Assembly: GCA_964636815.1 (NCBI GenBank)
Contig: CAZWTF010000006.1
Location: 8,461 to 72,460 of the forward strand
Origin: an uncultured Pseudomonadota bacterium
GTDB taxonomy: Bacteria > Babelota > Babeliae > Babelales > Vermiphilaceae
Length of the DNA: 64,000 nucleotides
Direction: 5' to 3'
In this document: positions 1-64,000 of the stretch, piece by piece
Layout of the letters: every line of letters starts with the position of its first letter
How positions within the stretch are numbered: position 1 is the first letter of the stretch
The notes under the pieces: generated by a model
What the model saw: only the letters and a program-made list of their open reading frames with translations
Database searches by the model: none
Told to the model about the DNA's origin: nothing
Program-made: the position numbers and the translations under genes

Positions 1-1034
1 CCCGATTGTTTGGTTGGTTCTTCTACTTTTTTGTTGAAGGGTATTCGCCGTTTGTGGTGAGTGTTTTTTGGGCGTTGGCTAACTCTGTAAGTAGCCCCGC
101 TGAGGCAAAAAAGAATTATGGTTATATGGTAGCAGGCTCAAAGTTTGGTGGCATGGTTGCTGCAGCATTAGCTTGGTATATTTTTGGACTGAGTGCTCAA
201 TTAGTCAATCCGTATTTAACGCATGTTGAAGCGCATCAATTAATTTTAGTTGTTTCCACGCTGTTTTTGGCATTAGTTCCCATTGCTACTTTGCTTTTTA
301 TAAAAAAGGTTCCGGCTCATATGATGCATGGATACGAAGCAGCTTACAAGCTTGAAGCAGAGGAAAAAACTAATGTTCCCAAGCCAAGTATGTTTGCTGG
401 TCTTGAGATGTTTATTAGATATCCGTATGTGCTTGGTATTTTTGGAATGGTCTTTTTTTATGAGATTATTTCAACCGTGTTGAGTTATTTACGCTTAGGG
501 GTTGCGGAAGCGGGTGCAGGTTCTATTTCTGATGTTTCCAGAGTGTTGTTTGAAATAGCATTTAAAGCTCATTTTGTTGGGTTAGTTATTTCACTTGTTG
601 GTACACAGACATTGCTTGCCCGTCTTGGGACACGTATTTGCTTAATGCTGATTCCGTTATCTATGGGAGCTACTTTATTTTATATTATTTTTGAAACTTC
701 CCCGGAAGCATTACGAAATGCATTGGTGGTGTTTACTGCATTAAATTACGCATTTCTTGCTCCTGTTAGAGAGAGCTTGTATCTTCCGACAATTAAAGAG
801 ATTAAGTTTAAGTCAAAATCATGGATTGATGCCTTTGGTAGTAAATTTGCCAAAACAGCAGGTTCTATGTTTAATGTTTTTGCTTCAACAATGGGCGAGA
901 CATTTGTGTTGCCAGTGCACTCTTTTTTCTTTGCCATGACAATTGGATTGTGGTTTGGGGTAACCTTTTTGTTAGGGCGACGCTTTGAACAGGCAATTAG
1001 TAAAAATGAGGTTATTGGAGCTGAAGAAAAGTAA
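1..1034 (+). CDS. Nucleotide (ATP/ADP) translocase, NTT/Tlc family, 5'-truncated by the window edge
   Basis: The frame of ORF 6..1034 is open to base 1. It encodes about 340 aa of polytopic membrane protein. The block FWALANSV..PAEAKKNYG and the helix layout match my recollection of Chlamydia/Rickettsia Npt/Tlc carriers. Confidence 0.65.
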   Translation, partial: RLFGWFFYFFVEGYSPFVVSVFWALANSVSSPAEAKKNYGYMVAGSKFGGMVAAALAWYIFGLSAQLVNPYLTHVEAHQLILVVSTLFLALVPIATLLFIKKVPAHMMHGYEAAYKLEAEEKTNVPKPSMFAGLEMFIRYPYVLGIFGMVFFYEIISTVLSYLRLGVAEAGAGSISDVSRVLFEIAFKAHFVGLVISLVGTQTLLARLGTRICLMLIPLSMGATLFYIIFETSPEALRNALVVFTALNYAFLAPVRESLYLPTIKEIKFKSKSWIDAFGSKFAKTAGSMFNVFASTMGETFVLPVHSFFFAMTIGLWFGVTFLLGRRFEQAISKNEVIGAEEK

Positions 1035-1169
1035 AATAAACTAGGCTTTTGTTGCTCTTAATAGGTTTCTTGGTTGAAGTGGGATAGAAGTTGGGGTTAA
1101 ATTTATTGCATTTTTTTCTTGTTTTGTTACACTTTCTATGAATGAAATAAAAGTATAAAGGATGTTTGG

Positions 1170-1985
1170 ATGAGAGATTTTAAAGGATTGTTCGGAGAAT
1201 TGGTAAAAGCAGGCGTTCATTTTGGTCATCAAAAATCACGTTGGTGTCCTAAAATGGAGCAATATATTTGGGGCTACAAAAATAAGGTGCATTTGATTGA
1301 TGTTTCCAAAACTGCTTTCCAGTTGGACAAATCAGAGAAATTCTTAGAGTCAGTAGCTGCTGAAGGTGGAACTGTTTTATGGGTTGGCACTAAAAAAGCT
1401 GCAGCAGACATTATTGAAAACGTTGGTCGTAGATTAACTCAGCCTTATGTGAATCACAGATGGTTGGGTGGAACATTGCTTAACTTTAGCCAAGTTAAAA
1501 AATCTTTAACAAGATTACTTCATTATGAAGATATTTTGGCAAAATCTGAAAGCAACCCTTTCTACACTAAAAAAGAACTTAATCTATACAGAAAAACAGC
1601 GGACAAACTTGAAAAAACAGTTGGTGGCATTAGAAAGTTAGCATTACCAATCAGCGCGATTGTTATTGTTGATGTAACTAAAGAACAATCAGCAGTTAAA
1701 GAAGCAGTTTTAATGGGCGTTCCTGTAGTTGGTATTGTTGATACAAACTCAGATCCTTCATTAGTTGATTATGTAATTCCTGCTAACGATGATTCTCCGC
1801 AATCAATTGGTTTGGTTTTAGGTTACCTTGCTGATGCAGTTGCTCGTGGTAAAGAAAAAGCAGCTCAAAGCGCAAAAAGTGCGAGCGAAGCTCAAATTAC
1901 CAAAAAAGGCACTAAGGAGCAGGCAGCTGTAGACGCTCCAAGTGATGTTGAAATTGCATTACAACAGTTGGATGCACAAGAATAA
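1170..1985 (+). CDS. rpsB: 30S ribosomal protein S2
   Basis: GVHFGHQKSRWCPKM near the N-terminus and IVDTNSDP are typical uS2 blocks. Length is 271 aa. Confidence 0.9.
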   Translation: MRDFKGLFGELVKAGVHFGHQKSRWCPKMEQYIWGYKNKVHLIDVSKTAFQLDKSEKFLESVAAEGGTVLWVGTKKAAADIIENVGRRLTQPYVNHRWLGGTLLNFSQVKKSLTRLLHYEDILAKSESNPFYTKKELNLYRKTADKLEKTVGGIRKLALPISAIVIVDVTKEQSAVKEAVLMGVPVVGIVDTNSDPSLVDYVIPANDDSPQSIGLVLGYLADAVARGKEKAAQSAKSASEAQITKKGTKEQAAVDAPSDVEIALQQLDAQE

Positions 1986-1995
1986 TTTCTCATCC

Positions 1996-2087
1996 GGAGA
2001 GATGTCTGAGTGGTTGAAGGAGCATGATTGGAAATCATGTATGTTTCGAAAGGGGCATCGAGGGTTCGAATCCCTCTCTCTCCACCA
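1996..2087 (+). tRNA. tRNA-Ser (anticodon GGA), encoded CCA
   Basis: Acceptor stem GGAGAGA/TCTCTCC. Anticodon stem CATGA/TCATG with loop TTGGAAA. Long variable arm. T-loop GGTTCGAATCC. Ends in CCA. Confidence 0.9.
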
Positions 2088-2189
2088 GCTTTTGTTGTAG
2101 CACAGCTTTGTCTGGTTACGTTGCGGTTTGAAATTTAAATAAGATATGTACCAAGTAATTTTTAATAAATTATTTGGATAATAAAATAT

Positions 2190-2277
2190 GGGAAAGTAGA
2201 TAAAGAGATAGAGTGCATAATCTGTCAGGTCTGAAAAGAAGCAGCAGGTGTATTCAGTTTCTTGTAGATACTTTCCC
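2190..2277 (+). ncRNA. ffs: Signal recognition particle RNA (small 4.5S-type SRP RNA); ends approximate
   Basis: Contains GTCAGGTC-T-GAAA-A-GAAGCAGC, the conserved SRP domain IV motif with a GNRA tetraloop (E. coli has GUCAGGUCCGGAAGGAAGCAGC). It is closed by a terminal helix GGGAAAGTA/TACTTTCCC. It lies directly upstream of dnaX, a common ffs position. Confidence 0.8.
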
Positions 2278-2356
2278 ATTTTCATATAGCGTCCACCATA
2301 GTTTTGTTCTGGGTGGATCAGTTCTAAAAATTTATGTTGTTGTAGGTAAAGACCGA

Positions 2357-4129
2357 ATGAGCTCTGTTGTATTAAATTTAAGTCGAAAATGGCGATCACA
2401 AGATTTCGATCATATTGTTGGTCAAGATCTTGCCGTTCGTATTCTTAAAAATAGTCTTTATCTTGGTCATTATTTTCCTGTTTATTTATGTGCCGGACAA
2501 CGTGGTTGTGGTAAAACCTCAACAGCACGTGTTTTTGCGGCAGCGGTTAATTGTCATAATTTGCCGTTATTCCAAAAAGATCCTAAAAAACATTCTATTC
2601 CTTGTTTGGTATGTGAATCATGTGTTGCAATGAAAGAAGGAAATCATCCTGATTTTGTTGAAATTGATGCAGCTTCTCATACTGGTGTTGATAATATTCG
2701 TGCGGTGATTGAATCATCTTCATTGCTTCCAATTATGGGGCGTAAGCGTGTGTATCTTATTGATGAAGCGCACATGTTGAGCAAAGCGGCATTTAATGCT
2801 GCATTAAAAATTTTAGAAGAGCCACCGGCAACAGCGCTATTTATTTTAGCAACAACAAATCCTCATAAAATTATTGATACGGTGAGATCTCGTTGTTTTC
2901 AACTGTTTTTCACACCAATTCCTCATGAGACATTGAAAAACCATTTGATGTTCATTTGTAAACAAGAAAAAATTGCACATACAGAGCAAGCTCTTGATCT
3001 TATTGTTCGACATACTGAAGGATCTGCTCGTGATGCATTGAACTTATTAGAACAGATTAGATTTTCAAACTCCATAGTTAATAAAGAGGCGGTACTTGCA
3101 TTGCTTGGTCATATTGATGATCAGCAAGTTATGAATCTTATTCAATTAACGATGCAAGGTGAAGCTAAAGTTTTAGTCCAGTTGTTGCATTCATTGAATA
3201 TTGATAAACATAAAGCAGAATTTATTTGGCAGCGCATGGTTGTGTTGTTACGCGCTTTATTGTGGATTAAATATGACGTACAACCACATGAACTGATTGT
3301 ATCGGTTGCGTTGTTAGAAGCGAGTGCGCGTTGGTGCTCGTTACATGATATTCATCGCATGATTGAATCATTATATACACATGAAGAACTTTTCCTTAAA
3401 ACAACAATGCAGCATATCTTTTTGGAGATGATTTTGTTGAGCTTGTGTGCTAAAGACAGTAAAAAGAATGATAATGGTGATGGCTCTGCCCCATGTGCTT
3501 TAGCTATTCCTTCTTCTGATGGGCAAGAGCTTGATGATGAGTTCGAAGATGAAGAAGAGGGCGATGATAGCGAAGAAGAGGATGAAGCAATTGGTTATGA
3601 TCAAAAATGGTTAACGTTTGTTACAAAAGTTGCGTCTTTAAATGAGCATCTGGTGCATTCTGTTTTTAAACAAGCTCGTTTTATTGAATATGTTGCCGAT
3701 ACGAACCGTTTATCTATTGAGTTATCAAAAGATTTTGTTCTTTTTAAAGAGTGGTTAAATAGTACACAATCATTGTGGCAGCCATTATTAAAAGAACTTT
3801 TTTCAGTGAATGTAGTGCTTGATCTGCAATTTACTGGAACATCATCTAAAGTAGAAGTTCAAACTAAAAAATTTAAAAGTGAAGAAACTGTTGTTGCAAA
3901 ACCAGCAGCGAAACAGTTTACTCCATCTTCAGCAACTTCAGTCCGCACGAGCTCAAGCGATGGTGGATTTCGTGGTACTACCCGTTACAACAATCAAAAA
4001 ACAACAGTTACATCAGTGAATAAAAATGAACCACGCGTTGATGTGTCTGATGAAAACAGATGGAAAACTGCAGCTATGTTAATGCGTCATTTTCCGGGAA
4101 CTGTTACCGAAATACGTGAAAATCAATGA
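2357..4129 (+). CDS. dnaX: DNA polymerase III subunit gamma/tau
   Basis: Walker A GQRGCGKTS, Cys cluster CLVCESC, Walker B IDEAHML and sensor TVRSRC. ATG 2357 was chosen because the longer ORF start (2213) overlaps the SRP RNA. An acidic low-complexity linker follows domain III. Confidence 0.9.
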   Translation: MSSVVLNLSRKWRSQDFDHIVGQDLAVRILKNSLYLGHYFPVYLCAGQRGCGKTSTARVFAAAVNCHNLPLFQKDPKKHSIPCLVCESCVAMKEGNHPDFVEIDAASHTGVDNIRAVIESSSLLPIMGRKRVYLIDEAHMLSKAAFNAALKILEEPPATALFILATTNPHKIIDTVRSRCFQLFFTPIPHETLKNHLMFICKQEKIAHTEQALDLIVRHTEGSARDALNLLEQIRFSNSIVNKEAVLALLGHIDDQQVMNLIQLTMQGEAKVLVQLLHSLNIDKHKAEFIWQRMVVLLRALLWIKYDVQPHELIVSVALLEASARWCSLHDIHRMIESLYTHEELFLKTTMQHIFLEMILLSLCAKDSKKNDNGDGSAPCALAIPSSDGQELDDEFEDEEEGDDSEEEDEAIGYDQKWLTFVTKVASLNEHLVHSVFKQARFIEYVADTNRLSIELSKDFVLFKEWLNSTQSLWQPLLKELFSVNVVLDLQFTGTSSKVEVQTKKFKSEETVVAKPAAKQFTPSSATSVRTSSSDGGFRGTTRYNNQKTTVTSVNKNEPRVDVSDENRWKTAAMLMRHFPGTVTEIRENQ

Positions 4130-5445
4130 AAAAAATTAAACTTCCTCAAGTTGTCGTTGTTGGGCGTACCAACGTTGGCAAATCTACACTATTTAATCGT
4201 TTGTCTGAAAATGTAAAAGCTATTGCATTAGACCTTGAAGGTGTAACGCGTGACTTTTTAAGAGATACTATTGCATGGCAAGGGAGAAGTTTTGAGCTTA
4301 TTGATACTGGTGGTATCAGTTTGCGAAAAACACAAGATCCTATTTTAAGCCAATCGCGAGCTATTGCTTTATCAATGATTGAATCAGCAGACATTATTTT
4401 GTTTGTTGTTGATGGTAAAGCAGGTTTGGTGACTGAAGATCGTGAAATTGCGCAGTTGTTGCATAAACACGGTAAAACTGTGTTTTTAGTTGTTAACAAA
4501 ATTGACGTTAAGGATGCAGCGGAAAACATGTATGAATTTGAAGGTCTTGGTTTTCCAAAAAGTTGCTTTATCTCTGCTGCCCATGGGAAAAACATTGTTG
4601 ATCTTCTAGAGCTGATTGTTGCACATTTACCAGCACCTTTAATGGTTGAAGTTGAAGAGCCTGCATATAAGATTATGTTATTAGGTAAACCTAATGTTGG
4701 TAAATCATCATTAATGAATTTGTTGCTTGATAAAGATCGCGCAATTGTGTCTCCTGAAGCAGGAACAACTCGTGAAGCGCTTGCTGAGCGCGTTATGTTT
4801 TATCAAGAAGATATTCAACTTTCTGATACTCCTGGTGTGCGTAGAATGCGTTCTGTTACCGAGCCGCTTGAAGGTATGATGGTGCAGAGCACAATGCAAG
4901 CATTAAAAAATTCTGACATTGTGTTGTTGCTTATTGATGCAAGTGCAGAATCAGTTGTTGATCAGGAATTAAAACTTGCGTTTTATGCATTTGAAAGCCA
5001 ATATAAAGCGCTTATTATTCTATTTAATAAATATGATCTTGTTGATGAAGGAACTAAAGTTCGCTTTGATCATGCCTTGTCTGAATATGATTTCTTTTTA
5101 AAGAAGGTGATAACGATTAATATTTCTTGTAAAACAGGAAAAAATGTTGGCAGGATTTTGCCTGCAGTAAAAGAGGTATGGGACCGTTATTCGCGCAAAT
5201 TCAATCAAAATGAGCTGACGCAACTGTTTAAAGAAGCATCAGTGCGACGTCCGTTGTATCATAATAAAAATTTATTAATGTTTCATTCTGCTCATCAGAT
5301 AAACACAGCTCCAATTACGATTGTAATGCACGTAAATCAACCAACATGGTTTGGTAGTTCGCAACTTGCGTATTTCGAGAAAGTTTTGCGACAAGAATAT
5401 GATTTACGTGGTGTACCTGTTAAATTTATTGTGCGCGCAAGGTAA
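4126..5445 (+). CDS. der: Ribosome-biogenesis GTPase Der (EngA), double GTPase domain
   Basis: Two P-loops (GRTNVGKST, GKPNVGKSS), DTGG/DTPG and NKID/NKYD motifs, and a KH-like C-terminus. The ATG overlaps the dnaX stop (ATGA). Confidence 0.9.
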   Translation: MKKIKLPQVVVVGRTNVGKSTLFNRLSENVKAIALDLEGVTRDFLRDTIAWQGRSFELIDTGGISLRKTQDPILSQSRAIALSMIESADIILFVVDGKAGLVTEDREIAQLLHKHGKTVFLVVNKIDVKDAAENMYEFEGLGFPKSCFISAAHGKNIVDLLELIVAHLPAPLMVEVEEPAYKIMLLGKPNVGKSSLMNLLLDKDRAIVSPEAGTTREALAERVMFYQEDIQLSDTPGVRRMRSVTEPLEGMMVQSTMQALKNSDIVLLLIDASAESVVDQELKLAFYAFESQYKALIILFNKYDLVDEGTKVRFDHALSEYDFFLKKVITINISCKTGKNVGRILPAVKEVWDRYSRKFNQNELTQLFKEASVRRPLYHNKNLLMFHSAHQINTAPITIVMHVNQPTWFGSSQLAYFEKVLRQEYDLRGVPVKFIVRAR

Positions 5446-5477
5446 TATGTTTTATTGTATGTAAAAAAGGGCATACA

Positions 5478-5828
5478 ATGAATAAACGTATTGTTTTTCG
5501 TAACATGGATCATTCTGACGTGATGGAAGAGTACGCAAATGGTCAACTTGAACGTATCATTGAGTTTTTACAAGATGATCGTGGACCAGTTTTTATTGAC
5601 CTTTATCTTGAACCAAGTCGTGTTCACCGTCATCATCGTGTTGAACTGCATGTCAAAAGTGCTGACTATAATTTGAATTCATCATATGAGCATGAAGGCA
5701 TGGATTTTTATGCTACGCTTGATCGTGTGATTGATACTATGTATCGTTTGTTGTGTGAAGAAAAGCGTCGACATCAAGATGAAAAGAAAAGCTGTGGTCG
5801 TCATGATGAGTTTAAAAAACAGCGATAA
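5478..5828 (+). CDS. hpf: Ribosome hibernation promoting factor / RaiA family (short form)
   Basis: 116 aa. The layout I.FRNMDHSD..EEYA...LERI and HHRVELHVKS....EHEDMDFYATLDRV parallels HPF/YfiA proteins. Confidence 0.7.
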   Translation: MNKRIVFRNMDHSDVMEEYANGQLERIIEFLQDDRGPVFIDLYLEPSRVHRHHRVELHVKSADYNLNSSYEHEGMDFYATLDRVIDTMYRLLCEEKRRHQDEKKSCGRHDEFKKQR

Positions 5829-6764
5829 TTAGAACAGATTAAATTGTGTGTCAGCGTATTGCAGTGTCTTAAAAGATAATAGCAATGTGCTGCTGATACA
5901 CAATATTCCAAGAAAAGTACATAAAGCGCGAAGGTTTTTTGATTGAACCTTCGTGCTTTTTTTTATATAAAACAACCCAGAAAATAGTGTGCAGACGCAT
6001 GCCATGATTAGTGTGATCAATGGTGTGCTGATTGCGTATATGTACATCAATACGTATGCCATGATTGTTATTGCACAGAGCGATATAATAATTTCAAGCC
6101 ATTCCTTTATTTTAATCTGTTTTTGTAGATCTTCTTTAAAGAAATAGAAAAAAGCTATTAGTACACTCAAAATAAACAGTAAGAGTGCAAAATATCTTTT
6201 ATGATCATTGCGCAGAGATCTTATAATAAGGCGTATCATGTGGAAAGTCATAAAGCTATAATGTTCGATGATTGTTATTTTGCGTGTTTTTTGTATTGGT
6301 TCATATTCGTCGATTGTTGTTATGGCATCGATCATTTCATTGATCTGTGATGGTGCTGCAGTGAAAGCTAGAGGAAACTGTAAATGATTTATTTTTTTGT
6401 CTGCGTGACGATAGTAGCTGCAATAGAGGTATGCTGAGTGAGCACTTTTATTTTTTGTGGTTGCGTACAAACTGATTATAAAATCTTCATTAAAAATTTG
6501 TTTTGCTTCTTTAAATGATGAATCATAATGGGCAACAGTAAGTTTATTTGCTTTCCATGGCGATAGGGTGATGTTTGGATTGTCGATTGAGCAGGTAATA
6601 AAATCTTTGTAGATAAAATCTTTTTTTGGAATGGTAAAGCTGATTGTTATTTCTTTGGTGGAAGCGTCGACTTTTGTGTTTGTAAAGGAGATAAGCCTTG
6701 GCGTTTGTTTTCCAAGGCTTATGGTAAAAAATGCTAGCAATAATATTGTTTTATTTAACCGCAT
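5829..6764 (-). CDS. Membrane protein with a periplasmic DsbD-alpha/DsbC-N-like domain followed by several TM helices
   Basis: Signal peptide, then ITISFTIPKKDFIYKDFITCSI resembling the thiol:disulfide interchange N-terminal domain, then 3-4 hydrophobic helices. It overlaps the upstream peroxiredoxin gene by 14 nt. Confidence 0.4.
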   Translation of the reverse strand: MRLNKTILLLAFFTISLGKQTPRLISFTNTKVDASTKEITISFTIPKKDFIYKDFITCSIDNPNITLSPWKANKLTVAHYDSSFKEAKQIFNEDFIISLYATTKNKSAHSAYLYCSYYRHADKKINHLQFPLAFTAAPSQINEMIDAITTIDEYEPIQKTRKITIIEHYSFMTFHMIRLIIRSLRNDHKRYFALLLFILSVLIAFFYFFKEDLQKQIKIKEWLEIIISLCAITIMAYVLMYIYAISTPLITLIMACVCTLFSGLFYIKKSTKVQSKNLRALCTFLGILCISSTLLLSFKTLQYADTQFNLF

Positions 6765-7278
6765 TAAATGTATCTAATATTTGTTGCGCGTGATCTTTTG
6801 TATCAACTTGTTTAATAATTCCCACAATCAAACCATATTCATTAACTAAAAAAGTCCAACGTTTAGGAAGGCCGAATAGCCACCACCACCATCCTTTGTT
6901 AACACCATAATCTTTGAACGTTTGTTTTGTTGCAACGAGGAGTGTAAAGGGAAGATGCTTTTTTGCAATAAATTTTTGTTTGCTTTTGACTGACCCTTTA
7001 CTCAAACCAAGAACGGTAATACCAGCATCTGTTAAGGTTGCATAATCATCACGTAAGCTGCACGCTTGCTCTGAACATCCCGGGGTATTATCTTTTGGGT
7101 AAAAATAAAGTGCTATTTTTTCACCTTTAAAATTATCAAGAGTTACGGTTTCACCATCTTGGTTAACTAATGAAAAATTGGGAGCTCTATTACCAATTTG
7201 CAGCTCTTTAGCTGAACAAGTGCAATGGAGTACTGTAAAGCAGATGAGGGCAGTGAATAATAATACGAATGCTTTCAT
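6751..7278 (-). CDS. bcp: Peroxiredoxin, Bcp/PrxQ type, with signal peptide
   Basis: ALYFYPKDNTPGCSEQAC contains the peroxidatic Cys motif. The N-terminus is hydrophobic and suggests export. Confidence 0.8.
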   Translation of the reverse strand: MKAFVLLFTALICFTVLHCTCSAKELQIGNRAPNFSLVNQDGETVTLDNFKGEKIALYFYPKDNTPGCSEQACSLRDDYATLTDAGITVLGLSKGSVKSKQKFIAKKHLPFTLLVATKQTFKDYGVNKGWWWWLFGLPKRWTFLVNEYGLIVGIIKQVDTKDHAQQILDTFNAVK

Positions 7279-7327
7279 AGAATTTCCTTTGGTTTTTTAT
7301 AGTGATGTTTTATGTATTATACCAAGT

Positions 7328-8260
7328 TTAGGTTGTTTTGACTTCAGTGATTTTTACATTGCCCTTAATGGTGTGTAATGCAATTGTTGCCTCGCCAGAT
7401 CCAATGGTTCCATCTACTTCTTTTTTAAATTTATTCCATGCAAAGCTATTGAGTTGTGTTGCATACGGTTTGAGGGTAATAACATGGTCAGAAAGGAGTG
7501 TGCCATGAGTTGTATGTCCACGGATTTCGGCATTGGTATTAGTTGGTAGAGCGAGTGTGATATTTCCAGACGTTGTTTTTAAATCAATAGCACTTGTTGA
7601 AGGAAGTTTTTTATATGCAACGGTTACTTTTCCAGATGTCGAATATGCGTTAAAGCTGTGTGTGATATTTCCTGCATTGATATTGCCTTGATGCGTATGC
7701 ACATTCACAGGTCCCATGGCATTTGTAATTTGAATGTTTCCCTTTTTAAGGGTGCGAGCTGATACCGGCTTTTTGCTGTTGATGAGAGTAATATTATCAT
7801 TGGTAACAATAGTAATAGCTCCATGAACATTTTTTATAGAAGCATCACCATGTTCTAGTATATTAAGCGTAATATCAAGAGATGCGGGAATAATGAGTTC
7901 ATATTCAACTAACCCGTTTAATTTTGGATTAATATGTTTTGTGGTAATTGCAAGATGATTGTTCTGACTTGCATCAAGAACAACTTTAATCTGTTGTAAA
8001 TCTTCTTCTTTTTTTGCACGTTTTGTTGTTTTAAGGAGTATTGAATTTTTTTTCCATGTTGTAATAGTAACTGGTCCATTAATATTATTGATAGTGACAT
8101 TATTAATAGATGTTGCGGATAGTTCGCGCTGATCAATTTTCTCAAGTTTATAGTTGTTTAAAAATGAAGTTATTTTTGCAAAGGGTGATTGTTTATCTGA
8201 TGAGGCAATGATTGGAGAAGTGAAGGTAGAAAAAAGCATTATATACACTATTTTATTCAT
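7328..8260 (-). CDS. Secreted repetitive beta-rich protein, DUF4097-like putative adhesin
   Basis: Signal peptide plus repeated G(N/P)(I/V)x(I/V) segments (GPVTITT, GNIQITN, GNINAGN, GNITLAL, GNVKITE), as in DUF4097 proteins. Confidence 0.45.
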   Translation of the reverse strand: MNKIVYIMLFSTFTSPIIASSDKQSPFAKITSFLNNYKLEKIDQRELSATSINNVTINNINGPVTITTWKKNSILLKTTKRAKKEEDLQQIKVVLDASQNNHLAITTKHINPKLNGLVEYELIIPASLDITLNILEHGDASIKNVHGAITIVTNDNITLINSKKPVSARTLKKGNIQITNAMGPVNVHTHQGNINAGNITHSFNAYSTSGKVTVAYKKLPSTSAIDLKTTSGNITLALPTNTNAEIRGHTTHGTLLSDHVITLKPYATQLNSFAWNKFKKEVDGTIGSGEATIALHTIKGNVKITEVKTT

Positions 8261-8372
8261 TAGTTATCCTTTTATATGCGTGCCTGTCATATGAAGCCTT
8301 GGCGTAGTAGGATAGCATACAAAAAATGTTGTACTAATTCAAAGAACAGTAGGATGAAATCAGGAGATAAAG

Positions 8373-9752
8373 ATGAAATTAGTCGGTCAACAGTATGAAA
8401 AAGTATATGCAATTGTTGCAGCAATTGCTCAGAACAAAGGACGTGCACTTTTAGTTGGCGGTGCAGTACGTGATATGGTAATGGGCCGTCCTGTTAAAGA
8501 CGTGGACATAGAAGTATATGGGCTATTGGAACAACAGCTTGAAGAGCTGCTTAAAGAATTTGGCCCTGTGAGTTTGGTGGGGAAAGCATTTGGTGTTTTT
8601 CGTATTCATGGTCTTGATGTTGATTGGTCTCTGCCCCGTGCAGATAGCCCAGGGCGCAAGCCAACGGTAGTGATTGATCCATTTATGTCAGTTGAGGCTG
8701 CTGCACGTCGTAGGGATCTGACAATGAATGCTATGTCATTTGATATAATGACAGATCAGTTCATTGATCCGTGTAATGGAATGCGTGATATCAAAGAGAA
8801 AATATTGCGAACACCCGATGCACGTTTTTTTGTTCAAGATCCATTGCGTTTTTATCGAGTGATGCAGTTTATTGGGCGTTTTGAGATGTACCCTGATGAT
8901 GCATTGAATCAGTTGTGTAGAGAAATGGATATTACGCAGATTTCACGTGAAAGAATTGAAGAGGAGTTTAAAAAACTGTTTTTACATTCACAACGTCCAT
9001 CGCTTGGTATTCGGTGGTTACGTAAAATTGGACGTTTACACGATGTACTACCAGAGCTTGCAGCTACAGTTGATATTGAGCAAAATCCGCAATGGCATCC
9101 TGAAGGGGATGTATTTGAGCATACCATGCAATCTATTGATGCTGCTGTAGGCTTGATAGGTAAGTATAATAATGAGTTTGATAAGTTAGTGTTATGTTAC
9201 GCAGCGCTTTGTCATGACTTGGGAAAAGTAACAACTACCACAGAAGTTAATGGTGTTATTAAAAGTATAGGTCATGAAAAAGAGAGCAAAACGTTTGCTC
9301 GCAGCATGCTAAAGCGTATTACGCATAATGTTGATTTGATTAATGCTGTGTCATCATTGGTGTTATATCACATGACTCCGCTGCAGTTTACCAGCAGCAA
9401 TGCAAAGTTGCCTGCGTACAAAAGGTTAGCAAATAAATTGTCACACAATGTAAATTTGTTGATGTTGATTGATTTGTGTATTGCAGATAAACGTGGCAGA
9501 AATGGTAATAGTCATGAACCTTTAACGTGTGACTTTCCTGATGTGGAGCTGTTTAAGGAAAAAGTGTTACAAGCAGGTGTTTCTACAGGTAAAGTTGAGC
9601 CTGTATTAAAAGGGGCGGATATTCTTGATATCGTCCAACCAGGACCACAAATGGGACGATTATTGGATGCGGCATATGAAAAGCAGATTGATGAAGGTGT
9701 TGCTGATAAAAATGTTTTAAAAGAGTATGTGAGGAAGATGGCCAAGAAGTAG
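8373..9752 (+). CDS. cca: CCA-adding tRNA nucleotidyltransferase with HD domain
   Basis: GGAVRD..x..DVDIEV polymerase-beta motif, RRDLTMNA, and HD-domain signature CHDLGK. Confidence 0.85.
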   Translation: MKLVGQQYEKVYAIVAAIAQNKGRALLVGGAVRDMVMGRPVKDVDIEVYGLLEQQLEELLKEFGPVSLVGKAFGVFRIHGLDVDWSLPRADSPGRKPTVVIDPFMSVEAAARRRDLTMNAMSFDIMTDQFIDPCNGMRDIKEKILRTPDARFFVQDPLRFYRVMQFIGRFEMYPDDALNQLCREMDITQISRERIEEEFKKLFLHSQRPSLGIRWLRKIGRLHDVLPELAATVDIEQNPQWHPEGDVFEHTMQSIDAAVGLIGKYNNEFDKLVLCYAALCHDLGKVTTTTEVNGVIKSIGHEKESKTFARSMLKRITHNVDLINAVSSLVLYHMTPLQFTSSNAKLPAYKRLANKLSHNVNLLMLIDLCIADKRGRNGNSHEPLTCDFPDVELFKEKVLQAGVSTGKVEPVLKGADILDIVQPGPQMGRLLDAAYEKQIDEGVADKNVLKEYVRKMAKK

Positions 9753-9828
9753 TTGTGTTTTTATTGTTAAAAGCTATATTTATGTAATAAATTTGCGGAA
9801 TATATAATTAATAAAATGAAGGTTTATC

Positions 9829-10293
9829 ATGAATATAGTGTATAAAAAAGCATCAGCATTGGTTTTTTCTGTCATTGTAACAACCTCTGCATATGGCATT
9901 GAAAATGACAATATGACAGATACAGCAACACAACCAGTAGCTTCTGTTGCTTGGTATAAAAAAGGTTCGGTGCAAGCTGCAGCGGTTACAGCAACATTGG
10001 CAGTTATAGGATATGTTTTTGCAGTACGCACATGTAGGGTAATGCTGCCAGCATTTATGACAAGTGTAGTTACAGAAAATTCTACTCAAAGCAATGAAGG
10101 TACAACTAACTCTCAAATCAGCGATGATATTCAGGTAGTTGATGCGAGTAATGATGTTCAACTAGTTGCGGAGAAAACTGTAGATACAGCTTTAGATTTT
10201 GATGTAAAGAAAATGGCAGAGAAGTTTGTTGCAGAAGCTACAAAAGTTGTATCATCAGAAAAAAAGATGAAAAAGATCTTTGAAGAATTATAA
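9829..10293 (+). CDS. Hypothetical secreted/membrane protein
   Basis: Signal peptide, one further hydrophobic helix and an acidic C-terminus. No family recognised. Confidence 0.4.
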   Translation: MNIVYKKASALVFSVIVTTSAYGIENDNMTDTATQPVASVAWYKKGSVQAAAVTATLAVIGYVFAVRTCRVMLPAFMTSVVTENSTQSNEGTTNSQISDDIQVVDASNDVQLVAEKTVDTALDFDVKKMAEKFVAEATKVVSSEKKMKKIFEEL

Positions 10294-10320
10294 TTAATTT
10301 TTTTCAGTAATTTAAGTATA

Positions 10321-10367
10321 AAAAGCGTGTTTTTGGCTCAGGGGGGGCTAAAAGACACGCTTTTTTT
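10321..10367 (+). terminator. Rho-independent terminator
   Basis: Stem GCGTGT(TTTT)/(AAAAG)ACACGC followed by a T7 run. Confidence 0.6.
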
Positions 10368-10466
10368 ATGTCTATCGAAATATTCATATTTGTGCTAAAA
10401 TATATTTCTATAGTTATAGCTATTAAATTATTGTTTAAAATTATCTTATTGTGCTCGTCAGCTTAC

Positions 10467-10498
10467 TCCATCTTTGATTTCTTTTTGATGGGGACCCC
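10467..10498 (-). repeat. Partial copy of dispersed palindromic repeat family 1 (second-hairpin half)
   Basis: The reverse complement GGGGTCCCCATCAAAAAGAAATCAAAGATGGAG aligns with GGGGTCCCCATCGAAAGGAACCGAAGATGGGG at 47507..47538. Confidence 0.55.
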
Positions 10499-10526
10499 GG
10501 CTGGAGCAATGCGGAAGTTTGCGAAA

Positions 10527-12179
10527 ATGAACAGTATTGACCATATTCAAAAAGCGTTTAATGAACACATTAAGACGTTATTCGCTGGGCACGAATTGTC
10601 CCAAGATCACTCCCGGTTACATATTAATGTTGATGAATCAAAGCAGGCATTCGGTAATCTTTCAACTAATGTTGCGCTTGTCCTTGCTAAGGCCTTAAAA
10701 CGTGTTCCTCGCGAGGTGGCAACAGAGATTGCAAGTTCATTTACTCATCCTTTAATACAAAAAGTTGAAGTAGCTGGTCCAGGTTTTATTAATATTTACT
10801 TTAAGACAGAGACATTTAAGCTACTTGCGCAGGAGCTTTATGAACAAAAAGAGAAATTTTTTAGACCTGATAGTTTAGAAAAAAAATATAATATTTCTCT
10901 TGAATTTGTGAGTGCAAATCCAACAGGGCCATTACATTTTGGTCATGGTAGAGGTGGAATTATAGGCGATGTGCTTGGTAACGTCCTTCGCTTTGTAGGT
11001 CATAATGTTACTAAAGAGTTTTATATCAATGACGCAGGTAATCAGATACAAAAACTTGGTGAATCATTTAAGGTACGCTGCTTGCAAGCGGCTGGTACAG
11101 ATGCAGTAATTCCAGAAGATGGATATCATGGGCAATATTTAGCTGACCTTGCGCAAGATTGTTACGGTGAACTTGGAGAAAAACTCTTTGAAAAACCGGA
11201 CTCTTTTTTTGCCGGATATGCTAAAGAGAATTTACTTGAGGCGATAAAAAGCACACTCAAAGATTATGGCATTGAATATGATGTTTGGTTTTCTGAAAAG
11301 TCATTACATGCAAGTGATGCAATTCCCAAAGCATTAAAAGTGTTGCAGCAACATGGGTTGCTTTTTGAACAAGACGGCGCTCTGTGGTTTAAAACAACAC
11401 AATTTGGTGATGATAAAGATCGTGTGGTGCAAAAATCAACGGGTGAATACACCTATATTGCTGCAGACATTGCGTATTTACAAAATAAGATTGATCGTGG
11501 GGCCGATAATTTGATGATGATTCTTGGGCACGATCATCACAGTTATGTGATGCGTCTTAATGCGGTTAAAAATGGTTTAGGTTATACCGATTTGCCTCTT
11601 TCAGTACTTTTGTATCAGCTTGTTAAAATATCAGAAGGTGGAGCATTGGTGCGTATGTCAAAACGGACAGGTGCCATTGTTGGGCTGCAAGATATTATTG
11701 ATACAGTTGGCAAAGATGTTGCTCGGTTTTTTTATTTAAATCGTAAAGCGGATGCGCAGCTTGAGTTTGATCTTGATTTGGCACTTAAAAAAACAGAAGA
11801 AAATCCGGTTTATTACGTGCAGTATGCATACGTACGTACGGGAAGTATTTTGGCAAAAGCAGCTCAGCAAAATCAGTTAAGCAATATTACTGCTACAGAT
11901 GCGCAGCATATTGGTCAAGAAGAAGCATTTTTACTTAAAAAGATAGTGTTTCTTGAGCAACTTTTGATGGATATTACCGTGAATCATCAGACGCACTTAC
12001 TGACTTATTATGTGCTTGAGCTTGCACAGTTATTCCACCGGTATTATAGTCATGTACGGGTTATTGATCTGGAAAATATTGAAAAAAGCCGTGCTCGTTT
12101 GCTGATGATCGGTTTGTTGAGAAATACGATTGCGCTTGTTTTGGATATTCTTGGGGTTAGTCATCCAGAAAAAATGTAA
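10527..12179 (+). CDS. argS: Arginyl-tRNA synthetase
   Basis: Class I HIGH-type SANPTGPLHFGHGRG and MSKRTG motifs. ATG 10527 was chosen because the upstream part of ORF 10368.. covers a terminator T-run and a repeat fragment. Confidence 0.9.
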   Translation: MNSIDHIQKAFNEHIKTLFAGHELSQDHSRLHINVDESKQAFGNLSTNVALVLAKALKRVPREVATEIASSFTHPLIQKVEVAGPGFINIYFKTETFKLLAQELYEQKEKFFRPDSLEKKYNISLEFVSANPTGPLHFGHGRGGIIGDVLGNVLRFVGHNVTKEFYINDAGNQIQKLGESFKVRCLQAAGTDAVIPEDGYHGQYLADLAQDCYGELGEKLFEKPDSFFAGYAKENLLEAIKSTLKDYGIEYDVWFSEKSLHASDAIPKALKVLQQHGLLFEQDGALWFKTTQFGDDKDRVVQKSTGEYTYIAADIAYLQNKIDRGADNLMMILGHDHHSYVMRLNAVKNGLGYTDLPLSVLLYQLVKISEGGALVRMSKRTGAIVGLQDIIDTVGKDVARFFYLNRKADAQLEFDLDLALKKTEENPVYYVQYAYVRTGSILAKAAQQNQLSNITATDAQHIGQEEAFLLKKIVFLEQLLMDITVNHQTHLLTYYVLELAQLFHRYYSHVRVIDLENIEKSRARLLMIGLLRNTIALVLDILGVSHPEKM

Positions 12180-12249
12180 CATATTGATAAAAAGCCTATT
12201 TGTGGCACAATTAAAATATAAGAATATATACAATATATAGGAAGATTTT

Positions 12250-12843
12250 ATGAAAATAGATAAAGAAGTATTGCAAGAATTAAGAGATCATACAGGTCTT
12301 GGTCTTATGGATTGTCGTAAAGCGTTGGAAGAAACAGGTGGAGATTTCCAACAAGCGTTAGATTTGCTTCGTAAAAAAGGCGCATCAGTAGCTGCTAAGC
12401 GCGCTGACAAAGAAACTGGTGAAGGTCTTATCAAAGCATACATTCACCCAGGCGATCGTCTTGGTGTTTTGCTTGAAATTAACTGTGAAACTGACTTTGT
12501 TGCGAATACAGAGGCTGTAAGACAGTTTGCACAAGATCTTTGTTTACAAATCGTTGCAAATAAAGCTATGTATGTATCTTCTGAAAATGTTGATCAAGAT
12601 TTATTAGCAAAAGAAAGAGAAATCTTCAGAGCCCAAATGGTAGATTCAGGTAAACCTGATAAGATTATTGACCAAGTGGTTGACGGTAAAATTAAAAAAC
12701 TTTACAGCGATATTTGTCTTCTTGAACAACCATTTATCAAAAATGATCAGTTCACAGTTAAACAAGTATTGGAAGATTTAATTGCTAAAACTGGTGAAAG
12801 TGTACGTATTAGAAGATTTTGCCGTTTTGAATTAGGCAAGTAA
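12250..12843 (+). CDS. tsf: Elongation factor Ts (short ~197 aa form)
   Basis: N-terminal UBA-like LRDHTGLGLMDCRKALEETGGDFQQALDLLRKKG and the core block LLEINCETDFVA. Confidence 0.9.
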   Translation: MKIDKEVLQELRDHTGLGLMDCRKALEETGGDFQQALDLLRKKGASVAAKRADKETGEGLIKAYIHPGDRLGVLLEINCETDFVANTEAVRQFAQDLCLQIVANKAMYVSSENVDQDLLAKEREIFRAQMVDSGKPDKIIDQVVDGKIKKLYSDICLLEQPFIKNDQFTVKQVLEDLIAKTGESVRIRRFCRFELGK

Positions 12844-12857
12844 TAAAAGGCACTATT

Positions 12858-13445
12858 ATGTCAGAGATTATTTTAATAGAAAATGATGTGAAAAGTTTCC
12901 AAAAACCAATGGAAACTGAAATGGAAAATCCGCTCAAACATTTTGAGCGTGAATTGGTAAAAATTCGTACAGGTAGAGCACATACATCAATGATAGAAGA
13001 TATTCCTGTTATGGTGTATGGACAAGATGCAATGCCGTTAAAAGGTCTTGGGACTGTTTCTGCTCCTGATGCTCGTTTATTGACGGTGCAACCATGGGAT
13101 TCATCAATTATTCCTGATATTGAAAAAGCAATTGCTGCAGCAGGGGTTGGAATATCTCCAGTGAATGATGGCAAAATTATTAGATTGCGTCTTCCTGAAA
13201 TGAGTTCTGAACGCCGTGAAGAGTTGGTAAAAATGCTTCATAAAAAACTTGAAGAATCTCGTGTTACCATCAGAAACGTTCGTAAAGATTTTAAAAACAT
13301 CATTACTGATGCTAAAAAAGATAAGAAAATTTCTGAAAACTTTTACAATAGATTAGAAGAAGTATTACAAAAAATTACTGATCTATATATTGAAAAAGTT
13401 GAGACAATGTCTAAGAAGAAAGAAGTAGAACTATCTACGGTATAA
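12858..13445 (+). CDS. frr: Ribosome recycling factor
   Basis: LVKIRTGRAHTSM, VQPWD, PVNDG..IRL.LPE.SSERREEL blocks. Confidence 0.9.
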   Translation: MSEIILIENDVKSFQKPMETEMENPLKHFERELVKIRTGRAHTSMIEDIPVMVYGQDAMPLKGLGTVSAPDARLLTVQPWDSSIIPDIEKAIAAAGVGISPVNDGKIIRLRLPEMSSERREELVKMLHKKLEESRVTIRNVRKDFKNIITDAKKDKKISENFYNRLEEVLQKITDLYIEKVETMSKKKEVELSTV

Positions 13446-13472
13446 ACTTTCTGAAGTAGAATTATATTAAAA

Positions 13473-13509
13473 GCGAGTGATTATTTTTATAATCGCTCGC
13501 TTTTTTTTT
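13473..13509 (+). terminator. Rho-independent terminator after frr
   Basis: Stem GCGAGTGATTAT/ATAATCGCTCGC followed by a T9 run. Confidence 0.7.
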
Positions 13510-13548
13510 GTAATAAGATGTAAGGTAACAAAAAAAAGGAGGCCGTAT

Positions 13549-14703
13549 ATGAAAAAAATAATGATATTAATGTTTTTAATGGCAGGATCTGTTGATGCTA
13601 AAGTGGTGAGGCAAACGAGACCGGCGGTAACGGTGCCAACGCGTCCTGTTGTAATACCAACCCAAATGCCTCCTGTTATAATGCCAGCTCCAAGAATCAT
13701 TTCTGTACCAACAATTGATCAGGGCGCTATAATAAAAAGATTAGATGATCAGCTGAATTCGCCGGTTGAATCCGCATGGAATGATAGAATTAATGATATT
13801 TTTGATCTTGCAATGATAGATCGAGACTTAGCTCGAGATTATTTTGTAAAAATGAGATCAAAAATGGGAAGTCCAGACGTGAAGTCTATTCAAGTTGAAG
13901 AAAAAGTAGTGTCCACGTTGCCAGCTGGTGAAGAGCCAATGAAAAGAGCTACAGGAAAACCTGCGCCTTCGCGCAAACCGGCTGTGCTAAAAGAAGGGAC
14001 AATTGGAATGGCTCAAACTGAAGTTCCATCAGGCGAAGAAATGAAAAAAGGTGCACTGCCTGCTCCAAAAAAAGGTGCTCCAAGAGGTGGACCAGCTAAA
14101 AATATTGGCGTAAAAACTGAAGTAGCACAACCAGGAGTTCCTACTAAAGCTGCGCCCAAAGTTGAACAAGTCTTTAGCGCATCCAAGTTACAAGAGTTGG
14201 ATAATGATAAGCTTGTTGAGATATTTAACGATCTTTTAGAGAAATTGGGAACTGTATTAAGTAATTGGAATGGAAAGGCCGTTGAAAGAGTAGAAGAAAA
14301 AACGAAACATGGTTATAAAGTCTATAACGTGTATGGAGCTCCGGATACACAATGGAAAAGCCGTTCTGATACATTAAAGAAAGTTCTTATTGCTAAGAAT
14401 GTTATGCCGCAAGCAGATATTGAACAAAAAATAGCTGACCGAATAATACAAGTAAGAGCTGAAAAAACTGTAAAACCTATAGTGATTGCTCAACCAGAAG
14501 AAAAGCCAAAAGAAGAGTTAACAGAAGAAGATTTGGTAAGATTGATCAAAGTACAATTTGCTGAACCTAAAGCAGATCAAATCGGTTGGGTTGTTTCAGT
14601 AAAACGTAACATAAGAGCGCTTGACCAATTAAATCATGCTTCAGCAATGGAATATCATGATAAATTTATCCAACTTACAAAAGAAAAGCCATTTTTGAAA
14701 TAG
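13549..14703 (+). CDS. Hypothetical secreted protein with Pro-rich N-terminal linker
   Basis: ATG 13549 is preceded by AAGGAGG. Signal peptide MKKIMILMFLMAGSVDA, then a P/V/T-rich spacer. No family recognised. Confidence 0.5.
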   Translation: MKKIMILMFLMAGSVDAKVVRQTRPAVTVPTRPVVIPTQMPPVIMPAPRIISVPTIDQGAIIKRLDDQLNSPVESAWNDRINDIFDLAMIDRDLARDYFVKMRSKMGSPDVKSIQVEEKVVSTLPAGEEPMKRATGKPAPSRKPAVLKEGTIGMAQTEVPSGEEMKKGALPAPKKGAPRGGPAKNIGVKTEVAQPGVPTKAAPKVEQVFSASKLQELDNDKLVEIFNDLLEKLGTVLSNWNGKAVERVEEKTKHGYKVYNVYGAPDTQWKSRSDTLKKVLIAKNVMPQADIEQKIADRIIQVRAEKTVKPIVIAQPEEKPKEELTEEDLVRLIKVQFAEPKADQIGWVVSVKRNIRALDQLNHASAMEYHDKFIQLTKEKPFLK

Positions 14704-14756
14704 GGCCTTTATTTTATTTAAATTTGTGGTACATTATTAACTATATTTTGATCTTT

Positions 14757-14832
14757 GGGTTGCTAGCTCAATTGGCAGAGCAACAGACTCTTAATCTGTG
14801 GGTTCTTGGTTCGAGTCCAAGGCAGCCCACCA
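14757..14832 (+). tRNA. tRNA-Lys (anticodon CTT), encoded CCA
   Basis: Cloverleaf: acceptor GGGTTGC/GCAGCCC, D stem GCTC/GAGC, anticodon stem ACAGA/TCTGT with loop CTCTTAA, T arm CTTGG-TTCGAGT-CCAAG. Confidence 0.9.
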
Positions 14833-14858
14833 CCAAAATAGTTTTGAAATAAAATAAT

Positions 14859-14943
14859 GCAAGAGTGGCGGAATTGGCAGACGCGCTGGACTTAGGATCC
14901 AGTACCGAAAGGTGTGTGGGTTCAACTCCCTCCTCTTGCACCA
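14859..14943 (+). tRNA. tRNA-Leu (anticodon TAG), encoded CCA
   Basis: Acceptor GCAAGAG/CTCTTGC, anticodon stem CTGGA/TCCAG with loop CTTAGGA, and a long variable arm. Confidence 0.9.
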
Positions 14944-14972
14944 AAAAAATACCTCAAAGAAAAAGAAAACTT

Positions 14973-14998
14973 AGATTGGCGAAAGCCAATCTTTTTTT
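14973..14998 (+). terminator. Rho-independent terminator after the tRNA pair
   Basis: AGATTGGC-gaaa-GCCAATCT followed by a T7 run. Confidence 0.75.
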
Positions 14999-15092
14999 AT
15001 GTCTTATCTCCATTCACATTTCAAATATACCCTTGCAAATTTTAACTAAGTGATGCAGTCTTGAAAAAAAAAGTTTTAAGGAGGCGTTGCAA

Positions 15093-16412
15093 ATGAAGCA
15101 AAAAATTACGTTGGATAATAGCTCTTTTTTGAGTATAGAACATAATTATGACCAATCTAGTTTGTGTCGAGCAACTATAACGGTTGCCAAATCTTTAATA
15201 AATACCTTTTTTGATGAAACTGTTGTTGCGTTGAAAAGTAATATTCAAGCATATGGATTTCAGCAAGGAGAGGTTCCGATAGAATATATTGGTAAGCAAT
15301 ATAAGTTGAATATTACAGAACATTTGAAAGAGTTTTTTTTAAAGTTTGGTATTATCAATTTTCTTTTTCAAGAAATAAGATCGCAAAAACTACTTGTTGC
15401 AGGTGATCCTCGCCTTGTGGATATTTTTTTAGAGTATGGCCAAGATGCTCGTTTTGTTTTTGAGTTAAGTGTTTTCCCCATGATTGCTTTGAATGAATGG
15501 AAATATTTTCCTTTTAAAGCGCCGCATAGAAAAAATTACAAAGATCTCGACCGTCAAGTAGAAACATTTGTTCAAGAAGAGGAAAAAAATTTAGAGAAAT
15601 ATAGTGTTGATAAAGGTATATCAATTGGTGATTGGGTAAATTTTACTGTTTCAGTTGTTAATAATAAAAATACATTGTTGAATGAGGGTTTTACACAAAG
15701 TTTTTGGTTAAAACTTGATAATGAAGATGTTGAAGGACATTTACAGTTTCTTTTTATTGGCAAAAAGAAAGGTGATGAATTTATTGTTAGCAATAAGGGC
15801 TTACAAGATTATTTTAGTGATCAATTGCGCGTTTCTTATAATTTTAAAATTCATGTTGTTGATATTATACCGCATGCTTATTTTTGTTTTGATCAATTTA
15901 AAGATCATTTTAGAGTAAAAACTAATAAAGATATGCATAAAAAATTGATTGAAGTTTTTTCATATCGTAATGATGTTTCACAACGTCTTGCGATGGTTGA
16001 AGAAGCATTTAAACTGCTGTTATCGCGGCATCGTTTTTTTGCACCAAACTATCTTGTTTTACGGCAACAAAAAATAATTTTAGGTGCAATTCAGTCTAAT
16101 CCTGATTATAATGTGTATAGAAAACAAAAGGACTTTAATTTTTGGATTCAACAGTTAGCTGAAAAACAAGTAAAAGAAACATTACTTATTGATCAGCTGA
16201 TTTATCGTGAAAACATAGTTGTTACGCATGAAGATATAGTAAATTACTTAAATTTAGATAAACGACAACGCATGCGAGAATTTATTTATTTTGGTTTACC
16301 AGAATCAAAACATTACGGACAAGAAATGCCGTTGGTAACAAATGAATTAAGCCGTGTGTGTGCGCGTGAAAAAGCTATTAATTATGTAATTTATTATTTA
16401 ACTAAAAAATAA
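15093..16412 (+). CDS. tig: Trigger factor (divergent)
   Basis: About 440 aa. The N-terminal domain carries YGFQQGEVP, matching the trigger-factor ribosome-binding signature GFRxGxxP. AAGGAGG lies 8 nt upstream of ATG 15093. Confidence 0.6.
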   Translation: MKQKITLDNSSFLSIEHNYDQSSLCRATITVAKSLINTFFDETVVALKSNIQAYGFQQGEVPIEYIGKQYKLNITEHLKEFFLKFGIINFLFQEIRSQKLLVAGDPRLVDIFLEYGQDARFVFELSVFPMIALNEWKYFPFKAPHRKNYKDLDRQVETFVQEEEKNLEKYSVDKGISIGDWVNFTVSVVNNKNTLLNEGFTQSFWLKLDNEDVEGHLQFLFIGKKKGDEFIVSNKGLQDYFSDQLRVSYNFKIHVVDIIPHAYFCFDQFKDHFRVKTNKDMHKKLIEVFSYRNDVSQRLAMVEEAFKLLLSRHRFFAPNYLVLRQQKIILGAIQSNPDYNVYRKQKDFNFWIQQLAEKQVKETLLIDQLIYRENIVVTHEDIVNYLNLDKRQRMREFIYFGLPESKHYGQEMPLVTNELSRVCAREKAINYVIYYLTKK

Positions 16413-16437
16413 ATATTAATTTAAAAGAAAAGCATCG

Positions 16438-17367
16438 ATGGAAAGCAAAACTCATAAACTTATTATTGTTGGTTCAGGACCTGCAGGATTAACCGCTGCT
16501 ATTTATGCGGCCCGTGCAAATCTTGAACCAATTATTATTGATGGAGATACCCCTGGTGGGCAATTGATCAAAACATCATATGTTGAAAATTGGCCGGGAG
16601 AAAAAAGTATTCTTGGACCACAATTGATGATGAATATGCGTGATCATGCAAAACATTTTGGTACTCAATTTGTATCAGGGATTGTGACAAAGGTGGATTT
16701 TTCTCAGCAACCATTTTCTTTTACTATAGATAATAAAAAAACATTACAATCTCATGCCGTGATTATTGCAACGGGAGCAACTCCAAAACGTCTTGGAGTT
16801 CCTGGTGAAGATCAATATTGGGGCAAGGGTGTTACAACCTGTGCAGTGTGTGATGGCGCTTTCTATAAAGATAGAAAAGTGATTGTTATCGGTGGTGGTG
16901 ATACAGCTATGGAAGATGCATCGTTTTTGAAAAAATTTACCAATGATATCACCATTATTCATATTCTAGATAAATTTACTGCATCTCATGCAATGCAACA
17001 GCGTGTTATTAGTGATCCTGATATTAAGGTTTATTATACCAGCACTGTTACTGAAATCCATGGTGATAACCAGACGGTTACGGGTGTTACGATGGTTAAC
17101 CAGCTTGATGGAAAAGAAACGCAGCTTGAGGCAGATGGTATATTTATTGCCGTGGGATTAAGTCCAAATTCTGCTCCATTTAAAGATTATATCAAGTGTA
17201 ATAAAGGTGGTTGGATAGAAGTGTCTGATCAAACGAGTGCCAATATTAAGGGTGTGTTTGTTGCTGGTGATGTGCATGATTATCGTTATCGTCAAGCGAT
17301 AACCTCTGCAGGTGCTGGATGTATGGCAGCACTTGATGCAGAACGTTACTTATCTGAAATTGAGTGA
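16438..17367 (+). CDS. trxB: Thioredoxin reductase
   Basis: GSGPAG FAD site, redox-active CAVCDG, GGGDTAMEDA NADPH site. Confidence 0.9.
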   Translation: MESKTHKLIIVGSGPAGLTAAIYAARANLEPIIIDGDTPGGQLIKTSYVENWPGEKSILGPQLMMNMRDHAKHFGTQFVSGIVTKVDFSQQPFSFTIDNKKTLQSHAVIIATGATPKRLGVPGEDQYWGKGVTTCAVCDGAFYKDRKVIVIGGGDTAMEDASFLKKFTNDITIIHILDKFTASHAMQQRVISDPDIKVYYTSTVTEIHGDNQTVTGVTMVNQLDGKETQLEADGIFIAVGLSPNSAPFKDYIKCNKGGWIEVSDQTSANIKGVFVAGDVHDYRYRQAITSAGAGCMAALDAERYLSEIE

Positions 17368-17393
17368 TTATATATATTTTTTTAAGGGGCTTC

Positions 17394-17660
17394 ATGATTA
17401 AGAAATTGCAGCTTGTAGCACTAGGATGGGTAGTTTTTCAAGGAACAGGTCTTGTTGCTATGGACAATAATGCTTTAAAAAAAGCGTTAACTTGCTCACA
17501 GGAAGCAAGAAAAGAAGTTGAAATAAGAGTAGCATTACAGCGCTTACAACAAGAAAAAAAACATTTCCCGTCTTCTGTGCCGTATTACGTTGTTACAGAA
17601 AAGCGCGATTGGTCAGCAGAATTAGAGAAAAACCCCCATCTTGCATGGATGCCGATTTAA
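17394..17660 (+). CDS. Small secreted protein (paralog of the next gene)
   Basis: MIKKLQLVALGWVVFQGTGLVAMD signal peptide. Paralogous to 17670..18002. Confidence 0.45.
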   Translation: MIKKLQLVALGWVVFQGTGLVAMDNNALKKALTCSQEARKEVEIRVALQRLQQEKKHFPSSVPYYVVTEKRDWSAELEKNPHLAWMPI

Positions 17661-17669
17661 GGAATTTTT

Positions 17670-18002
17670 ATGTTTAAGAGATTGCAGCTTGTTGTATTAG
17701 CAGCGGTAGTTTTGCAGGTAGCGGGTATGAGTGCTATGGATAAGGCTCCAAATTCCCCAAGAAAGATTACCAATTCACCAAGAAATTTAAAACATTCACT
17801 TTCTCGTTCGCAAGAGGTAAGACGGAGCGATAGTGATGATTTTGCAGTAGTAAAAGGGCTGAAGCGTTCTCTTGAGGTACGTAAAGAAGAGAGAAAGAAT
17901 ACACCGTACGTGTATTATCCATGGCCTGGGGGTAATCCAGAGGTCTGTCCTCGTCAGGAAAACGTAACGGATCACATGAAGCCATGGTATCCATATGTTT
18001 AG
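17670..18002 (+). CDS. Small secreted protein (paralog of the previous gene)
   Basis: MFKRLQLVVLAAVVLQVAGMSAMD signal peptide. Shares S(R/C)SQE(A/V)R and a Pro/aromatic C-terminus with the previous gene. Confidence 0.45.
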   Translation: MFKRLQLVVLAAVVLQVAGMSAMDKAPNSPRKITNSPRNLKHSLSRSQEVRRSDSDDFAVVKGLKRSLEVRKEERKNTPYVYYPWPGGNPEVCPRQENVTDHMKPWYPYV

Positions 18003-18037
18003 CATATTCAGATAGAACTTTGGTTTAAGGTAAAAAT

Positions 18038-18066
18038 TTGAAATTAAATCATTTTTGCTTTAGAAT
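18038..18066 (+). promoter_or_regulatory. Putative sigma70-type promoter for rpmH-rnpA-yidD
   Basis: TTGAAA, a 17-nt spacer, then TAGAAT. The -10 ends 34 nt upstream of the rpmH ATG. Confidence 0.45.
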
Positions 18067-18099
18067 AGAGATATAAGTTGATTTATAGCGGAGAAGATT

Positions 18100-18246
18100 A
18101 TGTCATTGACCGTATCTAAAAAAAGTAATATTAAACGTCGTAGAAAGCATGGCTTTCTTAAAAGAATGAGCACAAAAGATGGAAGAAAGATTATCAACCG
18201 TCGTCGTGCATCAGGTCGTAAACGTTTAGCGCCAAAAAAATACTAA
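18100..18246 (+). CDS. rpmH: 50S ribosomal protein L34 (48 aa; absent from the ORF track because it is under 60 aa)
   Basis: My translation is [48 protein letters not shown], with the L34 core [12 protein letters not shown]. It lies directly upstream of rnpA. Confidence 0.9.
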
Positions 18247-18266
18247 AGTTTACTGAGTAAAATTAT

Positions 18267-18602
18267 ATGTCGGGCATTGTAGGAAAGATTTCAAAGTTTA
18301 CCAAACGGGAAATAGATTATCTTTTTAGCAATGCCCGACGTGTTGTTAGAAATCAATTCTGTACCATTTTGGTTGCCAAGCGTCAAAAAGAAGATTTTGG
18401 TAGAGTTCTTGTTGTTGTATCGCGTGCGGTAGGCAACGCTCCGGAGCGTAACTTAATTCGACGACGTGTTAAATCGATTTTTTATGAAGAAAAATTGTTT
18501 ACTCATAATTTTGATTGCGTTGTCATAGCACATAAGAAAATGGTTTCTATTTCTTTTGAGCAACTTAAGAAGATATTAGTTTCGGTGTATGAAAATCTTT
18601 AA
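18267..18602 (+). CDS. rnpA: RNase P protein component
   Basis: 111 aa basic protein with VSRAVGNAPERNLIRRRVK (RNR-type motif). Canonical position after rpmH. Confidence 0.85.
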   Translation: MSGIVGKISKFTKREIDYLFSNARRVVRNQFCTILVAKRQKEDFGRVLVVVSRAVGNAPERNLIRRRVKSIFYEEKLFTHNFDCVVIAHKKMVSISFEQLKKILVSVYENL

Positions 18603-18774
18603 TAATTTTGTGATCTTTTTAATTGTTGGTCTTCGTCCATTATTTGGTCAAGCTCATTGTAAATATTCAGTAAGTTGTACGCAATTTGCTACAGAGCAGT
18701 TGCAAACCAATTCATTATTGCCGGCGGTGTGGGCAATAGTCAAACGTGTTTTTTCTTGTAACCCTCTTTTTTAA
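18589..18774 (+). CDS. yidD: Membrane protein insertion efficiency factor YidD
   Basis: 61 aa with the conserved Cys pattern C.YSVSC..FA. Overlaps the rnpA end by 14 nt. Confidence 0.75.
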   Translation: MKIFNNFVIFLIVGLRPLFGQAHCKYSVSCTQFATEQLQTNSLLPAVWAIVKRVFSCNPLF

Positions 18775-18792
18775 TCCCTTTGGGAGACTTCT

Positions 18793-20118
18793 ATGTTCGA
18801 TTTCATCATTTTTGCAGAATTAGCTGCATTATTTACTTTTGTTACTATTTTTTTAGTAGCAACATGTTACAAGCGTTGTCCTTCAAATAAAATTTTAGCA
18901 GTGTACGGAAACATTACTGGTGAACAATCAGTTAAATGTTATCATGGTGGTGGCGCATTTATTTGGCCATTAATTCAAGATTATGCCTTTCTTGATTTAA
19001 CACCCATGACGTTACATATTCCACTTAAGTCAGCATTATCTCAACAAAATATTCGTATTAACGTGCCAAGTACATTCACGGTTGCGATTGATACAACACA
19101 AGAAGCAATGAATAATGCAGCGGTGCGTTTACTTGCGCTTTCACAAAAAGATATTGAGATGATGGCAACGGAAATTATTATTGGGCAATTACGATTAACA
19201 ATTGCTTCTTTAATGATTGAAGAGATTAACCAAGATAGAGAGCGCTTTTTGTTGGAAGTAAGAAAGCATATTGAATCAGAGCTGAGAAAAATTGGACTTA
19301 TGCTTTTGAACGTGAATATTACCGATATTACTGATGAATCAGGATATATTGAAAGTATTGGTAGAAAATCTGTTGCCACTGCACTTAATCAGGCTAAAAT
19401 TGATGTAGCAAATCAAGAAAAAAGTGGTGATATTGGTAAAACTGAAGCAGAAAAAGAGCGCCGTATTCAAGTTGCTACGTATAATGCAGATGCAGTACAA
19501 GGTGAAAATGAAGCTAAAGCAAAAATTGCAAACGTGAATGCGCAACTCTTTGAGCAAGAAGCTGATGCTAGCAGACGTGGACAAATTGCTCAGCAAAATG
19601 CATATGCAGAAATTAATAGAGCAAAAAGTTTAGCAGAGTTACAACGTCTTGAAGCTGAAGAAATAATACCTAAAGAAATTGAACGTCGTAAAATAGAAAT
19701 TGCAGCAGCAGCTGATGCAGCAAAAAAACGTATTGAAGCAGAAGGCGAAGCGGCAGCAATTTTACAAATTAAACAAGCAGAAGCTGAAGGTGTGCGTAAG
19801 GTGTTGGCAGCAAAAGCAGAAGGATATAAACTTCTTGTTGAAGCATGTTCAAATAACAGCCAAGATGCAGCAACTATGCTCATGATTGAAAAACTTGAAG
19901 AAGTTGCAAAACTGCAAGCGGAAGCTATTAAAAATCTTAAGATTGATAAAATCACTGTGTGGGATAGTGGCTCATCTGAAAAGGGTAGCTCAACAGCTAA
20001 CTTTTTAAGCAGTATGATTAAATCATTACCACCACTTCATGAAATTGCCGCAATGTCTGGCGTTAATTTGCCGTCATATTTGGGTGATTTGGAGAAGAAG
20101 AGTGATGATTCAATATAA
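18793..20118 (+). CDS. SPFH/band-7 flotillin-like protein (YqiK type)
   Basis: N-terminal membrane hairpin, SPFH block GGGAFIWPLIQDYAFLDLTPMTL, and a long Ala/Glu-rich coiled-coil flotillin repeat region. Confidence 0.75.
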   Translation: MFDFIIFAELAALFTFVTIFLVATCYKRCPSNKILAVYGNITGEQSVKCYHGGGAFIWPLIQDYAFLDLTPMTLHIPLKSALSQQNIRINVPSTFTVAIDTTQEAMNNAAVRLLALSQKDIEMMATEIIIGQLRLTIASLMIEEINQDRERFLLEVRKHIESELRKIGLMLLNVNITDITDESGYIESIGRKSVATALNQAKIDVANQEKSGDIGKTEAEKERRIQVATYNADAVQGENEAKAKIANVNAQLFEQEADASRRGQIAQQNAYAEINRAKSLAELQRLEAEEIIPKEIERRKIEIAAAADAAKKRIEAEGEAAAILQIKQAEAEGVRKVLAAKAEGYKLLVEACSNNSQDAATMLMIEKLEEVAKLQAEAIKNLKIDKITVWDSGSSEKGSSTANFLSSMIKSLPPLHEIAAMSGVNLPSYLGDLEKKSDDSI

Positions 20119-20141
20119 TTTTAATTGAATAGCATAAGAAT

Positions 20142-20174
20142 AAGAAACGGGTGATTATTGATCACCCGTTTCTT
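20142..20174. terminator. Bidirectional hairpin terminator between convergent genes
   Basis: AAGAAACGGGTGAT-tatt-ATCACCCGTTTCTT, a perfect 14-bp stem. Confidence 0.7.
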
Positions 20175-20194
20175 TGAGTTTGATTATTAATGGC

Positions 20195-20755
20195 TTATTT
20201 AACAGGATATGCTGTTACGATCTCTGATGTGTCTTTGAATGTATTTATTTGTATTTTTGTTTCGCCTTTTGTTCCGATCATTCTTTCCATCTCTATTATA
20301 TATTCGTCCCCTTTGCCTTTAGGGTTTGCTCGTGGCTCACCTCTGTTTCTCCATGCTTCATCAACCAAATCTAATATTTGATCTTCAGGAATGCTAAAAA
20401 CAGAATGAGTTGCTTTGGTAGGGTCAGCTTTGGCATGAGCTAATACATGATTGATGCGATTGGATAAACCTTTATTAGATTTGTATATCAAGCCAGCGGA
20501 TGATGTCCATGTGTTATTGCGTGTTAGGGTAGGTTGTTGTATCACAATAGGTTGTATTGGCGCTAGTTGAATCGGTGTTGGTTTTGGTTTTACTATGATA
20601 GGTTGAATTGGTTGGATTGGTATAATAGGAGTAGGTTGCATTTTGGGAGTTGTGGTTGCTCTTGAAACTTGTTTGGTATGTGCTGGTGCCACGGTGAATA
20701 GAATGGTAAGTAATACTATTTTCTTGGAAATATTTGTCATAATATTATCCTTCAT
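20195..20755 (-). CDS. Secreted protein: signal peptide, Pro-rich PxI/V linker, C-terminal ~110 aa globular domain of possible RNase-toxin type
   Basis: Signal peptide, then PTPIIPIQPIQPIIVKPKPTPIQLAPIQPIVIQQP, then a domain with NHVLAH, THSVF and the ending EIVTAYPVK. The domain assignment is tentative. Confidence 0.4.
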   Translation of the reverse strand: MKDNIMTNISKKIVLLTILFTVAPAHTKQVSRATTTPKMQPTPIIPIQPIQPIIVKPKPTPIQLAPIQPIVIQQPTLTRNNTWTSSAGLIYKSNKGLSNRINHVLAHAKADPTKATHSVFSIPEDQILDLVDEAWRNRGEPRANPKGKGDEYIIEMERMIGTKGETKIQINTFKDTSEIVTAYPVK

Positions 20756-20802
20756 ACAGTAAGAAGCCTGGCATAAAAAATATACCAGGCTATTTGATGT
20801 GC

Positions 20803-22203
20803 TTATAACAATTCACCTGCAAGTCGACTTAATTCACTACGCTCACTGACAGGTAAGAATACTGATCCGAACAATGATTGTCCTTTGAATCGTTCACTGG
20901 CAACAACCAAACCGTTGCTTGCAAAATCAAGATACGGTGAATCGATTTGATATGGATCACCAGTTAAAATGATTTTACTGCCCTCACCAACACGTGTAAC
21001 TAATGTTTTAATTTCATGTGGCGTTAAGTTTTGCGCTTCATCAATTAAAATTAATTGATAAGGAATAGTACGCCCGCGCATGTAGGTGATAGCTTCCAGT
21101 GAAATTTTACCTTGATGAAGTAAATCTTCAAAGGTGATACCATGATGTTTTTTGTGTTTATGTTTATTTTTATGGTTATGTTTGCCACCTTTATGACTCG
21201 GTTCATCTTCTTCTTTAGTTTCTTGAAATTTACTTGATTTGTTGATGGTATGCATGATGTATTGCATGTTATCATAGATAGGCATCATCCAGCTTTGTAA
21301 CTTTTCTGCTACCGTTCCTGGTAAGAAACCAATGTCACGACCAAGAGGAACTACTGGGCGTGAAATAATCATGCGATCATAGTTTTTGTTAACAAAGAGT
21401 GAATGTAGTCCCGCAAGTAGTGCTAAGAATGTTTTACCAGTACCAGCCGGTCCGAATAAACAAGCGAATTGGATACTAGGATCAAGTAAAAGTTCTAAAG
21501 CCATTAACTGTTGTGGATTACGAGGCGCAATTGGCCAGTTGAGTGCGGGAGTAAAAATAGCTCTAAATTTTTCATTACCTAGATAACGAAATACGCGATA
21601 ATTTTGCGGATTATTGTTGCTTTCTACAACAACAAATTCGTTAGGCATAACTATGTTGTCTTTAGCTAATCCGGTAAGTTGTGGAGGAAAATCTTTTTTT
21701 AATTCTATTGCAGGGACAGATATTTTTACCCATCCTTGATAGAACTCTTTTTCCGTTACAGTTTCTTTTGAATAATCTTCTGATTTGATACCAATAGCGT
21801 CTGCTTTAACACGTGCATTAAGATCTTTAGAAATGAATACTACATCATACCCTTGTTGCTTCATGGCAAGGGCGGTGAGTATAATTTCATTATCTACGCT
21901 TGCACTTCTGATAAGAGGAGTTTTTTCTAGAGTTGTATCATCATAAAAAAGAATTTGGAGGATGCTGTCATCCTCCAAAGGAACTCCTTCACGTAATGAT
22001 CCTTTTTCTCGAAGTTCATCAAGAAAGCGTATAGCTTGTCGTGAGTTGCGACCGCGTTCAGTTCCTTCCCCTTTGAATTGATCAAGCTCCTCAAGAACAT
22101 TTGCCGGGATACCAACATGAGCACCGGTAAAGCCAAACATAGCTTTTGGGTCATGTATGAGAACATTGGTATCCAGAATAAAGATTTTTTTGTCTTTAGG
22201 CAT
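20803..22203 (-). CDS. PhoH2-type protein: N-terminal PIN domain fused to a PhoH-like ATPase
   Basis: PIN start FILDTNVLIHD, Walker A GPAGTGKT, Walker B LILIDEAQNL. A His/Lys-rich insertion (HKGGKHNHKNKHKHKKHHG) lies inside the ATPase domain. Confidence 0.8.
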   Translation of the reverse strand: MPKDKKIFILDTNVLIHDPKAMFGFTGAHVGIPANVLEELDQFKGEGTERGRNSRQAIRFLDELREKGSLREGVPLEDDSILQILFYDDTTLEKTPLIRSASVDNEIILTALAMKQQGYDVVFISKDLNARVKADAIGIKSEDYSKETVTEKEFYQGWVKISVPAIELKKDFPPQLTGLAKDNIVMPNEFVVVESNNNPQNYRVFRYLGNEKFRAIFTPALNWPIAPRNPQQLMALELLLDPSIQFACLFGPAGTGKTFLALLAGLHSLFVNKNYDRMIISRPVVPLGRDIGFLPGTVAEKLQSWMMPIYDNMQYIMHTINKSSKFQETKEEDEPSHKGGKHNHKNKHKHKKHHGITFEDLLHQGKISLEAITYMRGRTIPYQLILIDEAQNLTPHEIKTLVTRVGEGSKIILTGDPYQIDSPYLDFASNGLVVASERFKGQSLFGSVFLPVSERSELSRLAGELL

Positions 22204-22341
22204 CTTTCATCCCATGTTTAAGGGTTATCACTACTCTCGCTTGCAGCGTAGCACAATGGGGTTCAGTGAAGCAATGGATGCGAACCCTCTTATCTGTTTT
22301 TAATCTTTATGCTATTCTTTATACAATTAGTTATTTTAGCC

Positions 22342-22380
22342 CCGCTCGTCCTGAGCCCGTCGAAGGATATCTTCGAGTGG
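22342..22380 (+). repeat. Copy of dispersed repeat family 2 (CCGCTCGNCCTGAG...TCGAAGG)
   Basis: CCGCTCGTCCTGAGCCCGTCGAAGGA matches the reverse complement of 38016..38041 (CCGCTCATCCTGAGCTTGTCGAAGGA) and the arms of the palindrome at 56601..56750. Confidence 0.7.
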
Positions 22381-22419
22381 AAGAAATAAATTGAGCATAA
22401 TTTAGTGAGGAATATTTTT

Positions 22420-24126
22420 ATGAACAGTGAAAAAGATTTGTCAGTACTACGTCATTCGGCCGCCCATCTTCTTGCACATGCAATTAAAGAACTGTTTCCA
22501 TCGACAATATTAACTATTGGTCCTGCAACAAAAGATGGTTTCTTTTATGACTTTTTGCCTGAGAAAAATTTTAAAGATGAAGATTTAGTGCACATCGAAG
22601 AAAGAATGCATCAGCTTTCTGCTAAAAATATTCCGCTTACTCATAAACAGATTTCAAAAGATGCTGCACGTGAACTTTATAAAAATAATCCATTTAAATT
22701 AGAACTCATTAATGAAATTCCTGGCGACACTGTTGGTCTTGCTGAACAAAGTGATTTTTATGATCTTTGTCGTGGTGGACATGTTGCATCAACAGGAGAA
22801 ATTAAACATTTTAAGTTGCTGTATATTTCTGGTTCTTATTGGCGTGCAGATAAAGACAAGCAGCCGTTGCAACGTATTACTGGTACAGCATTTTTTACAC
22901 AAGAAGATTTACAGGCATTTTTACAACAACGTGAAGATGCGATTCAATTTGATCACCGTAGACTTGGTAAAGAACTTGATCTATTTTCATTTCATGAAGA
23001 AGGTGTTGGTTTTCCGTTTTTCCACCCTCGTGGCACCATTGTTTTGAATGAGTTAAAAAGTCATATCAGAAAACATTTAAGAAAAGCTAAATATCAAGAG
23101 CTTCAAACACCAACTATGTTGAGCGATGAACTGTGGCGTAGATCTGGGCATTATCAACATTATAAAGATAATATGTATTTTTCTATGGTTGATGGGCATT
23201 CATATGCTCTTAAACCAATGAACTGTCCTGCAGCTATTCTTGTATATAAAGAACGTCCACATTCATATCGTGAACTTCCTTTGCGTTGGTCAGATTTTGG
23301 TCAGTTGCATAGACATGAACTGTCTGGCGTATTAAGTGGACTATTTAGAGTGCGTGCGTTCAGTCAAGATGACGCGCATATTTTCTGTACTCCAGAACAA
23401 ATTGAAAAAGAAATAGTAGATTTTATTGCGGTGCATGATGAAGTTTTAAAACCGTTTGGTTTTAGCAACATTGTTATTGGTGTTTCTACTCGTCCAGCAA
23501 AAGCTATGGGTAGTGATGAGTTATGGGAAGTTGCAACAAAAGCTTTGATTAATGGACTTGATAAAGCGGGTAAAACGTATGCAATCTATGAAGGTGAAGG
23601 TGCGTTTTATGGACCTAAGATAGAGTTTGGTATTGAAGATTCATTAAAACGTGTATGGCAATGTGGTACTATTCAAGTTGATTTCTTCCAACCAGAAAAT
23701 TTTGATTTAAGTTACATTTCTTCTGAAGGTGTTAAAGAAAGACCAGTTATGTTGCATCGCGCAATTTATGGATCATTTGAACGCTTTTTTGGTATTATTT
23801 TAGAACATTTTAAAGGCCGTTTACCATTTTGGTTATCACCAGTTCAGATGAAAATTTTGACTATCACTGATGATCAAAAAGAGCACGCTCATGAAATTAT
23901 GAATCAACTGTTCGATTATGGTGTGCGTGTAGAGATTGATAACTCTTCTGATCCTATTGCTGGTCAAATCAAACGTGCGCAGCTTGAGCGTGTGCCATTG
24001 ATGGTTGTGATTGGTAAAAAAGAAGTTGAAAATAAAACGGTTACATTGCGCGACTTAGATGGTAAACAACAGTTTGGAGTAACTTTTGAAGATTTGTTAC
24101 AAAAAATTGATGCATTAAAAATATAA
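22420..24126 (+). CDS. thrS: Threonyl-tRNA synthetase lacking the N-terminal TGS domain
   Basis: GAGGAA lies 8 nt upstream of ATG 22420. The protein starts at the HSAAHLLAHA editing-domain block. Class II core FRVRAFSQDDAHIF and a C-terminal anticodon-binding domain are present. Confidence 0.9.
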   Translation: MNSEKDLSVLRHSAAHLLAHAIKELFPSTILTIGPATKDGFFYDFLPEKNFKDEDLVHIEERMHQLSAKNIPLTHKQISKDAARELYKNNPFKLELINEIPGDTVGLAEQSDFYDLCRGGHVASTGEIKHFKLLYISGSYWRADKDKQPLQRITGTAFFTQEDLQAFLQQREDAIQFDHRRLGKELDLFSFHEEGVGFPFFHPRGTIVLNELKSHIRKHLRKAKYQELQTPTMLSDELWRRSGHYQHYKDNMYFSMVDGHSYALKPMNCPAAILVYKERPHSYRELPLRWSDFGQLHRHELSGVLSGLFRVRAFSQDDAHIFCTPEQIEKEIVDFIAVHDEVLKPFGFSNIVIGVSTRPAKAMGSDELWEVATKALINGLDKAGKTYAIYEGEGAFYGPKIEFGIEDSLKRVWQCGTIQVDFFQPENFDLSYISSEGVKERPVMLHRAIYGSFERFFGIILEHFKGRLPFWLSPVQMKILTITDDQKEHAHEIMNQLFDYGVRVEIDNSSDPIAGQIKRAQLERVPLMVVIGKKEVENKTVTLRDLDGKQQFGVTFEDLLQKIDALKI

Positions 24127-24135
24127 GGCAAAAAC

Positions 24136-24618
24136 GTGAATAACAGTAAGAATGTATTAGCTATTATATTGTTTGGTTTTTTTGTATTGTGTAACACTGC
24201 AAAAGCAATGGAACGTAATCGTATTGTACTTAGTCCTTTTTTGATAGACACAGGGGCAGAGCTCTATGAATTAGAACAAGTAGAAGCGATAGTTATGAAG
24301 CATAATAATTTTAAGCTTGAATCTGAGAATGTTTATGCTTGTTCATCTGCAGGTTGTAGGTTTTTTACTAAACATAAAAATCGTATAAAAAAACATCAAG
24401 AAATGCATGAGGCAATGCCTTATGCAAAAATATATCGTTGCAATCTTTGTGATTATATGATTGATTCACAGAGGAATATGGAAAATCATAAAAATAGTCA
24501 TAATAGCCAGAAGGAATGGCATTGCGATGTATGTAATACTGGTTTCAAAAGTGATCGCAGTAGAAAGCGTCATTATAATAGTCAAATGCATCAACACTAT
24601 GCCAGTATTCAAAAATAA
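24136..24618 (+). CDS. Secreted protein with three canonical C2H2 zinc fingers (GTG start)
   Basis: Signal-like N-terminus NVLAIILFGFFVLCNTAKA. Fingers are C-x4-C-x12-H-x3-H, C-x2-C-x12-H-x3-H and C-x2-C-x12-H-x5-H, read directly from the translation (residues 67-152). Confidence 0.75.
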   Translation: MNNSKNVLAIILFGFFVLCNTAKAMERNRIVLSPFLIDTGAELYELEQVEAIVMKHNNFKLESENVYACSSAGCRFFTKHKNRIKKHQEMHEAMPYAKIYRCNLCDYMIDSQRNMENHKNSHNSQKEWHCDVCNTGFKSDRSRKRHYNSQMHQHYASIQK

Positions 24619-24666
24619 TTGGATTCGATTTCATTAATATATGAAATCAAAAAAAATTGAATATAA

Positions 24667-24706
24667 GATCCCTCGTTATATCATGTGATGACGAGGGATT
24701 TTATTT
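24667..24706 (+). terminator. Hairpin terminator after the zinc-finger gene
   Basis: GATCCCTCGT...ACGAGGGAT followed by TTTTATTT. It abuts the stop of the convergent gene. Confidence 0.55.
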
Positions 24707-25681
24707 GTTGGTAGGTAGAGTTAAGTTTTTAGAAATCATTTTGTGTGCAAAATAGTGGCATAATGTTTGTTGTGGCACTGTTTTATTTTCCAATGTTGTG
24801 GTTAGTGGAATGATTGCGTGGTGTAGCACATCTTTGTTAAGAATGGGATCGCGTCCAGTTTTGTGCATAATCAGATGTGTATCTTGTTTATTAAACGCTA
24901 TTGTGGAAGTAATGCAAAATTTAGGAAAGTTAGGTTCAACAGGATATTCTTTTTTTTGAGTTTGTAAGTTTTTGATTTTTATACGAGATTCAAATATAGT
25001 AGTACCAGCTATACGTTTCACATAAATCTTTGCATAAATGTTTCCGTTTGAGGAGATTGCGAGGTTGCTAAGATATTTTTCTTGATGCTTTGGGTTATAA
25101 ATTGTGATGTTGTTTATCTCTTCATTTGTCATAGTGTTAACAATTGCTAGAGCATCAATTTTAAGTTTTTTTTGTTTAAGCATGTCTTGAGATTTGTATG
25201 TCATGGCGCATAGATTTTTGTTTGCAGAATAGACAACTGAATAACAATTATCATTTTCACAGTCTTTATGTTTTTTGAGCCATGCCTGAGGCATAACTCT
25301 ATCTTGATCAAATCTTTCTCTTGTGGGTTCTTCTGGACAGATTTCTTCTTGAGAATTTTCTACTTCTTTTTCTGTAGGTACTATGTATTTGAGGTCTAAA
25401 TTATCTTCTGATGAATCAAATTTTAATTCTTTTTCCTCTTCGATTGTGATTGTTTTTGTTTTTGAGTAGAAATTCGCAGGGTAATAACATGAAAGGCCTT
25501 TTTTACGATTAATGAATTGTTCTTCTGTTTCAACATCATCAAATGTTAAAAAACTGGCAATGAGATCCATTACGTCGGTAGGCATGTTTGTAAAAAAACA
25601 TGGAGGAGTTTCTGGTTCCATGCTGTTCAGTTGGGTTGTTATGGCGATTATGATGGTGAAGATAAAAATGTTTTTTTTCAT
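24701..25681 (-). CDS. Hypothetical protein with signal peptide and an F-box-like motif
   Basis: After the hydrophobic N-terminus, FFTNMPTDVMDLIASFLTFDDV resembles the F-box core LPxE(I/V)xxxIxxxL. The rest is unassigned. Confidence 0.4.
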   Translation of the reverse strand: MKKNIFIFTIIIAITTQLNSMEPETPPCFFTNMPTDVMDLIASFLTFDDVETEEQFINRKKGLSCYYPANFYSKTKTITIEEEKELKFDSSEDNLDLKYIVPTEKEVENSQEEICPEEPTRERFDQDRVMPQAWLKKHKDCENDNCYSVVYSANKNLCAMTYKSQDMLKQKKLKIDALAIVNTMTNEEINNITIYNPKHQEKYLSNLAISSNGNIYAKIYVKRIAGTTIFESRIKIKNLQTQKKEYPVEPNFPKFCITSTIAFNKQDTHLIMHKTGRDPILNKDVLHHAIIPLTTTLENKTVPQQTLCHYFAHKMISKNLTLPTNK

Positions 25682-25696
25682 GTAGAATTTCTTGTT

Positions 25697-26374
25697 TTAG
25701 CGATGTCGGGTAACGCCAATTTGTGGGCAAAGCGGACGCAATGGGCAGATAGAGCATTTGGGGGAAATTGGTACGCAGATATTTTGTCCCCACATGACCA
25801 TCAGTTTGTTATATTCCGACCAATATTCTTGAGGTAATAATTTTTTAAGTGCCTCTTCCGTTTGCTCAGGCGTTTTTGTGGTAACAAGGCCTAAGCGGTT
25901 AGAGATACGGTGGACATGAGTATCAACGCAGATGGCTGGAATACCAAAGCCTTCAGCAAGGGTGAGGTTAGCGGTTTTAGGCCCCACTCCAGGCAATGTC
26001 ATGAGTTCTTCTGGGGTGTTAGGAACAGAGCCGTGGTACTTTTTGATTAAAATAGTACAAATTTCTAAAATATGTTTTGTTTTTTGGCGATAAAAGCCTG
26101 TTGGGTAGATAAGCTTTTGAATAGTTGCGGGAGATAAAAGTAGTAATGCTTGCGGGGTTTGAGCATGTTCAAACAAGCGTTGTGATGCGGGTAATGAGAC
26201 GGAATCTTTTGTACGTAAACTTAAAATACAACTGACAAGGATTAAAAAAGGACTGCGTCCATATTGCTCTGTTATGCTGGTTGAGGCAGGTTGAACCATG
26301 CCTTTTGTTGCAGCCTGTAACATTTCAATGATAGAAATGGCACGCTTTTTTAAGTTATCTTGTCCTTTTGCCAC
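25697..26374 (-). CDS. nth: Endonuclease III
   Basis: HhH-GPD element LPGVGPKTANL and a [4Fe-4S] cluster loop C-x6-C-x2-C-x5-C (CVPISPKCSICPLRPLC). Confidence 0.88.
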   Translation of the reverse strand: MAKGQDNLKKRAISIIEMLQAATKGMVQPASTSITEQYGRSPFLILVSCILSLRTKDSVSLPASQRLFEHAQTPQALLLLSPATIQKLIYPTGFYRQKTKHILEICTILIKKYHGSVPNTPEELMTLPGVGPKTANLTLAEGFGIPAICVDTHVHRISNRLGLVTTKTPEQTEEALKKLLPQEYWSEYNKLMVMWGQNICVPISPKCSICPLRPLCPQIGVTRHR

Positions 26375-26594
26375 ATTACTACTCTCATTATTTGGTATAG
26401 CTGTGAAATTATGTTAGGATGAGAATTATATTAGCATCCTGGAGGCATTTCTCCAAATACGAGTGCGAATACTGCTATGATAAGTGTAGCGAAATTGAAA
26501 TAGTTTTTCATAATGACTCCAAATAGGGTTTTTACAATTTCTTTGTTAAATAAAAGAAAGTATAATAAAGCCCTTTTAAAAGCGCAATATAATT

Positions 26595-29315
26595 ATGTTT
26601 TTTTTAGAATATATAGAATCAATCCTTGGTTCTTTTTACTTTATTTTACCCGCAACTCTTTTATCCTTTTTTCTTAAATTAGGTATTTTAATTGCTTTAG
26701 TAAGAAAAACTGCAAATATGGAAAGAGTTATTAATCCACTCTTTTTTTTGGTAGCTATTCTTATTGGCAATATGTTTTCTGATTTGGCTTGGATATTAAA
26801 ATTATCGCAATTACTTTTTTTGCCTAAACTAAGTTATCAGATTATTTTATTTATCATACGTTCTGCATGGATATTTTTTATGGTTCAGTATCAATCAATG
26901 TCACTGTTTGTAGAAAGTTTGGTAACTGATAGATATAGCGTTTCTATAAGACAAAAATGTCTTATTTTTATTAGCAGCCTGTTTGGTGTATTCTTTGCGA
27001 TAGCTGCCATTGTAGATTTTAATTGCATAGATCCATCTCGTAGAAAATTTAGCTTTGAGCCAACAATTCAAAATCTTGCCACATTCTATGCTTTATTTAT
27101 TGTTGTGTTGCCAAGTTTATGTATAGCCGTGCAAAAGATTAGATCTTCTAAATTGCCTCATTTGCTTAAAAAGCAATTGAGATTACTGATGCAGGGACTT
27201 ATCGCTCCCGTTTTCATGGCTGATTTAATTCAGGGATTTCCGTTTAAGGTATATGGCATTACATGGATTGCTCATACCTATGCTGGGGTTGGGTTTTCAA
27301 CAATACTTATTACCTGTGCTATTTATTTCTGTACACGTAAAATTTTTGGATTACGCTTTTTAAATTTAAAAAGCCACGTGCATCAGCCAATCAATATCAA
27401 CTTTATTGATGATTTTAAAGGGGTTTTAGAGAAACTCAGCAGCGTGACTAACTTTCGTGAATTGGGTTATATAACCCAAACTTTTTTTAAAGACACCTTT
27501 AATATACCCTCTTATAAAACACGTCTCTATTTGCGAAAAACAGATACTTTAGAACATAAAATAAACACTAACATTGCTGAAGATAGTACTGTTTCATTAG
27601 TTGAAACATTCTTAGTGACGCATGCACAGATTATTGAACTTGCCATGAAGAAAGAAAAAATTCTTATTTATGATGAGATCGATTTTACTCATTTTTATCA
27701 TGCATGTGAAAAAAGTGAAATAATTTTGAAATTCTTGAGCACCATCAATGCTGATATTTTCTTACCCATTTACGAAAATGAAAAGTTGATTGCGTATATT
27801 GTTGTTGAGCGTCATGCTCGTATAAAGCATTTTTATAGCAATGTTGAGCGCGATGAGCTGATTGTTTTTGGTAGTTATTTGGGTAATATCATTAATTTAC
27901 TTCAGAATAAAAACTTGGATCTTTTACTTGAGCAGTCACAACTGTTGCGCGATGAGTTGTATTGCAAACATCAAGAGATTGAGCAGTATAAAGAAAGTAT
28001 GCGATCATTCTTGCGCAAGCATAAAACAAAGCACATTGGAATACTGTTTTATAAAAATAGACAGTTTTCATATGGCAATCAGGCTGCAAAAGAGTTGATT
28101 GATATTAATATTAATCAGCAGCACGGGCATCCACTGGTACAGTATTTACGTGATATTGTGCGGCAGGTTGAATCATTTAAGGGTCCCAAAACAATTTTTG
28201 TTAAAGATGCGAATGATAATCAACTAATTGTTTCTGCCGTCCCGCACTTGGAAAAGAATACTATTATTATTACTGTTTCATATCCATCTATTTCTGATAC
28301 CATCAAGCATCACATTGATCTATTAAAAGACCCGAGCGAATGGGATTATCTATTGTATTTGCAAACAACCCAATCGGGTAGATTGATTAATCAACTGATT
28401 CCTGGTTCTGGGCAAGTATTACTTAACTTTAAGATTCAGTTATTAAAAATTGCTTTGAGCAAAAAAGCTATTTTATTGGAAATGCCTGAGCAAGATTTAC
28501 AACCAATGGCAGAGATTTTACACCATATTAGTATGCGTGATGATTTGCATGTTATGACATTGCAGGGGCCTTCAACTAATTATGATATTGCAATTGCGTT
28601 GTTTGGTATTAATCCGGTATTTGGTGTGCAGGAAAAGCATGGCAAGCCGTTGTTAGAAAAACTGGATAATGTTGGTACATTATTTATTAAAAACATTCAC
28701 TTTCTTGATGTAGAAACACAGGGATGCTTGGCAGCCTTCATCCGTTCTGGTGCATATAATCTCTTTAAAAGTGATCAAAAATTTACGAGTAATGTGCGTA
28801 TTATTTGTTCAACTAATCAGAATTTAAGCTTACTTGTACAAGAAGGTAAATTCAGTAAAGCGTTGTTCCAAGAACTGAAATCAACCGTTGTTACCATGCC
28901 TTCACTGTTAACATTGCCTGAAGATGAGTTACATTCCCTGACAGAAGGGTTTACGCAACAAGCGTTAATGTCAGATGCGTTGCAGCATGTTTTGGCGTTG
29001 ACTGATAAAGAAAAAGATTCACTTGCTGATCATCGTCCTATCAGTTTGCAAGAGCTTAAATCTCGCATTCAACAACTTCTTGTTAAAAAGTCTAAGAAAA
29101 ATCATATCTATCAAGAAGTTGCGTTTGATCCTACCTATGATATTACTGATCCTGGTCTTGTTGAAGCAGCACGTCTTGGTAAAAAAGCATTGCAAGAGCC
29201 ACGTGTGTTAGCTTTCTTGTGGAATAAGTTCAAAAATCAAAATAAAATCGCATTTTTCCTGGGTGTTAATCGTTCTTCTGTTAATCGTCGCTGTAAAGAG
29301 TATAATCTACTGTAA
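26595..29315 (+). CDS. Membrane-anchored regulator: polytopic N-terminal sensor, GAF-like region, degenerate sigma54-interaction (AAA+) domain, C-terminal Fis-type HTH
   Basis: About 7-8 TM helices in the first ~260 aa. GTLFIKNIHFLDVETQ..RIICSTNQNL..EGKFSKALFQELK...MPSL aligns to the bEBP core GTLFLDEI..Q..RvIaaTn.dL...G.FReDLyyRL....lPpL. The C-terminus is FFLGVNRSSVNRRCKEYNL. The Walker A position reads EMPEQDLQ. Confidence 0.6.
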   Translation: MFFLEYIESILGSFYFILPATLLSFFLKLGILIALVRKTANMERVINPLFFLVAILIGNMFSDLAWILKLSQLLFLPKLSYQIILFIIRSAWIFFMVQYQSMSLFVESLVTDRYSVSIRQKCLIFISSLFGVFFAIAAIVDFNCIDPSRRKFSFEPTIQNLATFYALFIVVLPSLCIAVQKIRSSKLPHLLKKQLRLLMQGLIAPVFMADLIQGFPFKVYGITWIAHTYAGVGFSTILITCAIYFCTRKIFGLRFLNLKSHVHQPININFIDDFKGVLEKLSSVTNFRELGYITQTFFKDTFNIPSYKTRLYLRKTDTLEHKINTNIAEDSTVSLVETFLVTHAQIIELAMKKEKILIYDEIDFTHFYHACEKSEIILKFLSTINADIFLPIYENEKLIAYIVVERHARIKHFYSNVERDELIVFGSYLGNIINLLQNKNLDLLLEQSQLLRDELYCKHQEIEQYKESMRSFLRKHKTKHIGILFYKNRQFSYGNQAAKELIDININQQHGHPLVQYLRDIVRQVESFKGPKTIFVKDANDNQLIVSAVPHLEKNTIIITVSYPSISDTIKHHIDLLKDPSEWDYLLYLQTTQSGRLINQLIPGSGQVLLNFKIQLLKIALSKKAILLEMPEQDLQPMAEILHHISMRDDLHVMTLQGPSTNYDIAIALFGINPVFGVQEKHGKPLLEKLDNVGTLFIKNIHFLDVETQGCLAAFIRSGAYNLFKSDQKFTSNVRIICSTNQNLSLLVQEGKFSKALFQELKSTVVTMPSLLTLPEDELHSLTEGFTQQALMSDALQHVLALTDKEKDSLADHRPISLQELKSRIQQLLVKKSKKNHIYQEVAFDPTYDITDPGLVEAARLGKKALQEPRVLAFLWNKFKNQNKIAFFLGVNRSSVNRRCKEYNLL

Positions 29316-29350
29316 CCCCAATATCACTACGTTCTTATTGGGGACCCCAT
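29316..29350 (+). repeat. Copy of dispersed palindromic repeat family 1 (first hairpin plus junction)
   Basis: CCCCAATATCACTACGTTCTTATTGGGGACCCCAT begins right after the stop codon. It is homologous to 37982..38016 and 47482..47517. Confidence 0.7.
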
Positions 29351-29386
29351 TAAAGAAAAGAATACTGAAAATACAGGGAAACGGCG

Positions 29387-30304
29387 ATGAAAAAAGAAGA
29401 ATTTGAACAACATAAAGAAGCATTTCTTTTGCATTTAAAAGCAGAGCGTAATTTTTCAGAACATACGCTGCGTGCTTATTTTTTAGATCTGAATCAATTC
29501 ATCTCCTTTTGGTCAGGCATGTCTGATTATGATGTGCAAAATCTTGGATTACGGCAAATTATTGAGCGTTATTTGGTTGCACTGTTTTATAAAAAAATCA
29601 GTAAAAGTTCCGTTGCACGGAAGTTTTCTTGTTTTACATCCTTTGAACGATTCCTTGAAACACGTGGTATTGAACTTAATTTAAATTTAAAGCGACCACG
29701 TATCGATAAAAAACTACCTGTGTATTTTAGTGTTGATGAGCTGTTTTATCTTTTAGATGGGATAAAAAATGAGTCTTTGCCAACCAAATATCCTATACGG
29801 GATAAAACAATATTTGAACTGTTGTATGCCACTGGTGTGCGCTGCTCTGAACTAGTTAATATTTGTGTGCAAGATGTGAATATGGACGAACGCACGATTC
29901 GTATTTTGGGTAAAGGAAGAAAAGAGCGCATTGTTTTATTTGGTGATAAAGCGCGAGAAAAAATTTTACACTATTATAAAGCGGAGCGTCCTATTGTACA
30001 AAGCCAAGAAGAAGCACTGTTTTTGAATTATCGGTATGAAAAACTGACAACGCGTTCTGTGCAGCGTATTATTAAAATGTTTAGAGCTTTTTTGCCCATC
30101 GACCGTCAATTAACACCACATAAATTACGTCACTCTTTTGCAACACATTTACTTAATCAAGGTGCTGATTTACGTGCAGTGCAGGAGCTTCTTGGTCATA
30201 AAACACTTGCGACAACGGAAAAATATACGCATGTTTCTTTGGAAAAGATTTCGCAGCTGTGTGAATCTGTTCATCCAATTAATAAGATGATAAAGAAGAA
30301 GTAA
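29387..30304 (+). CDS. Tyrosine site-specific recombinase, XerC/XerD family
   Basis: Catalytic blocks ATGVRCSEL, HKLRHSFATHLL and LGHKTLATTEKYTHV. Confidence 0.8.
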   Translation: MKKEEFEQHKEAFLLHLKAERNFSEHTLRAYFLDLNQFISFWSGMSDYDVQNLGLRQIIERYLVALFYKKISKSSVARKFSCFTSFERFLETRGIELNLNLKRPRIDKKLPVYFSVDELFYLLDGIKNESLPTKYPIRDKTIFELLYATGVRCSELVNICVQDVNMDERTIRILGKGRKERIVLFGDKAREKILHYYKAERPIVQSQEEALFLNYRYEKLTTRSVQRIIKMFRAFLPIDRQLTPHKLRHSFATHLLNQGADLRAVQELLGHKTLATTEKYTHVSLEKISQLCESVHPINKMIKKK

Positions 30305-30308
30305 CCGT

Positions 30309-32030
30309 ATGTTATTGTCAACCGCTGCAATTAATAAAAAAATTATTATTATTCTGGTGACCAGTTCCGTTTGTTTTGGAATTATTTTTTTACGGCTTAT
30401 TTTTTTACAAATTTATTGTGGTGAATATTTTGTATCACGAAGTCAAAAAAACTTTATTCGGTATACAACCGTTGATTCTCCGCGCGGGAGTATTCGTGAT
30501 GTGAATGGCAATTTGCTTGCAACAAATCGTCCAGTAACCACAGTCTATTGGCAGGGAACGGGCAATAGAAATATATCAGACGCTCAGTTGGAAATTTTAA
30601 AAAAAGTTGAAGAGATGACCGGTAATGTTCTTACATCAGGATCGGCGCTTGATGCAATTACAGTAGCTGAAAAAAGAAGAAAAAAAACAGAGCTATTATC
30701 AGATATAGATTTTATTGTTTTGAGTAAGTTGGTAGAAGCGTTTCCAAACCATGAAAACGTTATTATTGATACCCATTTTAAACGTTTTTATCCTTATGAA
30801 TCGTGTGGCAGTCACATTGTTGGTTATTTGGGTAATATGACGACATTTGCACGTGGTCAGTTTGGATTAGAAAAATTATTGAATAATGATTTGACGGGTA
30901 AAAAAGGGCTTGTGCGTAACGTGGTTAATTCAACGGGACAATGCGTATCCCAAGAAGAGCTTGAAAAGGCTTTAATTGGGAATGATATTCAAACAACCAT
31001 CGATATTAATATTCAAGCTTTGTGCGAAAAAGTTTTTCCTGAACATTATACTGGAAGTTTTATTCTTATTAATCCAGCAGATGGTTCTATTGTTGCACTT
31101 GTATCACGTCCTAATTTTGATCCAAATATTTTTCTTGATCCGATGTCATATCAAACATGGCAAGGATTACAAGAAAAAAATCCGTTTATTAACCGTGCAT
31201 TTGATGCGAGTTATCCTTCAGGTTCTACTTTTAAGCTTGTTACGATTAGTGCTGCGCTTGAACATGGGATTATTACAGAACATGATATATGGAATTGTAA
31301 AGGTTATACGTTGTTCGGTAAACGGAAATATTGGTGCGCAAGACGTGCTGGGCATGGTGAAATTACCATAAAAAAAGCGGTAGCACAGTCATGTAATACG
31401 TTGTTTTATGAAATAGGTAAAAAAATAGATATTGATGTGCTTGCTGAGTATGCGTATAAATTTGGATTGGGTAAGAAAACGAATATGCTGTTTCCCGAAA
31501 AAATGGGATTGATCCCGAATAGGGCGTGGAAATTTGATTGTAAGGGAGAGCGCTGGTGGCCAGGAGAAACGTTATCAGTAACAATTGGCCAAAGTTTTTT
31601 ATTGGTGACCCCTATTCAAATTGCATGTATGATCGCAAGTATTTTTACCGGATATTTAACCGTTCCACGTTTACTGATTGATGAACCTGTTGTATCAACG
31701 CCGCTTGATTTAAAACCAGATACGATCAATTTTTTAAAAAAATCGATGAAAGCGGTAATTAAGAGTGGTACGGGGCGAAGTATTAGGTTGGTAAAAGATA
31801 TTGTTATGTATGCAAAAACAAGTACGGCGCAAACGAGTGATATTAGTAAACGTAAATTGGATGAAAAGTATTTAGAACATGGGTGGTTTGTGGGACACTT
31901 TCAATACAAAGAATATGATCCGCTTGTGATTGTAACGCTTGTGGAACATGTTGGTACAGCGCAAGTTGCAACAACTGTTGCAAAAAAGTTTTTGATTGAA
32001 TATAAAAAATATATGGATTTAACCAATTGA
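30309..32030 (+). CDS. mrdA: Penicillin-binding protein 2-type transpeptidase
   Basis: N-terminal anchor plus PRGSIRDVNGNLLATNRP, active-site SGSTFK, and SCN (SxN). The third motif reads KTS instead of K(T/S)G. Confidence 0.65.
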   Translation: MLLSTAAINKKIIIILVTSSVCFGIIFLRLIFLQIYCGEYFVSRSQKNFIRYTTVDSPRGSIRDVNGNLLATNRPVTTVYWQGTGNRNISDAQLEILKKVEEMTGNVLTSGSALDAITVAEKRRKKTELLSDIDFIVLSKLVEAFPNHENVIIDTHFKRFYPYESCGSHIVGYLGNMTTFARGQFGLEKLLNNDLTGKKGLVRNVVNSTGQCVSQEELEKALIGNDIQTTIDINIQALCEKVFPEHYTGSFILINPADGSIVALVSRPNFDPNIFLDPMSYQTWQGLQEKNPFINRAFDASYPSGSTFKLVTISAALEHGIITEHDIWNCKGYTLFGKRKYWCARRAGHGEITIKKAVAQSCNTLFYEIGKKIDIDVLAEYAYKFGLGKKTNMLFPEKMGLIPNRAWKFDCKGERWWPGETLSVTIGQSFLLVTPIQIACMIASIFTGYLTVPRLLIDEPVVSTPLDLKPDTINFLKKSMKAVIKSGTGRSIRLVKDIVMYAKTSTAQTSDISKRKLDEKYLEHGWFVGHFQYKEYDPLVIVTLVEHVGTAQVATTVAKKFLIEYKKYMDLTN

Positions 32031-32056
32031 AGATATTTTTTATAAGGAGAGAGAGT

Positions 32057-32473
32057 ATGAAAAAAAGAGTAATGTTATTTGTTGGACTGTTTTTATTATC
32101 AGCTATGCCAGCATCTTCTGATGCTACATCTATGCTTGCGCATAGAAGTTTAAAAGATAGCACAATGTTGAAAAGATTTTGTGCGTCATATTTAGGGTCA
32201 GCAGTGGTTGGAGGAACTGTTGGTGTGGTGACGGGCAGTTTAATTAAATATTTAGAAAGTGAAATGCAACACTATTTTTCAAAGAAGTTGAACACTAATG
32301 ACGTCGTAACATTTGCATTAATATTGCTTGGTTGGGCTTTGGAGTCAGAAGTGCGTAATGATATCGTTATGGGATTGCAGGGCGATTTGGATGAATATCA
32401 AATTGCTTATAAAAAAATGATTATGTTGCGCAGTGCATGGATTGCTTCATGGCTTTCTTATTTGAGTGCGTAA
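32057..32473 (+). CDS. Hypothetical secreted/membrane protein
   Basis: AAGGAGAGAG upstream of ATG 32057. Signal peptide MKKRVMLFVGLFLLSAMPASS and further hydrophobic segments. Confidence 0.45.
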   Translation: MKKRVMLFVGLFLLSAMPASSDATSMLAHRSLKDSTMLKRFCASYLGSAVVGGTVGVVTGSLIKYLESEMQHYFSKKLNTNDVVTFALILLGWALESEVRNDIVMGLQGDLDEYQIAYKKMIMLRSAWIASWLSYLSA

Positions 32474-32567
32474 TTTAAAAAAAAAGTGTCATATTTTGTC
32501 ATTTTTGTTATAGATGTTTCTGTAGTGGGAACATCTATTTTTATTTTCTTACCATAATGAACAAAAA

Positions 32568-34121
32568 ATGAAAAAAAACGTTATAGTACTTTTGTTATGT
32601 ATCAGTAGTAATGGCTTTGCCATGTATCAACCATCACATACCTCAGATGAGAATATATTAGCATCGATCCGCCTTAATCGTAAAAAGCAACTACCATTGT
32701 ATTATAGAGTTACTTGCTTACCTCAATTGGTTCAATGTGTTCAAGATAATAACGTAGAAGGTTTGAGGAATAAGTTAAACGGTGTAATGGAAAAATTCCC
32801 TAGTTTGTTAAGTCATGTATCTAGTGCATCGGTGTTGCATGAGGCAGTTAAAAACAATCGTCATTGTTGTATGGCATTATTGCTTGGATGCAATGCTCAT
32901 CCTAATACAATAGTGAATGATGGCAATACTCTTTTGCATGTAGCGAGAGGAAGCACGATGGTCCAGTTGTTGGTAGATCATGGTGCTTGGGTAGAGCAAA
33001 AGAATGATAAAGGTGAGACCCCATTGTTTGCTCTTTTTAGTAATATGACAACTTTTTCTTTAGATACAGCACAAGCTTTATGTGGTGCGGGTGCGGATGT
33101 TAATACGCGTGATAAACAAAATAATACTCCCTTGCATTGTGCAGTTGAACATTTAGGTTCGGCAGAAATAAAATTTTTGTTACATCGTGGAGCTTATGAT
33201 GATATTAATGATCAAGGAGAAACAGCGTATCAGATTGCAAAAAAACGAGGCTGGAATATTTTAAAAGCATTTCAAGAGTGGGAAAAAGTTTCTTGTGCAA
33301 TTAATGCCACTGTGCAAAATAATCCTTTTTTGACCATTATGAGTTTATTGGCGCATAATGGAGAACAATTAAAAAAACTTCTTATACGCGATCCTATTGG
33401 TTATTGCTCACCAGATATAATTATTGCTGAAAAATTATTTCAAAAATGTGATAGTGATGTTTGGAATGAATTAAGATCTGACATTTCACCATATAGTGCA
33501 GAAGCATTATCTCTTTTAAAGCTTGTCAGTGAGCGACGTATTCATAGAATGTCTTTTGTGAAATCATTACGTGAAAATGATTTTGCAAATGCTTGTGATT
33601 TTTTGAAAAAAAATCCTTACTTGTTGCATACGTATGATGGTGAATATGAATCCGATGACGTTAATGCTCTTTTTATTAACAAATTTATTTCGACTCCTTT
33701 TTTTTATACTCAGTACTGCTATCTTCGGGAAATGATTCATAGTGGTTTTTTTGATGTTGATAGTTGTGATACATCAGGTGACCCTTTATTAATTGCTGCG
33801 GTTCAAGAGCCTAAGGGCGGTGATAAATATCTTGATTTATTGCATGCGGGAGCATACGTGAATATAACAGATAAAGGAGGTTATACGCCATTGTTGTTGG
33901 CGGTAATGCAGGAGAAAGAAGATATGGTGTTACAGTTATTATCATATGGTGCGGTAGTTAATAAAGATTTTGGTTGGCAGGTTGTTTTACCAGATTCAAT
34001 GCGCGAGTTGATGGTTGATGCATATAATGAACAATGCTGTTTTATATGTCAGACTCATGATTATGATTTAGTAAGTATTCCTGGCCGTGGAAAGCGTTTT
34101 ATTTGTACTCATTGTCGTTAA
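32568..34121 (+). CDS. Ankyrin-repeat protein with signal peptide and C-terminal CxxC...CxxC zinc-ribbon-like tail
   Basis: Repeats of the type G.TPLH.A......V..LL..GA (GNTLLHVA, GETPLFAL, NNTPLHCAV, GYTPLLLAV). The tail is CCFICQ...FICTHCR. Confidence 0.8.
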   Translation: MKKNVIVLLLCISSNGFAMYQPSHTSDENILASIRLNRKKQLPLYYRVTCLPQLVQCVQDNNVEGLRNKLNGVMEKFPSLLSHVSSASVLHEAVKNNRHCCMALLLGCNAHPNTIVNDGNTLLHVARGSTMVQLLVDHGAWVEQKNDKGETPLFALFSNMTTFSLDTAQALCGAGADVNTRDKQNNTPLHCAVEHLGSAEIKFLLHRGAYDDINDQGETAYQIAKKRGWNILKAFQEWEKVSCAINATVQNNPFLTIMSLLAHNGEQLKKLLIRDPIGYCSPDIIIAEKLFQKCDSDVWNELRSDISPYSAEALSLLKLVSERRIHRMSFVKSLRENDFANACDFLKKNPYLLHTYDGEYESDDVNALFINKFISTPFFYTQYCYLREMIHSGFFDVDSCDTSGDPLLIAAVQEPKGGDKYLDLLHAGAYVNITDKGGYTPLLLAVMQEKEDMVLQLLSYGAVVNKDFGWQVVLPDSMRELMVDAYNEQCCFICQTHDYDLVSIPGRGKRFICTHCR

Positions 34122-34254
34122 GGCTTTTTTTTGTATAGGTATGACAAAAGGGCACTTGATTATTAGGTTGAATGAAAGTGTATATTGTTATTATTTTGTT
34201 AAAGTATCTGTATAATGTATGCCAATATTATCATCATTAATAAAAGGTTTAATC

Positions 34255-35325
34255 ATGCAAAAAATATGCACGATAATTATTTTGAGCAGTATGTTGTTTG
34301 TCGGCGATAGTAGTGGTATGGAATTTGGTCAAATAGATAACAAGGATATGTGGGATTTTATTGTTGCTGATCGTCAGGGTAATGCGCAGGAATTTATAAA
34401 GGAAAATTCTCATATAGTAAATGCAGTGATTAATAAGGGATCCTATTCATTATTACATTGTCTCGTAGAGTATGATGCAGTTTCTGCGGTAAAAGCTTTA
34501 TTGGAAGCGGGAGGAAATGAGCATATTAATATGGCAACTGAAGTGCAAAAGTATACACCACTGCATATGGTAAAAAGCAAAGAGATGGCAGAATTGTTAC
34601 TAGATAGTGGTGCAAATTTAGAGGCAAAAGATAAAAATGGAGCAACACCATTAAGTCATGTTCTGTTTTGTCGCAATAATTCAGATGAGTATTCTGGGTA
34701 CTTTGACATGACTAAGAAGGATAGCGAAACAGATAACAATCTGAGACGTTATTTATTAGAACGAGGGGCGAATAGTAATCTAGTGGATAATGTGGGAAAC
34801 AGTTTATTACATAGAGCTGTGGGAGGTTATTCTTATTCATATCGTTATCCTGAGTATTTTAAATTGTTGATGCAGTTTGCAGCCGACATAGAGATTAAAG
34901 ATAGTTATGGCAAAACGGCATACGATTGCGCCATAGATCGAATAAGTCATACTGAGCCGATATTAGAAGCTTTAAGAGAACTCAATGTTGTTTTTGTGAG
35001 AGATGCATGGGTGAAGTCAATAAGTTGGAAAAATAAGAATGGGGAATGGCAAGCTTGTAAAGCTCGTAATTTTCTAGAGTTCTTACAGAATGGTGCGTTA
35101 GAATGGAAAGAATATATGCTTGATAATCCTCACCCATATCAATTATCAGGGATCAAAAAGATACTGGCAGATTTATTGGAGATGGCACAAAAAAATCAAC
35201 ATAGTGGCAAGATTAGCTATTATAAAGATAAAGGATATTTATTTAATAAAGTAAATATTGCCGATTTAGAAGAATGGTGCGGTAAAGATTCAGTAGATTA
35301 TCTTTGTGAGTATTTTAAAATATAG
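34255..35325 (+). CDS. Ankyrin-repeat protein, tandem paralog A
   Basis: Signal peptide MQKICTIIILSSMLFVG and ankyrin repeats (YTPLHMV, GATPLSHV, GNSLLHRAV). The C-terminal domain is shared with paralog B. Confidence 0.8.
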   Translation: MQKICTIIILSSMLFVGDSSGMEFGQIDNKDMWDFIVADRQGNAQEFIKENSHIVNAVINKGSYSLLHCLVEYDAVSAVKALLEAGGNEHINMATEVQKYTPLHMVKSKEMAELLLDSGANLEAKDKNGATPLSHVLFCRNNSDEYSGYFDMTKKDSETDNNLRRYLLERGANSNLVDNVGNSLLHRAVGGYSYSYRYPEYFKLLMQFAADIEIKDSYGKTAYDCAIDRISHTEPILEALRELNVVFVRDAWVKSISWKNKNGEWQACKARNFLEFLQNGALEWKEYMLDNPHPYQLSGIKKILADLLEMAQKNQHSGKISYYKDKGYLFNKVNIADLEEWCGKDSVDYLCEYFKI

Positions 35326-35348
35326 AGAAATTTGTTTATAGCATATGT

Positions 35349-35379
35349 AAAGAGGTACCGTAATCAGGTACCTCTTTTT
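35349..35379 (+). terminator. Rho-independent terminator after ankyrin paralog A
   Basis: AAAGAGGTACC-gtaatca-GGTACCTCTTT followed by T residues. Confidence 0.75.
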
Positions 35380-35480
35380 AGTTTTTTAAAAGTGTGCTGT
35401 AAACCGCATATTGTTATTGTTTTGTTAAAGTTTATGTATAATGTATGTCAATATTATGATTATTAATAAAAGGTTTGATC

Positions 35481-36620
35481 ATGCAAAAATTATGCACGAT
35501 AATTGTTTTGAATACTATGTTGTTTGTTGCCAATAGTATTGGTATGGAATTACAAGATGTAGGTCAGCCTCGCACAATAAGTAAAGATATCATGCGGGAT
35601 TTTATACGTTCCGATCGTCAAGATAATGCCCAGAAATTTATAACGGAACATCCTCATATAGTAAGTGCATGGGTTGATTGTTGTAACTCTTTAGACCACT
35701 CTTATGACGACTCCTATTCAGTATTACATTGCCTAGTAGAGTATGATGAAGTTTCTCTAGTAAAAGCTTTGTTGGCAGAGGGAGCAAATAAGCATATTAA
35801 TAAATGGACTGGAAGGAAATGGCTCACCCCACTGCATATGGTACAGAGTAAAGAGATGGCAGAATTGTTGTTAGATCATGGTGCAGATTTAGACGCAAAA
35901 GATAAAGACGGAGTAACGCCATTAGGCCATGCGCTGTTTTATCGAGGAATTTGCGATTTTTATTCGAGATGTTTTCTTCCGGTTGTGACGTGCAGTGAAC
36001 AAGATAATGAGCTGAGACGCTATTTATTAGAACGAGGAGCGAATAGTAAAGCAGTTGATAATAAGGGAAACAGTTTATTGCATAGAGTAGCTTTAGGAGA
36101 TGTTTTTTATCCTCCACGTCATTATCCCGAGTTTATTACTTTGCTTATGGAGTTTGGAGCTGACATAGAGATGAAAGATAGTGATGGAAGAACACCATAC
36201 GATTGTGCTATAGCGCAAGGAAGCTATGCTCAGGGGATATTAAAAGCTTTAGAAGAATACAATATTTTTTTTGTGAGTGATCAATTGCCGAGAAACATAT
36301 GTTGGAGAAAGAAGATAAGTTGGAGAGATGAGATTGGAGAATATCAGAATTGTAGGGCTAAGAATCTTTTAGAGTTATTGCAGAATGATGCAGCAGAATT
36401 TAAAAGATGCATACGCAATCGTCCTGATTCATGTGGGATAGTTTTCATAAAAGGTGTATTAACAGATGTATTGAAAATGGCGCGTAAGAATAAATATCGT
36501 GGCGAGATTAAATATTATGAATTGAGAGGATATTTATTTAATAAAGTAAATATGGCTGACCTAGAAGAATGGTGTGGTAAAGATTCAGTAGATTATCTTT
36601 GTCAGTATTTAAAAATATAG
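35481..36620 (+). CDS. Ankyrin-repeat protein, tandem paralog B
   Basis: MQKLCTIIVLNTMLFVA signal peptide. Collinear with paralog A, including the C-terminal ...GYLFNKVN(I/M)ADLEEWCGKDSVDYLC(E/Q)Y(F/L)KI. Confidence 0.8.
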   Translation: MQKLCTIIVLNTMLFVANSIGMELQDVGQPRTISKDIMRDFIRSDRQDNAQKFITEHPHIVSAWVDCCNSLDHSYDDSYSVLHCLVEYDEVSLVKALLAEGANKHINKWTGRKWLTPLHMVQSKEMAELLLDHGADLDAKDKDGVTPLGHALFYRGICDFYSRCFLPVVTCSEQDNELRRYLLERGANSKAVDNKGNSLLHRVALGDVFYPPRHYPEFITLLMEFGADIEMKDSDGRTPYDCAIAQGSYAQGILKALEEYNIFFVSDQLPRNICWRKKISWRDEIGEYQNCRAKNLLELLQNDAAEFKRCIRNRPDSCGIVFIKGVLTDVLKMARKNKYRGEIKYYELRGYLFNKVNMADLEEWCGKDSVDYLCQYLKI

Positions 36621-36642
36621 AGATTTTTTTTATAGCGTACGT

Positions 36643-36674
36643 AAAGAGGTACCAAGACATTGGTACCTCTTTTA
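36643..36674. terminator. Bidirectional terminator (duplicated copy of the 35349 hairpin)
   Basis: AAAGAGGTACC-aagacatt-GGTACCTCTTT between convergent genes. Confidence 0.75.
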
Positions 36675-37307
36675 TTATTTAAGTTTAATTTCAATTCTTT
36701 CAATTGATTTGCCAGGGCGATCGCGTTTGAGAGTTACATAACCAACTTCTGTAGTTGAGTTAACATGTGTTCCTCCGCAAGGCACTTGCGCAAACCCTTC
36801 AATTTTCCAATAACGGCGTTGATTGATGATGTCAGAATATCCACGTTCAATTGGGTAATTGCGATCAATGATGGCATTATATTCTTGTAATATTTTAGGC
36901 AACAGTGTTGAAATGTTGGCGTCTGATTTAAAATCAATGCGTGCTTTATGTTCAGCAATGTGCGCACCAACTTTTTCAAGATGATAGTTCTGAGTAACAA
37001 TTTCTAAAATCAGTTCTGCTGCAAAATGTAAGCGCATAAGTCTATGCCGCCGAGACCAATCAATTGTCATGGTAACGGCGATTCCTGCTTGGAGGCAATG
37101 ATTATCAGGAAGCGTGTAGAAAATAAGAGAGCCAACCGTTTTTGAGCCTAGAATTGGCATATCATTAATCCATGCTGTATCACTTTCTTGTCCGCCAGCA
37201 AAAGAGTAGGCGATTGTTGCATCAAATAGCACGGTATTGCCATCAACAGAAGTTACGGTAGTGTGCAGGGTTGTTTGGTAGGGGTTTTCCCAGAAGACTT
37301 TTCTCAT
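36675..37307 (-). CDS. AlaX-type tRNA editing protein (Thr/Ala-tRNA synthetase second additional domain)
   Basis: His-rich metal site around RRHRLMRLHFAAELI and the CGGTHV motif (VPCGGTHVNSTTEVG). Start taken at MRKVFWENPYQ. Confidence 0.65.
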   Translation of the reverse strand: MRKVFWENPYQTTLHTTVTSVDGNTVLFDATIAYSFAGGQESDTAWINDMPILGSKTVGSLIFYTLPDNHCLQAGIAVTMTIDWSRRHRLMRLHFAAELILEIVTQNYHLEKVGAHIAEHKARIDFKSDANISTLLPKILQEYNAIIDRNYPIERGYSDIINQRRYWKIEGFAQVPCGGTHVNSTTEVGYVTLKRDRPGKSIERIEIKLK

Positions 37308-37378
37308 AACTATTCTCGGTATAATAAAAAAAGGCACCAATTTCTTGGTACCTTTTTAAATTTTTTTAAAACAAGCTC

Positions 37379-37651
37379 TTACGCAGTTTTTGAAGCAGCT
37401 GCAACTTTTTGAGCTAACTTGCTGATTTTGCGAGCAGCGGTATTGCGGTGTAATAAACCTTTACCTTTTGCGCGAGCAATTTTGCTTTCAGCTTCAACTA
37501 GCAATGTTTTTGATGCTGCAATGTTACCAGCTTCAATAGCCGCAACAACTTTTTTCATAGCAGTTTTGAGAGAAGATTTTCTTGCTTGGTTGCGTGCTTG
37601 ACGTTTTACCGTTTGTAAAACGCGTTTTTTTGCAGATTTAATATTTGCCAT
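37379..37651 (-). CDS. rpsT: 30S ribosomal protein S20
   Basis: MANIKSAKKRVLQTVKRQARNQ... is a basic helical 90 aa protein. Confidence 0.9.
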   Translation of the reverse strand: MANIKSAKKRVLQTVKRQARNQARKSSLKTAMKKVVAAIEAGNIAASKTLLVEAESKIARAKGKGLLHRNTAARKISKLAQKVAAASKTA

Positions 37652-37676
37652 AGTACATTTGACCTTGACTTAAATT

Positions 37677-37880
37677 TTAGAGAACTTTTTTAACTTTGCC
37701 TGATTTGAGGCATTTTGTACATACTTTTGAACGATGAACGTGATTTTTTGCATCACCAGTTACGGTATAGCGCATTGTATGCACGTTTGGATAGACCCAA
37801 CGTTTTACTTTGTTGTTAGCGTTACTGACCAAATTTGCTACTTGTGGGCCCTTTGAGCACACTGCACAGATTCTTGACAT
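37677..37880 (-). CDS. rpmB: 50S ribosomal protein L28
   Basis: [33 protein letters not shown] parallels the L28 N-terminus MSRVCQVTGKRP..GNN.SHA.N.TKR.F.PN. Confidence 0.85.
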
Positions 37881-37952
37881 GATGAATACCTTCTTTAAAG
37901 CCTATTTATTTACTTTTTAACATATCAAAAAGAGAAAAAATTACAAGTATTA

Positions 37953-38073
37953 CCCCAATTTCTACTATGTTTTAACATTGTCCCAATTTTCACTTCGTTC
38001 TAATTGGGGTCCCCATTGCTCCTTCGACAAGCTCAGGATGAGCGGTCTGAAAGTGGGGTTAGAAAATATTGGG
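37953..38073 (+). repeat. Composite nested element: family 1 palindromic repeat carrying a family 2 repeat inside its second hairpin
   Basis: CCCAATTTTCACTTCGTTCTAATTGGGGTCCCCAT (family 1), then TGCTCCTTCGACAAGCTCAGGATGAGCGG (family 2, reverse orientation), then TCTGAAAGTGGGG closing the hairpin. The outer ends CCCCAATTTCTA / TAGAAAATATTGGG are inverted. The element abuts the ftsH stop. Confidence 0.7.
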
Positions 38074-39906
38074 TTAAATTAACTTGTGTGCCTGTCTTGG
38101 TTCAATGCCTAATAAAGCATAGATTTCATCGGCATGCATAGTCTCTTTTTCTATCAACGCATTGGCTAAAGCATCAAGCTTATCACGGTTGTTTTCAAGC
38201 AATGTACGTGTTTGCTCGTGATAAAGCTTTGTTAAGCGTTGTACCTCTGCATCGATCTTTTCAGCGGTTTTTTGTGAATATTCAAAATCTCCATGTTGCT
38301 GACTATAAATGATAGTGCCTAATTCCGAAGACATACCATAATGACAGACCATGTTGCGCGTTAAGCGGTTTGCTGTTTGGAAATCGCTATATGCGCCAGT
38401 TGTGAGCTTATTGAATGTTATTTCTTCTGCCACGCGGCCACCAAGTGCCGACATCACTGATGCTTCCATTTCTTCCTTGCTCGTGATGTATTTTTCACGT
38501 TCAGGCAAGAAGTGTGTTACACCAAGCGCTGATCCACGAGGGATAATGGTTACTTTGTGGAGAGGGTCAGATGTTTCTGGTAATAAGAGGCGGACGAGCG
38601 CATGACCAGCTTCATGATACGCGATGAGCTTCTTATCTTCATCGGTGAGCATGATGCTTTTGCTTTCTTTACCAAGCATTACTTTGTCTCTTGCGGCATC
38701 AAAATCATGGATAGTTACGGTATCTTTATTTTCTTTTGACGCGATAATTGTAGCCTCGTTAACCAAGTTGGCAAGATCTGCACCAGAGAACCCTGGAGTT
38801 CCTTGAGCTATTTTTTTGATATCAAGATCATCTTCAGCCATTACATTTTTAACGTGTACGCCTAAAATAGCTTCGCGGCTTTTTAAATCAGGATAAGGAA
38901 CAGTGACACGACGATCAAAGCGTCCTGGACGTAAGAGCGCTTTATCCAAAACGTCAACTCTATTTGTTGCTGCAATAACAATGACAGGAGTTGGAGACGT
39001 TTCAAAACCATCCATCTCAGCAAGGAGTTGGTTGAGTGTTTGTTCACGTTCATCATTACCACCACCCATGCCACTGCCACGGTGACGGCCAACAGCATCG
39101 ATTTCATCAATAAAAATGATACTTGGAGCATGTTTGCGTGCTTGTGCAAAAAGATCACGAACACGAGCAGCACCAACACCAACAAATACTTCAATAAAGT
39201 TTGAACCACTGATGCTAAAGAATGGGCAGTTAGCTTCACCAGCAACGGCGCGTGCTAATAATGTTTTACCGTTTCCTGGTTCACCAATAAGTAATACCCC
39301 GCGAGTAATTTTTGCACCAAGACGTTGGTATTTTTGAGGGTTTTTAAGAAAATCGATAACATCTGCAAGTTCTTCTTTTGCTTCATCTGCACCAGCCACT
39401 GAGTTAAAGCTTTCTTTGATGCTTGATGGTAAGAACATACGAGCTCCACTTTTGCCCATAGTAAAAATGTTGCCTCCACCGCCATTGGCACCAGCGCTGC
39501 GAGAGCGAATAAAATACCAAATAGCCCAGATGGCAACAAATAAACAAGAAAAAAGGAATAAATACCAGATGCCAAGTTGATTGGTTGGTGAGATTACTGA
39601 GAATTCTACACCATGTCTACGTAAACGATCCCAATCATTCGCGTTGTTGCCCATAACTGTTTCAAAACGATTGCCGTCGGTAAAGATACCTTCAACGTCT
39701 TGTCCTGAAATATATACTTTTTTAACAAGGTCTTGGTCTATTTTTTCCAAGAATGTTGAATATGAGATAGTTTGAACATTTCTACCCAGTTCAGTTAGTT
39801 TGTGAAGTACTAAAAGTACTCCTGCAAGAATAATAAAGGTAACAATGGCATTTTTTATGTTTTTAGGACTTGGAGACCAGAAATTACTGTTTTTAGGTTT
39901 TTTCAT
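38074..39906 (-). CDS. ftsH: ATP-dependent zinc metalloprotease FtsH
   Basis: Two N-terminal TM helices, Walker A GEPGNGKT, Walker B IIFIDEID, and zinc site HEAGHA. Confidence 0.95.
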
Positions 39907-39995
39907 ACAAATTCATCTACTTTTTGAGGTTTATGCTTAAAAATACTTGTTCTACTGTAGCATAGTTTATGATTTTTGTCGATTGCTTAAATTAC

Positions 39996-41276
39996 CTAAC
40001 TCACTATCGGAAACGTTTGATATGTTGGCCCCCAATGAGGGTAGCTGCATGTATCATGCGCATGAGTTATATATTTTGTTTTATTAGTCAGCAGATTTAG
40101 AGTGCAGAGCTGGCTTTGTTTGCCTGGAACTTCATGCGCAAACAGTAGCTGTGTTCCGCACGGTGACCAACTTGCTTCGTGTTTGCTACCAGGTGTTGTT
40201 GTCAGTTGAGTGTGTGTTTTAGCGGTGCAATCATATACCATCAGCTGCATCGTGCCACTTATCATTTTGTGGTAAGAAATCTTATGAGTTTTTGGACAAT
40301 AGCTGGGAGTTGTGCAATAGCCACCATGAGTGATGCGTTGAAGATGCCCTGTTTGCAGATTGCCGATATAAATTTGCGGATTACCTTTTTGAAAATCGGA
40401 ACAGAAGCAAAGATGGTGTTCATCGATAAAAATAGGGGAAGTATTATTCCCACTGTTTTGGGTGCATCTTTTTAAATTGTCATTCTCAACAAGGTAAATC
40501 TGGCAACTGCCACTGCCGCGTGAAGAGCAGTAAGAGAATGATTTTCCGTTAGGGGAGTATGAAGCAAGCATATTAATGCCATCAAAGTTAGCAACAGGTT
40601 TTCTTTTTTTATTCATGGTAACCGACATCAATTCAACATTGGTATTGGCATATTCTGAATATAAAATACGTGGTTCTGTGTTGTGCCAACGTGGTGCAAT
40701 GGCAATGGTAGGAAGATCAACAAGGAGTTCTTCATTGCTGCCATCAAAATCTGCCACATAAATTTTGCGTATTGTTTGGCCTTTACTGTTTTTTGAATCT
40801 TTGCAATAGGCTATGCGTGAACTGAAAAACCCCTCGTTGCCGGTTAGTTTTTGGAATGTTTCATCTGCAATTGCATGTGCCCATTCACGTGTAAGAGCAC
40901 TTTTTTTACTGTGTTTTTTTCCACAGATCATAGTGCATTGCATGGTGTCATACAATCGCCATGTGATACTATTTTTTGATTCGCTGCTAATGCACAAGGC
41001 AAGCGGTGTTCCTTGGTTGCATAATTGTTGTATGTTTTTTTTGATAACTTTATTTGATACAGTAGCATCGCATTTTTTGATAGTTGGCTTAAATTGATCG
41101 GTAAATTGTAAATCTTTTTTGATGACCGCTGCGATATCATTCAGTTCACTATTTTTTTCATCAAGAATTATGATCGCAATCGGCATTTGTGTTTGTTGTG
41201 CGCCAGAAATGGTTAACGCAATATCATTTGCGCGTGTGCATAATGTGGTGAATATAAGGAGGAATAATTTTTTCAT
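39996..41276 (-). CDS. tolB: Tol-Pal system beta-propeller protein TolB
   Basis: Signal peptide from MKKLFLLIF. Repeated propeller blades with SP(N/C)G motifs (YSPNGKSFSY, WSPCGTQLLF). Sits downstream of tolQRA. Confidence 0.75.
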   Translation of the reverse strand: MKKLFLLIFTTLCTRANDIALTISGAQQTQMPIAIIILDEKNSELNDIAAVIKKDLQFTDQFKPTIKKCDATVSNKVIKKNIQQLCNQGTPLALCISSESKNSITWRLYDTMQCTMICGKKHSKKSALTREWAHAIADETFQKLTGNEGFFSSRIAYCKDSKNSKGQTIRKIYVADFDGSNEELLVDLPTIAIAPRWHNTEPRILYSEYANTNVELMSVTMNKKRKPVANFDGINMLASYSPNGKSFSYCSSRGSGSCQIYLVENDNLKRCTQNSGNNTSPIFIDEHHLCFCSDFQKGNPQIYIGNLQTGHLQRITHGGYCTTPSYCPKTHKISYHKMISGTMQLMVYDCTAKTHTQLTTTPGSKHEASWSPCGTQLLFAHEVPGKQSQLCTLNLLTNKTKYITHAHDTCSYPHWGPTYQTFPIVS

Positions 41277-41289
41277 CAAGGTCCTATCT

Positions 41290-42144
41290 TTACTGTCTAA
41301 ATTCAATTGTGAATGGTTTGCCATATGTCCATTGTGGCATTTTTATTGCAAAAAGAGCTTGGCGTACAGAGATGTCAAACATCATGACGCCTGAGCCTTT
41401 TATCATTTTTATGTTGTCTATTTTTCCGCTTTGAGTAACAAAAAAGGATATTTCACACATACAATCTGGTGACACTCCAATGGGAGGGGTCCATTTTTGC
41501 ACAATCTCTTTTTGCAGTTGTGCTTGTTTGCGCAACGCTTCCACTTCACGATAATTATGAGAGACGTGTGCGTTGTCAGGGATTACTGGGACAACTGTTT
41601 GTTGAGTATCAAGAGCTGTTGCAACGGGTGTTGGTTTTACTGGCTCAGCTTTTACAGTTTCTTTTTTCACAACTTCTTGTTTGATTGATTCAGGCTTTTT
41701 CGCAACTTCTTTTTTTACTTCTTCTGTTTTTTTGACAACAGGAGGGGTTTCTTTTTTGGTTTCTTCTTTTTTGATGGGCGTTGCAGCGATGGTTGTAGGT
41801 TTTGGAGAGGGTGCTGGTTTGTTGATTGTTGTGTGCGCTATTGGATTAACAGGAGCTTTTTTTTGAGTTGGTTGAGTAGGGGTAGATTTGTGTATTGCAA
41901 CTGGTTTTGATGCAGGCTTGTCCTTTGTAGCTTTAGCGGAGTAGGAAGTACCAAGAGCTACAAACATAATTGGCGAAGCGTAATCCAATTTTTTATTAAT
42001 AGACAATGATAACATATAACTGTTGTCACGGTATACGCAAAATATCCAAAATAAAAAAATAAGATGTATAAAAAGACAAATGCCAAATAGCTTAGCCCAA
42101 AGAAGGTGTCTTTTGTGAATGTTTTTGAGTTGCAAGAGCGACAT
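41290..42144 (-). CDS. TolA/TonB-like energy-transducing protein
   Basis: N-terminal anchor, long Pro/Lys/Glu/Thr-rich spacer, and a C-terminal TonB-C-like domain. Its position between tolR and tolB suggests TolA. The annotated start overlaps tolR by 53 nt, so the start is uncertain. Confidence 0.55.
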   Translation of the reverse strand: MSLLQLKNIHKRHLLWAKLFGICLFIHLIFLFWIFCVYRDNSYMLSLSINKKLDYASPIMFVALGTSYSAKATKDKPASKPVAIHKSTPTQPTQKKAPVNPIAHTTINKPAPSPKPTTIAATPIKKEETKKETPPVVKKTEEVKKEVAKKPESIKQEVVKKETVKAEPVKPTPVATALDTQQTVVPVIPDNAHVSHNYREVEALRKQAQLQKEIVQKWTPPIGVSPDCMCEISFFVTQSGKIDNIKMIKGSGVMMFDISVRQALFAIKMPQWTYGKPFTIEFRQ

Positions 42145-42538
42145 ATTTTATACCACCAACACATTTAATATCATCAACTAATTCTATTACTGTTCCATAT
42201 GAAATTGCTGTATCAGCTTTGACGTAAACGGTTTTTTCATGATCATTGCCAACAGCTTTTTTGATGTGAGGAATAAGATCTTTTTTGGCAATTTTGTCTT
42301 TATTGATATAAAAATCGCCTTGTTTATCAATGAATACAATCAGTTCGCTTTGTTGGTTGTTTGCATCTTCTTGTGCATTGCCACGGGGCAAATTAACTTT
42401 GATTGCATTTTGTAAAACGGGCGAGGCAACCATAAAAATAATTAAGAGTGTGAGAGCTGTATCTATGAGTGGCGTCATAGAAATGTCATGAAGATTTTTA
42501 CGTTGTCTGCGTGATCGTCTGTTTGTGCGTGTACGCAT
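42092..42538 (-). CDS. tolR: Biopolymer transport protein TolR/ExbD
   Basis: Single TM with conserved Asp (TPLIDTALTLLIIFM) and a periplasmic ExbD fold (VYVKADTAISYGTVIELVD). Confidence 0.75.
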   Translation of the reverse strand: MRTRTNRRSRRQRKNLHDISMTPLIDTALTLLIIFMVASPVLQNAIKVNLPRGNAQEDANNQQSELIVFIDKQGDFYINKDKIAKKDLIPHIKKAVGNDHEKTVYVKADTAISYGTVIELVDDIKCVGGIKYVALATQKHSQKTPSLG

Positions 42539-42543
42539 AATTA

Positions 42544-43221
42544 TTACCTTTCACGAACTTGTTGAAAAATAAAGGTGATGCGATCAGCAAGCATGATAAG
42601 TTGTTGTTCTAATGCACGTGTTCTTGTGTGTAAATAGTTGAACATAATAAGCGCTGGGATTGCAACAAGTAAACCTGCAAGGGTTGTAATAAGCGCTTCT
42701 GCAATACCAGGCGCGATAGTCGCAATGTCAGCAATTTGTGTTTCACTGATGCGGATAAATGCGTGAATGAGGCCCCAAACGGTTCCAAAAAGACCAAGTA
42801 ATGGTCCTACAGCAGCGCTTGATGACAATATGTTTACATATTCTTCATTATGAGAAAGCATTGCTTCAATATTGTTATCAATGTTTCTTTCCAGCGATTC
42901 CCATTCATAGGGATTTATTTTTTGATTAACATTACTTACCATATCTTTTAAAAAGGTAAGATTTTTGGAAATAAAATAGCTTGGGGCAGTGTTGCGTGTA
43001 TGAGTTGCTATAGCGACAAGATCGGCAATGGTTTTTGCGGTTTGAGCTTTTTTATTGATGTTTTTAAATTGTTGTTCTTTGATGCGCAGTAACGCGAGTT
43101 TTCCAAGAAAAACTGCCCAACATGCAATAGACATGCCAAGTAATATAAAAAGTACAATTTTACTGACAGTATCAGATTGAGCTATCAGTTGCCAGAGAGA
43201 GTTGCCTGAGAAAATATTCAT
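42544..43221 (-). CDS. tolQ: Proton-channel protein TolQ/ExbB (MotA/TolQ/ExbB family)
   Basis: Three TM helices. C-terminal channel signature GLFGTVWGLIHAF...IAPGIAEALITTLAGLLVAIPA. Confidence 0.8.
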   Translation of the reverse strand: MNIFSGNSLWQLIAQSDTVSKIVLFILLGMSIACWAVFLGKLALLRIKEQQFKNINKKAQTAKTIADLVAIATHTRNTAPSYFISKNLTFLKDMVSNVNQKINPYEWESLERNIDNNIEAMLSHNEEYVNILSSSAAVGPLLGLFGTVWGLIHAFIRISETQIADIATIAPGIAEALITTLAGLLVAIPALIMFNYLHTRTRALEQQLIMLADRITFIFQQVRER

Positions 43222-43328
43222 ACAAGATCCTTAAGCTTCATTACGGTGGATTATTATGTCCTAAAAGGTGATTCGAGCTTAACAGAACTTGGTGAATTTT
43301 GAAAATAAAATTGTAGAGTTTTTACATT

Positions 43329-44549
43329 CTATAGCAGGTCACTTGTATTAATCTTAATGATTAGTGGTGTTTTGTCAGAAGATGACAAAGAAATTGCTGA
43401 TATTCCCACGGAATTTTCATTAGTTTTTCTGAGCCATGCGTTAACTGATGTCGGATTGTTAGTTAATGTTGTTAAACAAAGAGCCATATAATCTTGAATG
43501 CTGTGTGTTTCCTTGCTTGTTTCATCGTCTATATCCACAGTGGTTACAACATCTGCATGAGAACATTTGTTTTTATTTATAAAATTGCAATAATTACTTG
43601 CTTGGTTGTGTACATAGAGAGAGATGGTTGCTTGGGAGAACTGTTTGTTGAGCCATGACAAGAATTGTTTGTATTTTGCTTGCGTGCTGAGACATAGGTC
43701 TAACAATTGTAGTTTTAGAGCTTCTTGTGTAAAGTTTTGAATTGCTGGATCATGTTTTTCTTTATCACGCGCATACTGTTCGTATTCTGCCAGTTGGGAA
43801 CCAAAGGTAAAATTTTGTTCCACTTTTATTTCGTGAGTATGGTTTAGAAAGTCTACAGCGCTTGTGTAAGGAGTGTTGACACCATCTATCAAATGAATGG
43901 TCAATAGGGCTTTTGGTTGTTGTATGAGCGCTTTGGTTATAATAATAAGATCTTGAAACGCTCCCCCACAGCCAAAGCTTGTATATGTTACAGGCTGATT
44001 TGGTGATTTTTGTAGTTTCTCTATTAATAAATTGCTTGCGTGCTTTTCAAAACAATTTCTGTAGTGAGGTTTATAAGTTCTGCTTAATAAACAGTTATCG
44101 TTAGTTTCTGTGTTGCCAATTTCTTTGGTGCATTCGTTTAATAGAAATAAAGGAAAAATGTGTTCATATTTTTCGGTCAGTGAGGTGTATATTTTTGTAA
44201 GAGCTATGGATGGAATATTTTGAAGTTTCTGTTCGAGTTTTTCCGATTGATTTAGCAATACATCTTGTTGCTTTATGAGTGATTTTAAATTAAGAGTCTG
44301 AGCCATTTGTTTAATTTTTTTGTGTTTCTCAGTAATCGATGTATGAATCGATTTGCATTCTTTTTCAAAGTCAGTGTTCTGAAATTCTTTTATAAAATCA
44401 TTTTCTACCATTATCGCTTGATCAAGATAATAAAGAGGGTTTCCAACGAGACTACGAGGAGTGCATTCTGTTTCCATACAGATTACATGTGTGTTGAAAA
44501 TTGTTACAAGAATAACAGGTAAAATGAGATTTATTATTTTTGATTTCAT
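43329..44549 (-). CDS. Hypothetical secreted protein; possible Rossmann/SAM-methyltransferase-like core
   Basis: Signal peptide. SFGCGGAFQDLIIITKAL....LTIHLID resembles motif I (GxGxG) followed by an acidic beta2 end. This is weak. Confidence 0.35.
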   Translation of the reverse strand: MKSKIINLILPVILVTIFNTHVICMETECTPRSLVGNPLYYLDQAIMVENDFIKEFQNTDFEKECKSIHTSITEKHKKIKQMAQTLNLKSLIKQQDVLLNQSEKLEQKLQNIPSIALTKIYTSLTEKYEHIFPLFLLNECTKEIGNTETNDNCLLSRTYKPHYRNCFEKHASNLLIEKLQKSPNQPVTYTSFGCGGAFQDLIIITKALIQQPKALLTIHLIDGVNTPYTSAVDFLNHTHEIKVEQNFTFGSQLAEYEQYARDKEKHDPAIQNFTQEALKLQLLDLCLSTQAKYKQFLSWLNKQFSQATISLYVHNQASNYCNFINKNKCSHADVVTTVDIDDETSKETHSIQDYMALCLTTLTNNPTSVNAWLRKTNENSVGISAISLSSSDKTPLIIKINTSDLL

Positions 44550-44745
44550 AATGTTTTTCTTTATAGTTTATTGTTTTTATAATCATTATAGATTTGTATA
44601 TTAAAGTAATCAATTAAAAAAATATTCATATATATGTTTATAGTAAACTGTTTTTTTGTGATTAATGATGCAGTTTAATAGCATTGCAATGTATTGCTAT
44701 TGTCTCAGAAATTATTTTACGGTGATGTAAAAAAAGGAAAAGATA

Positions 44746-45111
44746 ATGTACGTAAATCCAAAAGAGTTTTTTAATGCAAACATTTTTGATATTGCAATAG
44801 AAAATGCATTTTATAGAAAAGAGATTGTAACAGGTTCGCACAGTCAAGTTGTTATTATGAGTATTCCGATAGGGGAAGAAATTGGCGCAGAAGCGCATAC
44901 GGTTGATCAAATTTTTATTTTTGTACAAGGTCGTGGACGAGCAATTATTAATGATGTTGTTTCTGAAGTGAAAGAGCATCATTTGGTTTTTGTTCCAGCT
45001 GGTACAACGCATAATATTAAAAATATGGGATCTGATTATCTTAAATTGATTACGATTTATGCGCCAGCAGAAGATGCAGTTGGGACTTTGGAAAAGATAA
45101 AGGGTGATTAA
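44746..45111 (+). CDS. Cupin-domain protein
   Basis: Cupin motif 2 PAGTTHNIKN (P-x-G-x2-H-x3-N) and motif 1-like GEEIGAEAHTVDQIFIFVQG. The longer antisense ORF 44662..45174 is low-complexity. Confidence 0.65.
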   Translation: MYVNPKEFFNANIFDIAIENAFYRKEIVTGSHSQVVIMSIPIGEEIGAEAHTVDQIFIFVQGRGRAIINDVVSEVKEHHLVFVPAGTTHNIKNMGSDYLKLITIYAPAEDAVGTLEKIKGD

Positions 45112-45197
45112 AAAAGTTATAGCTAGAGCTTTGCGGTAAATGCATTTATAATAACACTGTTTTTTAGCATTCAAATTTTACTTTTTGCGAGAAATTT

Positions 45198-46424
45198 ATG
45201 AACAGTCAACATGTGTTATTAATGGTTTTAATTTTTGTAAATACAGCATCTGCTATGAAGCATAAAGGTGAGAATGTATCTTATGAAAACAAAAATGAGC
45301 TTGTATCGTTTAAAACATTAAAAGGTTTTCCTGTAATTAGTTTAGATAATGGTAACAAGTGGGTTAGAAGTTTGACTGCAAAAGAGCAGCAAGAGGTTTA
45401 TCAGCAGTTATATAAAAAAGATGATTTATTTCAGGTTTTGTTTCGTGTGTCCATATTGCCACAAGATATACGGAGGTTGATAGTTGGAAGTATTTTTGAA
45501 GATGATAATGAAACAAAACAAACAATTGTAGATATGTTGTGTAAGATGCCTTTATGTGATGCTTGGAAAGCAATGCCAATATTTCGAGATCCAAAAAAGT
45601 ATGGTGTTGAAAACAATTTTTTTACATTAGATCAGATTTGTGAGTATGCGCATGATATTATAGTGAATCATGAAATTGAAAACCGCAAAAGCAATATCTG
45701 TTTAAAAGAAGAGCTAACAAGCGTGGCAAGACTTATGACGGCATCCAGCGAATACGTTCCACCTTCTGGTCTTAAATGTCAATTCTATTATCAGCCAACT
45801 ATTAATAATTTTAAAAAGCAATGGACTAAAGATCAGTTTTGTTTATGGTTAACTGTTTTAGGAACATACGTGCTTTCAAATTTCCCTGATGAGTATGATT
45901 ATATTCCTAATGAACGTAATATTGAATTAAATAAGCATATAAATGAATTTAATATGCAAGCTACTTCTTTATATAATAAAACAGGATATAAACCTTTTTT
46001 GGGATCTCATATCAAAAACGTGGATAATTATACTTGTGTTATAAATAATTTTGGATATCAAAAATTGTTTGTTATGGGAGTGATGTCGATTCCGTTGTGT
46101 TATTGGCTTATTCGATTTTGTAAACATTTTTCAGGAGATGGTTATATAACTGATAGTGATAAGAAGTCCATACTAAAAATAGGGTCGATGGGATGTTTTG
46201 CTTGGTTGTTTGTGGTTAAGTGGAGGGTAGTGCCTTTTTTATTGTCTTGCATATCATCGCGTTTTTCAGATGGATCTTTAGTAGGGGTTGGATGTATAGG
46301 ATTATTGTATGGGCTGCTGTGCAGTGGTTATAATATATATCAAATGAATCGTCTCCGAACTGGTTTTGTTCGATATAGAGACATTTTTCCATTATTGGAA
46401 CACACTGATATTCAGATTATATAG
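45198..46424 (+). CDS. Hypothetical protein: signal peptide, F-box-like motif, C-terminal multi-TM region
   Basis: VSILPQDIRRLIVGSIFEDD resembles the F-box core. There are 4-5 hydrophobic helices in the last ~200 aa. Confidence 0.4.
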   Translation: MNSQHVLLMVLIFVNTASAMKHKGENVSYENKNELVSFKTLKGFPVISLDNGNKWVRSLTAKEQQEVYQQLYKKDDLFQVLFRVSILPQDIRRLIVGSIFEDDNETKQTIVDMLCKMPLCDAWKAMPIFRDPKKYGVENNFFTLDQICEYAHDIIVNHEIENRKSNICLKEELTSVARLMTASSEYVPPSGLKCQFYYQPTINNFKKQWTKDQFCLWLTVLGTYVLSNFPDEYDYIPNERNIELNKHINEFNMQATSLYNKTGYKPFLGSHIKNVDNYTCVINNFGYQKLFVMGVMSIPLCYWLIRFCKHFSGDGYITDSDKKSILKIGSMGCFAWLFVVKWRVVPFLLSCISSRFSDGSLVGVGCIGLLYGLLCSGYNIYQMNRLRTGFVRYRDIFPLLEHTDIQII

Positions 46425-46532
46425 CGGTTTACTATAAGAGAAGCAAAACTGATTGGTCAGGTACGACAAATTGAAAATTTTCCTGAAAATGGTACTCTAT
46501 AAGGTATAAAGATTGACTAATTCAGGAAAATA

Positions 46533-47645
46533 ATGAAAAAAATGAAGGTTGCGGTTCTTGTTTCTGGTGGTGTTGATAGCTCTGTTGCGCTTCAACTGCT
46601 TAAAAACCAGGGTCATGATGTAACTGCTTTTTATCTTAAAATTTGGTTAGAAGATGAGCTTTCTTATTTGGGCGATTGTCCATGGGAAAATGATCTTTCT
46701 TTTGTAAAACAGGTGTGTGATCAGCTGGAAGTACCGCTTGAAGTGGTCTCTTTGCAAAAAGAGTATAAAGATGAAGTGGTTGCATACACTGTTGCGGCTG
46801 TTAAGGCAGGCCGTACACCAAATCCTGATATTTTATGTAATCAACGCATTAAATTTGGTCTTTTTTTAGATAAAATTGATTCCAGTTTTGAAAAAGTAGC
46901 ATCTGGGCATTACGCGCAAAGCCGTGAAAAAGATGGCATTGTTGAACTAGTTCAATCGCCAGACCCCATCAAAGACCAAACCTATTTTCTCTCTCATTTA
47001 AGTCAACAGCAGCTACAACGTGTGCTGTTTCCTATTGGCCATCTTCAAAAAAGTGAAGTTCGTGCATTAGCCCATGAGTTTAATTTGCCCAATAAAGATC
47101 GCAAAGATAGCCAGGGGATCTGCTTTTTAGGTAAATTTAAGTTTAGTGATTTTATCAAGCATCACCTTGGTACGCAAACAGGACAGATGATAGAGATTGA
47201 AACTGGTAAAAGTATGGGAGCGCATAACGGGTTCTGGTTTTATACCATTGGTCAGCGGCAGGGTCTTGGCCTTGGTGGTGGGCCGTGGTATGTGGTTGCT
47301 AAAGATATTGATAAAAATATCGTTTTCATTTCCCGTAATTATTATGATGATGAAAAACAACGTAACAAATTTACTGTTGAAAAGATTCATTGGTTAACAG
47401 ATGGATTATATCCCAATAAAAACAGCCTTGAAGTTAAATTGCGACATGGAGCACAACGTTATCAATGCACAATCCTTGATTCCCCAATTTTTACTTCGTT
47501 CCAATTGGGGTCCCCATCGAAAGGAACCGAAGATGGGGTTAAAGTAGTAATACTTTCTGGTCGTGATCAGGGTATTGCGCCTGGGCAGTATGCGGTGTTT
47601 TATGATGGTGATGTATGTGTAGGTAGTGCGGTTATAACACAGTAA
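46533..47645 (+). CDS. mnmA: tRNA-specific 2-thiouridylase MnmA (carries an in-frame repeat insertion)
   Basis: PP-loop VLVSGGVDSSVA, NPDILCN, SQGICFLG, and C-terminal APGQYAVFYDGDVCVG. Confidence 0.9.
   Translation: MKKMKVAVLVSGGVDSSVALQLLKNQGHDVTAFYLKIWLEDELSYLGDCPWENDLSFVKQVCDQLEVPLEVVSLQKEYKDEVVAYTVAAVKAGRTPNPDILCNQRIKFGLFLDKIDSSFEKVASGHYAQSREKDGIVELVQSPDPIKDQTYFLSHLSQQQLQRVLFPIGHLQKSEVRALAHEFNLPNKDRKDSQGICFLGKFKFSDFIKHHLGTQTGQMIEIETGKSMGAHNGFWFYTIGQRQGLGLGGGPWYVVAKDIDKNIVFISRNYYDDEKQRNKFTVEKIHWLTDGLYPNKNSLEVKLRHGAQRYQCTILDSPIFTSFQLGSPSKGTEDGVKVVILSGRDQGIAPGQYAVFYDGDVCVGSAVITQ
47482..47540 (+). repeat. Full copy of palindromic repeat family 1, located inside the mnmA reading frame
   Basis: CCCCAATTTTTACTTCGTTCCAATTGGGG-T-CCCCATCGAAAGGAACCGAAGATGGGGTT forms two adjacent hairpins. 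It is homologous to the intergenic copies at 29316, 37982 and 10467. Confidence 0.75.
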
Positions 47646-47649
47646 TGGT

Positions 47650-48273
47650 ATGAAAAAAATTAATCTTAAAAAGTTTACGTTACATATATTTCAGCATTTA
47701 CCTGAAACAGAAATGCGTATCACTATTCCAACGTTATTCACTCTTGCACGCATCATAGTGGTTCCCTTTATTGTGGGAGCAATGGTTATGGGTTGGTGGG
47801 GATGTGCATTTTTCTTTTTTGTTTTTGCATGTTTGACTGATGTTATTGATGGGCTTTTGGCCCGTTTTTTAAATGAAAAAACATTTCTTGGTGCATGCCT
47901 TGACCCTATTGCCGATAAATTATTATTGCTTTCATGTTTTTTTACGCTCGCTTTTGTATCAACGCCATTGTTTTCAGTTCCTCGATGGTTTGTTTTTTTT
48001 GTGATTAGCAAAGAGATGATTCAACTAGCCGGTGCATCTATTATTTATGCTATTCGTGGTCATTTGAATGTACAGCCGACAATTCTTGGAAAAACAACAA
48101 CATGTATTCAGATGATTTTTATTATGTGGCTTTTTGCCTGTTATTTTTTTTGTTGGGTTCCGATGAAAACGTATTACACAATGCTGGGTATTATGATACT
48201 TTTTATTGGTGGTTCATTTATGCAATATGCGCATATCGGTTTGCGCATGGTCAATTTTGGAAAAGTAAGATAA
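47650..48273 (+). CDS. pgsA: CDP-diacylglycerol--glycerol-3-phosphate 3-phosphatidyltransferase
   Basis: CDP-alcohol phosphatidyltransferase motif DG-x2-AR-x8-G-x3-D-x3-D is read exactly in DVIDGLLARFLNEKTFLGACLDPIADK. The true start may be the internal Met (MRITIPT). Confidence 0.75.
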   Translation: MKKINLKKFTLHIFQHLPETEMRITIPTLFTLARIIVVPFIVGAMVMGWWGCAFFFFVFACLTDVIDGLLARFLNEKTFLGACLDPIADKLLLLSCFFTLAFVSTPLFSVPRWFVFFVISKEMIQLAGASIIYAIRGHLNVQPTILGKTTTCIQMIFIMWLFACYFFCWVPMKTYYTMLGIMILFIGGSFMQYAHIGLRMVNFGKVR

Positions 48274-48276
48274 TTC

Positions 48277-48699
48277 ATGAAAAAGCGATGTGTCGGCTTA
48301 TTGGTACTTATGATTTGTATGGGTACAATGTGTTCTCTTGAACAAGAACAAGAGCTTATTGTTGCGCCAAAAAATAAAAAGAAATATGTTTCTAAAGAAC
48401 AGTGCATTGATCTCAAAATAGATTCTATTATGTTGTTGAATGAATGTAATAGATCGCTTAATGCATTGCGTCAAACGATTGATAGTGTACAAAAAGAAGA
48501 CCTGGATGTTTTGACTGATTACGCTGACGGCGAAAAAAACTGTTTTTTTAAGCGAGCAGATAAAGTTGGGTTGACCAATTATCACACTCAAGAGATGAAA
48601 AAAAATCAATATTTAGAGCGATCTATTCGCAAGATAAAGAAAATAGAGCAAGATCTTCAGTCTTTACGTATTGAGATGCAAAGAATTCAGTCTGAATAG
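48277..48699 (+). CDS. Hypothetical secreted coiled-coil protein
   Basis: Signal peptide MKKRCVGLLVLMICMGTMCS and a charged helical remainder. Confidence 0.4.
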   Translation: MKKRCVGLLVLMICMGTMCSLEQEQELIVAPKNKKKYVSKEQCIDLKIDSIMLLNECNRSLNALRQTIDSVQKEDLDVLTDYADGEKNCFFKRADKVGLTNYHTQEMKKNQYLERSIRKIKKIEQDLQSLRIEMQRIQSE

Positions 48700-48732
48700 A
48701 TTGTATACCCCCATTCCTTAATATCTCATTTC

Positions 48733-48741
48733 TGGTATAAT
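48733..48741 (+). promoter_or_regulatory. Extended -10 element (TGnTATAAT)
   Basis: TGGTATAAT lies about 50 nt upstream of the GTG 48794 start. Confidence 0.35.
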
Positions 48742-48793
48742 ATATCGTATAGTACGCAGTTATTTACGTATTTTGTACAAGGAAAAAACAGCC

Positions 48794-50569
48794 GTGAATC
48801 TATTAAAAAATCGCTTATTATTTTTGTCTTTTGTAATTGTTCCTTTATACGCAGCATCGCCTGCGCCTTCTTCCCTTGAGTTTAAACATGCAGTAGTACG
48901 ATACATAAAGCATACAGATGCACATTGTTTACAACATGGGCAACGTCATGGCGATGAAAATGTTTCGTATAAGAAAGAGTTACGATATCTCTTTAAAAAT
49001 TATAGCACTATCTCAACATCAGCTTTACTTTCTCGTCTTCGCTCAGCTCATCAAGAAATGATAAAAATAGAAACAGATATTACCAGCGATGCTTTTGGAA
49101 AATATGAGCAGGTATCAAGCGCACTTTTATTAATTTGTGCGCAATCTTTTTTTTATGATGCTCGCAATCAAATTTTAAACGCATTGGATGAGATTGATCA
49201 TCTGATTATATATTGGCGTTATCAGCAGCATCATCAGTTGCGTTATTTTTTCAGCAAATCTCCTCACAAATGGGTGATGGGAAAATCTCAGGCAAAAGAA
49301 ATTGCTAACAATGTGGTAAAGTTAGAACGTAGACAGCGTGAACTGTACACAATGTTGGGCGCGCTTGCTGGGCATGCTCATTCATTGACAACATGTGATA
49401 TTCATTATGATGATTGTTATAGGTGGGTGAATGGATTGTTGGCTGTTTTGCCGTATAATGCATCTTCTGAAAATGTTGAGAATATTGAATTTGATGTTGT
49501 TGCATGCCAATTGGCATTGCGCATGAAAAAGGTTGATTTGTTATCACATGATTTATTACGGTCGCTTGCTGTGGTAAGAAAACCAAGTCATTTTGTGCAA
49601 CATTGGATAACATATACAACAATGTTGGCGGCAGCCGGGTATGTAGCGCATTATCATGCACATAATCCTAATGTTATACCTGCAGGAGCTCAAAGAACAG
49701 GTGTATTTGTACAAGGTGTAGTCAAAAGTGTGGTTGTTGATCCAATGGCTGATTTGTACCAAGTGTTTTTTGGAATAGATGCTAAAGGTTCCGTTGAAAA
49801 TATAGAAAAAAGAGTAGATTCTATAGAAAAATTAGCAAATGATTTAGAGGCAAATGTGTCGAATTTAAGTAAAGATAGAGCTAAATCTTTACGACAATAT
49901 GCTGAAGATACTTTAAAAATAGTATTAGAAGAAATGAATGTTTCTAATAAAGATGCAATTCTTGCTGATGTGGCAAATAACAATCTAGAGTCATTGAATG
50001 CATTGTGCAAACAAACAGGCTGGCCAATTTTGAATATTGGTAGTCGTCTTGATCAAGAAACAGTCCGCGTTCTTTTACTGGTAGATGAAATACTTAATTT
50101 GTTAATTCCATATCTTGATTTATTAGATCAAAATATTTTGCCCTTAACAAAAGAGATAGGATTTTTGTTTGTTGATTTGGGACATATTGTTGGTGACTTT
50201 ATTAAAAACAATTTCTGGACAGCAAAGCTTACTGCGTTTACTCCATTAGCTGCTGCATGTATTGGTACTGTTAAGACATATAAATGGGCAACTGCTCGTG
50301 ATTATTCACCAATACGGATTGCGCTTGCAGATGTTAACTCTCTATTGATAGAATCAGGAACGCAGCTTGATTGTTATGCTTATGGTAAATTGCTTTATTT
50401 AGTATTTAAATTACGTCATAGAGCAGATTCATTAAAAGATTCTTTAGCACATGAATTTTTAGCTGATGTGGCAAAGCTTGAGTCTAAACAGTATGGATCA
50501 GATGCAAAGCATAGCATTGTTGAGAACATGTTTAATAAATATGCGTTTTTGGGACGTATTGCGGCGTAA
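48794..50569 (+). CDS. Large hypothetical exported protein, paralog 1 of a two-member family
   Basis: GTG 48794 is preceded by AAGGAA (the ORF track starts at TTG 48773). Signal peptide NLLKNRLLFLSFVIVPLYA. Shares WRYQxxHQxRYF, DYSPIR and YGK(L/M)LYL blocks with 50650..52140. Confidence 0.55.
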   Translation: MNLLKNRLLFLSFVIVPLYAASPAPSSLEFKHAVVRYIKHTDAHCLQHGQRHGDENVSYKKELRYLFKNYSTISTSALLSRLRSAHQEMIKIETDITSDAFGKYEQVSSALLLICAQSFFYDARNQILNALDEIDHLIIYWRYQQHHQLRYFFSKSPHKWVMGKSQAKEIANNVVKLERRQRELYTMLGALAGHAHSLTTCDIHYDDCYRWVNGLLAVLPYNASSENVENIEFDVVACQLALRMKKVDLLSHDLLRSLAVVRKPSHFVQHWITYTTMLAAAGYVAHYHAHNPNVIPAGAQRTGVFVQGVVKSVVVDPMADLYQVFFGIDAKGSVENIEKRVDSIEKLANDLEANVSNLSKDRAKSLRQYAEDTLKIVLEEMNVSNKDAILADVANNNLESLNALCKQTGWPILNIGSRLDQETVRVLLLVDEILNLLIPYLDLLDQNILPLTKEIGFLFVDLGHIVGDFIKNNFWTAKLTAFTPLAAACIGTVKTYKWATARDYSPIRIALADVNSLLIESGTQLDCYAYGKLLYLVFKLRHRADSLKDSLAHEFLADVAKLESKQYGSDAKHSIVENMFNKYAFLGRIAA

Positions 50570-50599
50570 GCAAATCGAATCTGGATTGTTGAATATTAT

Positions 50600-50633
50600 A
50601 TGGATTATACTTTTTTGGTATAATCCATTTTTT
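50600..50633 (+). terminator. Rho-independent terminator
   Basis: ATGGATTATA-cttttttgg-TATAATCCAT (perfect 10-bp stem) followed by a T5 run. Confidence 0.75.
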
Positions 50634-50649
50634 ATGTAAAGGGGGAGTC

Positions 50650-52140
50650 GTGAAATTATATAGCAAAAGTGTATCTATTTTTTTGGTAACTATTTTTTTC
50701 TCTGTTAACAGTTCTCAAAGACAAAATGTTGCTCCAATCATTTCTACAGTACCAGAAGCAATTATAACGTTACGAAAGATTATTCTTAATTTTCCGGCTA
50801 CTGGCGATAATCTACAGTATGAAAAAAATCAAAGCAGTGCAATTGTTCAATGTGCAAAGATTTTATATGACAAAGCTTATGTGCAAGTTTTGGATACACT
50901 GCAAGAGATAGATGCTCGTATTACGTATTGGCGATATCAAAAAAATCATCAGTGGAGATATTTTTTGACAAAAAATCCAACAAAATGGGTTACAGGAGCT
51001 TCTCAGGATATTGAGATTAATAATAATATTGAGCAGTTACAGAGTCATCAAGGTGAATTGTATGTTCTTTTGGGGCAGCTTGCTGAGTACGGGAATCTGT
51101 ATGATCATAAACATAAAACTTTATTTAAGAATGATTATCAACAATCGTACGTATGGGTTGATGAACTGTTAGATTTATTGGTACGTATTAAAGTGTCTGT
51201 AAACATAGATGAAGTTGAACCGTTTATTGCGCGAGTGACGTTATTAAAAGCAAAGCTTGAAAGAGTGCGTTTTTTTAAAAACCAGATTTTATCAGAGTTG
51301 CAAGAAACGCAAATGCCTGCGCACATTGAACAAAATTGGTTAAAATATGGGACTGCAGCAATGATGTTGGGGTTAGGATATAATCGAGTGGGCCAAATAG
51401 GAGATTTTCTAGCAGGTTCTTTTGATTGGACAAAAAATTTTGCAACGGACACAGCAAAGAATGTTGAAGAGATATTTTTTCCTGGAAAACTTGGTAGAGG
51501 TGGACTCATTGTTCAACAAAGTAATATTGATGAAACACGTTCTTCTATGATTAATTTTTTAAATATTATGGAAATAAATAAAATTATTAGCCCACAAGAA
51601 AAAGCAGTGATTATACAAGATGAAGCGCGGGGGAGTAGCGCAGAGTTTCAAAAGTTTGTAAATGAAAGAATAATGTCGAGTTATTGGAATTTTGCAAAGT
51701 ATGGATTGCGAGCGTGGAGTCTATTTATTCAGTTAATTGCTTTACATGGTGGTGGAAACGTAGAAAAAGAAATTGCTGGTTTACGCAATATTACGCTATT
51801 AGCGCCAGCAGCTGTGGCAGGGGGAGTTGCCGGGGGACTTGGATACCTTGGTTATAAAAAAATGATCGCAAAAGATTATTCACCAATACGCCGAGCCTTG
51901 CTTGATATTAATTCTTTGTTTGTTGACGCAACAAAACCACTCGATGATGAACAATATGGTAAAATGTTGTATTTAATTTATGATCTTAAAAAACGAGCAA
52001 CACAGGATGTCCCATTAACTGATCGAGTTGATTTTGTTAATGATTTAAATCGTATTGAATCAAAAGAGTTTAATGTTGCAGCTAAGCGAGCGATTGTTGA
52101 TGATATGTTTAGAAAATATTCATTTTTAAGATTAAGTTAA
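50650..52140 (+). CDS. Large hypothetical exported protein, paralog 2
   Basis: GTG start after AAAGGGGGAG, with a hydrophobic N-terminus. Collinear conserved blocks with paralog 1. Confidence 0.55.
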   Translation: MKLYSKSVSIFLVTIFFSVNSSQRQNVAPIISTVPEAIITLRKIILNFPATGDNLQYEKNQSSAIVQCAKILYDKAYVQVLDTLQEIDARITYWRYQKNHQWRYFLTKNPTKWVTGASQDIEINNNIEQLQSHQGELYVLLGQLAEYGNLYDHKHKTLFKNDYQQSYVWVDELLDLLVRIKVSVNIDEVEPFIARVTLLKAKLERVRFFKNQILSELQETQMPAHIEQNWLKYGTAAMMLGLGYNRVGQIGDFLAGSFDWTKNFATDTAKNVEEIFFPGKLGRGGLIVQQSNIDETRSSMINFLNIMEINKIISPQEKAVIIQDEARGSSAEFQKFVNERIMSSYWNFAKYGLRAWSLFIQLIALHGGGNVEKEIAGLRNITLLAPAAVAGGVAGGLGYLGYKKMIAKDYSPIRRALLDINSLFVDATKPLDDEQYGKMLYLIYDLKKRATQDVPLTDRVDFVNDLNRIESKEFNVAAKRAIVDDMFRKYSFLRLS

Positions 52141-52188
52141 AAAAAAATAGCGCTTAGCAAAAGATATTTTTTTGTTATTATCAGAAAA

Positions 52189-52230
52189 GGTGATATCGTT
52201 AAAAAGGTATAACGGTATCATCTTTTTTTT
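52189..52230 (+). terminator. Rho-independent terminator
   Basis: GGTGATATCGTTA...TAACGGTATCATC followed by a T8 run. Confidence 0.65.
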
Positions 52231-52281
52231 GATAAAATATAAGTATTATACACATCATCAGTATCAGTGAAAGGCTAAAAA

Positions 52282-52845
52282 ATGGCAGCATTTAATCGAA
52301 TTATTATTGTTGGTAATTTAACAAGAGATCCAGAATACCGTACGCTTCCGTCTGGTCAAGGAGTATCTCGTCTTGGATTAGCTACCAACCGTCAATTTAA
52401 AAATAAACAAACGGGTAATTTGGTACAAGAAGTGTGTTACATCGATGTTGATGTATGGGGAGCGCAAGCTGAAAGCTGTCGTCAATATTTGCAAAAAGGT
52501 CGTCCAGTTCTTATAGAAGGTCGTCTTAAATTAGATTCATGGGATGATCAAACAGGACAAAAACGTAGCAAGCATTCTATTGTTGCAGAGCGTGTTGTGT
52601 TTCTTTCAAACAGCGCTGGTTCTGAAGCATCATTTGGTGCATCTATGTCTGATGATGCTGACGCTGGTGTGCAACTTAATCCAAATAATGCCGTTGAGCG
52701 TGATTTGCTTGCACAGCTAGAAAAAGCGCAAACACGAGTAAAAGCAACTAAATCTGCTAAAAAAGAAGAAGCTCCAGCAGCTCCTTCAACCGGTGAAATC
52801 GATTTTCAAGATGAGCCTCCATTTGAAGATAACTTACCTTTTTAG
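52282..52845 (+). CDS. ssb: Single-stranded DNA-binding protein
   Basis: OB-fold N-terminus MAAFNRIIIVGNLTRDPEYR, a flexible linker, and an acidic tip ending DNLPF. Confidence 0.92.
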   Translation: MAAFNRIIIVGNLTRDPEYRTLPSGQGVSRLGLATNRQFKNKQTGNLVQEVCYIDVDVWGAQAESCRQYLQKGRPVLIEGRLKLDSWDDQTGQKRSKHSIVAERVVFLSNSAGSEASFGASMSDDADAGVQLNPNNAVERDLLAQLEKAQTRVKATKSAKKEEAPAAPSTGEIDFQDEPPFEDNLPF

Positions 52846-52871
52846 TTAATTTTTAAGTATAGAACTGTTTT

Positions 52872-52898
52872 CCCCGCTGTCTTAAGGCGGGGTTTTTT
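52872..52898 (+). terminator. Rho-independent terminator after ssb
   Basis: CCCCGC-tgtcttaag-GCGGGG followed by a T6 run. Confidence 0.75.
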
Positions 52899-52999
52899 AT
52901 GTTAAAACAAGTTTCTATTTGAAAATTTCCATTGACTGTAAAGCTCAAGATTTGTAATAATGAAGGCGAAGAGGGGCGTTGTTATAAAGAAGGATTATA

Positions 53000-53428
53000 A
53001 TGAAAAAAATAGGTTTGTTGACGAGCTTTTTAATGATTTTTTGTGTGACATCAATTAAAACCTATCAGGTTAATCTTTCATTTGACTCTCTTTTTCCCAA
53101 AACGTGGTATCAAAAAGGGTTAGAGGCATCAATGCATGTGTGGCAATCTTTGGCTAATGTGTTCGAGAAAAATAGTGATGGAGCAATGTTATCTTTGGAT
53201 ATGTTGTTGGGACGTTTGGCTTTTGCGCAGTTTTGTATTACTCGCATGCATAAAGAAGGTAGACACTGCATTGCTGATGATAGCGCTTATTTTTCTATTG
53301 TTTTAGATAGGGTTAAGCGTCTGTTGGCGCTTGTTACTATTACCTCTAAAACAGAGGATTTTATTACGTGTGCTGAGGATATGATTAAAGAGATGGAAAG
53401 TAAGCTTGATTCTACATACTTAAACTAA
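53000..53428 (+). CDS. Hypothetical small secreted protein
   Basis: Signal peptide MKKIGLLTSFLMIFCVTS. No family recognised. Confidence 0.4.
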   Translation: MKKIGLLTSFLMIFCVTSIKTYQVNLSFDSLFPKTWYQKGLEASMHVWQSLANVFEKNSDGAMLSLDMLLGRLAFAQFCITRMHKEGRHCIADDSAYFSIVLDRVKRLLALVTITSKTEDFITCAEDMIKEMESKLDSTYLN

Positions 53429-54677
53429 TATCGAGTCCGTATAGCCCACCAGCAATATTTGTATTAAAGGTTCTTTTCCCCGCTATTTCAAGATTATAAA
53501 AAACACCAATTCTATTGCCAAGCTTGTCGCCTTCACGTGCAAAATCATAATCAAGAATAAAGTTGAACGTGTGCATATTCCACCCTGCAAGCATCGGATC
53601 GCTGTTAATAATTGCGCAGTTGAACTGTGCAGGGTCGCATGGCTTGAGATGAGATTTTTGTTGTGAAGCAAAAGAGTATGCTGTGGTAAATGAAAATCCA
53701 TGGCCAAAATGATCAGCTTTAAGATAAAGGCCAGTGTGAACCAATGGTCCTCTGTGTACCGCAACAGTACCGGAAGCTAATTTTAAAATACTGCTTTGAT
53801 CGCTATCTGTTTTAAGACGCATGGTTTTATCTTTGTTAAGAAAAAAGAGTGAGTTTACATATCCACCAAACGTAACCCATTCATAATGACCAAGAGAGAG
53901 CATAGCGCAGAGAGGGAATGCCCAGTGCCCATTATAGCCTATTGGCAATGAAAATGGGTTGAGTTCGTTTTTTTGTTTGCCGGTAGGGCTGAGCAAGCCT
54001 GCCATCAGAGTAACGTCAATAAAATCGATTGTGGTTGTTTCTTGGTAATTGTGAGTCCAGCCTAGATATGATGAAAAATCACCAACTCCTATTTCTGTTG
54101 CCCCAGATGGATTGATTCCATAGTTGCGCAGAAGCGGATTAAAATCTTGTAAAACAGCTTGCCATTCAGGCGTACTTTTGTTGGGGAATATATCATCATT
54201 GGGTGAAAGATCTATGAAAGATATATCGTCTATTTTCAGTTTTCTGACCGGTAAATAAAATGAAAGAAGTAGTCCGTGAGACAGATTTTGAGTGAATGAA
54301 AGATTTGATTCTATGATGTGGAATTTTCCGTCTATTGAAAGTGTTGCAAAATCAGCTCTTTTGGGCAATTGTGCAAGATTGTTTAATAACGTGTCATAGG
54401 TGTTATCAGGGTTAGTGAAAAGGGTGTTTGCGTTAAGTTCTTGAATATTGGCCGGGCCATAGATATCAAGGAGAGGTACAATGCTATTGTTGGCTGAACG
54501 GCTTTGGGTGGTTGAGCCTCCGCTCACCGTTGCTTCAAAGGTTGAGAGGTAATCATGTTCAAGGCGTGGCTCGAGGAACATGTTTGTGGCGCGATAAAAA
54601 TGTGGGTTATCGACGCAATGCGTCCATGCTGAGCTGATAATTATGCTCGCAATAATGAGATAATGCGTATATTTCAT
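53412..54677 (-). CDS. Putative outer-membrane beta-barrel protein
   Basis: Signal peptide, aromatic/Gly-rich alternating strands throughout, and a C-terminal strand GGLYGLDISLSM. No specific family recognised. Confidence 0.35.
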   Translation of the reverse strand: MKYTHYLIIASIIISSAWTHCVDNPHFYRATNMFLEPRLEHDYLSTFEATVSGGSTTQSRSANNSIVPLLDIYGPANIQELNANTLFTNPDNTYDTLLNNLAQLPKRADFATLSIDGKFHIIESNLSFTQNLSHGLLLSFYLPVRKLKIDDISFIDLSPNDDIFPNKSTPEWQAVLQDFNPLLRNYGINPSGATEIGVGDFSSYLGWTHNYQETTTIDFIDVTLMAGLLSPTGKQKNELNPFSLPIGYNGHWAFPLCAMLSLGHYEWVTFGGYVNSLFFLNKDKTMRLKTDSDQSSILKLASGTVAVHRGPLVHTGLYLKADHFGHGFSFTTAYSFASQQKSHLKPCDPAQFNCAIINSDPMLAGWNMHTFNFILDYDFAREGDKLGNRIGVFYNLEIAGKRTFNTNIAGGLYGLDISLSM

Positions 54678-54792
54678 ATTTTATATCTTTCAGTCTAATT
54701 TTTTTCAGTATAAGGAATTTATCAAAAAAAGGAAAAAGTGGTATACTAAAACCATGTATCGTGTTTAAGAATATTGTATGTAAGGGGGAATT

Positions 54793-55350
54793 ATGGTTAC
54801 AAATGATAACGATAAATTTAGAAAATTTTTTGGTTTTAATGGCAACAATGATGCAGATTCGTCAACAGAAGGCGCTAATGAGTCATCTTTGAGCGAAAAA
54901 GAGCAACTGGATAAAGCAAATGCAGTAGTTGCTGAATGGACTGAAAAATATTTGTCTTTAACAGCAGATTTCCAAAATTATAAAAAACGCGTGACTCAAG
55001 AAAGAACTGACTGGGCACAAGATGCACAAAAACAAGTCATCATGGGTCTTCTTGATGTTATTGATAACTTTGAACGTGCACTTGAACAAGAAAAGAAGCG
55101 TGAAGACGCTGCGCATGTTTCATGGCTTGCTGGTTTTGAGATGATTTATCAATCATTAGAAAAACTTTTAGCAAAATTTGGTGTTCAACAAATTACAGAT
55201 TTTTCTGTGTTTAACCCAAAATATCATGAGGCGTTAGTCCAAGTTGAATCGAGCAAGCATAAGTCAGGTGATGTTGTACAAGCCTTACAAAAAGGTTATA
55301 CAATGAACGATAAAGTCATTCGTCCTGCTATTGTAAGCGTTGCAAAATAA
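54793..55350 (+). CDS. grpE: Nucleotide exchange factor GrpE
   Basis: FQNYKKRVTQE...GLLDVIDNFERAL...GY..ND.VIRPA.V blocks. Confidence 0.88.
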   Translation: MVTNDNDKFRKFFGFNGNNDADSSTEGANESSLSEKEQLDKANAVVAEWTEKYLSLTADFQNYKKRVTQERTDWAQDAQKQVIMGLLDVIDNFERALEQEKKREDAAHVSWLAGFEMIYQSLEKLLAKFGVQQITDFSVFNPKYHEALVQVESSKHKSGDVVQALQKGYTMNDKVIRPAIVSVAK

Positions 55351-55353
55351 AAA

Positions 55354-55381
55354 AAACGGGTTTGAAAAAACCCGTTTTTTA
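55354..55381. terminator. Bidirectional terminator
   Basis: AAAACGGGTTT-gaaaa-AAACCCGTTTT between convergent genes. Confidence 0.75.
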
Positions 55382-55388
55382 TTGTTAT

Positions 55389-56558
55389 TTATCCCTTCAG
55401 ATAACTCAAAATACCAAACATTAGCTCAATAAAAATAAGAATAATAATAAGCACAGATAGTAGATCTTCTCGAGTGGCATCTATTTTTTCTTGGAACACA
55501 GTTTGCACATCTTCAACAATGCGTAGTTTTCTATCAATTCCTTCATGCCAATTTTTTAGATCAAGTTTTTCAGAAAGAAGATTGTGAATCTCTGAATAAT
55601 AAGGTTCACCGGCAATTTTGATGCTACTTTCTAAACGTTCAGTGATTACCGAAATATCTACTTTTAGTTTACGTAACTGCCCAACAGGATCGCTGAAAAA
55701 AGTACCAAAGAATGGTAAGTAAGCACCCAACGACAGTTTTGTCTCTTTACGCTCATAAATCATGTTGATCTGCTGATCAAGAAGGCGGTCGAAAAAGCGC
55801 AATTCAAGGTGCTGGAGATTGGCAAATTCAAAGAGATCAATAATGTCGTTATAATCTTCTTCATAAACAAACGCTGCATCAATATCAATAACAATCAAAC
55901 TGCCACGGAAATAACCAATTGCTGAATCAAGCATCTCATTCTTTTGAAATTCAGATAATATTTCTGTTTCAAAACGCAATGTGGAAGCAATGGTACTGCC
56001 GTACTCTTTTTGCAGTTGGGTTAGATCAAGTACTGCAGGTTGTGGATCAACTTGTACAATGATATAAGAAGCTTTTGTTTGAAAGAATTTTGGTTGTATA
56101 ACGAAACGTTCTATCTTGTTATAAATCAGCTCAGCGTCTTTGATGCTTTGTTGTTGATACTTGTCAGCAAGCTGATCACAGTTTACACGTAAATTTTCCA
56201 GTGTATCGGAAAATGGAATTTTATATGTTAAAGATATTGCGCCAAAATTGTGTACTTTGCTACTGGTTAAATATGAATCAGAAGGTGTAGGGTGTTCTAT
56301 GGCAAGTGGGACATTGTACTGTTTAAAATGTTTTGGCAGATGAAGTGGTACTTTAATAATATCGGGTGATTCTTCGATTTTTTCAAGGTTAATGTCTTCA
56401 CCAATATCATATGCCCATAGAATGAGAATGTTTCCGGAAAATATAAGATCATTTTTTGGTTTATCAAGATCTGGAGTGAGAGATGGCATGTTCAGTTCCC
56501 TTTGATTGAATGGGTGGTTGTTATTATTGAGCATAGCTAAGATCAACGTATCGGGCAA
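55389..56558 (-). CDS. DUF155/RMD1-like protein with a C-terminal TM helix (tentative)
   Basis: Soluble ~350 aa domain ending in a single C-terminal helix LSVLIIILIFIELMFGILSYL, as I recall for the YagE/RMD1 family. The start may be the internal MPSLTP. Confidence 0.4.
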   Translation of the reverse strand: MPDTLILAMLNNNNHPFNQRELNMPSLTPDLDKPKNDLIFSGNILILWAYDIGEDINLEKIEESPDIIKVPLHLPKHFKQYNVPLAIEHPTPSDSYLTSSKVHNFGAISLTYKIPFSDTLENLRVNCDQLADKYQQQSIKDAELIYNKIERFVIQPKFFQTKASYIIVQVDPQPAVLDLTQLQKEYGSTIASTLRFETEILSEFQKNEMLDSAIGYFRGSLIVIDIDAAFVYEEDYNDIIDLFEFANLQHLELRFFDRLLDQQINMIYERKETKLSLGAYLPFFGTFFSDPVGQLRKLKVDISVITERLESSIKIAGEPYYSEIHNLLSEKLDLKNWHEGIDRKLRIVEDVQTVFQEKIDATREDLLSVLIIILIFIELMFGILSYLKG

Positions 56559-56600
56559 CTTCTTAGAAGAAGATTTAAAAATAAAAATTTGCTTATTGAC

Positions 56601-56750
56601 CCGCTCGCCCTGAGTGTTCTACGAAGTATAACGTAGTAGAATGTATCGAAGGGTGCGATATAAAAAAGACTTGTGTTTGTTATCTTTCCGCTTAACCCTT
56701 CGATACATTTTTGCTTTGCTAAAGCTACGAAAAACACTCAGGGCGAGCGG
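56601..56750. repeat. 150-bp palindromic element built from two inverted family 2 repeat units
   Basis: Perfect 18-bp terminal inverted repeats CCGCTCGCCCTGAGTGTT / AACACTCAGGGCGAGCGG. A second perfect inverted block ATGTATCGAAGGGT / ACCCTTCGATACAT lies inside. Confidence 0.8.
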
Positions 56751-56799
56751 AAGAAGTCAATGAGTCCTAAAATAAGTTAGTGAAATTTTTAAGTACTTC

Positions 56800-56829
56800 A
56801 AAAAAAAGACGCACCATAAAAGTGCGCCT
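56800..56829 (-). terminator. Rho-independent terminator after the RGG gene
   Basis: On the minus strand: GGCGCAC-ttttatg-GTGCGTC followed by a T8 run. Confidence 0.7.
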
Positions 56830-56855
56830 TTTTTTTCTGCAAACTTAATATCAAT

Positions 56856-57602
56856 TTATCCTCGAGCTGCAACTCCGGCTGCATAACCAGCTGAATAGTC
56901 AGCTTTTTCCGCAGATCCTTGTGCGCTTTCAGCTGCTTCCATTGCATCGGCTGCTGCTTGTTCAGCTCTATCAGCTTCTGCTTTAGATGCATAGTAATAA
57001 CCATCGTAATCAGATTGATAAGGATGTGATGCACTTGCTGCTAGTGCGTATGTAAGTCCAAGGGTACCTAAGAATAATCCGTAACCGCCCCATGCTCCCC
57101 ATCCACCCCAGTCGCCGCCATGTCCATAGTAATTGTTGTATGTATTGCCACGGTTACCACGATTTCCGCGATCACCACGGTTACCTCTGTTACCACGGTC
57201 TCCTCTATTGCCACGGTTACCTCTGTTACCACGGTCTCCTCTATTGCCAGCCCCAGTACCTCTGCCACCTCTGTTAGCAACACCAGCTCTTGTTCCAGCG
57301 CCCCCACGGCCTACAGCTGCAGTACCTCTACCGCCTCTGTTTGCTACGCCAGTGCCACCTCTACCTGCAGCGCCTCTGCCAGCACCGCCCATACGAGCAC
57401 CACCAGCGCGAGCACCACCGCCCATGCTTCTACCGCCACCACCCATGCTACGGCCACCGCCGCCCATACTTCTACCACCGCCTCCACGACCACCTCCGCC
57501 ACCACCACGGCCACCACCGCCGCCGCGTGGGAATGTGTCTTGAGTGAGCAAGAGTATGCTTGCAACTATACAGAGAGCATTAATTAGTTTTTTTCCGTTC
57601 AT
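56856..57602 (-). CDS. Exported Gly/Arg-rich (RGG/GAR-like) low-complexity protein with one C-proximal hydrophobic helix
   Basis: AGGAAG SD. Signal peptide MNGKKLINALCIVASILLLTQD, then GGGRGGGGGGRGGGGRSMGGGGRSMGGGGRSM...NRGDRGNRGNRG repeats, a Trp/Gly/Tyr block, a TM-like GLFLGTLGLTYALAASA, and an Ala/Glu-rich tail. Confidence 0.7.
   Translation of the reverse strand: MNGKKLINALCIVASILLLTQDTFPRGGGGGRGGGGGGRGGGGRSMGGGGRSMGGGGRSMGGGARAGGARMGGAGRGAAGRGGTGVANRGGRGTAAVGRGGAGTRAGVANRGGRGTGAGNRGDRGNRGNRGNRGDRGNRGNRGDRGNRGNRGNTYNNYYGHGGDWGGWGAWGGYGLFLGTLGLTYALAASASHPYQSDYDGYYYASKAEADRAEQAAADAMEAAESAQGSAEKADYSAGYAAGVAARG
57175..57246. repeat. Perfect 36-bp tandem duplication inside the RGG gene
   Basis: CCACGGTTACCTCTGTTACCACGGTCTCCTCTATTG occurs twice in tandem (57175..57210 and 57211..57246). 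Looser 21-bp RSMGGGG-coding repeats lie around 57410..57480. Confidence 0.9.
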
Positions 57603-57627
57603 AATCTTCCTTTTTTTGTTTTGTTAG

Positions 57628-57843
57628 TTATTCGCAACAATGACCTTTGGGTGTTCCGTTACAATTACAGCTATTACAGCCACATCCGCATGATTTTTTT
57701 CCATCGCAATTATTGCAACGGCATTTGCATTTATCTTTGCAAGACGTAGAGCTACACGCTGATTTACCATAGTTTCCGAAGTATTTGCTTTTTTCACCTG
57801 GATTGGAATTATCGCTATTGTTGTTTTTGATATGCTTTTTCAT
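57628..57843 (-). CDS. Cys-rich mini-protein (71 aa), metallothionein-like or peptide precursor
   Basis: AAGGAG lies 8 nt upstream of ATG 57843. The N-terminal half is polar (MKKHIKNNNSDNSNPGEKSKYFGNYGK). The C-terminal 45 aa hold 14 Cys in CxC/CxxC spacing (CKDKCKCRCNNCDGKKSCGCGCNSCNCNGTPKGHCCE). Confidence 0.55.
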   Translation of the reverse strand: MKKHIKNNNSDNSNPGEKSKYFGNYGKSACSSTSCKDKCKCRCNNCDGKKSCGCGCNSCNCNGTPKGHCCE

Positions 57844-57983
57844 AAAAAGCACTCCTTTTTTTGGGGTTATGAGTTAAAAAACATCCTTCACCCTTAACTA
57901 TAATTAAAAAGAGGCTTATAACTCAATAATTCGTTTAACTTTTGCAGTAAAAATATCTATAGATGAGTGTTTTTTATACAAAA

Positions 57984-58021
57984 ATAACCTCTTTAACTAA
58001 AGATAAAGTTAAAGAGGTTAT
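57984..58021 (-). terminator. Hairpin terminator after lepA
   Basis: ATAACCTCTTTAACT-aaagataa-AGTTAAAGAGGTTAT, a perfect 15-bp stem. The T-run on the minus strand is short. Confidence 0.5.
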
Positions 58022-58048
58022 TATAAAAAAGTGTAAGTTTAGAGAATG

Positions 58049-59869
58049 TTACTTTTTCAAAAGAGATAAGAATGCCTCTTGAGGCACTTCAACAGATCCG
58101 ACCTGTTTCATTTTCTTTTTACCTTCTTTTTGCTTTTCAAGAAGTTTGCGCTTACGAGTAATATCGCCACCATAACACTTTGCAGTTACGTCTTTACGCA
58201 ATGGAGCAACCCGCTCTTTGGCGATAATTTTTGCTCCAATAGCAGCTTGAATAATAACTTCAAACAGTTGGCGATGGATAACTTTTTGTAGACGCTGAGT
58301 AAGATCTCTGCCTATATAAAATGCCCTATCTCGGTGAATAATGATAGAAAGCGCATCAACAGGCTTACCATTCAAAAGAATATCCATTTTAACAAGGTCT
58401 GCAGGCTCATAACCAGAAAACTCATAATCAAAACTTGCGTAGCCGGAGCTTAATCCTTTGAGTTCTCCATAAAATTCCATAGCAACTTCATTGAGTGGTA
58501 AGCGGTATTTTAGGATTACGCGAGTATCATCAAGGTACGTAAGGTTTTGTTGTTTGCCACGTTTTTCTTCACACAGTTTGATAACGTTGCCAAGGTATTG
58601 CTGAGGAACAATGATAGTTGCATCAATCACAGGTTCAAGAATTTCATCAATATAGTTGCGTTCAGGAAAATCTGATGGGTTTTCAATATCAATAATTTTA
58701 CCTGTGCCGGCCATTTTGATTTGATATAATACGCTTGGTGCAGTGGCAATAACTGTTAAGTTATATTCTTGTTCAAGGCGTTGTTTGAATACTTCCATGT
58801 GGAGCATACCCAAGAATCCGCACCGAAACCCGATACCAAGTGCAGCAGAGCTCTTTTTTTCAACTGAAATACTAGCGTCGTTAAGGGTAAGTTTTTCAAT
58901 TGCTTCTTCTAATAATCCAATTTCTTCACTATCCACGGGGAATACGCCCGCAAAAACCATCTGTTTTGCAGGTTTAAAGCCAGGAAATAGTTCAACAGGT
59001 TTTTTGTTGTGATAAATAGTATCACCAATTTGTGCTTCTTTAATGGTTTTCATACCAGTGATGAGATATCCAACTTGTCCTGCATAGAGAACATTAGTTG
59101 GCGTTGGTTCTGGATACATTAACCCGACTTCCAACACCTCATAATTTGAGCTTGCTTGTGCCAGACATATGGTATCGCCTTTTTTGATAACTCCATCATG
59201 CAATGCAATAAGGCAAACAACACCACGATAATCATCAAACCATGAATCGAACAGTAGTGCGCGCAGTGGTTTATCAGCTGATACATGCAAGTTTGGAATG
59301 CGTTCAATGACAGCGCTAAAGATATCAGTAACACCAATATTTGCTTTTGCTGAAGCTTGAATCACTTCTTCTGGTTTAAAGTCAAAAAGGTTAACAAATT
59401 GATTGGTTACTTTTTCTGGATCAGCATTGGGAAGATCAATTTTGTTAATGACGGGAATAATTGTTAAGTCCTGATCAAATGCAAGATAGAAGTTTGCCAT
59501 GGTTTGCGCTTGAACGCCTTGTGCTGCGTCAATTAAAAGCAATGCACCTTGGCAGGCATATAATGAACGAGAAACTTCATATGTAAAATCAACGTGGCCT
59601 GGGGTATCAATAAGATTCAGTAAATATTTCACCCCTTTGTATTCATAAAACATGGAAGCAGTTTGCGCTTTGACGGTAATGCCACGTTCACGCTCTACTT
59701 GGAGTTTATCCAAAAATTGTTCTTTTTTTTGACGCTCAGTGATGGTTCCAGATATTTCCAATAATCTATCAGATAAGGTTGATTTGCCGTGATCGATATG
59801 GGCAATAATGGAAAAATTTCTGATTCTATCGGGGGTAAATTCTTGTAAATTAGGAATGCGTTGACTCAT
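58049..59869 (-). CDS. lepA: Elongation factor 4 (LepA)
   Basis: G1 AHIDHGKST, G3 DTPGHVDF, G4 NKIDL. 606 aa with a LepA-specific C-terminal domain. Confidence 0.95.
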   Translation of the reverse strand: MSQRIPNLQEFTPDRIRNFSIIAHIDHGKSTLSDRLLEISGTITERQKKEQFLDKLQVERERGITVKAQTASMFYEYKGVKYLLNLIDTPGHVDFTYEVSRSLYACQGALLLIDAAQGVQAQTMANFYLAFDQDLTIIPVINKIDLPNADPEKVTNQFVNLFDFKPEEVIQASAKANIGVTDIFSAVIERIPNLHVSADKPLRALLFDSWFDDYRGVVCLIALHDGVIKKGDTICLAQASSNYEVLEVGLMYPEPTPTNVLYAGQVGYLITGMKTIKEAQIGDTIYHNKKPVELFPGFKPAKQMVFAGVFPVDSEEIGLLEEAIEKLTLNDASISVEKKSSAALGIGFRCGFLGMLHMEVFKQRLEQEYNLTVIATAPSVLYQIKMAGTGKIIDIENPSDFPERNYIDEILEPVIDATIIVPQQYLGNVIKLCEEKRGKQQNLTYLDDTRVILKYRLPLNEVAMEFYGELKGLSSGYASFDYEFSGYEPADLVKMDILLNGKPVDALSIIIHRDRAFYIGRDLTQRLQKVIHRQLFEVIIQAAIGAKIIAKERVAPLRKDVTAKCYGGDITRKRKLLEKQKEGKKKMKQVGSVEVPQEAFLSLLKK

Positions 59870-60101
59870 GCGTTTCTCATTCTATGGTTTTAAGGGTGTT
59901 TTTGTAAGGAAAAAACCTTAGGAATAAGTATAAAGATATGTGGTTGAGTTGTAAAATGTGCCTTACATACCTTATTGGCATTATTATTGGCAATTTATTG
60001 CTACAAATAGCTAATAATAGTTAATATGGGCGCTATTTGATTGATTGTAGGATTGGTGGTAAAGTTGTCACATAGGGTGTTATTTATACAAGGGATTTAT
60101 T

Positions 60102-60824
60102 ATGAAAAAGCTATTATTGGCTTTTGTTGTTATGGCGAGTGTTGGTTATGATGCAAGTGCAATGATTTTTAAGAGAGACCGTACAGTTGCCTTACCAGTA
60201 GTTGATGACATAAAAGATGCAGAGTGGTCTCCGCAAGCTTCCCAAGATTGGTTCGGGCCATTAAAAAAAATAAATGATCGTACTCAGGAAGAATTAAGCA
60301 TATTAGAGATCGGTGCTAAGAGGGATTTAAGAGAGTTAGAGGTACTTGCTCAGAAAAATTTAAGAGGACTCGAGAAAAAGATAACAATCAAGATATTGTG
60401 TGATGCATTTAAAAAAGATTGCGAAAATGTACGTAATAATCATAAGAATCCTGTGATGACTTACGAAACACATCAACTTGATCGAGAAAAGTGGAATGGT
60501 ACTATAAAATTTGAACATGAATTATGTGATTATAATTTTAATGAAACAATGAAGTCTTTAAAAAAAACAAAGAAAATTATAGAGCGAGATTTGAAAAATA
60601 TTTCTTGGTTTCAATGGTTATGGAATCGTGGGGCGTATAAAAACTATCAAAAATCGATTCAAGTCTTAGATAATGAAATTGCTTTGCATGAAGATCGAGA
60701 TAGACATATGTTTAATTTGTGTACTTCAAGGGGGCTAATGATTTTAAACAGCCAGAGTGTGTTTAATAGATCAAGTATGCCACGAAGCATGTATGAAGAT
60801 TTTCACCTTCCTGCCCGCGAGTAA
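60102..60824 (+). CDS. Secreted protein, member 1 of the local MKKLLL paralog family
   Basis: Signal peptide MKKLLLAFVVMASVG. The C-terminal block KKIIERDLKNISWFQWLWNRGAYKNYQKSIQVLDNEIAL is shared with 61537..62385. Confidence 0.55.
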   Translation: MKKLLLAFVVMASVGYDASAMIFKRDRTVALPVVDDIKDAEWSPQASQDWFGPLKKINDRTQEELSILEIGAKRDLRELEVLAQKNLRGLEKKITIKILCDAFKKDCENVRNNHKNPVMTYETHQLDREKWNGTIKFEHELCDYNFNETMKSLKKTKKIIERDLKNISWFQWLWNRGAYKNYQKSIQVLDNEIALHEDRDRHMFNLCTSRGLMILNSQSVFNRSSMPRSMYEDFHLPARE

Positions 60825-60857
60825 TTGCTTAAAATAGCTTATTAAAATTTAAATAGT

Positions 60858-60907
60858 GGGACGTTGGAGTTGGCCAGCAATGGTTAAAACAACGCCCCCT
60901 TTTTTTG
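60858..60907 (+). terminator. Putative terminator
   Basis: GGGACGTTG...CAACGCCCC followed by a T8 run. The loop is long. Confidence 0.45.
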
Positions 60908-61024
60908 GTTAAAAAAGCATAATGCATCTCAAAAGTAGCTAAAAATCGACCCTTTTGAGATGTTTCCTGACTTATGGTAACCTTAAAGTAGAGCATTATT
61001 GTGTCTAAATGGGGGGCATTTATT

Positions 61025-61375
61025 ATGAAAAAGTTATTATTAGCCTATGTGTTTTCGATTGGTTTTGTGCAAGTAGTACGCGCAGATGTCAATGAAATGA
61101 TCAGTGATTTATCCGCAATAAATAGAACTGTAGAGCAAATGCAGGAGCAGCAAGAGCAAAAGCAGCTAAAAAAAATAGAGAATTTATCATCATTGTATAA
61201 AAAGGCTAAAGATTTGGATGTAGGAGATGAATTTAAAGTGCCTGCATTTAGTAAGACTATGTGGAATGTGTGTGACTATCAAATGAAGAGACAAAATAAA
61301 ATGTTTCAACAATGGCAACAAGATCAGCCGGAAAAAATACAGATGATGAATAGATATCAAATGAATAGAGAATAG
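61025..61375 (+). CDS. Small secreted Gln-rich protein, member 2 of the MKKLLL family (short form)
   Basis: Signal peptide MKKLLLAYVFSIGFVQVVRA and a coiled-coil Q/E/K-rich body. Confidence 0.45.
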   Translation: MKKLLLAYVFSIGFVQVVRADVNEMISDLSAINRTVEQMQEQQEQKQLKKIENLSSLYKKAKDLDVGDEFKVPAFSKTMWNVCDYQMKRQNKMFQQWQQDQPEKIQMMNRYQMNRE

Positions 61376-61536
61376 TTATTTAAGCTTTTAAAAAATATAT
61401 AAAAATGGATTGTGGTAGTGATTGATTACTGTGCTCCATTTTGTGTTGTTGAAGTTTTTTGTCTATTTTGATCTATTTTAGGGTTTATAGTACGATTAAA
61501 ATATAAAGTTATTATGTACAAACGAGGTTAATTATT

Positions 61537-62385
61537 ATGAAAAAACTATTATTGGTTTTTGTAATTTTGGCAGGGGTTGTTCATCAAGATAAAGCGATGA
61601 ACTCTGACATTAAAGACAAAGATTTTTCTAAGCAATTTTTCCGTGAATTTCAAAATGAATATTCTAGCAAACAAGATTCTTTAGAGCAGCGCAAAGATCA
61701 GTTGATGCGCAGAAAGACTTCTCTGGAGACAAATATCAACCTTAAAAGGCTTAATTTAAGGAATAAAGAAAAAGATTTGGAAAAGAGTATGAAGCGATCC
61801 AACTCTGTATTATCATCTTTTATGAATATATTGGATTCAATAACAGTCGCTAACGAATCAATGTCTATTTCAAGTGATGTAAATGAGCTAAGACCTATAT
61901 TGGCTGAATTGAATGTTGTCTTAAATGAATCATCATCTAATATAAAGTTGTATACAGTTATCCAAGGGTTACAATCTGAGTATCCTGCAAATCGTTTGAA
62001 AAATCCATATTTGAAAACGGTAAAGACAAGTAATCCATTTGTAGAATCGACAAATAAAAAAGAAAGTAAGCAGTATGATGAAGCTTTATTTTCTTTAAAC
62101 GTAACAAAAAAAATTATAGAGCACGATTTGAGCAATGTGTCTTGGTTCCAATGGTTGTGGAATTATAGAGCGTATAAAAATTATCAAAAATCGATTCAAA
62201 TGTTAGATGAAGAAATAGCTTTATTTAAAGATCAAGATAGAGTTGTGTCTCCAAAAAAAATGGTCTATAACACTAAAAACTTTTTACAAACTTATTCCAA
62301 ACCACAATTAACACATCGTGAGGTTTTTACCAGATCAAATATGCCAAAGTCATTGTTTGAGCAGGTTAAAGCAGCTCGCGAGTAA
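61537..62385 (+). CDS. Secreted protein, member 3 of the MKKLLL paralog family
   Basis: Signal peptide MKKLLLVFVILAGVV. Block KKIIEHDLSNVSWFQWLWNYRAYKNYQKSIQMLDEEIAL and tail SNMPKSLFE....AARE match member 1. Confidence 0.55.
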   Translation: MKKLLLVFVILAGVVHQDKAMNSDIKDKDFSKQFFREFQNEYSSKQDSLEQRKDQLMRRKTSLETNINLKRLNLRNKEKDLEKSMKRSNSVLSSFMNILDSITVANESMSISSDVNELRPILAELNVVLNESSSNIKLYTVIQGLQSEYPANRLKNPYLKTVKTSNPFVESTNKKESKQYDEALFSLNVTKKIIEHDLSNVSWFQWLWNYRAYKNYQKSIQMLDEEIALFKDQDRVVSPKKMVYNTKNFLQTYSKPQLTHREVFTRSNMPKSLFEQVKAARE

Positions 62386-62415
62386 TTGTATGTAATAGTT
62401 TATAAATATATAAAA

Positions 62416-62457
62416 ATGGATTGTGGTAGTGATTGATTGCCACGATCCATTTTTTTT
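62416..62457 (+). terminator. Rho-independent terminator (part of a duplicated 35-bp post-gene segment)
   Basis: ATGGATTGTGG...CCACGATCCAT followed by a T8 run. The segment AAATATATAAAAATGGATTGTGGTAGTGATTGATT also occurs at 61390..61427. Confidence 0.65.
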
Positions 62458-62483
62458 ATAATAATGAGCTATCACTATGTAAC

Positions 62484-63311
62484 ATGAAGGGCTTTTTTGT
62501 GAAAATAAGAATAATTACAGCGGTATTTTTTGTTTTATCTTTTTTTATAAGCTCAGCAGCAGAGTTGAATATCACGCATGGTGTTGTTCAGTGCTTAAAC
62601 AAACGGCCGTATCAAGAAGATACATTTGTTGGTGCGAATGTTGTTGGAGGAAAATTCTTTGCGGTATATGATGGACATAATGGAAATAAAACATCATCTT
62701 TTTTAAAAGAAAATTTACATGCATATTTTCAGGAATGTTTAGTTGAGAATAGAAAGCAGTGTTTTGAAGATTCATTTGCAAAGGCTGAAAAGTATGCTTT
62801 AGAAAATTATGCAGATGGTTCAACGGCTGTTGTAGCGTATATAGACAGTAACAAGGTGTTGCATTATGCGTGGTCAGGGGATTCAAGGGCAGTTCTTGAA
62901 TGCAATGGTAAAGCATGTTTTGCTACGGATGATCATAAGCCTAATAGATCAGATGAAACAAGGCGTATAGAGCAAGCGGGTGGGACATTATGTTTTTATG
63001 GAGTATGGCGTATTAATGGGTTAGCAGTGTCACGTTCAATTGGTGATAAAAAAATGAAGACTTGTGGAGAAGGGCAGATTATTGCTGTTCCAGAATATGC
63101 ACAAAAGCAGCTCAATGCAGATAATCACTTTTTAATTATAGCTTCTGACGGTTTATGGGATGTGGTGAGTAGTGAAGATGCTGTTGCTATAGCTCAAAAG
63201 GGATTTGATGATCAAAAATCTGTAGATGATATCGCACAAGAGTTACAAAATGCCGCAATTAAAGAAGGCAGCAAAGATAACATCACAGTTTGCGTGGTTA
63301 AGTTTGATTAG
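62484..63311 (+). CDS. PP2C-family Ser/Thr protein phosphatase with N-terminal signal/anchor
   Basis: FFAVYDGHNG, GSTAVVAY, RINGLAVSRSIGD, IIASDGLWDV and DNITVCVV motifs. ATG 62484 was chosen because the longer ORF start lies in the upstream terminator. Confidence 0.8.
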   Translation: MKGFFVKIRIITAVFFVLSFFISSAAELNITHGVVQCLNKRPYQEDTFVGANVVGGKFFAVYDGHNGNKTSSFLKENLHAYFQECLVENRKQCFEDSFAKAEKYALENYADGSTAVVAYIDSNKVLHYAWSGDSRAVLECNGKACFATDDHKPNRSDETRRIEQAGGTLCFYGVWRINGLAVSRSIGDKKMKTCGEGQIIAVPEYAQKQLNADNHFLIIASDGLWDVVSSEDAVAIAQKGFDDQKSVDDIAQELQNAAIKEGSKDNITVCVVKFD

Positions 63312-63338
63312 TCGTTAAATTTGGTTATAGGTAAATCA

Positions 63339-63365
63339 AGAGCGCTGATTGTGTCAGCGCTCTTT
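63339..63365. terminator. Bidirectional terminator overlapping the stop of the convergent GNAT gene
   Basis: AAGAGCGCTGA-ttgtg-TCAGCGCTCTT with flanking T/A runs. Confidence 0.7.
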
Positions 63366-63980
63366 TTGTTTTTTTATTTTAAGACAATATTCTGCATGAG
63401 TAATAGGGGCGGTGGGATCAGTTACTATCGCTCCTGTTTTTAGATCAAGAGATATTAATCCTGTATGCTTAAAGCCATGTTTTTGGTAAAAAGCATGAGC
63501 GATATTGTTGTTCTCAGCAAGTGTGCGTAGAGTGCAATTGGTGATGCCTTCGAATGTATTAATTGCTGCAAATAAAAGCTCAGTTCCAATTTTATTTCTA
63601 CGAAATAATTCATTAACGCCTAAAAAATAAATATGCACGTTATGTTGGTTTTTTTGATTGAATCGACAATAACCAATTATATTGCTGGATGTTGGCGTTG
63701 TTTCTTGAGCTATTATAAGGCCATATTTCTCTTGATTGAGTTGTTTTGTGATAAATTCCCTGTTCGCATTTTGTTGAAAAGTTATTTTTTCGCTAACAAA
63801 ATTTTCAAGGTTTTGTTCTGGAGAGAGAAGGTGTGAAAAAATTGGTTTGAAGTGTTTGTGGTATGATTCATATGTAATATTATTAATATCATCAAGATCA
63901 TCGAGTGTTGCGGCTCTAATGATGATGGTTGGTATTTGGCAACATTGTATACAAAGGATTGTCCAAAAGGTTACAACCAT
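63354..63980 (-). CDS. GNAT-family N-acetyltransferase
   Basis: IRAATLDDLDDI start of the fold, YFLGVNELFRRNKIGTELL (beta4-alpha3 CoA-binding region), and NIAHAFYQKHGFKHTG. Confidence 0.6.
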   Translation of the reverse strand: MVVTFWTILCIQCCQIPTIIIRAATLDDLDDINNITYESYHKHFKPIFSHLLSPEQNLENFVSEKITFQQNANREFITKQLNQEKYGLIIAQETTPTSSNIIGYCRFNQKNQHNVHIYFLGVNELFRRNKIGTELLFAAINTFEGITNCTLRTLAENNNIAHAFYQKHGFKHTGLISLDLKTGAIVTDPTAPITHAEYCLKIKKQKER

Positions 63981-64000
63981 TATAATTTTTTTTACATTCA

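Follow-up and report, generated by a model that had tools for sequence, protein, structure and literature searches.

Gene, neighbourhood and source organism

The zinc-finger gene lies immediately downstream of thrS, the gene of threonyl-tRNA synthetase (ThrRS), in a window (the whole stretch of DNA that was analysed) of 64,000 nucleotides, and its features are collected in Table 1. The gap between the end of thrS and its start is only 9 nt and the terminator scan found no terminator there, so that co-transcription of the two genes is likely. Its base composition is native, with a GC content of 31.7% (35.9% for the window) and a GC3 of 0.23 (0.21 for thrS). An F-box had been suggested by eye, from MPTDVMDLIASFLTFDDV, in a neighbouring protein of 326 amino acids; it was dropped because Pfam gave no F-box match at E ≤ 1.

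Table 1. Features of the zinc-finger gene and its surroundings (positions in the window; aa, amino acids)
Feature	Position	Strand	Description	Basis
thrS (threonyl-tRNA synthetase)	22405..24126	+	Conserved upstream neighbour	Pfam, synteny, terminator scan
Shine-Dalgarno-like AAGG	24125..24128	+	7 nt upstream of the GTG start; overlaps the thrS stop codon (TAA, 24124-24126)	
Zinc-finger gene, whole	24136..24618	+	160-aa precursor: signal peptide, acidic linker, three C2H2 fingers; GTG start, stop 24616-24618	ORF list, sequence, homologues of like architecture
Predicted cleavable Sec signal peptide	24136..24207	+	Residues 1-24: n-region MNNSK, h-region NVLAIILFGFFVLC, c-region NTAKA; predicted cleavage AKA↓ME	
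Acidic linker / pro-region	24208..24333	+	Residues 25-66; pI 4.6, predicted disordered, hypervariable	
Finger 1	24334..24408	+	Residues 67-91, Y-x-C-x4-C-x12-H-x3-H; Y67-A-C69-SSAG-C74-x12-H87-QEM-H91	Sequence; ββα unit in model; ligands invariant
Finger 2	24433..24501	+	Residues 100-122, Y-x-C-x2-C-x12-H-x3-H; Y100-R-C102-NL-C105-x12-H118-KNS-H122	Best stretch of zf-C2H2_jaz and zf-C2H2 at 100-122; ββα unit
F2-F3 linker	24502..24522	+	7 residues, NSQKEWH, TGEKPYx type	Alignment; zf-H2C2_2 at residues 114-138
Finger 3	24517..24591	+	Residues 128-152, W-x-C-x2-C-x12-H-x5-H; W128-H-C130-DV-C133-x12-H146-YNSQM-H152	zf-met at 128-152, over the full model
Intrinsic-terminator-like hairpin	24663..24704	+	17-bp stem and T tract; between the convergent zinc-finger gene and gene at 24701-25681	

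The ThrRS of the window is 82% identical to that of the MAG ‘Candidatus Dependentiae bacterium AS-MICRO-OLR.1’, with all others at 49% or below, which assigns the source organism to the Dependentiae (TM6). Members of this phylum are widespread, almost uncultured parasites of protists, and those in culture live inside protists. The window further encodes a TLC ATP/ADP translocase and signal-bearing ankyrin proteins; three ankyrin genes, whose products have a leader ending like that of the zinc-finger protein, are found 8-12 kb from the zinc-finger gene. Affiliation, translocase and ankyrin proteins all agree with the host dependence supposed in the first-pass annotation. Signal peptides are present in 79 of the 126 ankyrin proteins of Babela massiliensis, where a type II secretion system (T2SS) is the only secretion system found (PMC4378268), and in 78% of those of Chromulinavorax destructans, for which vesicles were seen (PMC6561590). 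The T2SS is conserved across TM6 genomes (PMC4776705), and the Dependentiae literature treats a signal peptide joined to a eukaryote-like domain as an effector architecture (PMC4378268, PMC6561590, PMC4776705).

The finger array and the leader

Three C2H2 units had been described at residues 67-152 (24334-24591), and they are found exactly there, with the spacings given at the time; all three have their ligands spaced as C-x2-4-C-x12-H-x3-5-H. A six-frame scan of the 64 kb for C-x2-4-C-x12-H-x3-6-H returned four other matches, all of them isolated and in non-coding frames opposite real genes. The profile search that the first-pass annotation had called for gave two Pfam models above their cut-offs, zf-met (34.1 bits, cut-off 21.2, E 3e-8) and zf-C2H2_jaz (27.4 bits, cut-off 22.6). 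Two others fell below: the generic PF00096 (zf-C2H2), with 17.5 against 25.2 bits, and the finger-linker-finger model zf-H2C2_2, with 20 against 40 bits, which matches 5 of the 6 family members, always under the cut-off. When the PDB was searched with phmmer, the whole array aligned with CTCF (E 1.8e-11), Zif268 (residues 64-152), PRDM9 and WT1. The AlphaFold model, a prediction from a shallow alignment of 5 sequences with a mean pLDDT of 63 and a pTM of 0.34, has three ββα units (EE-EE-H at 67-93, 100-122 and 128-147; block-mean pLDDT 73-83), and its top PDB matches in Foldseek are DNA-bound Zif268 variants, CTCF and WT1, each with a probability of about 1.0. Considering the motif scan, Pfam, phmmer and the conservation of the ligands described below, the array is beyond chance, and by sequence and predicted fold its units are classical ββα C2H2 fingers.

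Bacteria do have proteins with a Cys2His2 zinc site, those of the Ros/MucR type, which are cytoplasmic regulators with a single site, a shorter C...H spacing and a larger globular domain. No ROS_MUCR Pfam match at E ≤ 1 was obtained for the zinc-finger protein or any family member, and there is no Ros structure among the best 50 Foldseek matches of the model. These results, together with the three tandem sites and their x12 spacing, rule out a Ros/MucR identity; Pfam, phmmer and AlphaFold/Foldseek all speak for the eukaryote-type fingers first proposed. The likeness to Kruppel-type fingers is less complete than was thought. It holds for the F2-F3 linker, which has the canonical 7 residues (its counterparts in homologues are GDERPYH in P0054, DGTKQYH and DEQKQYH), but not for the F1-F2 linker, of 10-13 residues; as for the core, fingers 1 and 2 carry their aromatic residue at C+2, as many CTCF fingers do, and not at C+4. 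The finger region is basic (pI 9.5), and the helix of finger 3, FKSDRSRKRH, resembles that of Zif268 finger 3. The mature protein contains exactly six cysteines, every one a zinc ligand.

The N-terminus had been noted as hydrophobic and signal-like, and its h-region, VLAIILFGFFVL, is indeed among the most hydrophobic N-terminal segments of the window. Assessed by hand, the leader has n-, h- and c-regions, Ala at -3 and -1 and no lipobox, and it looks like a cleavable Sec signal (AKA↓M). Its amino-acid identity among orthologues is 54-62%, compared to 15-24% for the next segment, and A24-M25 is invariant across homologues. In every orthologue with DNA, the start of the leader is preceded by a Shine-Dalgarno-like motif (TAAGG, TAAGG, TAGGA and GAGGG), and in none of them is there such a motif before the internal Met25 codon. 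Of the 31 signal-like ORFs of the window, 11 have a leader that ends in [AGSC]↓M, where about 5% would be expected (P about 1e-7); among the 11 are all three ankyrin proteins, but not TolB, PBP, FtsH or the peroxiredoxin. A WD40 protein of a relative has a leader with the same ending as the zinc-finger protein. By its ending, the predicted leader thus belongs to a class common to the ankyrin proteins of the window. A lipoprotein was discarded as a reading, since C19 follows V-L, with no lipobox, and is missing in the branch of L005 and P0152. A membrane anchor is unlikely, as the h-region of about 13-14 residues is too short and a conserved AxA-type site follows it.

Relatives and divergence

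Seven relatives were found, all in close kin of the source bacterium and in the same slot wherever the context is readable. The position next to thrS is syntenic in L003, L004, L005, L085 and L086, gene order is common to the window and L085 over 20 kb, and the slot is kept even where, in one relative, the identity of the orthologue falls to 18%. Eight variants all have an intact ORF. Among five homologues, 34-45% identical, 11 of the 12 zinc-ligand positions are invariant columns; as for the twelfth, all five retain the last His of finger 3, but spaced x4-x6. It took an exhaustive phmmer search to recover the true family, amid 15,776 generic zinc-finger matches; a word-indexed protein search had yielded a 98% identical metagenome copy as its sole match. 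With the zinc-finger protein as query, a scan of 185,579 species genomes gave no relative, and neither a metagenome scan with a 3-sequence alignment nor a scan of viral contigs gave a match. A metagenome scan with ThrRS, aimed at syntenic orthologues, had distant ThrRS of at most 50% identity among the matches listed, from which close ThrRS relatives may be absent owing to the universal QDDAHIFC motif. A recent transfer from a eukaryote finds no support, since the composition is native and the eukaryote-like matches, with identities of 25-32%, are generic; the phmmer matches do not single out any donor lineage.

The gene diverges about 20 times faster than its neighbours: its dN is 0.47, compared to 0.022 for thrS, at similar dS (0.71 and 0.50), in a comparison of three orthologue DNAs with dS near saturation. 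The dN/dS ratio is 0.43-0.71 for the whole gene, near 0.4-0.5 for the fingers and about 1.2-1.7 for the acidic linker, into which one orthologue has a 25-residue insertion; in the AlphaFold model, residues 24-63 have a pLDDT <50. Helix positions -1, +3 and +6 of finger 2 differ between orthologues. Because dS is near saturation and there are only three orthologue DNAs, positive selection is not established.

A candidate host-directed effector

Export signal, three fingers and ∼20-fold faster divergence make the product a credible candidate for a DNA- or RNA-binding protein sent to the host. That it is a host-directed, nucleic-acid-binding effector exported by Sec and the T2SS is our tentative proposal, and we would put its chances somewhat below even. 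The gene would be transcribed together with thrS and translated from the GTG at 24136; Sec would carry the precursor over the inner membrane, where cleavage after Ala24 (AKA↓M) would leave a basic product of 136 residues and 16 kDa, with an acidic disordered N-terminal stretch ahead of the three fingers. Release from the bacterium would most likely follow the route of the signal-bearing ankyrin proteins of Dependentiae, i.e. a type II system or outer-membrane vesicles. In the host, the zinc-loaded array would bind nucleic acid and change host gene expression. Double-stranded DNA would be its most likely target, because the array is Zif268/CTCF-like and its F2-F3 linker canonical, although RNA might be bound as well. 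With its 16 kDa, the mature protein would be small enough to enter the nucleus by diffusion, and its fast divergence on an invariant zinc-ligand scaffold may reflect adaptation to host targets. We infer signal cleavage, secretion past the periplasm and across the outer membrane, host entry, nuclear localisation, and the binding of zinc and nucleic acid. The first-pass annotation had spoken of a strong candidate nucleomodulin; classical fingers, a Sec-type leader and a host-dependent organism make the term reasonable, but ‘strong’ is overstated, given that export, host entry, nuclear localisation and binding are all things that we infer.

Several observations weigh against an effector. The protein has no clear classical nuclear localisation signal (NLS), the F1-F2 linker is non-canonical and whole-gene dN/dS is below 1. 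The fingers would need to withstand passage through the periplasm and the thiol oxidation that can occur there; no zinc finger is known to us among T2SS substrates, and an effector gene would not usually be coupled so tightly to a housekeeping gene. It also counts against a DNA-binding effector that, finger by finger, Pfam is best matched by models of RNA type (zf-met and JAZ), and that the generic PF00096 stays under its cut-off. Rather doubtful, in our view, is the more specific version in which a Zif268-like, sequence-specific array is sent through Sec and type II secretion into a protist host and rewrites its transcription, with recognition residues that diversify among close strains as they track host targets.

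One may ask whether the protein ever reaches a host. It could pass the inner membrane by Sec and stay in the periplasm or envelope, the CCHH units storing or buffering zinc for the bacterium itself, or serving it as a module for protein interactions. The leader in itself predicts passage of the inner membrane only; about 44% of the CDS in a related species have signal peptides, many of them surely envelope proteins (PMC6561590), and co-transcription with a housekeeping gene fits a cellular role. However, no periplasmic role is known for a tandem array that is basic, Zif268/CTCF-like and joined by a TGEKP-type linker, the class of the leader matches ankyrin and WD40 proteins rather than housekeeping envelope proteins, and a rate 20 times that of neighbouring genes would be unusual for a protein of metal homeostasis; retention seems unlikely to us. 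Delivery may also occur with targets other than DNA: the fingers could bind host proteins, or single- or double-stranded RNA, and so act, for instance, on RNA processing, on translation or on a signalling protein. C2H2 fingers often mediate protein contacts, zf-met and zf-C2H2_jaz, the best models finger by finger, are RNA-binding families, and finger 3 fits the zf-met/JAZ kind in both its model and its H-x4-6-H spacing. Fingers 1 and 2 are of the H-x3-H type, though, and inter-finger linkers of 7-10 residues contrast with the long ones that normally separate JAZ-type fingers; moreover, array-level alignment and structural matches point to DNA-bound arrays. We regard such targets as improbable.

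The export step itself disappears if translation starts at Met25, the leader being made in none or only part of the molecules (dual start), and the product regulates the bacterium's own genes from the cytoplasm. In every orthologue the residue after the leader is a Met, as it is in the 11 signal-like ORFs of the window, and one gene caller began the L005 orthologue within the leader. Yet the leader is conserved as protein at the identities given above, with an in-frame 3-codon deletion in one member, and the Shine-Dalgarno-like motifs precede its start alone; a start at Met25 would moreover turn the gap after thrS into an 81-nt stretch that is open in frame in all orthologues. This reading is quite unlikely. 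Still more remote, to the point of being very improbable, is a decaying or functionless orphan that merely retains a zinc-finger-like pattern. The very high dN and the scarcity of homologues in databases of billions of proteins would fit decay, but the eight variants have kept an intact ORF and the five homologues all 12 ligand residues, dN/dS of the fingers is below 1, and the slot beside thrS outlasts even a drop to 18% identity.

If the effector reading is right and the protein is secreted, the Dependentiae would gain, with a classical zinc-finger array, a means of reading host nucleic acid directly, in a repertoire whose effectors predicted so far are, to our knowledge, all protein-interaction repeats or enzymes. 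As far as we know, and within the literature searched, no candidate effector of a bacterium made of tandem C2H2 fingers of eukaryote type would have preceded it; it would be a match, among bacteria, to the transcription activator-like (TAL) effectors, but one that uses the module with which eukaryotes themselves read DNA. In that case the shared ‘[AGS]↓Met’ leader would be the hallmark of an entire class of such proteins directed at the host, and it may be a trace of the way in which acquired genes came by an export signal ahead of the start codon that they had originally; its ending could provide an easy rule by which to list candidate effectors from Dependentiae genome sequences. In the family, three-finger arrays diverge fast on a scaffold that stays fixed, a natural series in which the evolution of recognition can be studied, and the small size of the mature protein makes the effector idea cheap to test.

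Comparison with known systems

Among the closest known systems are the classical DNA-binding arrays of eukaryotes, Zif268/EGR1, CTCF and WT1, with which the protein shares CCHH spacing, a predicted ββα fold and recognition helices that are basic; both sequence and structure can be aligned over the whole array, and its three fingers include the 7-residue TGEKP-type F2-F3 linker. Unlike them, it is bacterial, and has a Sec signal and an acidic disordered stretch ahead of the fingers; the longer F1-F2 linker, the C+2 aromatic of fingers 1-2, the H-x4-6-H of finger 3 and the low PF00096 score are further differences. Tandem classical C2H2 arrays are also known from giant viruses, likewise parasites of protists (Hyperionvirus, Bodo saltans virus, Aureococcus anophagefferens virus, Pithovirus and Marseillevirus), whose proteins are structural matches with a probability of about 1.0. 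Those proteins are larger, however, and only 20-29% identical over the fingers, and nothing indicates direct homology, or signal peptides in them.

Within the phylum, the ankyrin, WD40 and F-box proteins of Babela massiliensis and Chromulinavorax destructans combine a Sec signal with a eukaryote-type domain, and the same Sec/T2SS or vesicle route is presumed for such proteins (PMC4378268, PMC6561590). The domain considered here differs in being a zinc-finger array, of nucleic-acid-binding type, instead of a protein-interaction repeat, and the gene is single-copy and syntenic, with no expanded family. The main texts of the Babela paper (PMC4378268) and of the comparative-genomics paper on TM6 (PMC4776705) do not contain the word ‘zinc’, and a literature search for zinc fingers in Dependentiae did not have the Chromulinavorax paper (PMC6561590) among its matches. 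For C2H2-array effectors of bacteria, the literature searched (on Dependentiae, bacterial effectors and nucleomodulins) held no precedent, only the fungal MoHTR effectors.

MoHTR1/2/3 of the rice blast fungus Magnaporthe oryzae are, like the present protein, small, with an N-terminal signal peptide, a spacer and one or more C2H2 fingers; MoHTR2 has 110 amino acids, with its finger at residues 68-101, and the conservation of MoHTR3 across species is poor (PMC12488382, PMC10189765). After secretion into the host, these effectors reach its nucleus and there reprogramme transcription (PMC12488382, PMC10189765). They come, however, from a eukaryotic pathogen and through the ER secretory route, and the likeness is one of architecture and, for the protein considered here, of a proposed function. 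TAL effectors of Xanthomonas are bacterial proteins that are delivered to the host and bind its DNA through a modular repeat array, and the logic proposed here would be the same as theirs and that of other bacterial nucleomodulins. Their DNA-binding fold is different, they use type III secretion instead of the Sec/T2SS route proposed here, and they have NLSs and an activation domain, neither of which is evident in the zinc-finger protein. By analogy, then, its closest counterparts appear to be the fungal MoHTR effectors and the TAL effectors.

Fingers of the array and their class

At residues 67-152 the predicted protein reads as three consecutive CCHH units, exactly as the first-pass annotation had given them: Y-A-C-SSAG-C-x12-H-QEM-H, Y-R-C-NL-C-x12-H-KNS-H and W-H-C-DV-C-x12-H-YNSQM-H. 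This in-frame array is not due to chance, because the same pattern, searched in all six frames of the window, had only 4 other matches, each isolated and lying in a frame that runs opposite to a gene judged real. Pfam searches assigned finger 3 to zf-met (34.1 bits, cut-off 21.2) and finger 2 to zf-C2H2_jaz (27.4 bits, cut-off 22.6); generic zf-C2H2 stayed below threshold (17.5 bits, cut-off 25.2). The finger-linker-finger model zf-H2C2_2 matched residues 114-138, and 5 of 6 family members, below its cut-off. When PDB sequences were searched, the full array aligned to CTCF (E 1.8e-11) as well as to Aart, PRDM9 and WT1, and Zif268/EGR1 2-87 aligned to residues 64-152.

An AlphaFold2 model built on a 5-sequence alignment has an N-terminal helix, disordered residues 24-63 (pLDDT < 50) and three beta-beta-alpha units (block-mean pLDDT 73-83); its overall scores (mean pLDDT 63, pTM 0.34) are those expected for beads on a string. 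Its Foldseek matches in the PDB are Zif268 variants, CTCF, WT1, ZBTB7A and PRDM9, nearly all DNA-bound. A Ros/MucR-type fold, named in the first-pass annotation as the result that would speak against eukaryote-type fingers, is ruled out because no Ros/MucR structure occurs among the top 50 Foldseek PDB matches and ROS_MUCR gave no Pfam match at E <= 1 for the protein or its family members. By predicted fold, the protein belongs to the classical C2H2 superfamily. The Kruppel-type spacing also claimed holds for the linker between fingers 2 and 3, which is canonical, but not for that between fingers 1 and 2, which at 10-13 residues departs from the textbook array. The core aromatic lies at C+2 in fingers 1 and 2, as in many CTCF fingers, and at C+4 in finger 3, which, unlike a textbook finger, ends H-x4-6-H.

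A small family and its rate of evolution

A word-indexed protein search returned a single match, a copy at 98% identity, and an exhaustive one 15,776 matches, mostly giant multi-finger proteins in which single fingers aligned at 25-32% identity. The 15,776 matches included four small full-length homologues (P0026, P0054, P0074 and P0121; 159-193 residues, 34-45% identity by alignment), and a profile search added P0151, the gene after thrS in the Dependentiae MAG described below, and P0152. The 8 variants in all have a common plan of leader, variable spacer and three CCHH units. Wherever the context is readable, the gene lies 7-60 nt 3' of thrS; P0054 has the same layout, downstream of a partial gene. 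In 5 homologues at 34-45% identity, 11 zinc-ligand columns and A24-M25 at the leader end are invariant; the one remaining ligand, with which finger 3 ends (His), occurs in 5/5 with x4-x6 spacing. No further members were among the matches listed when species genomes, metagenome contigs and viral contigs were scanned; the family appears limited to a single small clade.

Compared with L003, a relative's contig carrying the locus, PIN-PhoH (dN 0.014, dS 0.32) and thrS (dN 0.022, dS 0.50) both have 97% amino-acid identity, and the zinc-finger gene 44% (dN 0.47, dS 0.71); its non-synonymous rate is ~20 times that of thrS directly upstream and its dN/dS ~0.66. By segment, dN/dS is ~1.2-1.7 in the spacer (residues 25-66), i.e. 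at or above neutrality, near 0.4-0.5 in the fingers and near 0.6-0.9 in the leader. Within the fingers, ligands and core positions are fixed across the aligned homologues; almost every member has different residues at helix positions -1, +3 and +6 of finger 2, and in finger 3 position +2 is always R or K, +3 is S and +6 is R. With three DNAs compared and dS near saturation, these estimates show fast evolution on a fixed scaffold, short of proven positive selection. Between PIN-PhoH and thrS lies a 186-residue protein with 59% identity to its L003 orthologue (dN 0.31), a second putative fast-evolving exported orphan in this neighbourhood.

Leader, gene neighbourhood and organism

The leader has a basic n-region (MNNSK), an h-region of 13-14 residues that ranks with the window's most hydrophobic N-terminal segments, and A-K-A just before Met25; the hydrophobic N-terminus noticed earlier is real. 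Sec-signal cleavage would fall before Met25. A lipoprotein was rejected, the leader being without a lipobox, and a stable membrane anchor is unlikely, the h-region being too short. The predicted mature protein has 136 residues (16.3 kDa, computed pI 8.9); its spacer is acidic (pI 4.6), its fingers are basic (pI 9.5), and its six cysteines are exactly the six ligands.

An [AGSC]-Met leader ending occurs in 11 of the 31 ORFs of the window with signal-like N-termini, against ~5% expected from dipeptide frequency (binomial P ~1e-7); examples are AKA/MERN, NGFA/MYQP, SSG/MEFG and ASA/MKHK. The class holds the zinc-finger protein, its 326-residue neighbour, all three ankyrin proteins and several orphans, and a relative's WD40 protein (L085 18269-20245) ends likewise (LIA/MDAP), whereas the housekeeping envelope proteins (TolB, PBP, FtsH, TolQ/R, a secreted peroxiredoxin-like protein) lack it. 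The zinc-finger protein thus has the leader type of proteins regarded as host-directed in the Dependentiae literature. The ending could serve as a cleavage or sorting motif specific to the lineage, mark a second start site, or be the original start codon kept by genes that gained a leader. Signal peptides occur on 44% of the CDS of Chromulinavorax destructans and on 78% of its ankyrin proteins, and vesicle budding is seen early in its infection (PMC6561590); all the TM6 genomes that were compared share T2SS genes (PMC4776705).

Features of the window (for the [AGSC]-Met class, ORF starts)
Feature	Coordinates	Strand	Remarks
TLC-family ATP/ADP translocase, C-terminal part	6-1034	+	cut by window edge; marker of energy parasitism
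186-residue signal-bearing protein	20195-20755	-	no Pfam match
Zinc-finger gene	24136-24618	+	GTG start, 160 residues
Three-finger region, residues 67-152	24334-24591	+	exact mapping
Strong hairpin terminator	24663-24704		downstream of zinc-finger gene
326-residue signal-bearing orphan	24701-25681	-	between zinc-finger gene and nth
906-residue protein	26595-29315	+	hydrophobic N-terminus; sigma-54-interaction AAA+ domain near C-terminus
Ankyrin-repeat genes, three in tandem	32568-34121, 34219-35325, 35475-36620	+	signal-like leaders ending in G or A before Met
221-residue protein	36675-37340	-	stand-alone; sole Pfam match tRNA_SAD
Gly/Arg-rich protein	56856-57602	-	signal-like leader, then long low-complexity run (GGGGGRGGGGGGRGGGGRS...)
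[AGSC]-Met class	24136, 24701(-), 32027, 32568, 34219, 35475, 43329(-), 45198, 48277, 60102, 61537

The window is bacterial chromosome (GC ~36%) with rpsB, dnaX, der, argS, tig, trxB, thrS, nth, ftsH and tol-pal genes among its content. The earlier supposition of a host-associated organism proved right, because a Dependentiae affiliation follows from ThrRS, 82% identical to that of the MAG 'Candidatus Dependentiae bacterium AS-MICRO-OLR.1' and <= 49% to every other species genome found, and from gene order common over 20 kb with a relative's Logan contig (L085); the cultured members of this phylum live as obligate parasites inside amoebae and flagellates (PMC4378268, PMC6561590, PMC4776705). 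The tandem ankyrin genes are typical of effector candidates described for this group.

The 326-residue orphan is present in two 96%-identical contigs (L001, L002; dN/dS 0.51 vs L001) and not in the corresponding slot of three others (L005, L085, L086); in L003 a + strand gene follows the zinc-finger gene. By eye its N-terminus (MPTDVMDLIASFLTFDDV) resembles an F-box, for which Pfam gave no match at E <= 1. The 906-residue protein, kept beside nth in L085 (11434-14151), has no Pfam match in its large N-terminal part. The 221-residue protein may be a free-standing editing factor, tRNA_SAD being the second additional domain of Thr/Ala-tRNA synthetases. An exported RGG-like protein, which the Gly/Arg-rich protein resembles, is unusual for a bacterium.

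Proposed mechanism, alternatives and known systems

The gene would be co-transcribed with thrS, the two lying 9 nt apart without an intervening terminator and followed by the hairpin; its product would be exported by Sec, cleaved before Met25, released by T2SS or vesicles, folded with zinc and bound to host nucleic acid. We hold this full chain, which from cleavage onward we infer, to be plausible rather than probable. DNA is favoured as the predicted target because the array as a whole resembles DNA-bound arrays and the linker between fingers 2 and 3 is canonical; RNA is kept open since the best single-finger models, zf-met and JAZ, are of RNA type.

One rival, judged unlikely, is a cytoplasmic regulator translated from Met25, itself invariant. 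A purine-rich Shine-Dalgarno-like motif precedes the leader start in every orthologue with DNA, and none of them has one before Met25; leader identity among orthologues is 54-62% vs 15-24% in the next segment, and one family member has an in-frame three-codon deletion in the leader. The protein could also reside in the periplasm, where Sec export alone would bring it, or act on host RNA or a host protein, the best single-finger models being of RNA type. Finally, and very improbably, it could be a functionless orphan. Of the nucleomodulin proposed in the first-pass annotation, the classical fingers, host-dependent organism and export-type leader stand, but its host-directed role is one that we infer.

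The word 'zinc' is absent from the main text of the Babela and TM6 comparative-genomics papers, literature on Dependentiae and zinc fingers yielded nothing relevant, and no bacterial precedent for C2H2 was found in the nucleomodulin, bacterial-effector or amoeba literature searched. The interest of the protein lies in the unusual idea, the tiny fast-evolving family and the simplicity of the key tests. Its genomic logic is that of the signal-bearing eukaryote-like-domain proteins of Dependentiae, and the reading as an effector-type protein of this kind, with a classical zinc-finger array as its domain, is partly supported. Bacterial TAL effectors are close to it in logic; the nearest functional analogues are MoHTR1-3 of Magnaporthe oryzae, small secreted C2H2 nuclear effectors that carry a signal peptide followed by a spacer and, near residue 68, a finger, and that reprogramme host transcription (PMC12488382, PMC10189765). 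In a BFVD search the model matched tandem C2H2 proteins of protist giant viruses (Hyperionvirus, Bodo saltans virus, Aureococcus anophagefferens virus, Pithovirus, Marseillevirus and Tunisvirus), a parallel to the shared ankyrin expansions described earlier (PMC6561590). Possibly, C2H2 arrays are a host-manipulation module, convergent or exchanged, of viruses and Dependentiae with common hosts.

Follow-up and report, generated by a model that had tools for sequence, protein, structure and literature searches.

What is the 121-nt structured sequence at positions 37953-38073, between ftsH and rpmB, and how did it come to be there? The locus lies in the genome of a member of the Dependentiae (G000; 1.08 Mb, 36% G+C, 16 contigs, 98% complete), assembled from a metagenome. 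The window is a stretch of 64,000 nucleotides of contig C6 (C6:8461-72460), and a position in the window equals the C6 position minus 8460. The original prediction, made from the window alone, described a small palindromic repeat (family 1) with a second one (family 2) inserted in it, and suggested that the whole may terminate ftsH transcription. Here we describe the anatomy of this composite, compare the site with that of the closest relative (G006, a closed genome of 1.37 Mb) and other congeners, and weigh how it was built. The composite is probably made of miniature selfish repeats of the REP/SDR/RPE kind, non-coding and hairpin-forming, that are nested at three levels, and is not a purpose-built regulatory site.

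The genes around the site are read from the minus strand in the order ftsH, rpmB, rpsT (Table 1). The synteny of ftsH and rpmB is kept throughout the genus and in much of the family. The spacer between the two genes measures 193 nt and contains the composite. Directly downstream of the insertion point is a promoter-like block, which is conserved in all ten aligned spacers of the genus and scores under the 9/12 threshold of the promoter scan. We infer from its sequence that it is a putative rpmB promoter.

Table 1. Features of the composite, its surroundings and other repeat copies in the window (positions are those of the window).
Feature	Position	Strand	Sequence or evidence
Canonical intrinsic terminator after rpsT	37328-37357	-	terminator scan: 13-bp stem + T-run
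rpsT	37379-37651	-	Pfam PF01649
rpmB (ribosomal protein L28), downstream of the composite	37677-37880	-	Pfam PF00830, E 1.2e-13
Promoter-like block for rpmB	37919-37946	-	TTGTAA (37941-37946), 16-nt spacer, TGnTATGTT (-10-like, 37919-37924)
Extra partial family 1 left arm, 5' half of outer stem	37952-37964	+	ACCCCAATTTCTA; repeat analysis, MFE fold
Small palindrome, third branch of junction (mini-hairpin)	37967-37978	+	ATGTTTTAACAT; fold
Family 1 hairpin 1 (hp1)	37982-38009	+	CCCAAT-15 nt-AATTGGGG; nhmmer, fold z -3.0
Junction T between hp1 and hp2	38010		
Family 1 hairpin 2 (hp2), loop filled by family 2 unit	38011-38058	+	CCCCATTGC..TCTGAAAGTGGGG
Family 2 unit in hp2 loop	38020-38045	+	TCCTTCGACAAGCTCAGGATGAGCGG; stem TCCT/AGGA, 11-nt loop TCGACAAGCTC, right arm TGAGCGG
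Far arm, 3' half of outer stem	38060-38073	+	TAGAAAATATTGGG; adjoins complement of ftsH stop codon
ftsH stop codon	38074-38076	-	
ftsH (AAA+ / M41 protease)	38074-39906	-	Pfam PF01434 2.8e-61, PF00004 1.2e-44
Solo family 2 unit	22343-22379	-	
Full family 1 copy inside mnmA, reference for the uninterrupted element	47483-47538	+	nhmmer E 4.7e-18; absent from G006
Inverted pair of family 2 units	56601-56750	.	CCGCTCGCCCTGAG[..]TGTATCGAAGGG and CCCTTCGATACA[..]CACTCAGGGCGAGCGG, read from sequence

The anatomy of the composite as first described, a double hairpin with a family 2 unit in one loop, was confirmed by its sequence and its fold. Hairpin 1 is matched by nhmmer over model positions 1-37 (C6:46442-46478, E 3e-8), and hairpin 2 folds as a single extended hairpin (dG -19.6, z -2.9). 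The family 2 unit in the loop of hp2 has identical copies elsewhere in the genome (24/24 and 22/22). It consists of the 26-nt core and the right arm, not of the whole 39-nt local unit, and the claim of a family 2 unit at this place holds to that extent. Folded alone (127 nt), the composite is predicted to form a four-way junction in which an outer stem surrounds the mini-hairpin, hp1 and the extended hp2 (dG -37 kcal/mol, z -3.62); 0 of 200 shuffles were equally stable. The far arm brings the element exactly to the ftsH stop codon, as had been noted. A cmscan search of Rfam over 36000-40000 at E<=1 gave two weak matches, both outside the composite.

The extra upstream arm had been said to pair with the far end. 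The outer stem is indeed present in the fold, but it is just 78% complementary, and positions 37952-37960 of the arm could also pair without a mismatch (9/9) with the right arm of hp1 (38002-38010), so that the partner of the arm is ambiguous. The arm belongs to a diverged (74%) direct copy, 37949-37975, of the segment 37977-38003. Tandem duplication was considered as its source and is unlikely, because the two 27-nt copies are only 74% alike whereas the spacer flanks of the sister species are ~90% identical.

Both repeat families proved to be dispersed when searched for across the genome. The family 1 profile, built from 11 complete copies (nhmmer E 1e-14 to 6e-19), identifies 37 loci at E<1e-3, with the consensus CCCAAT-15 nt-ATYGGGG-W-CCCCATCGAAAGAAACTGAAGATGGGG. 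The three other copies named in the original prediction were recovered by nhmmer with slightly different bounds (29316-29359, 47483-47538 and 10468-10518). Family 2 is a 39-nt unit, GCGCTCGAAGATATCCTTCAACAAGTTCAGGACGAGCGC, with 41 loci by profile at the same threshold. Seven 74-nt head-to-head doublets of it occur in this genome, all in the (-,+) arrangement, and many more in G006. The inverted pair at 56601-56750 is a second nesting site in the window, each of its family 2 loops being filled by a different small hairpin. By the strict junction pattern ATYGGGGWCCCCATYG, family 1 is essentially genus-level: G000 has 11 matches, G002 10, G005 1, G006 17, G008 18 and G010 3, with 1 further match among 250 other Dependentiae genomes.

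Could these similarities be chance resemblance in AT-rich spacer DNA, or an artefact of assembly? Such suspicion has some ground in a metagenome assembly of 36% G+C, and short palindromes are common in spacers. However, the nhmmer E-values reach 6e-19, the repeat elements are G+C-rich islands, and reversed control patterns gave 0 matches in all 261 genomes searched. The flanks of the composite are also collinear with 9 other genomes. The E-values, the collinear flanks and the zero-match controls refute this reading, to which we give practically no credence.

The history of the site can be read from the sister species. In 8 congeners the ftsH-rpmB site is empty, with a spacer of 5-7 nt or an unrelated spacer before the promoter-like block; most of them read TAA-ACGTT-CTTGTAAA, followed by that conserved block. 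An element at the site was found only in G000 (121 nt) and in G006 (~65 nt), whose rpmB genes are 97% identical. Position and orientation of the element agree between the two, and the family 1 insertion therefore predates their split. The G006 copy is a family 1 element that lacks both the family 2 unit and the extra upstream arm. Its hp2, CCCCATTGTAATGAAGTGAAAATGGGG, is intact and has the normal 13-nt loop of a known family 1 subtype. Its hp1 has decayed, being ~10 nt shorter with the pairing lost, and a related extra 3' arm (GATGGGG) stands at the place of the far arm. The hp2 loops differ by a replacement, 8 nt in G006 vs 29 nt here.

Since the G006 copy is family 1 without the family 2 unit, the nesting most likely arose in the G000 lineage, a direction read from one sister genome. 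A gain is further suggested by the low likelihood that a deletion would restore a canonical loop so precisely, and by the absence of the chimera from all ten congeners. Alternatively, the whole composite was inserted once in the ancestor and G006 then lost parts of it by deletion. Hairpins are prone to deletion, the G006 copy is degraded (its hp1 shortened and unpaired), and with 8 congeners empty there is no outgroup with the element to set the direction. Such a deletion, however, must have taken out the family 2 unit in such a way that the remaining loop has normal length and matches a known family 1 subtype (CCCCATTG..GAAAATGGGG). The chimera type is moreover found in 0 of 10 congeners, despite the 67 family 1 and 148 family 2 loci of G006. 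We therefore regard ancestral insertion of the whole as improbable.

The comparison with the sister species shows a stack that was apparently built by successive recent events. A family 1 double hairpin first landed directly after the ftsH stop codon, upstream of the promoter-like block, in the common ancestor of G000 and G006, the 8 other congeners having the empty site. In a second step, for which the direction is the inferred part, a 29-nt segment with the family 2 unit of 26 nt would have replaced 8 nt of the hp2 loop. Upstream, an additional family 1 arm would have been gained, closing the element into a four-way junction.

The product of the second step is not confined to this locus. The chimera of hp2 and family 2, with the junctions CCCAT-NNN-TCCTTCGACAAGCTCAGGATGAG-GGTCTGAA-RTGGGG, has two strict copies in this genome, in the composite and at C5:31047-31093, and none in 10 congeners. 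A third, degenerate copy lies at C7:32912, and all three loci are absent from G006. Once formed, the chimera may have spread, or been copied by conversion, to one or two more loci. The family 2 parts of the two strict copies are identical at 26/27 positions, whereas the surrounding family 1 parts are ~75-80% identical. This inequality is compatible with two separate insertions at one loop position and also with short-tract conversion.

Nesting of the two families usually runs the other way. In G006, 24 of the 35 full family 1 copies are followed directly by TTAA-ACARGCTCAGGRCGAGCGC or -CGAACGG, the right half of family 2, and 16 of these 24 also have the left family 2 half (..ATCCTT-TTGC) in front. 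Seven of the 14 full copies in G000 are likewise followed by the right half. Within the 11-nt family 2 loop the position of family 1 is fixed and its relative orientation is always the same; the family 2 units that surround it belong to three types or more, with matched inner stems. The composite, with family 2 inside family 1, is accordingly the rarer, reciprocal nesting. Six nearly identical family 1-in-family 2 composites in G006 show that these nests also spread as units. Other small hairpins fill family 2 loops in G006, as they do at 56601-56750.

Both families turn over quickly between the two sister species, with empty sites called from pairwise alignments of G000 and G006. At least 16 of ~55 alignable clusters of this genome are cleanly absent from G006, including the mnmA copy. 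Among the 84 alignable G006 clusters, 37 have no counterpart here and just 10 are conserved. Orthologous sites of the two species sometimes hold different repeats. Dispersal and fast turnover bear out the view that both families are or were mobile. The simple picture of one independent element inserted in another is not sustained, as the families are not independent and the change at the locus is an 8-nt by 29-nt replacement.

No target-site duplication was visible at more than 50 pairs of empty and filled sites in G000 and G006, where the boundaries were sometimes fuzzy. Classical transposition is not demonstrated, given the 8-to-29-nt replacement and the lack of target-site duplication at polymorphic sites. 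It is possible, although we would not call it probable, that the hp2 loop was overwritten by short-tract gene conversion or by template switching during replication. The donor would be a family 1 copy that already carried a family 2 unit, such as C5:31047, unless the transfer ran in the reverse direction, and mosaics would come from exchange between hairpins with similar stems, with no transposition step at the ftsH-rpmB locus. The replacement itself speaks for conversion, as do the identical chimera junctions at the second locus, the different repeats often held by orthologous sites, and the lack of target duplications and of a transposase. Conversion cannot, however, make the first chimera, nor can it seed naive sites such as the ftsH stop codon or positions inside mnmA and gpmI. 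A simple tract would also carry its flanks along, and the flanks of the family 2 unit are ~75-80% identical while the unit itself is identical at 26 of 27 positions.

Under the preferred reading of a nest of selfish repeats, resident hairpin loops may be preferred landing or exchange sites for other hairpin repeats. Such a preference would explain why family 1 has a fixed position and orientation in family 2 loops, why family 2 is found in hp2 here and why still other hairpins occupy family 2 loops. The fixed orientation of family 1 in family 2 could also go back to a single origin, the enclosing units having been exchanged later, rather than to repeated loop targeting.

What moves the repeats? 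No transposase had been seen in the window, and this extends to the whole genome (98% complete) for the families covered: Pfam PF01797, PF01609, PF00665, PF07282 and PF00078 gave no match, searches which take in Y1/RAYT, DDE_Tnp_1, rve, TnpB and RVT_1. The RAYT/IS200-like transposase that the original prediction proposed to look for is thus not among the genes of this genome by PF01797, and G008, with 111 family 2 copies, has no Y1 gene by the same profile. G006 does have Y1 genes, which belong to an ordinary IS200-like element of 570 bp present in three identical copies; the hairpins at its ends have no relation to either family. A RAYT was accordingly rejected as the mover here. In closed G006 neither family is biased in replication strand (family 1 22:18, family 2 78:70). 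Insertion into single strands with a lagging-strand bias was rejected on this ground, and single-strand transposition of the IS200/IS605 type is disfavoured because the expected strand bias is missing. As the genome yielded neither a transposase nor a reverse transcriptase gene in these searches, the likeliest agent may be a host DNA-metabolism function that copies the repeats by acting on extruded hairpins, the loops being the points of entry or exchange.

The distribution of copies was examined on a crude ORF map. About 60-80% of family 2 copies lie in the intergenic 9% of the genome, and ~15-20% of copies lie deep inside ORFs, some of which are perhaps spurious. Several of the latter are in-frame additions; examples are the 56 nt plus flanks in mnmA (absent in G006), a gpmI-like gene with 24 added nt and a mnmG-like copy. 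Copies are spread over tandem, convergent and divergent spacers in proportion to spacer length, and on the same crude map neither family has an orientation bias relative to transcription. The genome-wide survey that had been proposed therefore yielded copies and a consensus, and neither target duplication nor orientation bias. Because of the proportional spread and the missing orientation bias, the pattern is that of selfish DNA filtered by selection, and not that of a regulatory signal.

This pattern bears on the suggestion that the composite is the ftsH terminator. When 37300-38400 was scanned for terminators, nothing terminator-like was called at the composite, while a canonical terminator was located behind rpsT, likely the real end of the ftsH-rpmB-rpsT transcription unit. 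The T-rich run near the composite starts ~12 nt after the outer stem, the terminator criterion being 0-2 nt. With no match to the consensus and the element absent from 8 congeners, the suggestion fails. In a wider form, the composite would be a functional RNA, kept to end ftsH transcription, to shield the 3' end from exonucleases or to insulate rpmB expression against read-through from ftsH. It does lie precisely between the stop codon of ftsH and the promoter-like block of rpmB, as RNA its sense strand has a strong predicted fold (dG -37 kcal/mol, z -3.6), and a T-rich run does follow. REPs elsewhere are reported to stabilise upstream mRNA (PMC3733652). Yet 8 congeners do without the element, having a spacer of 5-7 nt or an unrelated one, and in G006 the copy has partly decayed and the spacer folds no better than shuffles (z 0.2). 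Neither family is orientation-biased or enriched in 3' spacers across the genome. A functional RNA of this kind is quite unlikely in our view. A dedicated terminator or 3'-UTR function was rejected in the absence of orientation bias, spacer-type bias and terminator consensus. For the two genes the composite probably has no consequence beyond giving the ftsH message a structured 3' tail; a stabilising 3' structure on the ftsH mRNA is possible.

Family 2 extends far beyond this genus. To judge from sequence comparison, it is the local version of a hairpin unit of 26-27 nt with a variable 4-5-bp stem, a conserved, invariant 11-nt loop TCGACARGCTC and a CGAACGG/GAGCGG arm. The subtypes of family 2 differ by compensatory changes: inner stems are TCCT:AGGA, CCCT:AGGG, TTCT:AGAA or TGGT:ACCA, and outer stems GCGCTCG:CGAGCGC or CCGTTCG:CGAACGG. 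Among 191 high-quality Dependentiae genomes, 60 contain the core, in 1 to 111 copies, and one congener has none. Outside the Dependentiae it was found in at least 119 stretches, against ~0.3 expected by chance in 596 Gb, as well as in at least 120 (pro)viral contigs of IMG/VR. The matches listed include Burkholderiales, Sphingomonadales, Methylococcales, Nitrosomonadales, Moraxella and a deltaproteobacterium, and also Synechococcaceae, Chloroflexota/Dehalococcoidia/SAR202 and Acidobacteriota. The core with the right arm is common to Proteobacteria, Chloroflexota, Acidobacteriota, Cyanobacteria and viral contigs. Covariation was tested between the base two positions upstream of the core and the variable base after AGG. 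Among 134 listed instances in other genomes, 125 form a Watson-Crick pair, vs 76 by shuffling, and none of 2000 shuffles reach 125. This covariation marks the unit as a hairpin whose stem is free to vary while its loop is conserved.

Literature searches with the loop sequence and the translated peptides found no paper describing the family 2 unit, and a search on Dependentiae and palindromic repeats found nothing relevant. When translated, the unit yields peptide artefacts such as FDKLRANG and RPELVEG. CsrA-type proteins recognise sites with GGA in a hairpin loop, and such a site was considered for family 2. It was rejected, as the alternative hairpin GCTCA-GGA-TGAGC is formed by some variants only and the common variant elsewhere has AGGGC.

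There is also a bolder idea, which we regard as doubtful. The family 2 unit would be a self-propagating hairpin without an enzyme of its own. It would be copied by a universal host DNA replication or repair activity that recognises its loop, land by preference in the single-stranded loops of other extruded hairpins and be carried by phages between phyla.

How does the nest relate to known systems? Its behaviour matches that of REP/REPIN/BIME-type and SDR-type repeats. SDR1-8 of Nostoc and Anabaena are reportedly hairpin-forming units of 21-27 nt, nested in other repeats, which Elhai et al. 2008 are said to have judged mobile from presence and absence between relatives, with no recognised transposase. 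Tiny hairpin units, nesting in other repeats, mobility seen as presence or absence and the lack of a recognised transposase are all shared with the present families. To our knowledge, SDRs are described in cyanobacteria only, and neither reciprocal nesting of two families nor a core shared across phyla has been reported for them.

RPEs are palindromic repeats of 100-150 bp in the obligate intracellular Rickettsia, with no transposase known. The small genome of an obligate intracellular host, the lack of a transposase and the in-frame insertions tolerated in essential genes (here mnmA and the gpmI-like and mnmG-like genes) are common to both. The RPEs differ in their length (26-57 nt here), in their restriction to Rickettsia and in their unrelated sequences, and nesting is not an RPE hallmark. 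MITEs, such as the Correia elements of Neisseria, and the pneumococcal BOX are non-autonomous, structured elements that lie in transcribed spacers and are able to alter mRNA ends. The repeats described here are likewise non-autonomous and structured, and BOX is modular. In contrast, they have no target-site duplication and no parent IS was found, which removes the likeness to MITEs, and their units are two to five times smaller.

From the original comparison with MITE, REP and RPE elements the REP size, the doublets and the RPE-like in-frame insertion are retained, while the REP tag, the RAYT and the duplication and parent IS of MITEs are wanting. REP/REPIN and BIMEs of Proteobacteria include superfamilies of REPs tagged with GTAG and CGTC (Bertels and Rainey 2011, PMC3116915; Di Nocera et al. 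2013, PMC3733652). REPs are imperfect palindromes of 20-40 nt in tens to hundreds of copies; family 2 has a unit of 39 nt and 41 loci. They occur as singletons and as head-to-head inverted doublets, like the seven 74-nt doublets here, are mostly extragenic with some within genes, and form mosaics with other motifs, as BIMEs do. In Anabaena variabilis, Halothiobacillus neapolitanus and Thermomicrobium roseum, REP dimers lie within other palindromes, and a transposase dedicated to CGTC REPs is stated to be lacking (both Di Nocera et al. 2013, PMC3733652).

The differences lie in the tag and the stem. An unpaired GTAG or CGTC tag is lacking: family 2 begins with GCGCTCG or CCGTTCG, which is paired with the other end, and it has no GTAG, CGTC occurring only within the paired part of some variants. 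According to the same paper (PMC3733652), CGTC REPs have 8-9-bp stems that start with AT pairs, 4-5-nt loops and a CCA tail, whereas the inner stem here is 4-5 bp with an 11-nt loop. Family 2 also differs from CGTC-REP families 1-4 in having no CCA tail. Finally, there is no RAYT in this genome or in G008, and the core of family 2 is shared across phyla instead of being species-specific.

For annotation, the family 1 and family 2 units should be recognised because they seed spurious ORFs and in-frame insertions. Selfish DNA would be expected to disappear from the minimal genomes of obligate symbionts; this genome holds ~80 copies of two interlocking hairpin repeats, which turn over faster than its genes diverge, without a detectable transposase. 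The ftsH-rpmB locus offers a rare dated series of empty site, single element and nested element, which shows how mosaics form and points to hairpin loops as the places of growth. The locus also links a repeat confined to one genus with a 26-nt hairpin unit whose core and right arm occur in many phyla. If the copying agent were identified, it would address the 40-year-old question of how REP-like repeats spread without an enzyme of their own. A loop-seeking hairpin driven by host enzymes, if true, would be a new class of mobile DNA and would explain the Russian-doll repeats.

Family 2, a hairpin unit with a 4-5-bp inner stem and a conserved 11-nt loop, ranges across genus g1 from no copies in G001, a genome that is 95% complete, to 111 in G008 (comparison of G001 with G008, G006 and G004). 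The double-hairpin family 1 was found in only 6 of the 11 species.

Contigs from many bacterial phyla contain the 23-nt family 2 core, CTTCGACARGCTCAGGRYGARCG (L100-L218 among the matches listed), and so do at least 120 (pro)viral contigs of IMG/VR (L221-L300). These matches usually take the form of inverted pairs with the closing arms CCGTTCG/CGAACGG. A 27-mer, ATCCTTCGACAAGCTCAGGATGAGCGG, is identical between one Dehalococcoidia contig (L159) and one Acidobacteriota contig (L173), and the C5 chimera of G000, a family 1 hairpin with a family 2 unit in its loop, differs from it by a single base.

A second nesting site of the window is an inverted family 2 pair, and the hairpins that split its two loops differ (TTCTACG..CGTAGTAGAA versus GCTTTGCTAAAGC). 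In the sister genome G006, small hairpins of a third family, such as CCGAAGCCTTTGGCGAAGG and TCCGACGAAGCCTTGGCGAAGTCGGA, are nested within loops of family 2.

G006 also carries an IS200-like element of 570 bp, whose three copies are identical. It encodes a Y1 transposase of 142 aa and has the end hairpins CCCTGGCTTTTCAAAGCCAGGG and GGGGGCTTTTAAGCCCCC. This element is absent from G000; remnants with stop codons are present in G009 and G003.

The terminator of rpsT has a stem of the AAAGGTACC type, as in the stem originally noticed after the ankyrin genes.

Coordinates of repeats, the IS200-like element and a terminator
Feature	Location	Strand	Detail
IS200-like copy (L049)	G006 C1:369177-369746		
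IS200-like copy (L059)	G006 C1:574537-575106		
IS200-like copy (L089)	G006 C1:about 1166464-1167033		
Intrinsic terminator	window 37328-37357	-	textbook form; directly 3' of rpsT; 13-bp stem and T-run
Inverted family 2 pair	window 56601-56750		both 11-nt loops split by a small hairpin
Third-family nest	G006 C1:904508-904650		in family 2 loop
Third-family nest	G006 C1:1175409-1175512		in family 2 loop
Third-family nest	G006 C1:1353605-1353656		in family 2 loop
In-frame repeat	G000 C2:167660-167704		ORF outside window
In-frame repeat	G000 C3:2368-2393		ORF outside window
In-frame repeat	G000 C2:126758-126787		ORF outside window

Repeat units also lie in frame within three ORFs of G000. Read off their translated flanks, these ORFs look like phosphoglycerate mutase, MnmG and photolyase, in the order tabulated. 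At the first two sites the G006 segment is shorter or different.

Follow-up and report, generated by a model that had tools for sequence, protein, structure and literature searches.

We find that the GC-rich patch in the 64,000-nucleotide stretch of DNA that we analyzed (the window) is a protein-coding gene that is native to its bacterium, a member of the Dependentiae (TM6), and has the look of an expressed gene. For simplicity, its 248-amino acid product will be referred to as the RGG protein. The protein is modular and consists of a signal-like N terminus, a Gly/Arg tract of ~127 residues, an aromatic block, a helix with Gly ladders, a Tyr/Asp linker, and an acidic alanine-zipper helix (Table 1). 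Our leading, although tentative, reading of this arrangement is that the RGG protein would be a Sec-targeted tether, coat, or adhesin of the cell envelope, with a disordered polycationic arm that would bind polyanions. The ATG start of the gene is preceded at ~5 nt by the Shine-Dalgarno sequence AAAGGAAG, and the product is 31% Gly, 15% Ala, and 12% Arg (77, 38, and 29 residues, respectively), with 2 His and 6 Met in all.

Table 1. Features of the RGG gene, its product, and the surrounding cassette (positions are those of the window).
Feature	Residues	Position	Strand	Basis
RGG/Gly-rich protein gene, 248 aa		56856..57602	-	ORF listing, syntenic orthologues, dN/dS 0.08-0.51
Signal-peptide-like N terminus, MNGKKLINALCIVASILLLTQDTFP	1-25	57528..57602	-	K4, K5, hydrophobic core of 14-15 residues, polar TQDTFP; kept in orthologues and paralogues
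Polycationic Gly/Arg-rich low-complexity region	26-152	57147..57527	-	composition, motifs, model disorder
Tri-RGG block		57471-57527	-	motif
RSMGGGG repeats		57411-57473	-	motif
36-bp unit duplicated perfectly in tandem (exact periodicity over 75 nt), then a diverged third copy		57175..57249	.	sequence and TRF
Gly-X-Y tract, 12 uninterrupted triplets (GNR/GDR)	119-154	57141..57248	-	source of collagen-like database matches
Aromatic/Gly block, NTYNNYYGHGGDWGGWGAWGGY, motif H-G-G-x-W-G-G-W-G	153-174	57081..57146	-	conserved in family alignment
Marginally hydrophobic helix with small-xxx-small ladders, GYGLFLGTLGLTYALAASA	173-191	57030..57086	-	hydropathy, model
Tyr/Asp-rich linker (SHPYQSDYDGYYYA), then alanine-zipper helix	192-236	56895..57029	-	invariant alignment columns, model helix, weak HMM matches
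Cys-rich partner gene, 71 aa, 13 Cys, no signal peptide		57628..57843	-	conserved upstream neighbor in L081, L082, L083, L087
Promoter-like site upstream of cassette, TTGAGT-18-TATAGT		57897..57926	-	consensus match only
Terminator-like hairpin after lepA, would split lepA from cassette		57983..58022	-	sequence
Bidirectional intrinsic terminator just past RGG stop, A8-GGCGCAC...GTGCGTC-T8		56800..56836	.	sequence

The GC content is 63.3% over 57150-57530 and 61.0% over 57100-57550, and the 400-nt maximum of the patch (62.5%, compared with a window mean of 35.9%, sd 3.9) is the highest of the entire 64 kb. At third codon positions, the gene has a GC content (GC3) of 0.29-0.33, compared with 0.27 for the background; its overall GC content is 0.626, where 0.631 is expected from the amino acid composition and native codon usage. 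The GC excess comes entirely from the amino acid composition, and the gene is native because its GC3 is near background. The "GC-rich island" of an earlier sequence-only reading can thus not be taken as foreign DNA, which codon usage rules out. That reading also had the patch free of stop codons in five of six frames, which goes somewhat too far: of the six frames over 57150-57530, three are without stops and the others have 1, 2, and 14, yet long ORFs do occur in five frames. Exact look-ups of the RGG protein and LepA in the assembly collection returned none on record.

To judge from its N terminus, the RGG protein is probably exported. The hydrophobic stretch from Leu-6 to Leu-19, which follows Lys-4 and Lys-5, has a mean Kyte-Doolittle value of 1.73, and this combination qualifies as a Sec n-region and core. 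A good Shine-Dalgarno sequence and a signal peptide had been ascribed to the minus-strand frame, and we do see the former and a signal-like N terminus, which is kept even in paralogues with quite different mature regions, either GW-rich or mucin-like (Ser/Thr/Ala-rich, ~300 amino acids). The signal ends T-F-P|R, without a canonical A-x-A and with Arg directly next; Pro at -1 and Arg at +1 are unfavorable for E. coli Sec and signal peptidase. Small residues are found at -3/-1 in L082 (TFS|R) and L087 (SFS|R), with Arg at +1 in all, and the junctions in bacterial architectural analogues of the RGG protein are canonical (ALA|RGG, ASA|RGG, and AEA|QRGG). In Chromulinavorax, a Dependentiae isolate, 44% of the CDS have signal peptides, and ORFans are overrepresented among the secreted proteins (PMC6561590).

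The 147-residue stretch from Arg-26 to the hydrophobic helix (residues ~26-172) has a net charge of ~+23. It begins at residue 26 with the tri-RGG motif RGGGGGRGGGGGGRGG (tri- and di-RGG motifs are reportedly defined by RGGs separated by 0-4 residues), and the protein has 7 RGG and 22 RG in all. The sequence has RGGGGGRGGGGGGRGGGGR, two copies of VANRGGRGT, the NRG/DRG array NRGDRGNRGNRG, and YYGHGGDWGGWGAWGGYG. The repeats that the sequence-only reading listed for the Gly/Arg region are all there, except that its three RSMGGGG repeats are two, followed by RSMGGGA. In an AlphaFold2 single-sequence model, which we used solely for helix and disorder boundaries because of its low mean pLDDT of 53.5, residues 24-141 have pLDDT <50 and lack secondary structure.

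The perfect 36-bp tandem duplication reported at 57175..57246 is present, with exact periodicity continuing up to 57249; TRF gives a period of 36, 2.7 copies, and 90% matches. The other repeat arrays of the gene have 64-90% matches and periods of 9, 12, 15, 18, 21, and 36 nt. The tract is 142 amino acids long in the window and 112 in L083, the LepA of which is 94.9% identical, and the whole protein has 248 and 217 amino acids, respectively; proteins of the P0028 lineage have 166, 172, and 173. The motifs of the tract vary among orthologues (NRGDRG, NRPGAG, and GNRP), in which RGG motifs past the first ~20-residue block are not conserved. Of the ongoing expansion or contraction that had been proposed, recent expansion, on the scale of evolutionary time, is supported. 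The further proposal of a contingency-like locus is not supported. Since each repeat unit is a multiple of 3 nt, slippage would alter the length and leave the frame intact; a single repeat is perfect; the Gly runs are interrupted by mixed synonymous codons; and the only same-strain comparisons, made on consensus assemblies (L083/84/85 and L087/88), show no difference within the gene and no length change. Phase-variable switching is not supported by such in-frame units. We conclude that the central tract consists of internal duplications of different ages and turns over fast by in-frame slippage or duplication.

The W/G/Y-rich block, hydrophobic helix, and Ala/Glu-rich tail that had been described beyond the tract were all recovered, the helix being only marginally hydrophobic (Kyte-Doolittle mean of 1.19 over 19 residues; simple Hessa sum of +3.6). 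The AlphaFold2 model has helices at residues 168-191 (pLDDT ~70) and, in the tail, at 206-247, and the former segment may be a membrane anchor or an oligomerization helix. The tail has a charge of -6. In a sequence alignment of the family, Ala is invariant at positions 210, 213, 217, 220, 224, 227, 231, and 234, a 3-4-3-4 spacing that puts it at every a/d heptad position over several heptads. Pfam Alanine_zipper (PF11839) matches five of six family members below threshold (best E 0.011; 9.7 bits for the window protein against a 23.1-bit cut-off), and NCBIfam Ala_zip_lipo (NF040598) likewise matches most members below threshold, with E values of 0.16-0.73 and 10.4-12.5 bits against a 43-bit cut-off.

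Because a word-index search with the whole protein was swamped by Gly-rich words and gave weak architectural analogues only, the C-terminal module was searched alone. Orthologues were found in at least six metagenomic lineages, in only 8 clusters among 5.8 billion, and a metagenome scan with a C-terminal profile gave only two further loci. Syntenic orthologues are those in L081, L082, L083-85, and L087-88, and a His/Gly-rich variant adjoins the same downstream gene, of the MJ0711_N family, in L093/L094. Intact orthologous ORFs in independent assemblies and dN/dS values of 0.08-0.51 in the N- and C-terminal modules bear out the minus-strand frame as a real gene, and the ends of the protein are under purifying selection. 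The C-terminal module is 64% identical between the window and L083 (LepA, 95%), and family members end in ARG, TRE, VRK, NRE, or QQD. Split calls in L082 and L083 are not frameshifts, the ORFs there being intact and the calls in the wrong frame, and the L081 frameshift, a one-base indel in a contig in which lepA is also shattered, is probably an assembly error. The in-frame TAG that severs arm from anchor in L087/L088 is genuine; either the anchor is dispensable or the gene may be decaying in that lineage. A literature search found no description of the family, which is a tiny, fast-evolving orphan; the gene is a well-described orphan with a putative function.

The RGG gene is the second gene of a two-gene cassette, with a Cys-rich ORF, between lepA and the MJ0711_N-family gene. 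In the partner gene, AGGAG precedes the ATG by 8 nt, and a spacer of 25 nt lies between the two genes. The Cys residues of the partner, in CxC/CxxC motifs, number 13 in the window, 13-15 in L081/L082, and ~7 in L083, and the protein gave no Pfam, NCBIfam, PDB, or metallothionein match. The upstream neighbors of analogues in L089 and L091 are not Cys-rich, which indicates that the pairing is specific to the clade of the window. Conservation of the cassette at lepA throughout the lineage was rejected: none of L001-L007 has a G/R-rich ORF at this locus, and in three more distant relatives (L004, L005, and L006) lepA directly abuts the MJ0711_N-family gene. The cassette is clade-specific, is inserted between these two genes, and has a promoter-like site and a terminator of its own. 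An Rfam search over the cassette and the L081 spacer gave nothing near gathering scores.

As an envelope protein, the RGG protein would be targeted by Sec, which would place its cationic arm outside the cytoplasm, and it would be retained at the envelope via the hydrophobic helix and oligomerized via the alanine zipper. As a tethered polycationic brush, the arm would then bind polyanions such as peptidoglycan, anionic lipids, or glycans of the host surface, and the role of the protein would be physical, neither that of an enzyme nor that of a nucleic acid-binding factor. Parts of this design are known from other systems. The alanine-zipper outer-membrane lipoproteins Lpp and OprI are likewise small exported envelope proteins (export being predicted for the RGG protein) with Ala at a/d heptad positions. 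However, the RGG protein has no lipobox, lipidated Cys (the family alignment has no conserved Cys in the signal region), or conserved C-terminal Lys for peptidoglycan linkage, and Lpp has neither the ~127-residue cationic disordered arm nor the hydrophobic helix. Mycobacterial HBHA (heparin-binding hemagglutinin) and chlamydial OmcB are polycationic adhesins in which a basic low-complexity repeat tail binds host sulfated glycans. They would resemble the RGG protein in design logic (a hydrophobic N-terminal segment, coiled-coil oligomerization, basic repeats, and an intracellular parasite as the bearer), but no sequence similarity to it was found, and the RGG tract is Arg/Gly- and not Lys/Ala/Pro-rich, with the order of modules reversed. 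Several observations count against the envelope protein: Pro at -1 and Arg at +1 of its signal peptide; 27 Arg outside and an acidic tail inside, which would break the positive-inside rule; the consistently retained neighbor, a Cys-rich protein without a signal, which this model does not account for; and the L087/L088 TAG between arm and anchor. In addition, the GYGLFLGTLGLTYALAASA helix is too weak for confident membrane integration, so that the topology may be that of a type I protein, a wholly exported protein, or a hairpin.

Bacterial analogues (P0001, P0005, P0136, P0034, P0003, P0106, P0117, P0077/P0167, and, from Microvirga, P0002/P0004) have a layout in common with the RGG protein: a signal peptide runs directly into RGGGG, a basic polar low-complexity region comes next, and the protein closes with a Trp/Tyr/Gly block, a weakly hydrophobic segment, and a C terminus rich in Tyr. 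One of them, P0167, is encoded in another Dependentiae genome. The C-terminal domains differ (e.g. YYxxLPxGC...YYxCG), the likeness being seen in composition and layout, and the analogues belong to no Pfam or NCBIfam family. It is conceivable, although on balance unlikely, that the RGG protein would be the first recognized member of an undescribed bacterial class of extracytoplasmic RGG-type disordered polycations scattered across phyla, which in Dependentiae would have diversified into fast-evolving tandem paralogues that would form, where parasite meets host, a coat that is charged and possibly condensate-like, together with a metallothionein-like partner. In the layout proposed for such a class, RGGGG immediately follows a signal peptide, and an aromatic/Gly block leads on to a weakly hydrophobic helix and then to an oligomerizing tail. 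If the topology of our leading reading holds, disordered polycations of the RGG type range beyond the nucleus and cytoplasm of eukaryotes and would also be used, tethered by alanine zippers, outside the bacterial cytoplasm, and the RGG protein would be a concrete candidate for envelope organization or protist-host attachment in the LPS-less, genome-reduced, intracellular Dependentiae.

The positive-inside rule points to a different topology, since the loop carries a charge of +23 and the tail one of -6. Two segments, the N-terminal one and the second helix, would cross the inner membrane, with a cytoplasmic Arg loop tethering RNA, DNA, or polyphosphate to it and a periplasmic zipper tail as in Lpp/OprI. 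Such a hairpin would accord with the Arg directly past the first hydrophobic segment, with the alanine zipper known from periplasmic Lpp/OprI, and with the conserved Cys pairs that some analogues have past the second hydrophobic segment, which suggest an oxidizing compartment. We nevertheless hold it to be distinctly unlikely. The N-terminal core is short (14-15 residues) after KK, in the style of a signal peptide and not of an N-out anchor; the second helix is a borderline case for insertion into a membrane; the A-x-A cleavage sites of analogues are clear; and one paralogue with the same N terminus has no second hydrophobic segment at all.

The sequence-only reading had compared the repeats with the RGG/GAR domains of eukaryotic fibrillarin, nucleolin, and FUS. 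These and the RGG protein are alike in the tri-RGG motif, Gly/Arg richness, and predicted disorder, but the RGG protein has a signal-like N terminus and a putative anchor, shows no homology to them, and conserves no RGGs beyond the first block. No RNA-binding domain, no RRM, KH, or fibrillarin methyltransferase domain, and no other Pfam/NCBIfam domain was found in it. Collagens account for almost all PDB matches at E<=1, none of which is an RGG/GAR protein, and a phmmer search of a 1.84-billion-protein library was dominated by collagen-like proteins at residues 110-155; the library matches examined by sequence were collagen-like where they were long and multi-stretch. With only a formally present tri-RGG, no shared domain, a signal-like N terminus, and similar architectures in bacteria such as Microvirga, kinship with eukaryotic RGG/GAR proteins was not upheld. 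As a mimic of these proteins inside a protist host, a secreted effector would bind host RNA, join condensates, or be methylated by host PRMTs. The 7 RGG and 22 RG would suit this role, as would the host dependence of Dependentiae, many signal-peptide ORFans of which are thought to be secreted (PMC6561590), and the speed at which the cassette evolves when set against its flanks (as in L083). We judge it improbable, given the absence of both homology to RGG proteins and an RNA-binding domain in our searches. Further, the conserved hydrophobic helix and zipper suggest retention in the bacterial envelope, the central motifs are unconserved (NRPGAG/GNRP in orthologues; His/Gly or Gly/Trp in paralogues), like architectures occur in bacteria not known as intracellular (Microvirga), and no route across the outer membrane is known.

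Equally improbable, in our estimate, is a metal-handling pair, in which the partner would be a metallothionein-like buffer and the RGG protein would bind Cu/Zn through H-G-G-x-W and scattered Met/His, for survival of metal stress in a host vacuole. H-G-G-x-W resembles the prion octarepeat, HGGGW, and the conserved His lies within the GHGG(x)WGGWG block. Conservation of the gene pair in five lineages would also fit, as would the partner Cys count, which varies as in metallothioneins (13-15 in CxC/CxxC in three orthologues), the His-rich tracts of some paralogues (P0028 type) and some analogues (P0003 and P0106), and the recurrence of R-x-M-G-G-G. However, there is no match to a metallothionein or metal-binding family and no metal transporter or regulator nearby; the window protein has few His and Met; most of the Cys are gone from the partner in L083; and the partner, being signal-less, would be in a different compartment under the favored topology.

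The arm might also be secreted or processed as a Gly/Arg/His-rich cationic, membrane-active peptide directed against competitors or host membranes, which we consider very unlikely. Armadillidin and shepherin are glycine-rich antimicrobial peptides of arthropods and plants, respectively. The RGG protein resembles plant cell-wall GRPs and armadillidins in having a signal-like N terminus, then Gly-rich repeats with Arg, His, and Tyr, and fast repeat turnover; it is unlike these proteins of other kingdoms in its conserved putative anchor and zipper and shows no homology to them. Composition and net charge fit such a peptide, the His/Gly-rich paralogues resemble them, and the truncated L087/L088 allele would free a soluble arm. 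Against this, the arm is far longer than these peptides, the anchor and tail and not the arm are most conserved, and no genes for immunity, processing, or export lie next to it.

A triple helix like that of collagen, nucleated by a trimeric zipper, has hardly any claim, even though the window allele has 12 uninterrupted Gly-X-Y triplets, collagens and collagen-like proteins come out on top in the database and PDB searches, and a candidate trimerization helix is present. The longest runs in orthologues are 5-7 in-register triplets, NRPGAG and GNRP break the triplet period, and the tract is short, without Pro, and ~50 residues, including the hydrophobic helix, away from the zipper. Bacterial collagen-like proteins (Scl1/2, BclA, and phage tail-fiber repeats) share with the RGG protein Gly-X-Y with charged residues, but its run is allele-specific and has no Pfam Collagen match; we rejected the phmmer matches as homologues, the similarity being one of repeats on the Gly-X-Y tract.

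A spurious ORF or an assembly artifact in a GC-rich repeat, which could be suspected from the several open frames and from the disagreement among gene callers, is scarcely credible and appears largely refuted, for a single frame is intact from signal peptide to tail across independent assemblies, dN/dS is below 1, a Shine-Dalgarno sequence, a promoter-like site, and a terminator are present, and the perfect repeat extends over merely 75 nt. Gene callers split or mis-frame the RGG gene in most metagenome contigs, so that the family is systematically under-annotated, and other GC-rich low-complexity genes in AT-rich genomes probably are as well.

The sequence-only reading had described a gene for an exported Gly/Arg repeat protein on the minus strand, and this observation was confirmed: the ORF (hereafter the RGG gene), an SD-like site (AAAGGAAG, ~5 nt 5′ of the ATG), all of the blocks named in that reading, and a perfect 36-bp tandem duplication, whose exact periodicity reaches 57249, are present. 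Its interpretation stood in part: the gene is real, native, repeat-dynamic, and its product probably exported, but it could not be upheld as eukaryote-like, as a foreign island, or as a phase-variable switch. The RGG protein consists of 31% Gly, 15% Ala, and 12% Arg, and the GC-rich segment of its gene contains 63% G+C compared with a window average of 35.9% (S.D. 3.9 in 400-nt windows), the top value within the 64 kb. This segment, said to be stop-free in five of six frames, is approximately so: 14 stops fall in one frame, one or two in each of two others, and none in the remaining three. GC3 is 0.29 in the RGG gene, 0.33 in the repeat core, and 0.27 in the 32 other window genes, and the GC content of the repeat core (0.626) equals that predicted for its amino acid sequence under the genome's own synonymous codon usage (0.631). 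We conclude that the gene is native rather than foreign DNA and that its GC-richness is a by-product of the encoded protein. No other G/R-rich ORF was found within the window.

LepA, encoded upstream, shares 71–72% identity with its counterparts in MAGs of candidate division TM6/Dependentiae and at most 57% with all other matches returned. In three such MAGs (L004, L005, and L006), lepA is followed within ~20 nt by an orthologue of the MJ0711_N-family gene; in the window, the two genes lie 1.5 kb apart. This adjacency, together with the extra DNA, places the RGG gene second in a two-gene cassette specific to the clade. The palindromic element has outer arms of 26 nt (88% complementarity) and inner arms of 15 nt (100%), and one arm, CCGCTCGCCCTGAGTG, occurs again elsewhere in related genomes (three times in L081 and twice in L083); this recurrence suggests a MITE/REP-like repeat of the clade. 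We note that the TTG start listed for the MJ0711_N-family gene probably lies too far 5′; the alignment with orthologues begins at MPSLTPDL (~56489), a start that gives an intergenic region of ~366 nt. We also note that relative L081 carries ~0.7 kb of unusually GC-rich non-coding DNA between lepA and the cassette; an Rfam search of it returned nothing near threshold, and its long-range complementarity flanks a copy of the palindromic element.

Features of the RGG locus and of related contigs (window coordinates unless a contig is named)
Feature	Position	Strand	Remark
lepA	58049..59869	-	
Terminator-like hairpin			3′ of lepA, in the extra 1.5-kb DNA
Promoter-like site			in the extra DNA between lepA and the MJ0711_N-family gene
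Cys-rich ORF	57628..57843	-	71 aa
Spacer, Cys-rich ORF to RGG gene			25 nt
RGG gene	56856..57602	-	ATG-initiated ORF, 248 codons
GC-rich segment	57150-57530		
36-bp tandem duplication	57175-57246		
Bidirectional intrinsic terminator	56800-56836		
Palindromic element	56601-56750		~150 nt; between RGG terminator and downstream gene
MJ0711_N-family gene	55389..56558	-	start as listed
GC-rich non-coding DNA	L081 ~5000-5700		
In-frame TAG	L087 762-764		
In-frame TAG	L088 640-642		
Three tandem paralogues	L093 201-2354		also in L094 and L086
Gene 5′ of P0167	L089 5317-5862		

When the whole RGG protein was used as the query, the search was swamped by low complexity, and the C-terminal 99 residues, followed by their profile, retrieved only eight clusters among 5.8 billion, most of them annotated as 62–81-aa fragments. 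The contigs of these clusters share the order lepA, small Cys-rich ORF, RGG gene, and MJ0711_N gene. Intact RGG ORFs could be read from the DNA of L082 (219 aa) and L083/84/85 (217 aa), in which gene callers took the wrong frame across the GC-rich part. The gene of L081 contains a one-base indel, probably an assembly error, and lepA of that contig is in five pieces. Because metagenome callers repeatedly break the gene into a short C-terminal piece and a wrong-frame ORF over the GC-rich part (in L081–L085 and in the contigs carrying P0008 or P0159), the family is almost invisible in protein databases. It is new and very narrowly distributed. At the Trp codon that relatives have in a GGYWG repeat, L087 and L088, two independent ENA assemblies, carry the same TAG. 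This stop cuts the hydrophobic helix and the tail off from the part with the signal peptide and RGG arm; the gene either is decaying or yields an arm that is naturally soluble. In L086, L093, and L094, three tandem paralogues with a common signal-like N terminus precede the MJ0711_N-family gene. As seen in L093, one is GW-rich without a second hydrophobic segment, one (392 aa) is RGG- and Ser/Thr/Ala-rich and ends with a Trp/Tyr-rich block and a 4-Cys motif, and the third is of the His/Gly-rich P0028 type, which adjoins the MJ0711_N-family gene.

Residues 1–25 of the RGG protein are laid out like a Sec signal peptide (n-h-c), with Lys-4, Lys-5, and a 14–15-residue core. The window protein has no canonical cleavage site (T-F-P|R), whereas L082 has T-F-S|R and L087 has S-F-S|R. 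Residues 26–152 are predicted to be disordered, and the segment up to the hydrophobic helix (residues 26–172) has a net charge of ~+23. In the model, residues 173–191 form a helix of marginal hydrophobicity (Kyte-Doolittle means of 1.0–1.45 across the family) and the tail a long helix, in which Ala-210, -213, -217, -220, -224, -227, -231, and -234 do not vary among the six aligned members and show perfect 3-4-3-4 spacing; the tail is an alanine zipper. Most family members matched Lpp/OprI (Pfam PF11839 and NCBIfam NF040598) below threshold, and the alanine-zipper principle is common to both, but the RGG protein has no lipobox, threshold score, or C-terminal Lys. The same overall layout is seen in unnamed bacterial proteins (P0001, P0003, P0005, P0034, P0077/P0167, P0106, P0117, and P0136) and in P0002/P0004 from Microvirga, whose likeness is known from architecture; no curated family was found for these analogues. 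In design, the RGG protein may also resemble polycationic adhesins such as HBHA. Kinship with eukaryotic RGG/GAR proteins was not demonstrable: the formal tri-RGG motif definition fits, but the other kinship tests failed, as neither a domain nor homology was found and the RGG protein bears a secretion signal. The sole database similarity was of 12 Gly-X-Y triplets to collagens or collagen-like proteins, and a collagen helix was rejected because the orthologues have only 5–7 triplets in register. The family joins a signal peptide, an RGG-type disordered polycation, and an alanine zipper, an undescribed combination for which we infer a function.

Alignment of the RGG protein with its orthologues revealed a conserved N terminus ending in (D/N)xF(P/S)RGGGG, a block NN(Y/F)YGHGGxWGGWG..GGYG followed by the hydrophobic segment, and a tail YPYxSDYDDxYYxSxxEADRAEQAAxDA...DYSAGYAAG. 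The center is variable both in its length and in its motifs: the window has NRGGRGT and NRGDRGNRG, L081 and L082 have NRPGAG, and L087 has GNRP. Compared with its closest relative, L083, the window is 94.9% identical in LepA and 91.8% in the downstream gene, and the N- and C-modules flanking the low-complexity tract (142 aa versus 112 aa in L083) are 60% and 64% identical; the RGG gene thus evolves much faster than its neighbors. A dN/dS of 0.08–0.51 in the alignable modules indicates that the frame is under purifying selection. The internal duplications of the window allele, namely RSMGGGG ×3 (21-nt period, 73% matches), VANRGGRGT ×2, and a 36-nt unit present twice in identical and once in diverged form, differ in age, which supports repeat expansion over evolutionary time. 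A contingency locus is not established, because every unit length is divisible by three, just one of the repeats is perfect, and same-strain consensus assemblies from different samples have identical RGG genes; the unit lengths likewise speak against a phase-variable switch.

The Cys-rich partner has its own AGGAG site and contains 13 Cys, arranged in CxC/CxxC patterns, as well as a conserved K(S/N)(K/R)YFGN motif and a C-terminal CCx (HCCE in the window); it lacks a hydrophobic N terminus and a signal peptide. It is found with the RGG gene in five lineages, being conserved upstream in L081, L082, L083, and L087, and varies greatly (~7 Cys and a long Lys/Gly/Glu insert in L083). It matched nothing in family databases and may be called metallothionein-like by its Cys pattern only. 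Speculatively, the pair could have a metal-related function, e.g. one that draws on the HGGxW motif, which is conserved, and on the paralogues rich in His.

We propose that the RGG protein would be exported and oligomeric at the envelope, presenting a tethered polycationic disordered arm that acts by polyanion binding; candidate roles are envelope tether, coat, and host adhesin. Export is probable judging from the conserved signal-like segment at the head of paralogues that otherwise differ widely (one carries a mucin-like tract of 300 aa) and from analogues in other bacteria with canonical A-x-A|RGG junctions. Likewise in favor of export, in one cultured Dependentiae isolate (Chromulinavorax), 44% of CDS have a signal peptide, and the secreted set is enriched in ORFans (PMC6561590). 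Against export stand the Arg directly after the signal segment, a charge distribution contrary to the positive-inside rule, and the weak second helix; the topology may therefore be type I, fully exported, or a hairpin with a cytoplasmic loop. In L089, another Dependentiae genome, the gene 5′ of analogue P0167 codes for a protein with a signal peptide and many SYG/RG motifs (YRGSSYGGYSGRGSSYSSGR...), which suggests that the phylum commonly contains exported low-complexity proteins of G/S/Y/R composition.
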